Part shown: piece by piece, positions 1-30,025 of the stretch
How the letters are laid out: each line of letters starts with the position of its first letter
How positions within the stretch are numbered: position 1 is the stretch's first letter
NCBI GenBank assembly: GCA_011364925.1
Contig: RDOA01000046.1
Coordinates: forward strand, 1 to 30,025
Length of the DNA: 30,025 nt
Direction of reading: 5' to 3'
Source of the DNA: Promethearchaeota archaeon
GTDB taxonomy: Archaea > Asgardarchaeota > Lokiarchaeia > Sigyniarchaeales > SOKP01
Notes under the pieces: generated by a model
The model's input: the letters and a program-made list of their open reading frames with translations, nothing else
Told to the model about the DNA's origin: nothing
Databases searched by the model: none
Made by a program: the position numbers and the translations under genes

Positions 1-114
1 GTCTTACCAAGTTGTAAGGTAAATGGAAATTCTTTCAAGGGATTTTCTCTCCCTAAAACCATTAGAGGGTTTATGAAAGTTTCAAAAGAAATGAAGAGTA
101 GAAAAAAAGGTTAA
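1..114 (+). CDS. Possible 3' end of a gene entering from the left (…VLPSCKVNGNSFKGFSLPKTIRGFMKVSKEMKSRKKG*)
   Basis: Frame +1 is open from base 1 to TAA at 112-114 with a Lys-rich tail. A minus-strand ORF starting at ATG 62 and running off the left edge is also possible, so the call is uncertain. Confidence 0.35.
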   Translation, partial: VLPSCKVNGNSFKGFSLPKTIRGFMKVSKEMKSRKKG

Positions 115-214
115 ATCATTAAAAAAAAAGATAAGGTTGGATAACAATCGCAAAAAGAGTTTTTTACAAATTATTATTTACTACTTATTTATTATAATTA
201 TATTGTTAGATTTA

Positions 215-478
215 TTAATAGCGATTTCGCCTACCGCCTCGGTTATATGAACCAAATTGAGGTGGCGCTTTTTCAGTAACAACGACATTTGAAGCTTGGG
301 GACCCTTTTGTCCATCGACAACTTCAAACTCAACCTTATCGTTTTCATTTAACGTCTTGTATTCGTCATCTCCGCCAGCTAGTGCGGTGTAATGAACAAA
401 AACATCGGTTCCTTCTTCTGAATTAATAAATCCAAAGCCTTTTCGGCTATTAAACCATTTTACTGTTCCTTTTACCAA
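215..478 (-). CDS. csp: Cold-shock domain protein with Arg/Gly-rich C-terminal tail
   Basis: [11 protein letters not shown]1 KGFGFI, RNP2 [13 protein letters not shown]. Start is either TTG 478 or TTG 490. Confidence 0.95.
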
Positions 479-604
479 TTTTAAAACCAATTTTTTTAGA
501 AAATAATTCTTTTCATTACAAAGAATTAATTAAATTAACAAAGCATTGATAATATACTTTCTTCTTTTCGTTAAAAACTAAAACATATTTCTTCTTTAGA
601 AGAG

Positions 605-1438
605 TTAATCTACCCAAAAATCTTTTGCTAATCTTCTTCTAGTTGGCCACAAACCATCTTTTTCAGTGAAGCCGATGATACCTTTGCCTTGATCTGCATC
701 CTTAATTTTCCACATCCCGCTCACAGCTCCAGTTAAAGCCCCAGATAAAACTTCGAATCCTTGAGCAGAATATAAATCGCATTCTACTCCCCGGTTAATT
801 ATAAACTTCAACTGACGCATTCCTTGCTGATTTTTAGACTTAAGAACTTCTAATAAACGCTCCACTTCGTTGTCAAGTTGATCGTTGGCTACAACTCGAT
901 TCCACAAATTCCATTCCACTGCTTTTTTAGCATTGTGAAGTGCTCCGATAAGATTAATTTCTTTAGCTCTCCTTCGGCCAATCAGACGAGCCAATCGCGT
1001 AGTTCCACCCCATCCTGGAGTTATACCAACATCAACTTCTGGCATGCCCCATTTTGAACGTTCTGTAGCAATAACAAAATCGCAGGCCATTGTAATTTCT
1101 AATCCGCCTCCTACAGCATATCCATCTACTGCAGCAATCGTAATTTTATCTAACTCTTCCAACTGGTTAGCCATATTCTGGTAATACCTGACTCGTCGAG
1201 TAATATCGTTAGCGTTTCCCCACTTCATCATTTCTGTGATATCATCTCCAACGCAGAAATTAGGACCCATACCTTTTATGACAAAGAACTTCAATTTAGT
1301 AGATTCTCGCACCATTTCGATAGCAACCACGAGTTCTTCTGATAGTTTCATGCTTAGCGCGTTCATAACTTCGGGTCGATTTAAATGTATCCAAGCTGTT
1401 TCTTCAATTTCCTTATATATTAAATTTTCGAAATTCAT
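605..1438 (-). CDS. Enoyl-CoA hydratase/isomerase (crotonase) family protein
   Basis: LNRPEVMNALS, FCVGDD oxyanion loop, AVDGYAVGGGLE, MPEVDVGITPGWGG with both crotonase Glu residues. Confidence 0.92.
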   Translation of the reverse strand: MNFENLIYKEIEETAWIHLNRPEVMNALSMKLSEELVVAIEMVRESTKLKFFVIKGMGPNFCVGDDITEMMKWGNANDITRRVRYYQNMANQLEELDKITIAAVDGYAVGGGLEITMACDFVIATERSKWGMPEVDVGITPGWGGTTRLARLIGRRRAKEINLIGALHNAKKAVEWNLWNRVVANDQLDNEVERLLEVLKSKNQQGMRQLKFIINRGVECDLYSAQGFEVLSGALTGAVSGMWKIKDADQGKGIIGFTEKDGLWPTRRRLAKDFWVD

Positions 1439-1535
1439 AGTTTATTCTTAATCATTTATTAATTTTAAATATATAGAGCTAAGAACCTACTCCCTTGAAT
1501 CGTTTAGAGATCAAAAAGTAAATTGAAATTTTCTA

Positions 1536-2039
1536 TTATTTAGTTCGTTTTGCTAAAATTTTTTGTTCCAATAACCAAGATTCTCCACCATCAATGGAAC
1601 GTTCTGCTCTCCAGTTAAATGAGTGAGATGTTATTTTTGAATAAATCCATTTTTCAGGTTCATTTTTATTATTTTTTCCCTCTAAAACTATTTCTGAACC
1701 AATTTTTTTTGCAATAAAGATTTGTATGACATTAATTTTAGGTGCAATCCAAATACATTTACACGCATCAATTGATACATCATAAAATCGTATGGTGGTC
1801 CCAAAACCATTCTGAGGAAAATTTGGCGGAGGGTTTATAGCTTCTCCTTTCCAAACGTCTTGTATGGCTGTCCCAAAGAGAATCCATCCAAAAGACACTT
1901 CTCCTTTACCTTTAACTACGACATTCTCGGGAAGGTACCAAGTAGAATCAATAATCCAATTTCCAATAAATTGACTAAAGATTTTTAATTTTTCTTTTAA
2001 TTTAGGATCTGGTAAATCAGTTTCAAGTCCTTTAATCAT
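1536..2039 (-). CDS. Hypothetical beta-barrel protein (DUF1579-like)
   Basis: 167 aa ORF with SD-like AGGAG upstream. Motifs QFIGNW, FGWIL.G.AIQDVW, GTTIRFYD and SFNWRAERSIDGGESW are typical of this lipocalin-like family. Confidence 0.7.
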   Translation of the reverse strand: MIKGLETDLPDPKLKEKLKIFSQFIGNWIIDSTWYLPENVVVKGKGEVSFGWILFGTAIQDVWKGEAINPPPNFPQNGFGTTIRFYDVSIDACKCIWIAPKINVIQIFIAKKIGSEIVLEGKNNKNEPEKWIYSKITSHSFNWRAERSIDGGESWLLEQKILAKRTK

Positions 2040-2150
2040 AATAATCTCCTAAACAACACTTATCTAAAAACATATGGTATTGATTTGTATCTGCTTATTT
2101 AAATAGATTTGTTTTGAGTCATAGTCTACTCAAATATTTTACATGCGACT

Positions 2151-2166
2151 AAGATAAAATTTATAT
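2151..2166 (+). promoter_or_regulatory. Putative archaeal BRE/TATA promoter for the leader-leuS transcript
   Basis: Purine-rich AAGATAAAA followed by TTTATAT (2160-2166), ending 28 nt before ATG 2194. This fits a near-leaderless start at about 2189-2194. Confidence 0.5.
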
Positions 2167-2193
2167 CATTGAAGGTATTTCATAATATTGATA

Positions 2194-2289
2194 ATGTTTT
2201 CGAAGATTAATACTTCAATTAGCTTGGATAGAAAATTTTTACTAAGAAAAGTATTACTTCGTGAATTATTACAGTTATTATCATTATAA
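2194..2289 (+). CDS. Putative Leu-rich leader peptide of leuS (MFSKINTSISLDRKFLLRKVLLRELLQLLSL*)
   Basis: Read manually: ATG 2194 to TAA 2287-2289. 10 of 31 codons are Leu, 9 of them in the last 16, arranged as tandem pairs. Ends 120 nt upstream of leuS on the same strand. Confidence 0.65.
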   Translation: MFSKINTSISLDRKFLLRKVLLRELLQLLSL

Positions 2290-2370
2290 GCGATACAAAT
2301 CCGCTTGACCTTTTTCTTTTAAACTTTTAACGGATTTGTTTGCTGTGAGCGTAAAATTTAATTGAAAAAG
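2288..2370 (+). promoter_or_regulatory. Putative attenuator RNA structure with U-rich terminator tract
   Basis: ACAAATCCG (2295-2303) pairs perfectly with CGGATTTGT (2331-2339). A competing stem is AAGCG (2288-2292)/CGCTT (2302-2306). TTTTTCTTTT lies at 2311-2320, and CTTTTTC (2310-2316) is complementary to GAAAAAG (2364-2370). Confidence 0.5.
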
Positions 2371-2409
2371 ACTACCGAGCGTTTTTGTTCTAACTAAAAA
2401 AGAATAAAG

Positions 2410-5310
2410 TTGTCAAAAATTATGTACGACCCACAACGAATTGAACGAAAGTGGCAAGATAAATGGGAACAGGCCAGAATATTTGAAGCTAATCCAATTT
2501 CTGACAGAGAAAAAGTATTCATTACTTCTCCTTATCCCTATGCATCTGGACCGGCACACATCGGTCATGGACGGAGTTTCGTAAATGGCGATGTTTTTGC
2601 TAGGTATTACCGAGCTAAAGGATACAATGTGTTATATCCTATGGCTTTCCACATTACAGGGACACCTGTATTAGCGATATCCTCATCCATTGAGAGAGGA
2701 GAAGAAAATATGATTGCGAGGATGATTGAATATGTTTCGCTACATACCCATGAGGAAAAAAAGGTGAAAGAGATTGTTGAGAGTTTTGTGGAACCTTGGA
2801 ATGTAGTAAATTACTTTTCGAGCACTTATAAAAGTGATTTTAAATCGATTGGAATGAGCTTAGACTGGAGGAGAGAGTTCACAACCGGAGATAAACTTTA
2901 TAATAAATTGATTGAGTGGCAATTCCACAAGTTATACGATAAAGGCTATTTGGAAAAAGGAGAATACCCAATTTTATATTGCCCTCGAGATGGAAACGCT
3001 GTAGGTGAAGATGACATCTCAAGAGGAGACGAATTAAATTTGGATATAAACGAGTACACATGCATAAAATTTCCGTTTGGAGATGGCTATTTAGTTCCTG
3101 CTACATTAAGACCAGAAACTATTTATGGTGCCACCAATCTGTGGATAAATCCTTCGGGGATATATGTAGATGCCAATGTGAACGAAGAGAAGTGGATTAT
3201 CTCTGAAGAGGCAATCCATCTACTAGTTAATCAAAATAAACTTGTAAGGGTTTTGAGGAAATTTAAAGGATCAGAATTAATCGGAAAGAAAGTTAAGGAA
3301 TTGTTTGGAGATCGCGAACTGTTAATCCTTCCAGGAGAATTCGTTGATACTTCAGTAGCTACTGGAGTTGTCTATTCAGTTCCCGCACACGCTCCTTATG
3401 ACTATATCGCTTTGGTTGATTTGCAAAAGGATAAGGATATGCAAGAGAAATTTAAATTAGATAAAGAAGAAATCGAGGGAATCAAGCCCATTCAAATAAT
3501 TGATTTACCTGGTTTCGAAGACTTTCCAGCTAAAATATATTGCGAGAGGTTTAAAGTCGAATCTCAAGAAGATTTTGAGAAACTAGATAATGCCACTGCT
3601 GAGAATTATAAGAATGAATTCTATAACGGAGTTTTAAACGATAAGTGTGCAGATTATGAATCTTTAAAAGTTAGCGATGCCGTCGTCAAAGTTGTTGAAG
3701 AATTAATCGAGAATGGTAAGGCAGACAAATTATATCTTCCCATTACGAAGGACCTCAAATGTAAATGTGGTGAACGCATAATTGTATCAATTTTAAAAGA
3801 TCAATGGTTTCTTAATTATACTGCAGGGAATTGGAAAGAAAAAGCTTTTGAGTGTTTAAATAGCATGGATATCGTGCCTAAAAAGTACCGAATGAACTTT
3901 GAGCACATTTTTAATTGGTTAGAAAAAAGGCCATGTGCCAGAAAGAGGGGATTAGGCACTAAGCTTCCGTTTGATAAAGATTGGATAATTGAATCCCTTA
4001 GTGACTCTACAATATATATGAGCTTCTATACCATAATTCACATATTGAAGGAGAATGGAATTCAGCCCGACCAACTCGTTATTGAATTTTTTGATTATGT
4101 CTATTTAGATATAGGAGATATTCAGGAAGTGTCTAAAAAGACAAAAATTAATGTGGGATTGTTAAAACAAATGCAAAAGGAATTTTTCTATTGGTATCCC
4201 GTTGATCATAGGCACACCGCTATCATGCATATCTCAAATCATTTAAGTTTCTACATTTTTCACCATGTAGCAATATTTCCAAGAAAGCATTGGCCAAAAA
4301 TCATTTCCCTCATAGAGCCAGTAATAATTGAAGGTCAAAAAATGGGTAAATCGATCGGAAATGTGATAGCATTAGCGGACATTCAGCAAAATTATTCAGC
4401 AGATTTATTTCGATTCTACATCTCTCACAGTGCTGACTTTGGTATTATGGTAGATTGGAGAGAAAAGCAAATTCAAACAGTTAAGAACCATATTATGAGA
4501 TTCTACAATTTTTTCGTGGAAAATGTCATTGCTATTAAGGAAGTTGAAGGAGACATTGCACACATAAACTCTAAATATTCTAAAATCGTCCTATCCAAAT
4601 GCATCAATAAATTCATTGAAGCAGAAAAAGGTCTAGAGGAATTAAATCTAAGAAAATACCTTCAGTTATCTTTTTACGAAGTTTTCAATTTGCTTCAAGA
4701 GTATAGTAAGCACACAGATAACGAACGCGATAAGTTAGAGGTATATAAAATTGTATTTCCAGAATGGATAAAGATTCTATCCATCACAATGCCGCACTTA
4801 TGCGAAGAGCTTTGGGAAAAACTGGGTAAGGATAACTTCATATCAACAGAGGTTTGGACTGATTTTAACATCGACTATACTAACATTAAACTTGAACGAG
4901 AGTTCGATTATGTTTCGGATGTAGTAGATGATATAATGAATATTTTAAAAATCGTGAAATCTAGCAGCCCAGAAAACATATATTTATATACAGCACCAAA
5001 ATGGAAGCAGGATGTGTACGAGATAATAAACTCTAAAAAAGGAGATTTCAAGGAAATAATGGAACAGTGTAAATTTAGCAACGATTTAATGAAAAATAAA
5101 AATTTAATCTCGTACATCAAAAGTCAAATCAAAGAAAGAGTTTGGGAAAAAGAATCAAATTCGTTGAAAGAAGAGCTTATACTAGAGGAATACAGAAGTT
5201 ATATCGAAAAAAGAATTATGGCTAAAATCCACATTAATTCAGAATATGATCCGAAAAACCGACTAGCTAAAGCGGTTCCGTTCAAACCAGCGATATATAT
5301 AGATCTTTGA
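2410..5310 (+). CDS. leuS: Leucine--tRNA ligase (archaeal/eukaryotic type)
   Basis: PYPYASGPAHIGH (HIGH), DWRREFTT, CP1 editing motifs ATLRPET and SVPAHAPYD, WIIESLSDSTIYM, KMGKS, C-terminal A.PFKPAIY. Start is TTG 2410 or ATG 2422. Confidence 0.97.
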   Translation: MSKIMYDPQRIERKWQDKWEQARIFEANPISDREKVFITSPYPYASGPAHIGHGRSFVNGDVFARYYRAKGYNVLYPMAFHITGTPVLAISSSIERGEENMIARMIEYVSLHTHEEKKVKEIVESFVEPWNVVNYFSSTYKSDFKSIGMSLDWRREFTTGDKLYNKLIEWQFHKLYDKGYLEKGEYPILYCPRDGNAVGEDDISRGDELNLDINEYTCIKFPFGDGYLVPATLRPETIYGATNLWINPSGIYVDANVNEEKWIISEEAIHLLVNQNKLVRVLRKFKGSELIGKKVKELFGDRELLILPGEFVDTSVATGVVYSVPAHAPYDYIALVDLQKDKDMQEKFKLDKEEIEGIKPIQIIDLPGFEDFPAKIYCERFKVESQEDFEKLDNATAENYKNEFYNGVLNDKCADYESLKVSDAVVKVVEELIENGKADKLYLPITKDLKCKCGERIIVSILKDQWFLNYTAGNWKEKAFECLNSMDIVPKKYRMNFEHIFNWLEKRPCARKRGLGTKLPFDKDWIIESLSDSTIYMSFYTIIHILKENGIQPDQLVIEFFDYVYLDIGDIQEVSKKTKINVGLLKQMQKEFFYWYPVDHRHTAIMHISNHLSFYIFHHVAIFPRKHWPKIISLIEPVIIEGQKMGKSIGNVIALADIQQNYSADLFRFYISHSADFGIMVDWREKQIQTVKNHIMRFYNFFVENVIAIKEVEGDIAHINSKYSKIVLSKCINKFIEAEKGLEELNLRKYLQLSFYEVFNLLQEYSKHTDNERDKLEVYKIVFPEWIKILSITMPHLCEELWEKLGKDNFISTEVWTDFNIDYTNIKLEREFDYVSDVVDDIMNILKIVKSSSPENIYLYTAPKWKQDVYEIINSKKGDFKEIMEQCKFSNDLMKNKNLISYIKSQIKERVWEKESNSLKEELILEEYRSYIEKRIMAKIHINSEYDPKNRLAKAVPFKPAIYIDL

Positions 5311-5322
5311 TTTGTAAAAACT

Positions 5323-6228
5323 TTATTTGTCCAATCCATATACTTGCTTTGGGGTAAGATATTGGGGGTATTTATCGATGAGTGATAACCGCGCCTTATA
5401 ACACATATGACATTCGTCCACATAGGCGTCCTCGTGCGCAATACCGTAATCATTTACTAATTGAACAGGACCTCCTCGATAGAGCGGATCGCATATTGGA
5501 TGGTTTTCTGGATCGTAATTTTTCACTAATTCAGAAAGCGGGGTTTCCCAAAAATTACCTATACTTAAACCTTGGCAGATATGAGCGTTTCCAAAAGGAT
5601 CAACGTGGATTCTTCCCAATCCTTTTAAATCTTCGTACGGACACTCTTTTAATTCAACCCACTTCCTTCGAGGTAAACCTTCGATGATTTTGTCGACAGC
5701 CCTTCCTCTAAACGTAACACCTCCCCCAATAACTGGTTTGCCTTTCTCGTATTCAGTATCAAATCTCATTTCTACCTGCGGTTCATTGATACTAATTGAG
5801 GAGGTTGGAAGATTTAATTTTTCTGCCGCATTTTTTGCTATTTTAGACAAGTTGTTATCTTTATTTTCAAAATGAAATTCATCATTACTCACAGTGAAAT
5901 CTTTAACTCCTAAGTTTGTAAGAGCATTTAGCCATAACTCTGCATCTTCAGAACAAGTCGCCCAATAAGAATTTGTAACTATTCCGATCTTAAATCCCTT
6001 TTCATGCGCAAGTTTAACTCCTTCAACCATTATAGGATAAAACAGAAAGGGTTCTCCACCTTCGAAATATATCCATTCTATTGTACCAATTTTAACTGCT
6101 TCTTCAAGAACTGTCCGAATTTGCTCCAAAGTAAAAGTGCCTTTAGAATTTGGTCCACAATACAAAAAACAATGATCACATTCAAAATTACACATATAAG
6201 TTAGAAGGAAATGTATAGCAGTTAACAT
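5323..6228 (-). CDS. Radical SAM protein with Cys-containing C-terminal (SPASM/twitch-like) extension
   Basis: CNFECDHC (CxxxCxxC), EGGEPFL, VTN, plus later Cys in CPYE, HICQG and ECHMC. Confidence 0.9.
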   Translation of the reverse strand: MLTAIHFLLTYMCNFECDHCFLYCGPNSKGTFTLEQIRTVLEEAVKIGTIEWIYFEGGEPFLFYPIMVEGVKLAHEKGFKIGIVTNSYWATCSEDAELWLNALTNLGVKDFTVSNDEFHFENKDNNLSKIAKNAAEKLNLPTSSISINEPQVEMRFDTEYEKGKPVIGGGVTFRGRAVDKIIEGLPRRKWVELKECPYEDLKGLGRIHVDPFGNAHICQGLSIGNFWETPLSELVKNYDPENHPICDPLYRGGPVQLVNDYGIAHEDAYVDECHMCYKARLSLIDKYPQYLTPKQVYGLDK

Positions 6229-6337
6229 ACTATTTTCACACTAATCAATATTATGAATAGATATGCAAATCTCCAAAATAAAATTAATTAATAAAAATTA
6301 ATTAAATTCTATAAAATTTCTTAGAATGTGAATAATT

Positions 6338-7684
6338 ATGACAAGTCCCGTAAATATGTATGAAAAATATTTCAAAGACCCACAAAGGGAGCCGGTAATG
6401 GTTGATTATGTCCGAACACCTATAGGTCGTAGAAAAGGAACTGTAGGGAGACATAGAGGAGATGATTTGGTTGTGCATTGCTTTCAAACTATAGCAAATA
6501 GAAATGAATTCGATTTAAGCTTAATTGGCGATTCAATTATTTCCTGTAACAGTCAAATTGGAGATTGCGCGTTAGATATTGGAAGAACTTCTGCTTTGGC
6601 AGCTCATTTTCCAGTGAGCATACCTGGAATGACAATAAATCGCCAATGCGCCAGTGGTGCTCAATCTGTGATGTCGGCTTGGCAAGCAATTGCTTCAGGA
6701 ATACACGATGCTGTCATTTGCGGAGGTGTTGAGGTACAAAATCGCTATCCAATTATGTCCGATTCGTATGTTTTTGATACAGAGCAAAATAAACCTGTAA
6801 TGGTCGCTCCAAATAAAAAAATATTGACTAATCCTGAAGTAGCTGCTAAATTAAAAGAATATAAAACTTCGTTCGCGGGTCAGATTAACTCTGCACACGA
6901 TCTTGGTCTACATTGGATGAATAAATCAGGTAAAACATTAGAGGAATTTAGACTCGAGGTAGATAGTCTTTCCTTTGCGTCTCACCAAAAAGCAATTAAT
7001 ACTTGGGATGAAAGAGCCAGAGAAATTGAACCGATTTGGTGTCCTAAGCTTGGTGACGATGGGAATCCAATGTTAGATGAAAATAACGAAGTTGCAAAAG
7101 ATTCTCGCTTGTCAGTTCTTACTGAAAGAGACGAAGCGCCTCGACCTGATACAACTATGGAGAAGTTAGCGAGTCTAAGAACGATAATTGGGAGAAAAAG
7201 TAAAGCATTCTTAACTGCGGGGAACAGCTGTCCAACTAGTGATGGAGCTGCTGTACAACTCTGGATGACGCGAAAGCTAGCCGAAGAATTGGGATTAAAA
7301 ATCAGAGCCTCTATTGTAAGTTATGTGGTAGTTGGGACCGATCCAATTTTACAACTAACAGGACCCATTAAGGCAATGCCACTAGCACTAGAAAGAGCAA
7401 ATATGACTTTTGATGATATGAGTTTTATTGAAGTTAACGAAGCGTTTAGTTCAGTTATATTTGCGTGTTGTTTCGAACTTGGAATAGACTGGAAGGATCC
7501 ACGGTTCAATCCTTGGGGTGGTGCAATTGCGCTAGGGCATCCAACAGGGGCTACAGGAACACGATTGATAGGAACAAATGTCCACCAACTTGAACAATCT
7601 GGCAAAGAGTTCGCTATAAGTTCTATGTGTGTCGGTTTAGGAATGGGAGCAGCTACTATTGTGAGAAATGAACATCCTAAATAA
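6338..7684 (+). CDS. Acetyl-CoA C-acyltransferase (thiolase) with intact catalytic residues
   Basis: VRTPIG, NRQCASG (nucleophilic Cys), NEAF, GHPTGATG, MCVGLGMG. Confidence 0.95.
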   Translation: MTSPVNMYEKYFKDPQREPVMVDYVRTPIGRRKGTVGRHRGDDLVVHCFQTIANRNEFDLSLIGDSIISCNSQIGDCALDIGRTSALAAHFPVSIPGMTINRQCASGAQSVMSAWQAIASGIHDAVICGGVEVQNRYPIMSDSYVFDTEQNKPVMVAPNKKILTNPEVAAKLKEYKTSFAGQINSAHDLGLHWMNKSGKTLEEFRLEVDSLSFASHQKAINTWDERAREIEPIWCPKLGDDGNPMLDENNEVAKDSRLSVLTERDEAPRPDTTMEKLASLRTIIGRKSKAFLTAGNSCPTSDGAAVQLWMTRKLAEELGLKIRASIVSYVVVGTDPILQLTGPIKAMPLALERANMTFDDMSFIEVNEAFSSVIFACCFELGIDWKDPRFNPWGGAIALGHPTGATGTRLIGTNVHQLEQSGKEFAISSMCVGLGMGAATIVRNEHPK

Positions 7685-7750
7685 TGAAAGCAAAATAATG
7701 AGCGAAGTTTATAGTATAAAATTATACTACTTTTTTTTATTGTCCCTATT

Positions 7751-8956
7751 TTACCTCGAAGCATTAAGTTGATCGACAACTTTTTCAATCCTATGCATAG
7801 CTAATTCGAGAATTGATTTTGGGCACGCAACATTAATTCTTTGAAATCCCTCTCCGCCCAATCCAAACAAAGAACCATCATCAAGCGCAACATTTGCTTT
7901 GTTTAGAATAAGGTCTTTTAGTTCTTCATCATTCAAACCTAAAGAATTAAAATCCAGCCAAGCAAGGTAAGTTCCTTCCGGTTCAATAAATTTGATATCA
8001 GAAAGGTTTATTTCAATAAACTCTTTTAAAGATTGGAAATTTAAGCCAATATATCTTAAAACTTGTTCCAACCAATCTTCTCCATCGTTATACGCGGCGA
8101 TCATAGCTACTAATCCGAAAGGGTTTGGGATTCCTAATCCATTTTTATTTACGATAGTATTAATAAACGATTGGCGCATTTTCTTGTTAGGTATGATGAC
8201 GTTCGACACTTGTAAACCAGCAAGATTAAACGTTTTACTTGGCGCTGTGCAGATTATAGAGTTTTGTTCAAATTCTTTGGATATTGTTGAATATACAGTG
8301 TGTTTATTTCCTGGAAGTATAAGGTCGTGGTGAATCTCGTCTGCTATCATCAATACATTGTGCTCTAAACAAATATCTCCGAGTTTCTTAAGCTCCTCTT
8401 TAGTCCAGACTCTCCCCACGGGATTATGGGGACTACACAGAATAAATATTTTGGTCAGAGAATCTTTTGCTTTTTCTTCAAAGTCCTCGTAATCAAATGT
8501 ATATCTATGATTCTCGTATCGTAATTGGTTTTGTAGAAGCTGTCTTCCGTTTTCCTTAACTGCACTAAAAAAGGGATAATACACAGGAGGTTGAACTATG
8601 ACTTTATCTCCTACGTTTGAGAATGTTTGAATCATCATGTTAATAGCGGGAACTATCCCAGGACTATATACAACCCAATCACGATCAACTTTCCATTTAT
8701 GTCTTCGATGCATCCACCCAGTCACCGCATCTAAGTATTTAGGAGTAATGTGCCAGTTATATCCGTAAACGCACCCATCTGCTTCTTTTTTAATTGCATC
8801 GACCACGGGCTTTGGGCATTCAAAGTCCATGTCTGCCACCCAGAGTGGCAAAAGATCGTCGTCTTCTTTATTAAAAAATTTCTGGATTGCTATTTTACTC
8901 CATTTAAGAGAAAAGGAATCTTTACGATCAATTACTCTATCAAAATCGTATATCAT
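7751..8956 (-). CDS. patB: PatB/MalY family PLP-dependent C-S lyase / class I-II aminotransferase
   Basis: LPLWVADMDF, LCSPHNPVGRVW, DEIH, APSKTFNLAGL (PLP Lys), PEGTYLAWLD, RINVACP. Confidence 0.9.
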   Translation of the reverse strand: MIYDFDRVIDRKDSFSLKWSKIAIQKFFNKEDDDLLPLWVADMDFECPKPVVDAIKKEADGCVYGYNWHITPKYLDAVTGWMHRRHKWKVDRDWVVYSPGIVPAINMMIQTFSNVGDKVIVQPPVYYPFFSAVKENGRQLLQNQLRYENHRYTFDYEDFEEKAKDSLTKIFILCSPHNPVGRVWTKEELKKLGDICLEHNVLMIADEIHHDLILPGNKHTVYSTISKEFEQNSIICTAPSKTFNLAGLQVSNVIIPNKKMRQSFINTIVNKNGLGIPNPFGLVAMIAAYNDGEDWLEQVLRYIGLNFQSLKEFIEINLSDIKFIEPEGTYLAWLDFNSLGLNDEELKDLILNKANVALDDGSLFGLGGEGFQRINVACPKSILELAMHRIEKVVDQLNASR

Positions 8957-9044
8957 TTTAAATAACTTTACTATAAAAATTCGTATATTATTTAATATGT
9001 AGGAGTAAATTTCAATATATTAGGATCAATGTGAAAAGCTATTC

Positions 9045-9836
9045 TCACTTTATCATTGCTTTTTTAATTGTTCCTCTAAGCGCATTTTTATCAATTTCAG
9101 GACCTACCTCGATGGCGTTACCATTCACATAAATTCTTCTCTCGATCCCGTATTGTTGGATTGTTTTTTGATCAGTTGCAGAATACTCGTTAAGAATGAC
9201 ATCGTTTCCATATTCTGAAACTACTTCTCGCACCCTTTGAGCTTCAACATCGCTAGTTAAGCAAAATCTATTCCAAAATAAATCGACGACAATTTTTCCT
9301 TCTATGGGCTTGAAATTATAGTTCATTTTACGGAATTGCGGAATTTCAGCGCTCTCATCAAATTGCTTCCAAAGAATCGCTTCTTGACCACGCTTTTCAG
9401 CAACTTCGAATCCTAACTTTAAAAAATAGTCTGCTGGCATGAACCAAAAATCCCAAAAAAACCCAATAGTCACGATTCCTTTACGATTTTGGGCTCTAAC
9501 CTCTTCTTCTGCTGTTTCAATTAATTTCTTCCCTATACCATTTTTAGAGAATTTAGACGCTGAAACTAAGCAAGGGAATGCCATCAGTTCCTTTCCTTGT
9601 ATTGGTAATGGACTGACTTCGATTGGCATTATATATAAAAAGCCAGCGTGTTCATCGTTTAGGATTGCGACTTTGACCCTCAATCCATGCCTCTCCATAC
9701 TTCTAAGCCAAGAAATGCGGCGTGGACAAGATTCTTCGCGTTCAATGTTATTCTCATTTACGTGAGTACAAGTTCCAACATAATACTCATCTTCTTCTTT
9801 CATATCTCTTATTATTAAAGACATTTTAATTCCCAA
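9045..9836 (-). CDS. GNAT-family N-acetyltransferase with C-terminal thioredoxin-like domain
   Basis: Acetyl-CoA motif A variant FSKNGIGKKLI, FLKLGF, C-terminal FWNRFC…YGIERRIYVNG. Start TTG 9836 or ATG 9824. Confidence 0.75.
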   Translation of the reverse strand: MGIKMSLIIRDMKEEDEYYVGTCTHVNENNIEREESCPRRISWLRSMERHGLRVKVAILNDEHAGFLYIMPIEVSPLPIQGKELMAFPCLVSASKFSKNGIGKKLIETAEEEVRAQNRKGIVTIGFFWDFWFMPADYFLKLGFEVAEKRGQEAILWKQFDESAEIPQFRKMNYNFKPIEGKIVVDLFWNRFCLTSDVEAQRVREVVSEYGNDVILNEYSATDQKTIQQYGIERRIYVNGNAIEVGPEIDKNALRGTIKKAMIK

Positions 9837-9925
9837 AAACTCTCTCTTCTAATGATATATCTTTATATTTATAGGAATGACGAATTAATAATTATAACCT
9901 TTAACCTTGAAGAATAAAAGAACAA

Positions 9926-11164
9926 TTGGGGAAAAAATACATGAAACAAGTAGCAATTATTGGAGTAGGGCATACTAAATTTGGTACCCTGTCAGATAAA
10001 GGATTAATAAATCTATTATCTGATGCATCTTTAGAAGCAATTTCTAATTCAAATACCAGTGATAAAGATTTCGATTCTGTCTACGTAGGTGCAATGAGTC
10101 CCTCTGCATTCAATAATTTATCCGGGATCGCCAGCGCTTTAGTAGATCGCATAGGGTTATTACCTGCTGCAGCTGATCACATTAAAAATGGTCCTGCTAG
10201 TGGAGGTTCTGCTATCAAAGCGGGATTCCAAGCAATTGCTTCAGGCATGGACGATTTAGTATTAGTTGTAGGCGGTGAGAAAATGACCCACATAACAACT
10301 CCCGGATATGTGACCTCTAATATAGCAACCCTAACGCACCCCCAAGCCGAAAGACAACACGGCGTCTCGCTTCCTTCTCTTGCTGGATTACTCACAAGAG
10401 CATATTTAGAGAAATACGATGCGAAATTAGAATGGATTTCGGATATTGCCATCAAAAACCATAAGAACGGCGCCTTAAATCCAATTGCTCATTTTCAGAG
10501 AACAATTGAGAGTTTCATGGAAAGCGCGATTCAAAAAGGAAAGGGAAATTGGAATGATGTGCACGAATTCTTAAAAGATGATAAAACAAACCCAGTTATT
10601 GCAGATCCATTAAGGTTATTTCATGTATGTCCTATTTCAGATGGTGCTGCGGCTCTTGTTATGTGTAACGCTGAAATTGCTAAAGAATACTGTGATACTC
10701 CTATCTTAATCACTGGTATTGGACAAGCTACAGATACTCACATCGTTTTTGAGCGAGAGGAACTTACTATGCTTGAAGCACTGCGAATTTGCTCTGATAA
10801 AGCGTACAAAATGGCTCATAAAACTCCAAAAGATGTGGATGTAGCCGAATTACACGATGCGTTTGAGATCCTTGAAGCAGTTCAAAGCGAAGACATAGGA
10901 TTCTTCGCCAAAGGCGAAGGTGCTAAAGCTGCACACGAAGGCTTAACCAAGATTGGGGGCAAAATTCCTATTAATCCCTCGGGAGGATTGAAAGCAAGAG
11001 GCCATCCACTTGGAGCAACTGGAGTTGCCCAAGTTGTAGAATTAGTTTGGCAATTGAGGGGTGAAGCAGGTAAAAGGCAAGTTGAGGGTGCTAGAACAGG
11101 TATTACTTGTAATTTTGGAGGTTTTGGGAACAATATTATAAGTATTATTGTAGAAAGATATTGA
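9926..11164 (+). CDS. Archaeal SCP2-type thiolase-domain protein (lacks the canonical nucleophilic Cys)
   Basis: VAIIGVGHTKFG, CPISDGAAA, ELHDAF, INPSGGLKARGHPLGATG, RQV, NFGG. The Cys position reads NGPASG. Start probably ATG 9941. Confidence 0.9.
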   Translation: MGKKYMKQVAIIGVGHTKFGTLSDKGLINLLSDASLEAISNSNTSDKDFDSVYVGAMSPSAFNNLSGIASALVDRIGLLPAAADHIKNGPASGGSAIKAGFQAIASGMDDLVLVVGGEKMTHITTPGYVTSNIATLTHPQAERQHGVSLPSLAGLLTRAYLEKYDAKLEWISDIAIKNHKNGALNPIAHFQRTIESFMESAIQKGKGNWNDVHEFLKDDKTNPVIADPLRLFHVCPISDGAAALVMCNAEIAKEYCDTPILITGIGQATDTHIVFEREELTMLEALRICSDKAYKMAHKTPKDVDVAELHDAFEILEAVQSEDIGFFAKGEGAKAAHEGLTKIGGKIPINPSGGLKARGHPLGATGVAQVVELVWQLRGEAGKRQVEGARTGITCNFGGFGNNIISIIVERY

Positions 11165-11172
11165 ATGGTAAT

Positions 11173-11385
11173 TTATGATTCTTCATCATTATCCTTAAGC
11201 TTTTTTTCCATATCTTTTAAAACTTTATTTCTTATTTCATCTAATCGAGCTTCCTTTTCAAGCAAGAAATTCGGATTTGCCATATTAGCTTTCATATTTT
11301 CTACCATAATTTTAGCAATATCTTCAGCAGATTGATTTCTTTTTTCCTTATTCTCTCCCTCTTCTTCACTATTATTATCAGTAAT
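11173..11385 (-). CDS. Small charged helical hypothetical protein (70 aa), apparent ATT start; not in the ORF track
   Basis: GAGGAG 6 nt before ATT 11385. Open frame (I/M)TDNNSEEEGENKEKRNQSAEDIAKIMVENMKANMANPNFLLEKEARLDEIRNKVLKDMEKKLKDNDEES* to TAA ending at 11173, converging tightly on the thiolase stop. Confidence 0.65.
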   Translation of the reverse strand: MTDNNSEEEGENKEKRNQSAEDIAKIMVENMKANMANPNFLLEKEARLDEIRNKVLKDMEKKLKDNDEES

Positions 11386-11541
11386 GGTTATCTCCTCAAA
11401 TTAGAATTTCTTTATTCATTTTTTAACTCTTCTATTTCTGCATAATTTGCTATTAGCTAGCCAATTTTGTTGTTAAAAGCTTTAACAAATGTGAAACATA
11501 AAAGATAATAGAAGTCTAATTTAATAAAAATTAACTAGTCT

Positions 11542-12822
11542 CTACCTTATCCATTCTAGTATAGATGAGCATCCAAGCCCTTTCTGATCTACGATCCTCC
11601 CGTGAACAAGAAATGTATCTCCCTCGTATCCACACTCAGGACACTTATCTTTTGCCACGATTTCTACCAGATCGTTAACCGTTATCGCGTGATTTACGGA
11701 TGCTGCGACTCCAAATGGAGTAAGGACTTCTAGAAAGCCTTTATCGCCCGGTTTGTTTAAAGGATCTTGACTGATTAAGTCCCTAACTATTATTCTTGCT
11801 TGAGAAGGGCAATGAAAGATAAAATCTTGATGTTTCTCTGACCAGTGACTACCGAAAGTTATCGGAGTTTCTGTAAAACCATACATATCGGTGATCCTAT
11901 CAGATTTAGTACCGAAGTATTTTACGCAATCCGATACAAATTTAGCTTTGTCAATAGGTGGGTATTTTAATTGAGATTTATGTCCGTTCCATCCACCGCC
12001 ACCAAAATTTACTACGCTTCCGGGAAGATCGAACTTAATATTTTTTTCTTCCATGATTGTATTCATAAAAGTATTTAGTAATTGGATACTCCCTCCAAAC
12101 GAGATATGCTTTTGTTTATCTTTTGGCTTCTCAGAATTTTTTTTTACTTGGTTAAAGACATATTTTGTATTTATTCCAAAAGCACCAGCAAGACCTCGCT
12201 TTTCAATCATTGCTTTAACCGCTTTAAGAGGGAAGAATTTGATTAAAAATTTTGGATTCGACATTCGCGTCGAAATTTCGTGTAGAATGCTTCCATATAA
12301 TTTAATCGGTCTTATTTTTGTATATCTCATCGCAATTCTATTTAAGAAAGTTACGCTTGGGGCAAAATCAAAAGAAATAGTATTAAACCATTCATCCCTT
12401 GGAATTGGAATGAATTCATAAATACATTTGATTGTCATGCTTGCTAAGAGCTCGATATCATCTTTTGAACGACCAACCAATGAAGGATCTCCTGAAGTAC
12501 AAGAAGACACATTCCATAATTCAAACTCTGGGGATTCTAAGGGAATTTTTAGAAGTTCTTTAAACTTACCATTTGATTCTTTAAATAGAATCGCAGGTAA
12601 GGTAGGAATTAATGCTAAATCGTCAATTTTATTCAAACCATCTAAATTGAATTTCTCTTTAATTGCGAGATCTTTATAAAAAGCATTAGAATCAATCGCT
12701 TCTTGTGTAACATTTCGCATTAAATCCATAAAGTCGTCGTTTTTGTAGTCAGCATTGATAATTTCTCGAATTTTTTCATCATGTACAATTTCACTAGTTA
12801 TCAAATTATTGATCACACTCAT
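11542..12822 (-). CDS. LuxE/PaaK-like acyl-protein synthetase (adenylate-forming)
   Basis: SSCTSGDPS P-loop, GGGGW, DMYGFTE, GFLEVLTP, ITVNDL, FLVHGR…GCS with C-terminal acyl-accepting Cys. Confidence 0.75.
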   Translation of the reverse strand: MSVINNLITSEIVHDEKIREIINADYKNDDFMDLMRNVTQEAIDSNAFYKDLAIKEKFNLDGLNKIDDLALIPTLPAILFKESNGKFKELLKIPLESPEFELWNVSSCTSGDPSLVGRSKDDIELLASMTIKCIYEFIPIPRDEWFNTISFDFAPSVTFLNRIAMRYTKIRPIKLYGSILHEISTRMSNPKFLIKFFPLKAVKAMIEKRGLAGAFGINTKYVFNQVKKNSEKPKDKQKHISFGGSIQLLNTFMNTIMEEKNIKFDLPGSVVNFGGGGWNGHKSQLKYPPIDKAKFVSDCVKYFGTKSDRITDMYGFTETPITFGSHWSEKHQDFIFHCPSQARIIVRDLISQDPLNKPGDKGFLEVLTPFGVAASVNHAITVNDLVEIVAKDKCPECGYEGDTFLVHGRIVDQKGLGCSSILEWIR

Positions 12823-12907
12823 TATTAGTAGAAATCAAGTACTAAATATTTACTTGATGCATGTAAATTAAAGTTATTTGCTGAAATCTTCCTATAATCA
12901 AATAACT

Positions 12908-14818
12908 TCATATTAAAAGTTCAATTTCAGCTAGAAATAGATCAGCAATCTGACGCCATTTTTGTTTGGTCTCTTCGTCAGATCTGCTTTTTTCAATGAT
13001 GTTTTTACCTTTTTTTAAATTTTCGAGTGCTAATTCGAAATTTCCTAACTCTTTATCACAAATCCCTAACTTAATATAGGTTTGAAAAACGTACCAATCG
13101 TTTGAACTTATCTCAATTGACTTCTGAAACTCGTTTTTAGCTTTTCCGTAATCCTGAAACGACATCAGCATTTCTCCATATGTATCGTGATACATCCCAT
13201 TATCGGGATCGTCTTGAATTAAAGTTTTTATAATTTCTAATGCTTCATCCTTCCTCGCCAAATATTGCAGCCAATAGGCTTTATACACGAGTAGATCCTT
13301 ATCGTCTGGGTAGCCGTCAAGTAAATCGTTAATAATTCTTAAACCTGCTTCGATATCTCTCTTTTCCTTGAGAATATAAGCTCTTTTGATCTCGACCTGT
13401 TTAAACTCATCGGGAAATATCTCAAGTATTTCATCTAAAAAATCTAATAATTCGTCGTACTTGTTGAAGTATATTAACACGCTTTCTTTAGAAAGGTATA
13501 AATCATAATCATTTGGATTAAGTTTAATAGATTCGTTAACTTCTTTAATGCTTGTTTCAAAATTGTCGTATTTCTGCGCGATTTTCTTTTCTGCGCTATA
13601 GAGTTGGATTTCGTGCCAGATTAGTCCTTTTAATTTATCATACGCATCAAATAATCTCTTTTCTTTCTCTACTTTATAAGCTAAGTATTCAATGTATTCA
13701 GGTAAAAATTTTCGTAATGCTTCCCGCAATTCATCTTTAAATAAATTTCCGCATACTTCTTTTAAGATAGCATCAATAGCAGATTCTAAACTAGTCGAAT
13801 AAACTTTTCCTTTTTCTTCTTCAGAGAGAATGTTCAAATAGGTAAATTTAGTGATGTGTTCTTCTACTATGGCGTTTAAAATCAATTCTAGCTTTTCGTT
13901 TGTTTGTATGTAATAAACATCCGAGGAATCATTCTCTAATCTAAAAAATTTTGTCGGATAAATATTTTTATCAACAATTTGAAGTAAATAATATTTGAGG
14001 GTTACAAGTTCTATTCCATACTTCTGCGAAAACTTTTCCATTGAAATTGCGTTAGGGTATTGCGTAGGATGATTAATAGATAAATAGAGGAGTATTTTAT
14101 AGAAATCTTCCTCGTTATCTAAATTAGATTTCACTTTTGGATTCTCATAAGGTAATCTCAGTTGGTTGTGGAGGAATCTAAATCTTACTTCTTCTTCAGT
14201 AATTTTGTATTTTTTGAAAAATTTTATAGTCTTTTGAGCAAGGTCGTGAATACGCTTACTTTCTTCTTCCAATATTGATTGTCGGTCTAAATCGTACTCT
14301 CTTAACATACTAGAATATTCAGATTTACCAAGTTGGGTTATTCTATATTCTTTATTTTCTTTTTCAACAAAACCATTCTCTATTAAGAGATTCATGTTTT
14401 TTGAAAGGGAAGAGTTATTGATGGAGAGAGGTTCATTGAGAAAATCTGCCCATTTACAAAAGCTATTATTATACACCATCCAGAGTATCCAATGGTCGTA
14501 ATTTCTCTTCCATAATATGGCATCAGGAGGAAAGTTTAGTTTTCGCTTTTTTCTTTTGGATTGAGAGAGTTCATAAAACCGGTCTTTTCCTTTTGATGTA
14601 ATAGAATATTGATTAAATTCTTGTTTTACAATCAGTTCATTTTTCTGTAGTTTTTTCAGGTAGATGGATAAAGTAGAAGGTTTAACCAATTGTTTTAAAT
14701 TTGCCCATGTACAAACATCGTTGTTGTTTAACATCCATAAAATGATTAATTCAAAATTCGCTTTTCCAAAAATAGGCTTAATTACTTCTTTTGGAGGGAG
14801 ATTAATAGGCGTTGACAT
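12908..14818 (-). CDS. Tandem winged-helix plus C-terminal TPR repeat protein
   Basis: Two similar wHTH units (ILWMLNNN…STLSIYLKKL…YSITSKG and ILWMVYNN…SSLSKNMNLL…YRITQLG). TPR-like helices in the C-terminal third (DPDNGMYHDTYGE…, KLGICDKELGNFELA). ATG 14818 is preferred over TTG 14857. Confidence 0.8.
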   Translation of the reverse strand: MSTPINLPPKEVIKPIFGKANFELIILWMLNNNDVCTWANLKQLVKPSTLSIYLKKLQKNELIVKQEFNQYSITSKGKDRFYELSQSKRKKRKLNFPPDAILWKRNYDHWILWMVYNNSFCKWADFLNEPLSINNSSLSKNMNLLIENGFVEKENKEYRITQLGKSEYSSMLREYDLDRQSILEEESKRIHDLAQKTIKFFKKYKITEEEVRFRFLHNQLRLPYENPKVKSNLDNEEDFYKILLYLSINHPTQYPNAISMEKFSQKYGIELVTLKYYLLQIVDKNIYPTKFFRLENDSSDVYYIQTNEKLELILNAIVEEHITKFTYLNILSEEEKGKVYSTSLESAIDAILKEVCGNLFKDELREALRKFLPEYIEYLAYKVEKEKRLFDAYDKLKGLIWHEIQLYSAEKKIAQKYDNFETSIKEVNESIKLNPNDYDLYLSKESVLIYFNKYDELLDFLDEILEIFPDEFKQVEIKRAYILKEKRDIEAGLRIINDLLDGYPDDKDLLVYKAYWLQYLARKDEALEIIKTLIQDDPDNGMYHDTYGEMLMSFQDYGKAKNEFQKSIEISSNDWYVFQTYIKLGICDKELGNFELALENLKKGKNIIEKSRSDEETKQKWRQIADLFLAEIELLI

Positions 14819-15095
14819 GTTGCAATCTGAATTCTTTTGAATACATGTAATGTACAAGAGCTTATTTATATATACTTTTTTATTTAAAACTTTATTTAAA
14901 CTCTTTTCAAAATTATGAACTAAAAATGAAATTTAAAGTGATCTTGAAGGTGATACTTATTAATTCCAAATAATTTTTGAGGATTTACGAGCTTTAAACC
15001 GCAAGTTTATTATGTTTATACTAAAGTTTTAAATTCAAGCAAAAACCAAACATATATTATAAATATAGAATTCTTATAATTCTCGGAGATTATCA

Positions 15096-15656
15096 ATGAC
15101 AGAACTGGTTAAGCGATTTAGGTTTAAAATTACGGTTATAGGAGATGGTGGAGTTGGAAAAACCTCTCTAATTCAAAAGTTCACTAATGATACCTTCAGT
15201 AAGGATTATATTAAAACTATTGGCGCCCAATTTTCTGTTTTCGATAAAGACATGGAAGGAGATAAAGTCAAATTGTTATTTTGGGACATTGCTGGTCAAG
15301 ACGACTTCAATTTCCTACGCCCAGCTTTTTTTAAAAATAGTAAAGCAGCTATTATCGTGTATAGCTTAGAAGATAATAAGCTTGGTAAAGAGAGTTTCAA
15401 GCATATCCTTAATTGGGTGAAAGATATTAAAGAATTTTGTGGAGACATCCCTGTGGTTATCTTTGGAAATAAAATGGATTTGATTCACGAGGAGAATATA
15501 GATGAGAGAACGGTTCAAAAATTAATAGAAGAGAACGGCTTTTTAGGATACTATTTTACGTCAGCCAAAACTGGAAATGGAGTTATTCGCGCTTTCAACG
15601 CCATAATTGATGAACTCTATGAAAAATTTAAAGATCTTGCAATCAATTTAGACTGA
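15096..15656 (+). CDS. Rab-like small GTPase (Ras superfamily)
   Basis: G1 GDGGVGKTS, G2 YIKTIGAQF, G3 WDIAGQ, G4 GNKMD, G5 TSAK. TATA-like TATAAATA and GGAG upstream. Confidence 0.95.
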   Translation: MTELVKRFRFKITVIGDGGVGKTSLIQKFTNDTFSKDYIKTIGAQFSVFDKDMEGDKVKLLFWDIAGQDDFNFLRPAFFKNSKAAIIVYSLEDNKLGKESFKHILNWVKDIKEFCGDIPVVIFGNKMDLIHEENIDERTVQKLIEENGFLGYYFTSAKTGNGVIRAFNAIIDELYEKFKDLAINLD

Positions 15657-15696
15657 AACTTACTGAATTTAAATATACAATTAGAATTGAAAAGAG

Positions 15697-16770
15697 TTAA
15701 TTTTTATACTCCGGTACGAAATCAAAAATATCATCTACTAATTCTTGGGCTTCTTTAAATTTACTAACTTCATATAAGTTACCAAAACGAGATTGAAATC
15801 TCTTGATAAATTCGCTATTAAACTTTTTGAGCCCATAAATCAGCGATTTGGAAGCTCTGGATGTAACTAATACTGAGGCTATAGGAGTATTTTTGGTATG
15901 CTGAATAAGAAGTGTAGCTTGATCCATTTTTATTTCGCGGATTTCTCCTTTCTTTAGAACTTCATCAAAAATACTTCCCACAGCTTGTAGAACCATAGAG
16001 AAGACATTTTCATCAACAGCTTTCAATTCTGCCCAATCGTACTTAAAGAGTCCAGTTCCAGCGTTAGTGTCAATTACTAATATTCTATAAGCTTTGAACG
16101 GTAAAATATAGATAATCTTAGGATCTTTCCAGATCGCAATAATCGTAAACAATGCTCCAAAACTGTGAGTGACAAACCCAATAGAATTAAATACTTTAAT
16201 ATATCCTCCAAGACCGTACATGAGAGCAGTTACAAAAGAAAATAAAATGCTACCAAAAAGGAGAAAATTAACGAGTTTTCTTAATTCTTTTGGAGCCTTT
16301 TTCCAAGTTAGATAGCTCCAAACGAAAAAGGTACCCACATAATAGATCATATAGACAATTTGTAAAACGCGAAGAGGACCTATATTATGAACGCCATAAC
16401 CAGGAATTACTTGGAATCCCCCAGGTAAAAAAGATAAAATCAATAATAATACTTCGAGTAGTAGTAAGAGAGAAAGTCTAACTGAACTTACACGCTCGCC
16501 CCTAATAAGGTCGATGAATATGAAAAGACACGGGACACTTATCATTTGAGGAATTATAGTAATAGCCATAAGCAAAGTCGAATATAAAAGGTGAGACAAT
16601 CCATCTAAAAACCAAAACATTGCTTGAAATAACCAACTTGCTGAGAATAAATAAACTAAGCGATTATTTCTTTTTCTTGCGTAGCTAAATAACAGGAAAA
16701 AACATATTAAATTCAAAATCCCTGCAATTGTCGCTGCTGTTACTAACACAGTGTTATCTAAACTAACCAT
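15697..16770 (-). CDS. 7-TM membrane protein with C-terminal longin-like domain (paralog B)
   Basis: Seven hydrophobic segments in residues ~8-213, then a soluble ~130 aa domain with a beta-beta-alpha-beta-beta-beta-alpha-alpha pattern (YRILVID…FSMVLQAV…IREIKM…IASVLV…LKKFNSEF). Confidence 0.75.
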   Translation of the reverse strand: MVSLDNTVLVTAATIAGILNLICFFLLFSYARKRNNRLVYLFSASWLFQAMFWFLDGLSHLLYSTLLMAITIIPQMISVPCLFIFIDLIRGERVSSVRLSLLLLLEVLLLILSFLPGGFQVIPGYGVHNIGPLRVLQIVYMIYYVGTFFVWSYLTWKKAPKELRKLVNFLLFGSILFSFVTALMYGLGGYIKVFNSIGFVTHSFGALFTIIAIWKDPKIIYILPFKAYRILVIDTNAGTGLFKYDWAELKAVDENVFSMVLQAVGSIFDEVLKKGEIREIKMDQATLLIQHTKNTPIASVLVTSRASKSLIYGLKKFNSEFIKRFQSRFGNLYEVSKFKEAQELVDDIFDFVPEYKN

Positions 16771-16784
16771 TTTAACTCCATTTA

Positions 16785-17870
16785 TTATTCATTTTTATAA
16801 ATTGGGATAAAATCAAAAACTTTCTCAACAATTTTCCTTATCCCTTCAATTTTACCACTTTTTTTATCAAAGTCAAGGGTAGACTGGAAATTTTCAACAA
16901 ATTCCTCGTTAAACCTTTTTAAAGCATACCTTAACGATTTTGTCGATTTTGAAGCGATTAGAACTGAAGCAATAGAATTGGTTTTATCGTGGTGTATAAG
17001 AAGGACTGCTCTATCCATCTGTATTTCCTGAACTTCACCCTTTTTTAAGATATCATCCAATACATTTCCAATTGCTTGGAGCATCATAGAAAACATATCT
17101 TCTTCGAGTTTTCCCACTTTTGCCCAATCATACTGAAATATTGCAACACTCTCAGATGTATTGACAACAATAATTCTGTAAGCTTTAAATGGTAATATAT
17201 AGATAATTCTTGGATCCTTTAATATGACGATTATATTAATTATAGCCCCAATACTGTGAACAATGAACGCAATTGAATTAAAAGTCCAATAAAATGTTCC
17301 GAGTGCATACATAATTGCTGTTACTACAGAAAAAAGCGTGCTTCCGAAAAATAGCAAGTTAGTTAATCGTTTCAATGATGCTGGTGCTTTTCTCCACGTC
17401 TGATAACTCCATATATAATACATACTAACATAGTAAAATATAAAGATAATCTGAGCTATTCGGAGAATCCCTTTATTATGAACACCGTAACCAATTATTA
17501 TATCCCAATTATCCTCTGGTTTCATAAAAAACGTAAGATAGAATACGATCACTTCGAGGACAACAAGAATCGAGATTTTTATTGGATTAACATGTTCTTT
17601 CCTTACTAACTCAATGAAAATCATGATGCATGGAACAGCTAATAGTTGGGGGATTATAGCAAAAGCCATAATTGGAATAGAATAATAATAATGGGCTGCT
17701 GCATCCATGAACCAAAAAACCGCATACAGTAACCACATCGCGGAAAATAGCAGTATAAGTCGATTTTTTTTCCTTATCGAATAAATAAAAGTTATAATAC
17801 CTCCGATTGCTAATAACGTTCCTGCTATAGATGTGGTTAATACTAACAAGAAATTATCGAAGTTTTCCAA
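16785..17870 (-). CDS. 7-TM membrane protein with C-terminal longin-like domain (paralog A)
   Basis: Same architecture and many identical motifs as 15697-16770. SD GGTGAT 8 nt before the TTG start, and a 14 nt gap to paralog B suggests an operon. Confidence 0.75.
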   Translation of the reverse strand: MENFDNFLLVLTTSIAGTLLAIGGIITFIYSIRKKNRLILLFSAMWLLYAVFWFMDAAAHYYYSIPIMAFAIIPQLLAVPCIMIFIELVRKEHVNPIKISILVVLEVIVFYLTFFMKPEDNWDIIIGYGVHNKGILRIAQIIFIFYYVSMYYIWSYQTWRKAPASLKRLTNLLFFGSTLFSVVTAIMYALGTFYWTFNSIAFIVHSIGAIINIIVILKDPRIIYILPFKAYRIIVVNTSESVAIFQYDWAKVGKLEEDMFSMMLQAIGNVLDDILKKGEVQEIQMDRAVLLIHHDKTNSIASVLIASKSTKSLRYALKRFNEEFVENFQSTLDFDKKSGKIEGIRKIVEKVFDFIPIYKNE

Positions 17871-18030
17871 GCGGATTGATCACCATTTCTTTAGCTTCTG
17901 ATTTATCGTATCATCAAATTAAGGATTTCAATTAAATCGATGTTCGTTAATTTAATATTATTCTACTTATATTTATAATATTATTTCTTTTTAGAGAAGA
18001 GAATTCTTAGAAAATGAGAATTTTAAGCTT

Positions 18031-18058
18031 TTAGAGTTATAGATCAAAATAACTCTAA
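18031..18058. promoter_or_regulatory. Perfect 10-bp inverted repeat, putative operator
   Basis: TTAGAGTTAT-N8-ATAACTCTAA in a divergent intergenic region. Confidence 0.4.
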
Positions 18059-18147
18059 TAATCTATTCAAAGTTTAGTTGAAAAAACTAAATATGTATTT
18101 GTGATAATATTTATTTTAGTAAATCAATTAATGGAGGGCGAAATTCA

Positions 18148-18312
18148 ATGATTCAAATAATTGAGGAAGATAAAGAAGTTAACAAAAAATCAATCTTAAT
18201 TGAGCTTCAGAAGCTATCAAACGAGATAAATTTTAAAGAGTTAGAGAATCTCTTACAGGACTCAATTGTTAAATTGAGTAACCTTAACAAGAGAGAAATC
18301 GAAAAATCCTAA
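18148..18312 (+). CDS. Small hypothetical helical protein (54 aa); not in the ORF track
   Basis: GGAGG upstream (18133-18137). MIQIIEEDKEVNKKSILIELQKLSNEINFKELENLLQDSIVKLSNLNKREIEKS*. Confidence 0.55.
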   Translation: MIQIIEEDKEVNKKSILIELQKLSNEINFKELENLLQDSIVKLSNLNKREIEKS

Positions 18313-18477
18313 AGGAGACCAAAAGGTAAAGATTTTAACCTTCAGATACGCTCAAATTTTAATTCAAAAGGTGGCGTTAAATAGAGGATGAGGGCGAAAC
18401 CACCTTCATAAATTGCAAATTTAACAAAAAAACATATAAAATTTATTAAAAAATTAAAAAAAAGGAGTTGGATTAAA

Positions 18478-18759
18478 ATCGCAATTGTAAAAGAAGAAAT
18501 CATTTCTATTATAAATGAACTCCCCGACGATGCTACTTTAGTAGATATAGAAAGAGCAATTATCATTAATACTATTCCTTCAGCAGCTCCACATTTAAAA
18601 AAAGTTGAGAAGAAAATACATAAATTTGAAAAACTCAACAGAGAACTAAGAGATCTCATCGAAAAAACTGAATTGAACCCAAGATACCTTCAAGAAGTAA
18701 TCCCTATAAAGGAGTTCAAGAATAATTTAGTTATAAAAAGAGATTTCTATATGAGTTAA
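18478..18759 (+). CDS. Small hypothetical protein (~93 aa) with antitoxin-like N-terminus, apparent ATC/ATT start; not in the ORF track
   Basis: AGGAG upstream. Frame reads AIVKEEIISIINELPDDATLVDIERAIIINTIPSAAPHLKKVEKK…FYMS*. No ATG/GTG/TTG between the upstream in-frame stop (~18408) and this N-terminus. Confidence 0.6.
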   Translation: MAIVKEEIISIINELPDDATLVDIERAIIINTIPSAAPHLKKVEKKIHKFEKLNRELRDLIEKTELNPRYLQEVIPIKEFKNNLVIKRDFYMS

Positions 18760-18874
18760 GCAAAAATTAAATCTAATACATCTTTTTATTATTCTAATTT
18801 TAATTTTTACATTTACCAAAACGATATTAAATGTTTGCATATTCTATACTCTTGATTTGTAAGGTGAAAGATTA

Positions 18875-19228
18875 TTGAATAGTGAAGTAATTATAGAGTG
18901 TAAAAAGTGTCAAAAGTGTGGATTTTTACAGCATTCTTCTCATATTAGATGTATCAAATGTAAACACGAAGCTTTCGATAAGGTTAAGGCAGTTGGCAAT
19001 GCTGCATTATTAACTTATACAATTTTAAAAGCGCCGCCAGCAGAATTCCGTGATAGAACTCAATATGCTTTAGGCATTCTCGAATTTCAGAATCATGTTA
19101 AGGTTTTAGGGCAATTAGCTCCAGATGAACAATTAAAAATTGGTTTGAAAATGAAACCCACTCGTAAGAAAATTTGTTCCAATTTAGATGGCAAAGAAAT
19201 TCATGAATTTATTTTTGTACCTATTTAG
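18875..19228 (+). CDS. DUF35-family Zn-ribbon/OB-fold protein (acyl-CoA-binding, thiolase partner)
   Basis: CQKCG…CIKC zinc ribbon, LLTYT, PPAEF, YALGILE, VLGQL, IGLKM. SD AGGTGA. Confidence 0.85.
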   Translation: MNSEVIIECKKCQKCGFLQHSSHIRCIKCKHEAFDKVKAVGNAALLTYTILKAPPAEFRDRTQYALGILEFQNHVKVLGQLAPDEQLKIGLKMKPTRKKICSNLDGKEIHEFIFVPI

Positions 19229-19293
19229 TAATTAAAGTAATTATAAATATTTACTATAACAAAGATCAATTAAATATCTTTTCAGAATTACTC

Positions 19294-19854
19294 ATGAAAT
19301 TAAAATTGCGATTTTCTGGTCGTGGCGGACAAGGTATCAAATTTGTAGGAAGTGTTTTAGCTCGAATTGCAACAGCTGCTAATTATCATACAACACTCAC
19401 GGTTGACTATACACCCTCCGTTAGAGGAGGACCTATTTTTTGTGATGTTATCCTAAGCACTGAACCTATTTCCTATCCATTTTGCGATAAGGATGCTGAT
19501 GTCTTTATTGCCATAGATCAAAAAGGATTTAAGCGCGCTTCTGAATGCGTGTATGAAAAAACAATCTCTATTATCGATGAGAATACAATTCTTGACCCCG
19601 AGGAAATCATTCAAGAAGGAAAAATCTATCGTGTACCAATTACAAGACGAGCAGACGAGAATAAAACACCCCAGAGTGCGAATATTGTCAGTTTAGGACT
19701 CCTTTCTCAATTTCTTAAAGAAAGTAGAATATTTGAACTAAAAGATGAATACTATGAGCAAGTTTTAAATAATATGCCAAAAAGGTTTAGGGCAGTTAAT
19801 ATTCAATGTTATCAACTTGGTCAAGCTCTCTGTCAGGAATTTATTAGTACCTAA
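19294..19854 (+). CDS. korC: 2-oxoacid:ferredoxin oxidoreductase gamma subunit
   Basis: RFSGRGGQG, YTPSVRGG, ANIVSLG, N…YQLG. Confidence 0.85.
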   Translation: MKLKLRFSGRGGQGIKFVGSVLARIATAANYHTTLTVDYTPSVRGGPIFCDVILSTEPISYPFCDKDADVFIAIDQKGFKRASECVYEKTISIIDENTILDPEEIIQEGKIYRVPITRRADENKTPQSANIVSLGLLSQFLKESRIFELKDEYYEQVLNNMPKRFRAVNIQCYQLGQALCQEFIST

Positions 19855-20008
19855 AAGGGGCATATCTTAATTAAGGCAATTACAAAAAAAGAAATCGTTA
19901 TTAAACAAATTACTTTAGTTGTGAAAAAACAAATTTAAAAGAGTACTATCTATTTTAAAAACTATGAGAAAAAAATATCGTTATGTATACATATTAGAGG
20001 TTTAAATA

Positions 20009-20296
20009 ATGTTAAAATCTAAACGCACCCCTATTTTACCACCTCCTACCCCAGAAAAAATCTATGAAATCATAATCGATTCTGAACAATGTGATGGGTG
20101 CAAATTATGTTTGTCATACTGTCCAAAAGAGTTGATTGAAATAAGTGAAGATAAGTTCAACAGCCGCATGCTTCACTATGCAATCATGGTTAAGCCTGAA
20201 GAGTGTGCAGGGTGTAGACAGTGTGAGCGAGTATGTCCTACAGTTTCTTTATATATTTTAGAAAAAGAGAATAAGGATGTTATAATCAATGAGTAA
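20009..20296 (+). CDS. korD: 2-oxoacid:ferredoxin oxidoreductase delta subunit (2x[4Fe-4S] ferredoxin)
   Basis: CDGCKLCLSYCP and CAGCRQCERVCP. Overlaps the korA start. Confidence 0.88.
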   Translation: MLKSKRTPILPPPTPEKIYEIIIDSEQCDGCKLCLSYCPKELIEISEDKFNSRMLHYAIMVKPEECAGCRQCERVCPTVSLYILEKENKDVIINE

Positions 20297-21434
20297 TGCA
20301 AAAATCCAAGAAAAGAGAATATTAACTAGTGGGAATGCTGCTTGTGCTGAAGGCGCGATTACAGCAGGATGTTTATATTTTGCAGGGTATCCTATTACAC
20401 CATCTTCAGAAATTGCAGCTTACATGGCAAAACGCTTACCTCAAGTTAATGGAACATTTATTCAGATGGAAGATGAGTTAGCTTCAATTACAAGTTGTTT
20501 TGGAGCTTCTTATGCTGGAAAGAAAGCAATGACTGCAACTTCAGGACCTGGACTTTCGCTTATGGCTGAAAGTATAGGTTTAGGTGTCATGTTAGAAGCA
20601 CCAGCTGTTATAATCACTGTAATGAGAGGAGGACCTAGTACCGGACAGCCTACAAATGCCTCTCAATCAGATGTATATCAAACAAGATATGCATCTCATG
20701 GCGATTATGAAATAATTGTATTAGCTCCATCTACAGTTCAAGAAATGTACGATCTAACAATACGCGCATTTAATTTATCTGAGAAATATCGTATACCTGT
20801 AATTGTCGCTGCAGATGGAATTTTAGGACAAATGATGGAAGTTGTTAATTTACATACTAATATTGAATTAATAGAGCGTAAAAAACCTCAAGTTCCGCCA
20901 GAGGATTATAAACCTTTCGAAAGTTTTGATGATGATCTCGTACCTGGAATGGCAATAGCAGGAACGAACTACTCTTTTTATGTTACGGGGTTAACTCATG
21001 ATATAGAAGGTAATCCACAAATGACCCCAGAAGCCGCAGAGACTCTCATCAAACGGCTTTGTGATAAAATTAAGATAGCTAGACCTCAAATCAATGATTG
21101 GGAGGAGAAACATTTAGATGATGCTGAAACCGTTATATTAGCCTATGGTATTAATGCCAGAGGGGTACCAGAAGTCGTTAAGCAAGCACGCCAAGAAGGT
21201 TTTAAAGTAGGATATGTGCGATTAAAAACTCTATGGCCTTTTCCCGATGAATTAATGGAAAGAATTGCGCAAATGGGAGCTTCGAAGGTTATCGTTTGTG
21301 AAATGAACAATGGAATGATAATTAGAGAAGTCCAGAGGTTTAGGCATTTATTTACTGTTTCTGGTATTACAATCCCTACTACCATTCCCTTTAGTCCAAA
21401 ATTTATTTATGAGAGGTTACTAAAAGAGGTGTAA
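20289..21434 (+). CDS. korA: 2-oxoacid:ferredoxin oxidoreductase alpha subunit
   Basis: AGYPITPSSE, QMEDE, ATSGPG, RGGPSTG.PT, HGD, TGLTHD, LWPFP. Confidence 0.93.
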   Translation: MSNAKIQEKRILTSGNAACAEGAITAGCLYFAGYPITPSSEIAAYMAKRLPQVNGTFIQMEDELASITSCFGASYAGKKAMTATSGPGLSLMAESIGLGVMLEAPAVIITVMRGGPSTGQPTNASQSDVYQTRYASHGDYEIIVLAPSTVQEMYDLTIRAFNLSEKYRIPVIVAADGILGQMMEVVNLHTNIELIERKKPQVPPEDYKPFESFDDDLVPGMAIAGTNYSFYVTGLTHDIEGNPQMTPEAAETLIKRLCDKIKIARPQINDWEEKHLDDAETVILAYGINARGVPEVVKQARQEGFKVGYVRLKTLWPFPDELMERIAQMGASKVIVCEMNNGMIIREVQRFRHLFTVSGITIPTTIPFSPKFIYERLLKEV

Positions 21435-21437
21435 CAG

Positions 21438-22328
21438 ATGAATCCATCAAATCAAATGTCAATCCCCTCTGAAGCACCCAGTCATCCCTTAATCGATATG
21501 TTAAATTTAAATCGATTTATTTTTTGCCCAGGATGTTTAATAGGAACAGTAATTACTTCAATTACAAGTTGTTTAAAAGAAAGGGGTCTTACATCTAAAG
21601 ATTATGCCATTGTATCCGGGATAGGATGTACTGGTCGATCGAGTGGTTGTTTTAAAGCTCCAGCTTTCCATACTACACATGGAAGAGCAATACCATTTGC
21701 AACTGGGTTAAAATTAGCAAATCCAAAATTAAAAGTTATAGTTCTTTCAGGAGATGGAGATCTTTTTGCTATAGGAGGAAATCATTTTATTCATGCTGCT
21801 AGAAGAAATATAGAATTAACTGTTCTCTGTATAAATAACAATATCTATGGAATGACTGGAGGACAAGTAGCTCCTACAACTCAAATTGGTGACATTACTC
21901 AAACAACACCCTATGGAAATGTGGAACCTCCCTTTAATTTAGTAAGTCTAGCAGCTGCGGCAGGATCTACATATGTTGCTAGATGGCCCGGCTATGACAC
22001 CCTTAGACTACAAAAAAGTATTTTTAAATGTATAGACAATGAAGGATTCAGTTTTATAGAAGTACTTGCTCCTTGTTTTGTCCAATATGGTTCAAAAAAT
22101 AAATTGGGTGATGCTGTAGAGATGTTAGAATGGTTAAAAAAGCAAGTTAAAATTAAGGTTGATTGGACACCTCATCAAGCTACTTTTGATTTCAAGAAAG
22201 GAATTATTATATGTGGGGAATTTGTAGATGAGAAGAGAGAAGGATATAGTAAAAAAATAGAGCAAGTTCGAATTGAAGTGCAGTATAAAAAAATTAAAAA
22301 TAAGGATAGTAAAGAAGAATATGACTGA
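21438..22328 (+). CDS. korB: 2-oxoacid:ferredoxin oxidoreductase beta subunit
   Basis: CPGC, SGIGC, HTTHGRA, TPP motif GDGD…NN, YGMTGGQ.APTT. Confidence 0.93.
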   Translation: MNPSNQMSIPSEAPSHPLIDMLNLNRFIFCPGCLIGTVITSITSCLKERGLTSKDYAIVSGIGCTGRSSGCFKAPAFHTTHGRAIPFATGLKLANPKLKVIVLSGDGDLFAIGGNHFIHAARRNIELTVLCINNNIYGMTGGQVAPTTQIGDITQTTPYGNVEPPFNLVSLAAAAGSTYVARWPGYDTLRLQKSIFKCIDNEGFSFIEVLAPCFVQYGSKNKLGDAVEMLEWLKKQVKIKVDWTPHQATFDFKKGIIICGEFVDEKREGYSKKIEQVRIEVQYKKIKNKDSKEEYD

Positions 22329-24672
22329 AAGCGTGGATAAACCTAAAAATGAACCAAAAATTGGGGTTTTTCTTTGTAAATGCGGAAAAAATATTGGTGG
22401 AACGGTAAATATTGATCAGATAGCCAAAGAAATTGAAGATGATAAAAGGGTTAAGTTAGTTCAAGTTAATTCATATACCTGTTCTGATCCTGGACAATTA
22501 GAAATCTTAAATGCAATAAACGAGCAAGGAATAGAGAAGATAGTTGTAGCAGCATGTTCCCCAAGGTTACACGGTCCAACATGGAAAAAACTATTAAGAA
22601 GAGCAGGAATAAATCCTTCACTAGTAGAAGTAGCAAACATCCGAGAACAATGTAGTTGGGTACATCTTTCAGAGAAAGAAGAAGCAACTAAAAAAGCAAA
22701 AGAGATCCTTGAAATGGCTATTGCTAAAGCTGAATTATTAGAAGCTATAGATGATATCATAGTTCCCATTACACAGAGAGTCTTAGTCATTGGAGGAGGT
22801 GTAGCAGGTATTCAAGCTGTATTAGATTTAGCTGATGATAATGAAGTAATCCTTGTAGAAAGAGCACCCACTATTGGAGGAAAAATGGCTCTCATAGATA
22901 AAACTTTTCCAACAATGGATTGTTCAATCTGTATTTTAGGTCCAAAAATGGCGGATGTAGGTAATCATGAAAATGTTAATTTAATTTCTTGTGCTGAAGT
23001 TACGGCTATATCTGGCTATGTTGGTAATTTTGAAGTTACAATTAAGAAATACCCACGCTATATAGATGAAAACCTCTGCACTGCGTGCGGAGATTGTGTC
23101 TCTATCTGCCCTGAAAACGTTGTGGATGAGTATTCTGGCAATTTAGGTTGGAGAAAAGCAATATATATTCCATATCCACAAGCAGTTCCAGCTAGTTACA
23201 TAATTGATGAGAAAAATTGTTTGGGTCTTAGTCCTCTCACCTGTGGAAAATGTGTGGCAGAATGTGAAAAAGAAGCTATTAATTATGAAGATTCTGAAAA
23301 AATTTATAAATTCAAAGTTGGCAGCATAATTATCGCAGTAGGTTTTGAACTTTTTGATGCCTCTCGACTCCCTGAATATGGATGGGGTAGTTATCCTAAT
23401 GTTATTACAACCTTTGAATTTGAACGGTTAATCAATGCCGCGGGACCGACGAACGGAGAACTTGTACGTCCTAGCGATCTTAAAAAGCCAAAAAAAGTAG
23501 CTTTTATAAATTGCGTAGGATCGCGTGATAAAAGATTTAATCCATACTGTTCTAACTTCTGTTGCATGGAAAGTATAAAGGATAGTCTTTTAATTAAAGA
23601 GCATTGGCCTGATGTTGAGGTTACAATATTCTTTATCGATATTAGGGCTTTTGGAAAAGGATTTGAACAACTGTATTCGCGATCTAGAGAAGAGAGTGTC
23701 CTTTATATACGTGGGCGTCCCGGTCAAATTAAGGAAGACCCTGTTACTAAGAATCTTAAAGTGTATGTTGAAGATATAAGCAATGGAATAATCCTCTCCG
23801 AAGAATTTGATTTAGTTGTCCTTTCTGTAGGAGTTGAGGGTTCATCAGAATCTATTCCTTTTCCTATTGCTAAGGATTCAAAAGGATTCTACATTGAAGC
23901 ACATCCTAAGCTTCGACCAGTAGATACTCCAACTGATGGTATCTTCATTGCGGGTGGAGCAGAATCACCAAAAGATATTAGGGAAACTGTTACACAAGCT
24001 AGTGCTGCTGCAGGACGGTGTGGAAATCTGCTTTCAAAAAAAGAGTATCAAGTAGAACCTTTATACGCATTTGTGGACACAGAGAAGTGTACGAGTTGTG
24101 GAATTTGTGTTTCTCGATGTCCTTACGGTGCCGTAAGTGTTGATCAAGAAAAAAAAACCCCTGCGAGGATTCTACCCGTATTATGTAAAGGTTGTGGAAC
24201 TTGTGCTGCAGATTGCCCCACAGATGCTATTACTATGACAAATTTTACAGATGCTATGATCCTCAGACAGATTGATATAGCCCTTCGTGAAGATGCTTCA
24301 GAAAAAGTATTAATTTTTGCTTGCAATTGGTGTTCGTATGCTGGAGCGGACTTAGCTGGAACAAGTAGAGTCCAATATCCTACTAATACTAGAATTATTA
24401 GAACTATGTGTTCAGGACGCGTAAAAGTTTCATTTATTAAACATTGTTTTAACCGTGGAGCTGGGGCTGTTATGTTAACTGGTTGCCATCCACAAGATTG
24501 TCATTATATTTCTGGAAATGACTTTGCCATAAAGAGAGAGAAGAAAATTAGAAGTTGGATGAAGAAAAATAAAATTTCTGAAGATAGATTTGTCATTGAA
24601 TGGATCTCAGCTGCGGAAGGAAAAAGATTTGCCGATCTCGTCTCACAAGTAAGTAAAACCGTTTTGAAGTAG
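22321..24672 (+). CDS. hdrA: Heterodisulfide reductase subunit A fused to MvhD
   Basis: IGVFLCKCG, AACSP, NIREQCSWVH, IGGGVAG (FAD), KTFPTMDCSIC, inserted and C-terminal ferredoxin motifs, CVGSR…YCS..CC, PKDI. MvhD part: CNWCSYAGAD, RTMCSGR, GCHPQDCHY, WISAAEG. ATG 22321 overlaps the korB end. Confidence 0.93.
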   Translation: MTESVDKPKNEPKIGVFLCKCGKNIGGTVNIDQIAKEIEDDKRVKLVQVNSYTCSDPGQLEILNAINEQGIEKIVVAACSPRLHGPTWKKLLRRAGINPSLVEVANIREQCSWVHLSEKEEATKKAKEILEMAIAKAELLEAIDDIIVPITQRVLVIGGGVAGIQAVLDLADDNEVILVERAPTIGGKMALIDKTFPTMDCSICILGPKMADVGNHENVNLISCAEVTAISGYVGNFEVTIKKYPRYIDENLCTACGDCVSICPENVVDEYSGNLGWRKAIYIPYPQAVPASYIIDEKNCLGLSPLTCGKCVAECEKEAINYEDSEKIYKFKVGSIIIAVGFELFDASRLPEYGWGSYPNVITTFEFERLINAAGPTNGELVRPSDLKKPKKVAFINCVGSRDKRFNPYCSNFCCMESIKDSLLIKEHWPDVEVTIFFIDIRAFGKGFEQLYSRSREESVLYIRGRPGQIKEDPVTKNLKVYVEDISNGIILSEEFDLVVLSVGVEGSSESIPFPIAKDSKGFYIEAHPKLRPVDTPTDGIFIAGGAESPKDIRETVTQASAAAGRCGNLLSKKEYQVEPLYAFVDTEKCTSCGICVSRCPYGAVSVDQEKKTPARILPVLCKGCGTCAADCPTDAITMTNFTDAMILRQIDIALREDASEKVLIFACNWCSYAGADLAGTSRVQYPTNTRIIRTMCSGRVKVSFIKHCFNRGAGAVMLTGCHPQDCHYISGNDFAIKREKKIRSWMKKNKISEDRFVIEWISAAEGKRFADLVSQVSKTVLK

Positions 24673-24681
24673 AAATTCTTT

Positions 24682-26112
24682 TTATTTAGAACTTTTAATG
24701 AAATAATTTGATATTTTTGGCAATAAAGGAATAAATTCTAAAGGATCTCCAAATAATGGAACATTTCTTTGCTTTACTTTTAGTAAAAAATCATGAATAG
24801 AATTTAGACGAGTTAGATATTGTGTTATAACAATTAAAGGTTTTTTATGTATATGTCCTAAATTAAGACACTCACTTATAGTATTATAAAAAGTGGAAAG
24901 ATCCTGAATTCGAGGTGGAAAACTCAGATAAAAGCCAGGTAAATCTAATATTAATCCATCTATACTTTTATCTGAAAGCACGATATCTATAATTTCCTTA
25001 ACACTATCAATTGCAAAAAATTGAGCTGCAAAATCTAACGGATTATTAGAACTTGTCCCAGGCATAAAGAGTTTTTTATTTATTTCATTTTGAGTAGTTA
25101 AAGGAAATGGGGGTACTTTTAATCCATATTTCTCGATAATGTCAACCAATACAACTCCATATCCTCCTGAAATACTTAACACTGCCAAATTTTTTGCATC
25201 AAATATGCCATAACAAGCAATCAATCTTGCAGTGTGGAGTAGTTGTTCCAAAGAATCAACTTCAATCACATTATATTGCTTAAAGAAGGTTTGCCAAATT
25301 ACTCTATCTCCAGAAACTGACGCGGTGTGCGTTTTTGCAGCTTTGATACCAGTTTCGCTTTTACCCCCTTTTAAAACAATAATTGGTTTTTTGTTATTAT
25401 TTAAAATCGCAATTAAATCGTTAATTCGGCCTTGTTTTATTCCTTCAATATAACAAAGAATGATATCTGTCTCAGAATCGTTAATTAAAAAATATAGTAA
25501 ATCAACAAAATCAAGATCAGCACCATTACCAAAAGAAAATACCTTGGAAAATTCTATTCCTAACTCAATAGAGGAGTAAATTGCTATATTACATATTCCT
25601 CCCGATTGAGCAATAAATCCGATACTCCCCGGAGTTGTAGGAAAATGTTGACGCCAAGCTAAACCAATTTTCGGATAAAATAAACCTAATCCATTTGGAC
25701 CTAAAATCCTTACTTCATTTTGAGCTCTTTTTAATAACTCCTGTTCCAAAGCCTTACCTTCTTCAGTTCCGGCATCAGAAAATTCTGATGTAAAAATTGT
25801 TACTAATTTGACTCCTTTTTTAACACATTCATTCATAACATGTAAAACAAGTTTAGGAGGAACTGCTATAAAAGCAAAATCAACTTCTCCAGGAACATCA
25901 AGGATAGAAGCATAAATGTCTTCCTTGGGAAAACCAGGAATTTCTTCTGATCTTGGATGAATTGCGTATACCTTTCCTTTAAACGAGTCTTGATGGTTTC
26001 TTAAAAAGAAGAAATTACGTTTCTCAGAAGGTCCAATAACTGCCATTGATTTGATGTCGTTAATAAAGGAAAGGTCTTTTACATTTAAGTTAGAAGAGTT
26101 AGAATGCGTCAT
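24682..26112 (-). CDS. acdA: ADP-forming acyl-CoA synthetase alpha subunit (CoA-binding)
   Basis: AVIGPS, RILGPNGLG, QSGG, SFGNGAD, YIEG, AAKTHTAS (phospho-His), SGGYGV, NPLD. No ATP-grasp domain. Confidence 0.85.
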   Translation of the reverse strand: MTHSNSSNLNVKDLSFINDIKSMAVIGPSEKRNFFFLRNHQDSFKGKVYAIHPRSEEIPGFPKEDIYASILDVPGEVDFAFIAVPPKLVLHVMNECVKKGVKLVTIFTSEFSDAGTEEGKALEQELLKRAQNEVRILGPNGLGLFYPKIGLAWRQHFPTTPGSIGFIAQSGGICNIAIYSSIELGIEFSKVFSFGNGADLDFVDLLYFLINDSETDIILCYIEGIKQGRINDLIAILNNNKKPIIVLKGGKSETGIKAAKTHTASVSGDRVIWQTFFKQYNVIEVDSLEQLLHTARLIACYGIFDAKNLAVLSISGGYGVVLVDIIEKYGLKVPPFPLTTQNEINKKLFMPGTSSNNPLDFAAQFFAIDSVKEIIDIVLSDKSIDGLILDLPGFYLSFPPRIQDLSTFYNTISECLNLGHIHKKPLIVITQYLTRLNSIHDFLLKVKQRNVPLFGDPLEFIPLLPKISNYFIKSSK

Positions 26113-26342
26113 TTAAAGTACAGAATTAATCATAAGTTTAATAGTTTATAATTAGACGCGTATCTAATACTAAAAAAGGTATTCTTGAAAGTTATAATAT
26201 TTTTCCTCAGAAGAGAGAAGGAATAGAAAAAGGACTGGTTGTTATTTAGACAGATATGTAAAATTTAAATGCTAGAAAAATAATCTAATACTCGCATCAA
26301 ACTCTAATTTAAAACCCAACAATTTATAGAAGGTGAAAAAAC

Positions 26343-26672
26343 ATGGTATTAATGGTGGTAACTGTACATATCCCACCTGAGAAGGCAAGTGAGTTAGGAA
26401 AAAGCTATCTTGAAAGTCTAAAAAAATATCCCCCAGATCGATCAATATCTAAAACACTCGCAATAGGAGTAAGACCGACCAAGGATGGTTATAAAATCAT
26501 CGGAATCGGTGATGTGGTAAAAGGAAAATTTAAAGAAGCATTTCTCCGACAAGTTCAGAGTTCGCAAGAAGCCTCTGTAGATATCGAGGGATACAGATAT
26601 GAAATTGAGACTTTCATGGATATAACAGAGGCCATGCCAATAATTGGAATGAAAGCTCCTGAAGACATGTAA
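26343..26672 (+). CDS. Hypothetical protein (109 aa, possible dimeric alpha-beta barrel)
   Basis: SD AGGTGA, ATG start, alternating strand/helix pattern, T-rich tract downstream. Confidence 0.75.
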   Translation: MVLMVVTVHIPPEKASELGKSYLESLKKYPPDRSISKTLAIGVRPTKDGYKIIGIGDVVKGKFKEAFLRQVQSSQEASVDIEGYRYEIETFMDITEAMPIIGMKAPEDM

Positions 26673-26737
26673 GTAATAAATAAAATAATTCAAATTTTTT
26701 TTTCTTAAATTTTTAGAATGCAATACTTTTATATTAG

Positions 26738-28066
26738 TTATGAGTCTGCTTTTTCTGCCATATAAGGTTTTAGAGCTTTAATTGCGATTGCATAAAGAGG
26801 TATTACTGATAACTCAATAAAGATTGAAATTACAAAAGGCATAGTTGGACCAATATTATCGTAAGCATATCCACCGATTATAGGACCTAAAACCGCCCCG
26901 AGTAAACCCAACCATTGCGCTGCTCCAAAAACTTTTCCTCGGTGAATTTTTGATATTCGACTAAGAACATTTTGCAATATCAAATTCCCTCCCCACGCAA
27001 AAGTAGAATCGAAGAGTAAAATAAGGCCAAACATGAACCCAGATGTGGAGTTAATAATTAACCACGTCACAAGCGCACCTGAACTGCTTACTATAGCCAT
27101 TCCTAAGATAGGATTAATCCTATCGGCAACCTTGCCTAATTTTGGTGCTATTAATTGCGAGAGAATTTGACTTGGGAAATAAATAACCATGACAATCGTT
27201 GGATTTGCAACCCCTAATTGTTCGATTAAATATACTTGAAAATACGGGTACGCTAACATTTGATTTATATTGCTTGTCATAAAAGCGAGAACTAACACTC
27301 CAAACCCAATGAAGAAACCGATTGCTAAATTAGTTCTAAGTTTTATAGGAGTATCAGAAATTACTGGTTCCTTGGAAACTACACTCGGCTCTACGGAAGA
27401 TGGAAATAAATTAAAAAGGTGTTTTTCATATGTTAATTCCTCATCTACTTTTGAACGGAAGACAAAACCTCCAAAAATGTTTGATGCAGCAAATAATAGT
27501 AGCGGACAATAAACCAAAAATATAAACTCAGGCACAAATAAATTTGCTAACCAGAATATTACAAAACTTATGATTGATCCAATAGCATTTCCCCATCCAA
27601 CCATTCCTGCACGCTTCCCAAATGCAAAGGAACGATTATCTTTATTTGATTTTTCAGATATTAAAGTATCTAAAGGTGTCCAAAAAAATCCAACGAAAAA
27701 TCCTAAAACAAACATGCCTACAATAAATAATACGAAAGAAGATATTAGAATTCCAATATACATCAGAATATAACAAGCAGCACGCCCAAAACTACCAATT
27801 AGAACTAGAAGTTTTTTTGAGATTCGGTCTGTTAAATAACCTACTATGGGTGAACTAATTAAACCACCTACCACTTGCATTGAAAAAGCGACACCTAATT
27901 CCGTTTTTGAAACTCCTAATAATTGTACTGTGACATAAGGAATTAGAAAGGAAAAGAAAAAAAATCCCATACTGTTCCAAAAAATAATCCTTATCATTGG
28001 AATAAAATCGGGAGTCGTTTTCACTTTACTTTTGTGATCTTGCTCATTAGATTTATCGTGATTCAA
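26738..28066 (-). CDS. MFS transporter
   Basis: About 12 hydrophobic segments, motif A GYLTDRISKK and GKVADRI, RGKVFG, GPIIGG. Confidence 0.92.
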   Translation of the reverse strand: MNHDKSNEQDHKSKVKTTPDFIPMIRIIFWNSMGFFFFSFLIPYVTVQLLGVSKTELGVAFSMQVVGGLISSPIVGYLTDRISKKLLVLIGSFGRAACYILMYIGILISSFVLFIVGMFVLGFFVGFFWTPLDTLISEKSNKDNRSFAFGKRAGMVGWGNAIGSIISFVIFWLANLFVPEFIFLVYCPLLLFAASNIFGGFVFRSKVDEELTYEKHLFNLFPSSVEPSVVSKEPVISDTPIKLRTNLAIGFFIGFGVLVLAFMTSNINQMLAYPYFQVYLIEQLGVANPTIVMVIYFPSQILSQLIAPKLGKVADRINPILGMAIVSSSGALVTWLIINSTSGFMFGLILLFDSTFAWGGNLILQNVLSRISKIHRGKVFGAAQWLGLLGAVLGPIIGGYAYDNIGPTMPFVISIFIELSVIPLYAIAIKALKPYMAEKADS

Positions 28067-28260
28067 CTGTTGTCTCCATTTTTTTACCAGTTATGAAACA
28101 CCATTATTATAGCTATTTTTGAAAAAGAGTCATATCCTAAATACTTCATCATTTCAACGCAACAAAAGATCTTATGGTTAAAAGGGAATACATTTTTTTT
28201 GGTTGGAATACTAATCTTATTACAATTTGATATTTTGAAAAAATAAGTGTGAAAATTCAA

Positions 28261-29262
28261 ATGTTAACACCAGAACATGTTAAAAAAATATTAGAAGATT
28301 ACACTATTAATCTAAGATTTCATGCACGCGGAGGACAAGGAGGTGTTACCGCTTCTAATCTCTGTGTAGAGGCTTTTTATGGATACGGCGTTTGTCAACC
28401 AATGTTTGGAGCAGAACGAATGGGAAGTCCTACCGAAAGTTATGTTAGACTCTCAAAAAACGCTGATCTAGTAAGATCAAACGAACAAGTATATGGACCT
28501 CATTTTGTTTCCGTTCTTGACCCCTCTTTACTAACAGAAGTAGATGTAACCGCAGGTATTCCTAAAGGCGGCTGGTTAATTGTCAATACTGAAATGGACC
28601 AACTAACAATACAAGATACAGTTAAGCGAAAAGACATCAATATTGCAACGATCGATGCAACTCGCATCGCTCTTGAAGTTTTAGGGCGAAATATTACAAA
28701 CACCATTATTCTGGGGGCATTAGTTCGAGTATCTCACCTGTTTACTTTTGAAGAACTCTCTGATGCGATAATGAAGCGATTTAAAGGAGAAGTCGCTGGT
28801 AAGAATGTACAAGCTATCAAACAAGCGATTGAAGAAACATGCATTTACGATATAGGTATTGACCCAGATTTTACTCTAGATAGTAAGGTTCCATGGCAAC
28901 AAGTAAACTTAGGATTACCGGGTTATAAAGATTTAGATAAAGCAGGGGTTTGGTATTGTGATGAAGATGCTATCCCTGTGGGAAGTGATCAAGTAAACAC
29001 AGGAAGTTGGGGTGAATGGGATGTAATATGGGATGAAGAAACTTGTACTGACTGTGCTCTATGCTGGCACATATGTCCTGATTTTGCAATAATTCGCAAT
29101 AAAGGTGAAGATGGCTTATGGCACATGGCAGGTATAGATAGTTTTCACTGTAAATCATGCTTAAATTGTTTAGAAATTTGTCCAGTTCACGCGATTGATA
29201 AAAAATTAAAACAGGGACCTGCCGCTTGTGCAGTACCTGAAGATCAAGAAGGAGGTAATTAA
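28261..29262 (+). CDS. porC: Pyruvate/ketoisovalerate:ferredoxin oxidoreductase gamma subunit fused to delta (ferredoxin)
   Basis: RFHARGGQG, FGAERMGSP, IDAT.IA, NTIILGAL, then TGSW…CTDCALCWHICPD…CKSCLNCLEICP. Start is ATG 28261 or GTG 28249. Confidence 0.88.
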   Translation: MLTPEHVKKILEDYTINLRFHARGGQGGVTASNLCVEAFYGYGVCQPMFGAERMGSPTESYVRLSKNADLVRSNEQVYGPHFVSVLDPSLLTEVDVTAGIPKGGWLIVNTEMDQLTIQDTVKRKDINIATIDATRIALEVLGRNITNTIILGALVRVSHLFTFEELSDAIMKRFKGEVAGKNVQAIKQAIEETCIYDIGIDPDFTLDSKVPWQQVNLGLPGYKDLDKAGVWYCDEDAIPVGSDQVNTGSWGEWDVIWDEETCTDCALCWHICPDFAIIRNKGEDGLWHMAGIDSFHCKSCLNCLEICPVHAIDKKLKQGPAACAVPEDQEGGN

Positions 29263-29263
29263 A

Positions 29264-30025
29264 GTGTCAATAGAACCTATGAAATTGTTTTTTAAGGAAA
29301 TTAAAGAACCTATAGAAACGACTATGATCGGTAATTACGCAGTTGCTGGGGCAGTGACTCAAACTGATCCAGATGTTATTTGTGCATTCCCAATAACTCC
29401 ACAAACTCAATCTGTTGAAGGCTTATCTGATGTTGTTAACCAAGGGAGATTGAAAGCAGCTTTTGTTAATGTCGAATCAGAATTAGCAGCTATTTCTTAC
29501 TCAACAGCAGCCTGTGCGGCAGGAGCAAGAACATTCACAGCTACGGCTTCACAAGGGTATCTTTTGATGACAGAAGCATTACCAATGGCTGTTGGATGGC
29601 GAGTTCCCTTAACAATGATGATTTCTGCAAGAGCTTATAACTCACCTAATCTATCTATATGGAATTCTTGGGAATTTACTCAAACTAACTCTGAAATGGG
29701 ATGGAATACTCTAGTTTCTGAAAATGTTCAAGAGACATATGATGCTGCCATTTTGGCTGTGATGATATCAGAAAATTCGTTATTCCCTACTATGTTTGTA
29801 CATGACGGGTTTATTATATCACATTCGGTTCAGAAATTAACCTTAATTCCTGATGAAATTGTGAGGAAACTTACACCTAAGAAACCAAGGCATACAATAA
29901 ATACAGAACGGCCTGGAACTTGGGGGGGTATTGTAACTCCTAGCTTTTTTATGGAAGGACGAAAAAACTTAGACGAAGCAAAAGAACCCGTATTAAGCAT
30001 CATGGAAGAAGCTTTTAAGGAATTT
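29264..30025 (+). CDS. porA: Pyruvate/ketoisovalerate:ferredoxin oxidoreductase alpha subunit (truncated by the window edge)
   Basis: SD GGAGGT then GTG 29264. Translation includes MIGNYAVA, AFPITPQT, VESELAA, FTATASQG, DGFIISH, and stays open to the window end. Confidence 0.9.
   Translation, partial: MSIEPMKLFFKEIKEPIETTMIGNYAVAGAVTQTDPDVICAFPITPQTQSVEGLSDVVNQGRLKAAFVNVESELAAISYSTAACAAGARTFTATASQGYLLMTEALPMAVGWRVPLTMMISARAYNSPNLSIWNSWEFTQTNSEMGWNTLVSENVQETYDAAILAVMISENSLFPTMFVHDGFIISHSVQKLTLIPDEIVRKLTPKKPRHTINTERPGTWGGIVTPSFFMEGRKNLDEAKEPVLSIMEEAFKEF

Follow-up and report, generated by a model that had tools for sequence, protein, structure and literature searches.

A leucine-rich upstream ORF and two mutually exclusive RNA folds before leuS in a Lokiarchaeia family: a probable leucine-sensing leader

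Leader-peptide control and the archaeal leuS leader

Sensing of charged tRNA by leader peptides is a textbook bacterial mechanism, exemplified by the classical transcription attenuators of Escherichia coli, leuL-leuABCD, pheM-pheST, trpL, and hisL (Leu, Phe, Trp, and His leader families in Rfam). In E. coli tnaC-tnaA, a leader peptide controls factor-dependent (Rho) termination, and tnaC senses free tryptophan through a nascent-peptide arrest motif. A "leuA-Halobacteria" motif that contains Leu codons is reportedly among the predicted entries of Rfam, and a 2005 paper in J. Bacteriol. is said to discuss a trp leader region in Methanothermobacter; an earlier archaeal prediction of such leaders may therefore exist. 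Our literature search, with subscription papers mostly outside its reach, found no published report of leader-peptide sensing in archaea. For leuS of Streptomyces avermitilis and S. coelicolor, classical attenuators have been predicted (Seliverstov 2005, PMC1262725), and archaeal amino-acid regulation by the transcription factors TrpY and Tar has been described (PMC6737238).

Here we analyze the leader of leuS in a 30,025-nucleotide stretch (the window) of a Promethearchaeota archaeon (contig RDOA01000046.1), for which a preliminary description had proposed an attenuation-like, ribosome-mediated response to leucine. That reading is supported, as every comparative test proposed with it came out in its favor, and comparative sequence analysis makes it very probable that the leader is a ribosome-mediated leucine sensor setting leuS expression.

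Like attenuators of the leuL and pheM type, this leader has a short upstream ORF (uORF) with conserved start, stop, and frame and control codons near its end, competing helices that adjoin the stop codon, one of which is computed to be blocked when the ribosome sits on the stop, and a target gene that matches the amino acid of the control codons. Unlike them, it has an archaeal TATA promoter and a uORF that is probably leaderless, and it is without a GC-rich terminator hairpin and U-run, the U-rich tract lying inside the switch. If aCPSF1/FttA acted as effector, a termination factor would be gated by where the ribosome stands, as in tnaC, but the many cognate codons and the RNA switch suggest charged-tRNA sensing here. 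By described architecture, the Streptomyces leuS attenuators are similar in that a Leu leader peptide controls leucyl-tRNA synthetase, but poly-U follows their antiterminator and terminator hairpins (PMC1262725), whereas no such terminator is present here and the synthetase is archaeal type. The actinobacterial LEU element before leuA shares a self-pairing run of Leu codons, alternative folds, and the absence of a classical terminator; in that element the partner of the Leu codons is the Shine-Dalgarno box of leuA (PMC1262725), whereas here the run pairs with the uORF start. TrpY and Tar also exert amino-acid-responsive control over biosynthetic genes in archaea, but they are DNA-binding proteins at promoters rather than ribosome-read leaders, and PMC6737238 makes no mention of attenuation. 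The Rfam leader, T-box, and riboswitch models gave no gathering-score match in seven loci. The best match, Phe_leader with 18.9 bits against the 55 needed (E value of 1.6), is a chance hit.

Organization and conservation of the leuS leader

All features described here lie on the forward strand, and the leader element measures less than 250 nt. The TATA-like TTTATAT reported at positions 2160 to 2166 is confirmed and is preceded by a purine-rich, BRE-like stretch; this promoter element (2153 to 2167) forms invariant columns in the leader alignment, and a sigma-70 promoter scan gave no match. Transcription is predicted to start at about 2188 to 2192. The uORF is probably leaderless or nearly so, because the conserved TATA box begins 34 nt 5' of its ATG; this distance is 34 nt in 59 of 95 leaders and 28 to 36 nt in 90 of them. 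As first described, the uORF has 31 codons (ATG at 2194 to TAA at 2289) with nine Leu codons among the last 16 (control region, 2239 to 2286) and 10 Leu codons overall. The tandem pairing of Leu codons holds in this genome, but most relatives carry a terminal run of them instead.

The gene 3' of the uORF was correctly recognized as leucyl-tRNA synthetase and encodes an archaeal-type LeuRS (2422 to 5310; TIGR00395, 950 bits against a cut-off of 648), the only LeuRS gene found in this assembly. Its frame is open from TTG 2410, to which the originally counted gap of 120 nt applies, but the start is probably ATG 2422 because orthologues begin at a Met-Tyr motif, and from there the gap is 132 nt.

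A Leu-rich uORF before orthologous leuS genes, as the sensor reading had predicted, was found in all 24 genus loci with upstream DNA and in 65 loci in all; these 65 of 65 analyzed leaders, each with two mutually exclusive folds directly 3' of the uORF, belong to a single Promethearchaeota (Lokiarchaeia) family and are not independent of each other. The leader model matched 81 of 126 family genomes, with the uORF present in 71 of 71 matches retrieved, and gave no match outside the family, where the sample included three complete genomes. The same leader also lies 5' of a divergent LeuRS (33 to 40% identity) in four genomes. In most relatives, the archaeal-type leuS is a second LeuRS gene in addition to a bacterial-type one, and it is therefore probably an inducible back-up synthetase there; the bacterial-type LeuRS loci of relatives that were inspected had no Leu leader.

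Alternative folds and the output step

In helix P0 (2189 to 2283), the first uORF codons pair with the control codons (2208 to 2215 with 2249 to 2256, and 2189 to 2205 with 2257 to 2283). The P0 duplex is more stable within a species (-14.0 kcal/mol) than across species (-10.1 kcal/mol) or after shuffling (-6.7 kcal/mol), and P0 contains the top covarying pair above the tree null, which is also the only credible pair of the all-against-all covariation analysis, in an alignment whose poly-TTA region is poorly aligned. P0 is weaker in this genome (z of -0.98) and may possibly serve as a pause or timing hairpin.

Directly 3' of the stop codon, segment A (2290 to 2303) can pair with segment A' (2331 to 2343) to form hairpin S1, whose loop holds the U-rich segment B (2309 to 2329, with three runs of at least four U). 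In the alternative rod S2, B pairs with B' (2352 to 2370), A' is left as an unpaired loop, and segment C (2376 to 2390) pairs with A and 2302 to 2307. Because C pairs with A in S2, the two structures are exclusive, and S2 overlaps A in 93 of 94 leaders. On the plain MAFFT alignment, 91.6% of S1 cells are paired, with two-sided changes at 7 of 13 pairs (13 of 13 on the model-fitted alignment). B and B' are paired in 83% of cells, with energies of -10.8 (self), -7.9 (cross-species), and -4.1 (shuffled) kcal/mol, and the pairing of C follows the same order (-6.5, -4.9, and -3.5 kcal/mol). Neither S1 nor S2 contained a pair above the covariation threshold set by the simulated tree null.

When Leu-tRNA is scarce, the ribosome would stall on the uORF Leu codons, and a stall at seven of the nine would leave segment A free to form S1, with leuS ON. 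When Leu-tRNA is plentiful, the ribosome would reach the stop codon and cover A to about 2298, blocking S1; the U-rich B and A' would be exposed before S2 forms, and leuS expression would be lowered. This ON/OFF polarity is proposed from physiology. When this leader was folded in simulations, S1 resulted from a ribosome edge no further than 2281 (0.89 to 0.98 for transcripts ending as far as 2385) and S2 from an edge at or beyond 2298 (1.0). The archaeal ribosome covers 15 to 16 nt from the P site (PMC7261190), which places the edge of a ribosome at the stop codon near 2298. At equilibrium, S2 prevails in about 95% of post-stop segments whether the ribosome block is present or absent, which means that the switch has to work kinetically.

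The mechanism is least certain at its output step. The label "attenuator" is not meant to suggest the hairpin-plus-U-run terminator of bacteria, which is absent: an intrinsic terminator scan found no terminator-like site. At least two U4 runs occur at 15 to 45 nt past the stop in 71 of 95 leaders, versus at most 2 of 95 in each of six flanking windows. aCPSF1 needs two U4 tracts, and a Lokiarchaeal orthologue acts likewise (PMC8716108). Termination in the leader would fall at the U-tract, possibly through aCPSF1/FttA, and we give about an even chance to premature termination there, whether by this factor or intrinsically, as the output. We suggest more tentatively, on the basis of sequence, that the position of the ribosome on a leaderless uORF may gate, via S1, the cutting of nascent RNA by aCPSF1/FttA (a CPSF73-homologous nuclease), and that the leader may be a reusable module, retuned to Leu, Ile/Val, or Val/Leu, within a wider Asgard system of Trp, His, and Leu leaders. 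This genome encodes aCPSF1 (G000:C21; TIGR03675, 885 bits, cut-off 580); its presence is weak evidence, the factor being universal in archaea.

Output through translation is unlikely, whether S2 hides and S1 exposes a site in segment C where ribosomes load, or the ribosome reinitiates after the uORF. A Shine-Dalgarno-like AGGTG word is indeed frequent in C, and there is no U-run 3' of S2 (mean of 2.5 U in the next 8 nt versus 3.1 expected), but stop-to-start spacing ranges from 107 to 161 nt among leaders, so that the distance from the end of S2 to the AUG varies, and swap tests of the control codons, A', B, and B' against the leuS start region gave no conserved pairing signal. For the control codons against the downstream region, the energies were -8.4 (self), -9.0 (cross-species), and -9.6 (shuffled) kcal/mol. 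Slightly less likely still is an output by mRNA decay or another route.

Control codons, paralogous leaders, and the nature of the uORF

This RNA scaffold also lies 5' of other genes, where its control codons differ. Ten genomes have both a leuS leader and a leader before an FrhB-HTH gene, and the last 12 codons hold five to eight Leu and no Ile in the former versus none to four Leu and three to eight Ile in the latter. Overall, Leu accounts for 58% and Ile for 1% in leuS leaders, versus 21% and 41% in FrhB-HTH leaders; in leaders before a small-ORF family, Val accounts for 39% and Leu for 40%. Atlas look-ups found no function for the FrhB-HTH and small-ORF proteins, neither of which is known to be connected with branched-chain amino acids; the Ile/Val versions of the leader suggest that both of these uncharacterized families could act in branched-chain amino-acid metabolism. 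In another paralogue class the scaffold is retained, but the uORF ends in just a short Val/Ile/Leu stretch and has no strong codon bias.

Leaders for other amino acids exist in this genome. An unbiased scan of 200 TATA-linked uORFs ranked His before hisIE, Trp before trpB2, and Leu before leuS as its top three. The expectation of cognate-rich uORFs at further synthetase and biosynthesis genes was thus borne out for trpB2 and the his operon but not for the 13 other aminoacyl-tRNA synthetase genes and the leuA-like gene inspected.

These comparisons bear on whether the region is a generic structured 5' leader, sensing overall translation rate or binding a protein or tRNA, with Leu codons as a by-product of AT richness and P0. 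Such a reading would fit the overlap of P0 with the control codons, the weakly biased paralogue class, and the prevalence of TTA (329 of the 450 Leu codons in control regions, compared with 45% genome-wide). All six Leu codons occur in leuS-leader uORFs. Part of the bias is structural, because P0 constrains the last three to four codons and one paralogue class has weak bias. However, codon content tracks the target gene within single genomes, Leu makes up 58% of the last 12 residues of leuS leaders versus 11% of residues 2 to 12 and still 38% of control codons outside P0, the unrelated Trp and His leaders follow the same cognate logic with GC-containing codons, and Rfam offers no T-box or riboswitch match. 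We regard a generic leader as improbable.

The preliminary description had itself cautioned that the uORF might be a small amphipathic protein or a TTA-rich chance ORF; shuffles, the conserved frame, and peptide statistics disfavor both. A functional hydrophobic or amphipathic product co-transcribed with leuS, such as a membrane peptide or type I toxin, would account for the conserved length of 26 to 32 residues and for the 17-residue windows above 1.6 (Kyte-Doolittle) in 42% of leuS-leader peptides. It is nevertheless very improbable: differences between homologues are nearly even across codon positions (2057/2012/2337), conservation is lacking in the middle of the peptide, hydrophobicity spans 0.66 to 2.54 (1.21 here), and Phe, Met, Trp, Tyr, and Cys together contribute about 1% of residues over the last 12 positions, versus 9.5% for Phe alone in background uORFs. 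We found no conserved membrane-spanning helix under protein-level selection among the uORF homologues.

A chance ORF, conceivable in an intergenic region of about 26% GC where TTA is the commonest Leu codon, is refuted by conservation and has a negligible probability, as start, stop, and frame are kept in 92 distinct homologues (ATG in 94 of 95 homologues; frame open in 92 of 92), none of 5,000 dinucleotide shuffles gave an ATG ORF whose last 16 codons include nine Leu (seven at most), and the uORF is the only one with that content among 1,042 upstream ORFs of at least 17 residues in this genome. In the same stretch, the alternative frames that are rich in Ile (+1) and Tyr (+2) contain stops in 92 of 92 and 83 of 92 homologues, respectively. 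At G000:C28:44977, within a uvrB-like gene, a stretch of 31 nt resembles the Leu codons by chance and is out of frame.

A conserved leucine-rich leader before leuS

The Leu-rich leader before leuS is real and conserved. A TATA box (2160 to 2166) is followed on the plus strand by a 31-codon upstream ORF (uORF) from ATG 2194 to TAA 2289 that includes 9 Leu among its last 16 codons, as the preliminary description had stated. None of 5,000 dinucleotide shuffles of the intergenic region gave 9 Leu (the best gave 7), and a uORF of such Leu content is unique among 1,042 upstream ORFs genome-wide. The downstream gene is indeed a leucyl-tRNA synthetase (LeuRS), of the archaeal type, and its named relatives at 70 to 78% identity are mostly from Promethearchaeota (Lokiarchaeia-type Asgard archaea). 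The gap between the uORF and leuS had been put at 120 nt but is probably 132 nt, since a Met-Tyr motif corresponding to the beginning of the orthologues places the leuS start at ATG 2422. Between the leader and a divergent enoyl-CoA hydratase gene is a 167-amino-acid (aa) ORF (1536 to 2039, minus strand) that matched no NCBIfam family; it looks like an insertion, because the hydratase directly adjoins the leuS promoter in close relatives (loci L002, L004, L005, and L007).

Of the leuS loci in the same genus for which upstream DNA is available, all 24 (the window's included) have the uORF, with an ATG start, 27 to 32 codons, and 6 to 9 Leu among the last 12 residues, whereas 4 of 4 leuS loci from other families (47 to 52% identity) are without such a uORF. 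A covariance model made from the leader matched in 81 of 126 genomes of the window's own Lokiarchaeia family and in 0 of 24 genomes from outside that family but within the class; a broader model matched in 0 of 125 genomes from outside the family but within the phylum. In all 71 model matches fetched, a uORF ends at the base of the same stem, and its frame is open in 92 of 92 distinct uORFs, with the two alternative frames broken in 92 and 83. Of 95 leaders, 59 have the TATA box 34 nt upstream of the ATG and 90 have it 28 to 36 nt upstream, so by archaeal promoter geometry the transcript 5' end should fall only a few bases from the uORF start.

Codon content and the target gene

Targets of three types lie behind the scaffold: leuS at 65 loci, an FrhB-like Fe-S protein with a fused TrmB-type HTH (FrhB-HTH) at 18, and stand-alone ORFs of 45 to 65 aa at 12. 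In leuS leaders, Leu makes up 58% of the last 12 residues and Ile 1%; the figures are 41% Ile, 21% Leu, and 17% Val in FrhB-HTH leaders and 40% Leu and 39% Val in small-ORF leaders. Where both copies occur in the same genome (ten genomes), the leuS leader has 5 to 8 Leu and 0 Ile and the FrhB-HTH leader 0 to 4 Leu and 3 to 8 Ile; base composition and scaffold are therefore not the sole cause of the codon content. A caveat comes from another class of paralogues, found before related small ORFs, in which the uORF has only a short Val/Ile/Leu end. Four genomes (L222, L243, L246, and L280) carry a divergent LeuRS, 33 to 40% identical to the window's, behind a Leu-rich leader, apparently through replacement of the coding sequence and retention of the control element. 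The codons of the uORF matter and the peptide itself probably does not, because Phe, Met, Trp, Tyr, and Cys together make up about 1% of the control region (the last 12 residues of the uORF), leader peptide hydrophobicity varies widely, and uORF differences are spread nearly evenly over codon positions.

FrhB-HTH is stand-alone at L212:873-2294 (minus strand) and 17 other loci, behind the Ile/Val/Leu version of the leader, and is possibly a redox-linked regulator or enzyme of branched-chain amino-acid metabolism. On contig C58 of the window's assembly (17349 to 18311, minus strand; loci L285 and L286), two paralogues of the leuS leader lie in tandem, each before one small ORF (63 and 59 aa); one uORF is Val-rich, and the other, weakly biased, belongs to the class with a short Val/Ile/Leu end.

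RNA helices, ribosome position, and output

Three helices are conserved in the leader. Within the uORF, helix P0 forms between the first codons and the control codons (duplex energy, -14.0 kcal/mol for self, -10.1 across species, and -6.7 for shuffled sequences); it constrains the last few codons, and outside P0 Leu still makes up 38% of control codons. Directly after the stop, S1 pairs segment A (2290 to 2303) with A' (2331 to 2343); 91.6% of cells are paired in a plain alignment, with two-sided changes in 7 of 13 pairs, or in 13 of 13 in a model-fitted and hence favorable alignment. S2 is a long rod (2292 to 2329 with 2352 to 2390) that joins A to C (2376 to 2390) and the U-rich segment B (2309 to 2329) to B' (2352 to 2370). 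By taking up segment A, S2 excludes S1 (93 of 94 leaders), and of the two it is the more stable fold (-21.7 versus -13.4). No single S1 or S2 pair passed a tree-based covariation threshold, so for both helices the support comes from counting pairs and from swap tests on sequences that are related.

Archaeal ribosomes protect 15 to 16 nt from the P-site codon (PMC7261190), which puts the edge of a ribosome at the stop codon at about 2298; for 7 of the 9 Leu codons, a ribosome stalled there leaves segment A free. Folding of the window's leader gave S1 with the edge at or before 2281 and S2 with the edge at or beyond 2298. Across homologues S2 dominates at equilibrium whatever the ribosome position, so the choice between the folds must be made kinetically, while transcription is under way. 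A stall on the Leu codons would favor S1 and turn leuS on, a polarity suggested by physiology. The leader very probably serves leucine sensing by the ribosome. The leuS leader of L016, in which the stop codon has moved three codons into segment A, is a natural variant bearing on this ribosome-occlusion model.

The leader appears to work like the bacterial leader-peptide attenuators (leuL, pheM), yet no hairpin-plus-U-run terminator such as theirs was found in it; for this reason, and because no Rfam family matched, we do not class it with them. A bacterial attenuator of the classical kind has been predicted for Streptomyces leuS (PMC1262725). Our literature search found no published archaeal leader-peptide attenuation; two archaeal predictions may precede this one. 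Nor did we find conserved pairing of the leader with the leuS start region, which lies at a varying distance from the leader stop (107 to 161 nt). Our preferred output is termination by aCPSF1 (FttA); termination of any kind has roughly an even chance of being correct. Of 95 leaders, 71 have at least two U4 runs in segment B, whereas no flanking window has them in more than 2 of 95. Two U4 tracts are the minimal binding element of aCPSF1, and a Lokiarchaeal aCPSF1 uses them (PMC8716108); the window's assembly encodes aCPSF1. These U-runs could instead be kept for pairing with B'. FttA threads in the final 36 nt of the nascent transcript, and its cut falls some 22 nt upstream of the 3' end (PMC11616081). 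If termination is the output, S1 formation as A' exits the polymerase could block this threading, and S2 could mask the U-rich tract later.

Other leaders and LeuRS types

A check of other aaRS and amino-acid biosynthesis genes for cognate-rich uORFs had also been proposed; such uORFs stand before trpB2 and the his operon, and no cognate leader was found at 13 other aaRS genes or a leuA-like gene of the window's assembly (G000). An unbiased ranking of 200 TATA-linked uORFs in this assembly placed His before the his operon, Trp before trpB2, and Leu before leuS as the top three. The Trp leader (L100:2608-2830, G000:C34, minus strand), upstream of trpB2 at 2207-3607, has a 16-codon uORF with three Trp codons and a stem that encloses this uORF; the leader is present in 30 of 30 trpB2 loci fetched, with an ATG or GTG start in 29. 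The His leader (L101:9545-9780, G000:C39, minus strand), upstream of hisIE at 39624-40544, has a 48-codon uORF with six His codons at its end, then two hairpins, the second adjoining the Shine-Dalgarno box; all 5 loci that share this hisIE fusion have the leader.

Of 130 family genomes, 117 carry a LeuRS of the bacterial type, which has no Leu leader, and 69 carry the leader-type archaeal LeuRS; this suggests that the archaeal one is an inducible second enzyme. The bacterial type was not found in the window's assembly, through loss or an assembly gap. The bacterial-type LeuRS common in the group (L159:668-3460, L177:619-3432) scores as bacterial type over its N-terminal 790 to 840 aa and as archaeal type over its C-terminal 320 aa, suggesting a chimera.

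Follow-up and report, generated by a model that had tools for sequence, protein, structure and literature searches.

The window analysed here, a 30,025-nt stretch of DNA, comes from a 3.9-Mb genome of the Lokiarchaeia/Promethearchaeia. On its plus strand it carries leuS (2422-5310), coding for an archaeal-type leucyl-tRNA synthetase (LeuRS; TIGR00395, 950 bits against a cut-off of 648), preceded by a BRE/TATA-like archaeal promoter (2151-2166), a leader ORF that ends in a run of leucine codons (2194-2289), and a region that can form alternative RNA helices. This LeuRS is present in 69 of 135 genomes of the family. We compared 89 distinct leuS upstream regions from family genomes and metagenome loci, and aligned a set of 64 upstream regions with less than 90% identity (the 64 homologs). 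The conserved leuS start is likely ATG 2422 rather than TTG 2410, which lies in frame upstream; an ATG occupies the position equivalent to 2422 in 61/64 homologs, and an in-frame stop lies six or fewer codons upstream of it in 20/64. Two minus-strand ORFs lie farther upstream. One, of 167 aa (1536-2039), is divergent from the leader promoter, has no NCBIfam match and is replaced by other genes in relatives; the other, of 91 aa (215-490), resembles, by eye, a cold-shock-domain protein that carries an RGG-like tail.

A leucine-run leader upstream of leuS

In 53/64 homologs the distance from the first TATA-like hexamer to the leader ATG is 28-34 nt, and 31/64 have a spacing of 34 nt. Given this spacing, transcription probably starts within ~10 nt of the ATG, and the transcript would be leaderless or nearly so. 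The leader ORF itself has 31 codons and a TAA stop at 2287-2289. Ten of its codons specify Leu, seven of them among the last 11 (2254-2286); at the genome frequency of 10%, seven Leu in 12 codons would be expected with P = 5e-5. Each of the 89 distinct orthologous loci with enough upstream DNA has a leader of this kind, usually of 26-32 codons and with a Leu run at its end, together with the RNA that follows it. The leader was absent before leuS orthologs of other families (L019, L020) and before more distant LeuRS matches.

Across the 64 homologs, Leu makes up 60% of the last 10 leader codons (10% genome-wide), being enriched also at -7, -8 and -11; the run abuts the stop codon, with 92-95% Leu at positions -2 and -3. 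All six synonymous Leu codons occur, UUA contributing 74% of them compared with 44% genome-wide, and variability within the ORF peaks at the third codon position. At one locus (L010:1358-1369) the stop has shifted three codons downstream, into the 5' strand of the helix described below as P1, and the distance from the Leu run to P1 is kept. The spacing from leader stop to leuS start varies between 112 and 161 nt, with frames 0, 1 and 2 occurring 24, 21 and 19 times. A stop-codon readthrough or frameshift element was rejected, the relative frame of leader and leuS not being fixed.

Co-evolving alternative helices

A preliminary description of this region had placed all of its motifs correctly: a stem A (2288-2292/2302-2306), a stem B (2295-2303/2331-2339) enclosing a U-tract (2311-2320), the complementary segments CTTTTTC (2310-2316) and GAAAAAG (2364-2370), a GAGCGT repeat (2347 and 2377), and a weak stem (2384-2391/2401-2408) before TTG 2410. 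Within the single sequence, stem B alone stands out: when the region is shuffled, a 9-bp inverted repeat of this kind arises in 2.8% of cases, a 5-bp stem comparable to stem A in 85% and a repeated 6-mer like GAGCGT in 92%.

Comparison of the homologs extended stem B to a helix, P1 (2290-2303/2331-2343), which starts directly after the leader stop and closes a 27-nt U-rich loop. P1 is 93% paired in the 64 homologs, and 8 of its 12 pairs show double changes. A second, long helix, P2 (2302-2381), is built from the segments 2302-2307/2376-2381, 2310-2316/2364-2370 and 2319-2329/2352-2361, with a possible extension at 2295-2299/2384-2388. It pairs both U-tracts of the P1 loop and displaces P1 in the predicted fold (-22.1 vs -15.2 kcal/mol here); its pairing is 76% overall and mostly 84-97% for the core pairs. 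The pairing of CTTTTTC with GAAAAAG, noticed earlier as a possible alternative, is the conserved core of this helix. A third hairpin, P0 (2192-2271), joins the first codons of the leader to the Leu-run region. Its consensus helix of 11 bp is 88% paired, with one pair seen as five pair types; in this genome it is weaker and register-shifted (-15.3 kcal/mol).

Since the alignment is conserved and independent double changes are few (4-9 per helix) for a single-pair test, covariation was assessed at the level of whole helices, by comparing cognate with swapped strands in 32 phylogenetically independent pairs of homologs. Cognate strands were favored 7:0 for P1 (p=0.008) and 26:5 for P2 (p=1e-4), whereas stem A gave 5:7 and two controls 9:10 and 8:5. 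By these phylogeny-aware tests, P1 and P2 co-evolve at the helix level. Taken individually, neither the inner segment of P2 nor the extension that reaches the P1 5' strand was supported (p=0.29 and 0.32). For P0 the ratio was 9:2 (p=0.033); its covariation is less secure, this signal being no stronger than that of a control inside the ORF (15:5, p=0.021). The covariation that had been called for across leaders was thus seen in the helix swaps of P1 and P2 and not at single pairs: when these were scored by a home-made G-test modelled on R-scape and using a tree null, none reached significance, the best helix pairs having E 1.5-17. RNAalifold recovered P1 only from the alignment and nothing in the leader, and the 128-nt region folds modestly better than its shuffles (z -1.6; z -2.5 with the leader included).

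The true competitor of P1 is therefore P2 and not stem A, to which the preliminary description had given that role. Stem A is present here (2288-2306), and lies outside the conserved element, its pairing in homologs being identical to that of shuffled columns (65.7% in both). The GAGCGT repeat is likewise not a conserved feature, its copy at 2377 being part of the P2 3' strand, and the weak stem before TTG (2384-2408; -3.3 kcal/mol here) is not conserved either: the median local dG is ~0, and 7/64 homologs are at or below -2 kcal/mol. Simultaneous formation of P1 and P2 as a full pseudoknot appears topologically doubtful, as it would thread a P2 outer helix of ~14 bp through the closed loop; a partial P1+P2 pseudoknot is conceivable.

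Predicted dependence of the fold on ribosome position

In archaea, ribosome protection extends 15-16 nt from the P-site codon (PMC7261190), and we folded the homologs under a 12-nt downstream footprint consistent with this value, for transcripts that had emerged as far as the last nucleotide of P1. In this model P1 formed in 64/64 homologs when the A site was four or more codons before the stop, in 40/64 when the ribosome was at the last codon, and in 0/64 when it was at the stop, where the P1 5' strand lies under the footprint. The proposal that a ribosome at the stop codon abolishes stem B and one stalled upstream permits it was thus borne out in the model. A stall at the last Leu would half-block P1, and an assumed footprint 3 nt longer shifts the threshold by one codon. 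The P2 core begins where the footprint of the stop-codon ribosome ends, and P2 forms with the first 13 nt masked. With its 3' strand available, P2 prevails at equilibrium in most homologs at any ribosome position and, therefore, the switch must be kinetic.

In the P1 state the U-tract is ~87% unpaired, a value that falls to 22-36% after emergence of the P2 3' strand. The earlier idea that stem B guards the U-tract accordingly fails as far as base pairing is concerned: since P1 leaves the tracts unpaired, its protection must be steric, a route that we retain as a proposal. Protection by base pairing would, in these folds, come from P2, which forms later than P1. In the 64 homologs no segment of the leader pairs with the leuS start region (-35..+15) above controls, and the accessibility of the leuS start is 0.56-0.58 in all ribosome states.

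The U-rich loop as a candidate termination signal

The P1 loop contains two U-tracts (2311-2320 and 2325-2328; together 2310-2328) that constitute a candidate aCPSF1/FttA signal. Their columns are 83-97% U, and 49/64 homologs have two or more U4 tracts. Opposite a G, the tract positions retain U rather than C (36 U vs 5 C), which is not the pattern in P1. According to the FttA structure, the optimal site combines U-rich RNA at -30 to -36 with a U at -23, both counted from the nascent 3' end (PMC11616081). The tracts at 2312-2318 and 2325 would fit this geometry with polymerase at ~2347, that is, with the P1 3' strand just leaving the hybrid. On a home-made score of FttA geometry (8 points), 55/64 loops reached 7/8, a value seen at 38% of convergent gene ends, in 6% of coding windows and in 2/63 of the regions after P2, the last scoring like coding DNA. 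Cleaved 3' ends are predicted, from this geometry, at 2325-2328.

The genome encodes aCPSF1 (TIGR03675, 885 bits, G000:C21). In M. maripaludis, Lokiarchaeal aCPSF1 complements and responds to the number of U4 tracts, and archaeal terminators generally need no hairpins (PMC8716108). The suggestion that the tract is an oligo-U termination signal thus gains from its FttA-type geometry and from the presence of the nuclease. There is no terminator-like site with a G+C-rich hairpin and U-run at the leader, and a U4 tract is missing from the 30 nt beyond P2 in 51/64 homologs; U-runs directly follow P2 in this genome and in some relatives.

Copies of the element before other genes

A covariance model found further copies of the element, and the refined model gave 233 matches in 117/134 family genomes. 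In the other Asgard families searched, matches were weak and leaderless; such matches outside the family (including G028) were rejected as elements, since they resemble ordinary gene ends or chance. Within the family, 71 further elements that we cut out have a leader ORF whose stop lies at most 3 nt before P1 or inside the P1 5' strand, most of these leaders also having upstream TATA-like boxes; one strong model match (L276) has no leader by the criteria used. In 52 copies not belonging to leuS, P1 is 95.5% paired, with a C-G/A-U switch and a swap ratio of 9:0, and the P2 ratio is 15:6.

The control codons vary with the downstream gene. The element precedes three LeuRS lineages, one of them bacterial-type, and all have Leu-run leaders; in the two lineages beyond the main set, Leu makes up 0.60 and Ile 0.00 of the last 10 leader codons, like the main set. 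Representatives of the bacterial-type and the second archaeal-type LeuRS under the element are L359 (G043:C27), L285, L292, L295 and L302, and LeuRS types are patchily distributed across the family. A fusion gene that joins an FrhB/FpoF-like Fe-S flavoprotein to a TrmB-type winged helix (L330:2379-3827 and L333:2103-3533) has leaders with Ile/Val runs, containing Ile at 0.46 and Val at 0.20. Genes for small proteins of 45-70 aa have either Val/Leu-run leaders or mixed leaders, in which the mean number of distinct residues is 17.3 (14.1 at random) and rare residues are spread along the whole length; in one class of mixed leaders the stop is shifted into the P1 5' strand, as in L010. N-terminal leader residues are conserved across leader classes. 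Of the arguments for leucine sensing, this agreement between control codons and target gene among LeuRS genes of independent derivation is the strongest; it comes from loci related by descent and is no formal statistical test.

The present genome has two tandem copies on the minus strand of one contig (G000:C58:18191-18295 and 17566-17664; L238, L350, L337). One leader is of mixed residues and the other is Val-rich; downstream of each lies a 59-63 aa protein with a GGAGGTG box, and the pair is convergent with an ORF of aminotransferase type. At L308:434-625, L290:451-585 and 837-1004, and other family loci, the small proteins form families that have the motif P-G/A-E-x-E-x-E-D. These families have 33 representatives among 1.8 billion, and searches of Pfam, PDB and Atlas gave no assignment. 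At L341 (G110:C71), an element with a Leu/Val leader precedes a small protein and an amidohydrolase-family gene. We know of no link of FrhB-TrmB or the small proteins to amino-acid supply. The valS-, ileS- and cysS-like genes of this genome have no obvious cognate leader before them. Two further leaders in it, a 16-codon one with three Trp (G000:C34, minus strand at 3818) and a Phe-rich one of 29 codons (G000:C81, plus strand at 50388), do not match the RNA model. ARAGORN found 12 tRNAs in this genome.

Proposed mechanism and alternatives

That leuS is subject to regulation sensed by a ribosome on the leader is, in our judgement, very probable. From the ORF, the helices and their conservation, the geometry of the tracts and the codon-target match we infer a leucine-sensing attenuator in which ribosome stalling, termination, FttA and the roles of P2 and P0 would combine as follows. 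A nearly leaderless transcript would be translated through the short leader ORF. With ample Leu-tRNA, the ribosome would reach the stop, cover the P1 5' strand and stay there behind the advancing RNA polymerase; the U-tracts would then leave the polymerase as naked RNA, and aCPSF1/FttA would cleave near 2325-2328 and terminate transcription. With scarce Leu-tRNA, the ribosome would lag in the Leu codons and P1 would close as its 3' strand emerged, denying FttA a continuous single strand. P2 would form after P1, base-pair the U-tracts and lock the decision to read through. We propose further that later ribosomes could not reopen P2, since its core starts at the end of the terminating ribosome's footprint; P0 may limit re-initiation on the leader. 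We give this reading, with FttA cleavage in the loop when a stop-codon ribosome blocks P1 and with P2 as a later lock, about an even chance. The likeliest polarity is the one already put forward in the preliminary description: a stop-codon ribosome would lead to termination and a stalled one to read-through. The mechanism would depend on functional coupling of transcription and translation, direct evidence for which is scarce in archaea (PMC13681488, a 2025 review).

Two alternatives keep the helices and change their meaning. P2 could be the OFF fold, a stop-codon ribosome blocking P1 (then an anti-P2 helix) and P2 causing termination, pausing or nuclease processing at or after 2381-2390. The strong co-evolution of P2, the start of its core at the footprint end, its formation with the first 13 nt masked and the U-runs that follow it here and in some relatives would suit this arrangement. 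However, the region after P2 lacks a U4 tract in 51/64 homologs and scores like coding DNA, archaeal terminators are generally hairpin-independent (PMC8716108), and the U bias of the loop would be left unexplained; we regard P2 as the OFF fold as unlikely. The polarity could also be reversed by dwell time, with P1 displaying the U-loop to aCPSF1 (OFF) after a fast ribosome has left, and a stall on the last Leu codons blocking P1 in favor of P2 (ON). P1 does leave the tracts unpaired and P2 does pair them, and the Leu run does abut the stop (92-95% at -2 and -3). Yet stalls at -2 or earlier keep P1 intact under a 12-nt footprint, and Leu at -7, -8 and -11, like the spread rare residues of mixed leaders, would give the wrong output, which makes a reversal very improbable.

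The output might instead be post-transcriptional, ribosome position setting either a cut by aCPSF1 or another RNase in the U-loop of finished mRNA or the start of leuS translation. A nuclease could act on released mRNA with no need for coupling, P0 and P2 would make sense on a long-lived mRNA, and mycobacterial leaderless poly-Cys ORFs act on translation (10.1101/834739). Against this, pairing with the leuS start region is not conserved and its accessibility does not change, the distance from stop to start is as variable as its frame, and P2 at equilibrium would hide the U-tracts in most states, so that we consider such an output improbable. Finally, the leader may be no gauge of leucine at all but a nascent-peptide arrest sequence, a small membrane peptide or an RNA bound by a protein or by LeuRS, its Leu run arising from P0 pairing and AT bias. 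Part of the run indeed pairs in P0, UUA is in excess, N-terminal residues are conserved across classes, and Leu codons are reportedly irrelevant in the actinobacterial LEU element (PMC1262725). But six synonymous Leu codons are used, the conserved N-terminus is explained by P0 pairing at wobble positions, and the run follows the downstream gene, with Leu and without Ile at three LeuRS lineages and with Ile/Val elsewhere. We therefore think such another role unlikely. Returning to the leucine-sensing attenuator, its extension to the paralogous loci as a modular, ribosome-sensed device of one Lokiarchaeia family, a single aCPSF1/FttA-gating RNA chassis in which the control codons can be exchanged (Leu at leuS, Ile/Val at FrhB-TrmB, nearly all residues at the small proteins), is a tentative proposal, its chances somewhat below even.

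If this reading is correct, amino-acid attenuation by cleavage-triggered termination would operate in relatives of the eukaryotic host lineage, and functional transcription-translation coupling in this Lokiarchaeia family would be implied. The element, at ~230 nt, is a compact object for asking whether ribosome position controls FttA, and its paralogs point to the small-protein family as likely amino-acid-starvation genes.

Comparison with known regulators

Leader-peptide attenuation is a textbook mechanism in bacteria. The Asgard element has its general features, namely an ORF with cognate control codons, alternative helices and, by the folding model, a choice of fold by ribosome position. 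For the archaeal trp leader of Methanothermobacter, Xie and Reeve are said to have described a repressor and a two-codon leader, with attenuation not shown. In the literature that we covered, largely open-access papers, we found no established case of archaeal leader-peptide attenuation. No Rfam family matched at its gathering score (Phe_leader, 18.9 bits vs a cut-off of 55, E 0.97). A T-box riboswitch was rejected for want of an Rfam match and of UGG after P1 in this genome's clade, a ribosome-binding-site-sequestering translational attenuator for want of pairing to -35..+15 of leuS above controls, and a classical intrinsic-terminator attenuator of the trp/leu/phe type for want of a G+C hairpin with U-run and, in 51/64 homologs, of U4 after P2.

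With bacterial leader attenuators such as E. coli pheM-pheST and leuL and the predicted Streptomyces leuS attenuator (PMC1262725), the element shares a short ORF of cognate codons before an aminoacyl-tRNA synthetase gene (pheST, leuS) and alternative helices set by ribosome position. It differs from them in its archaeal host and promoter, its nearly leaderless transcript and the location of the U-tract inside the loop of the first hairpin. The LEU element of actinobacterial leuA (PMC1262725) also has a Leu-run leader ORF and alternative or pseudoknotted folds, but its Leu run pairs with the Shine-Dalgarno box, whereas the Asgard run pairs with the leader's own 5' end, and we saw no sequence kinship between the two. 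Known aCPSF1/FttA U-tract terminators of archaea (PMC8716108, PMC11616081) share the two U4 tracts with FttA-type spacing; they are constitutive gene ends, whereas the Asgard signal lies in a leader and would be conditional.

Rho-dependent leader attenuation is known from mgtA/mgtL and E. coli tnaC. In the leader of Salmonella corA (PMC13675443), which is of this type, alternative structures and a ribosome jointly determine whether a termination factor can reach a single-stranded signal, as is proposed here. The factor would differ, being the nuclease aCPSF1/FttA, as would its signal, which is rich in U; a nuclease could also still cut once the polymerase had moved on, a possible reason for the second helix. 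The mycobacterial Cys 'ribulon' (10.1101/834739) similarly comprises leaderless short ORFs at several loci that end in a run of the sensed residue; its poly-cysteine ORFs sequester the ribosome-binding site, whereas the Asgard element has no conserved pairing with the start region and its control codons vary by locus. By analogy, the closest kinds appear to be factor-access attenuators such as corA, together with these leaderless poly-Cys ORFs.
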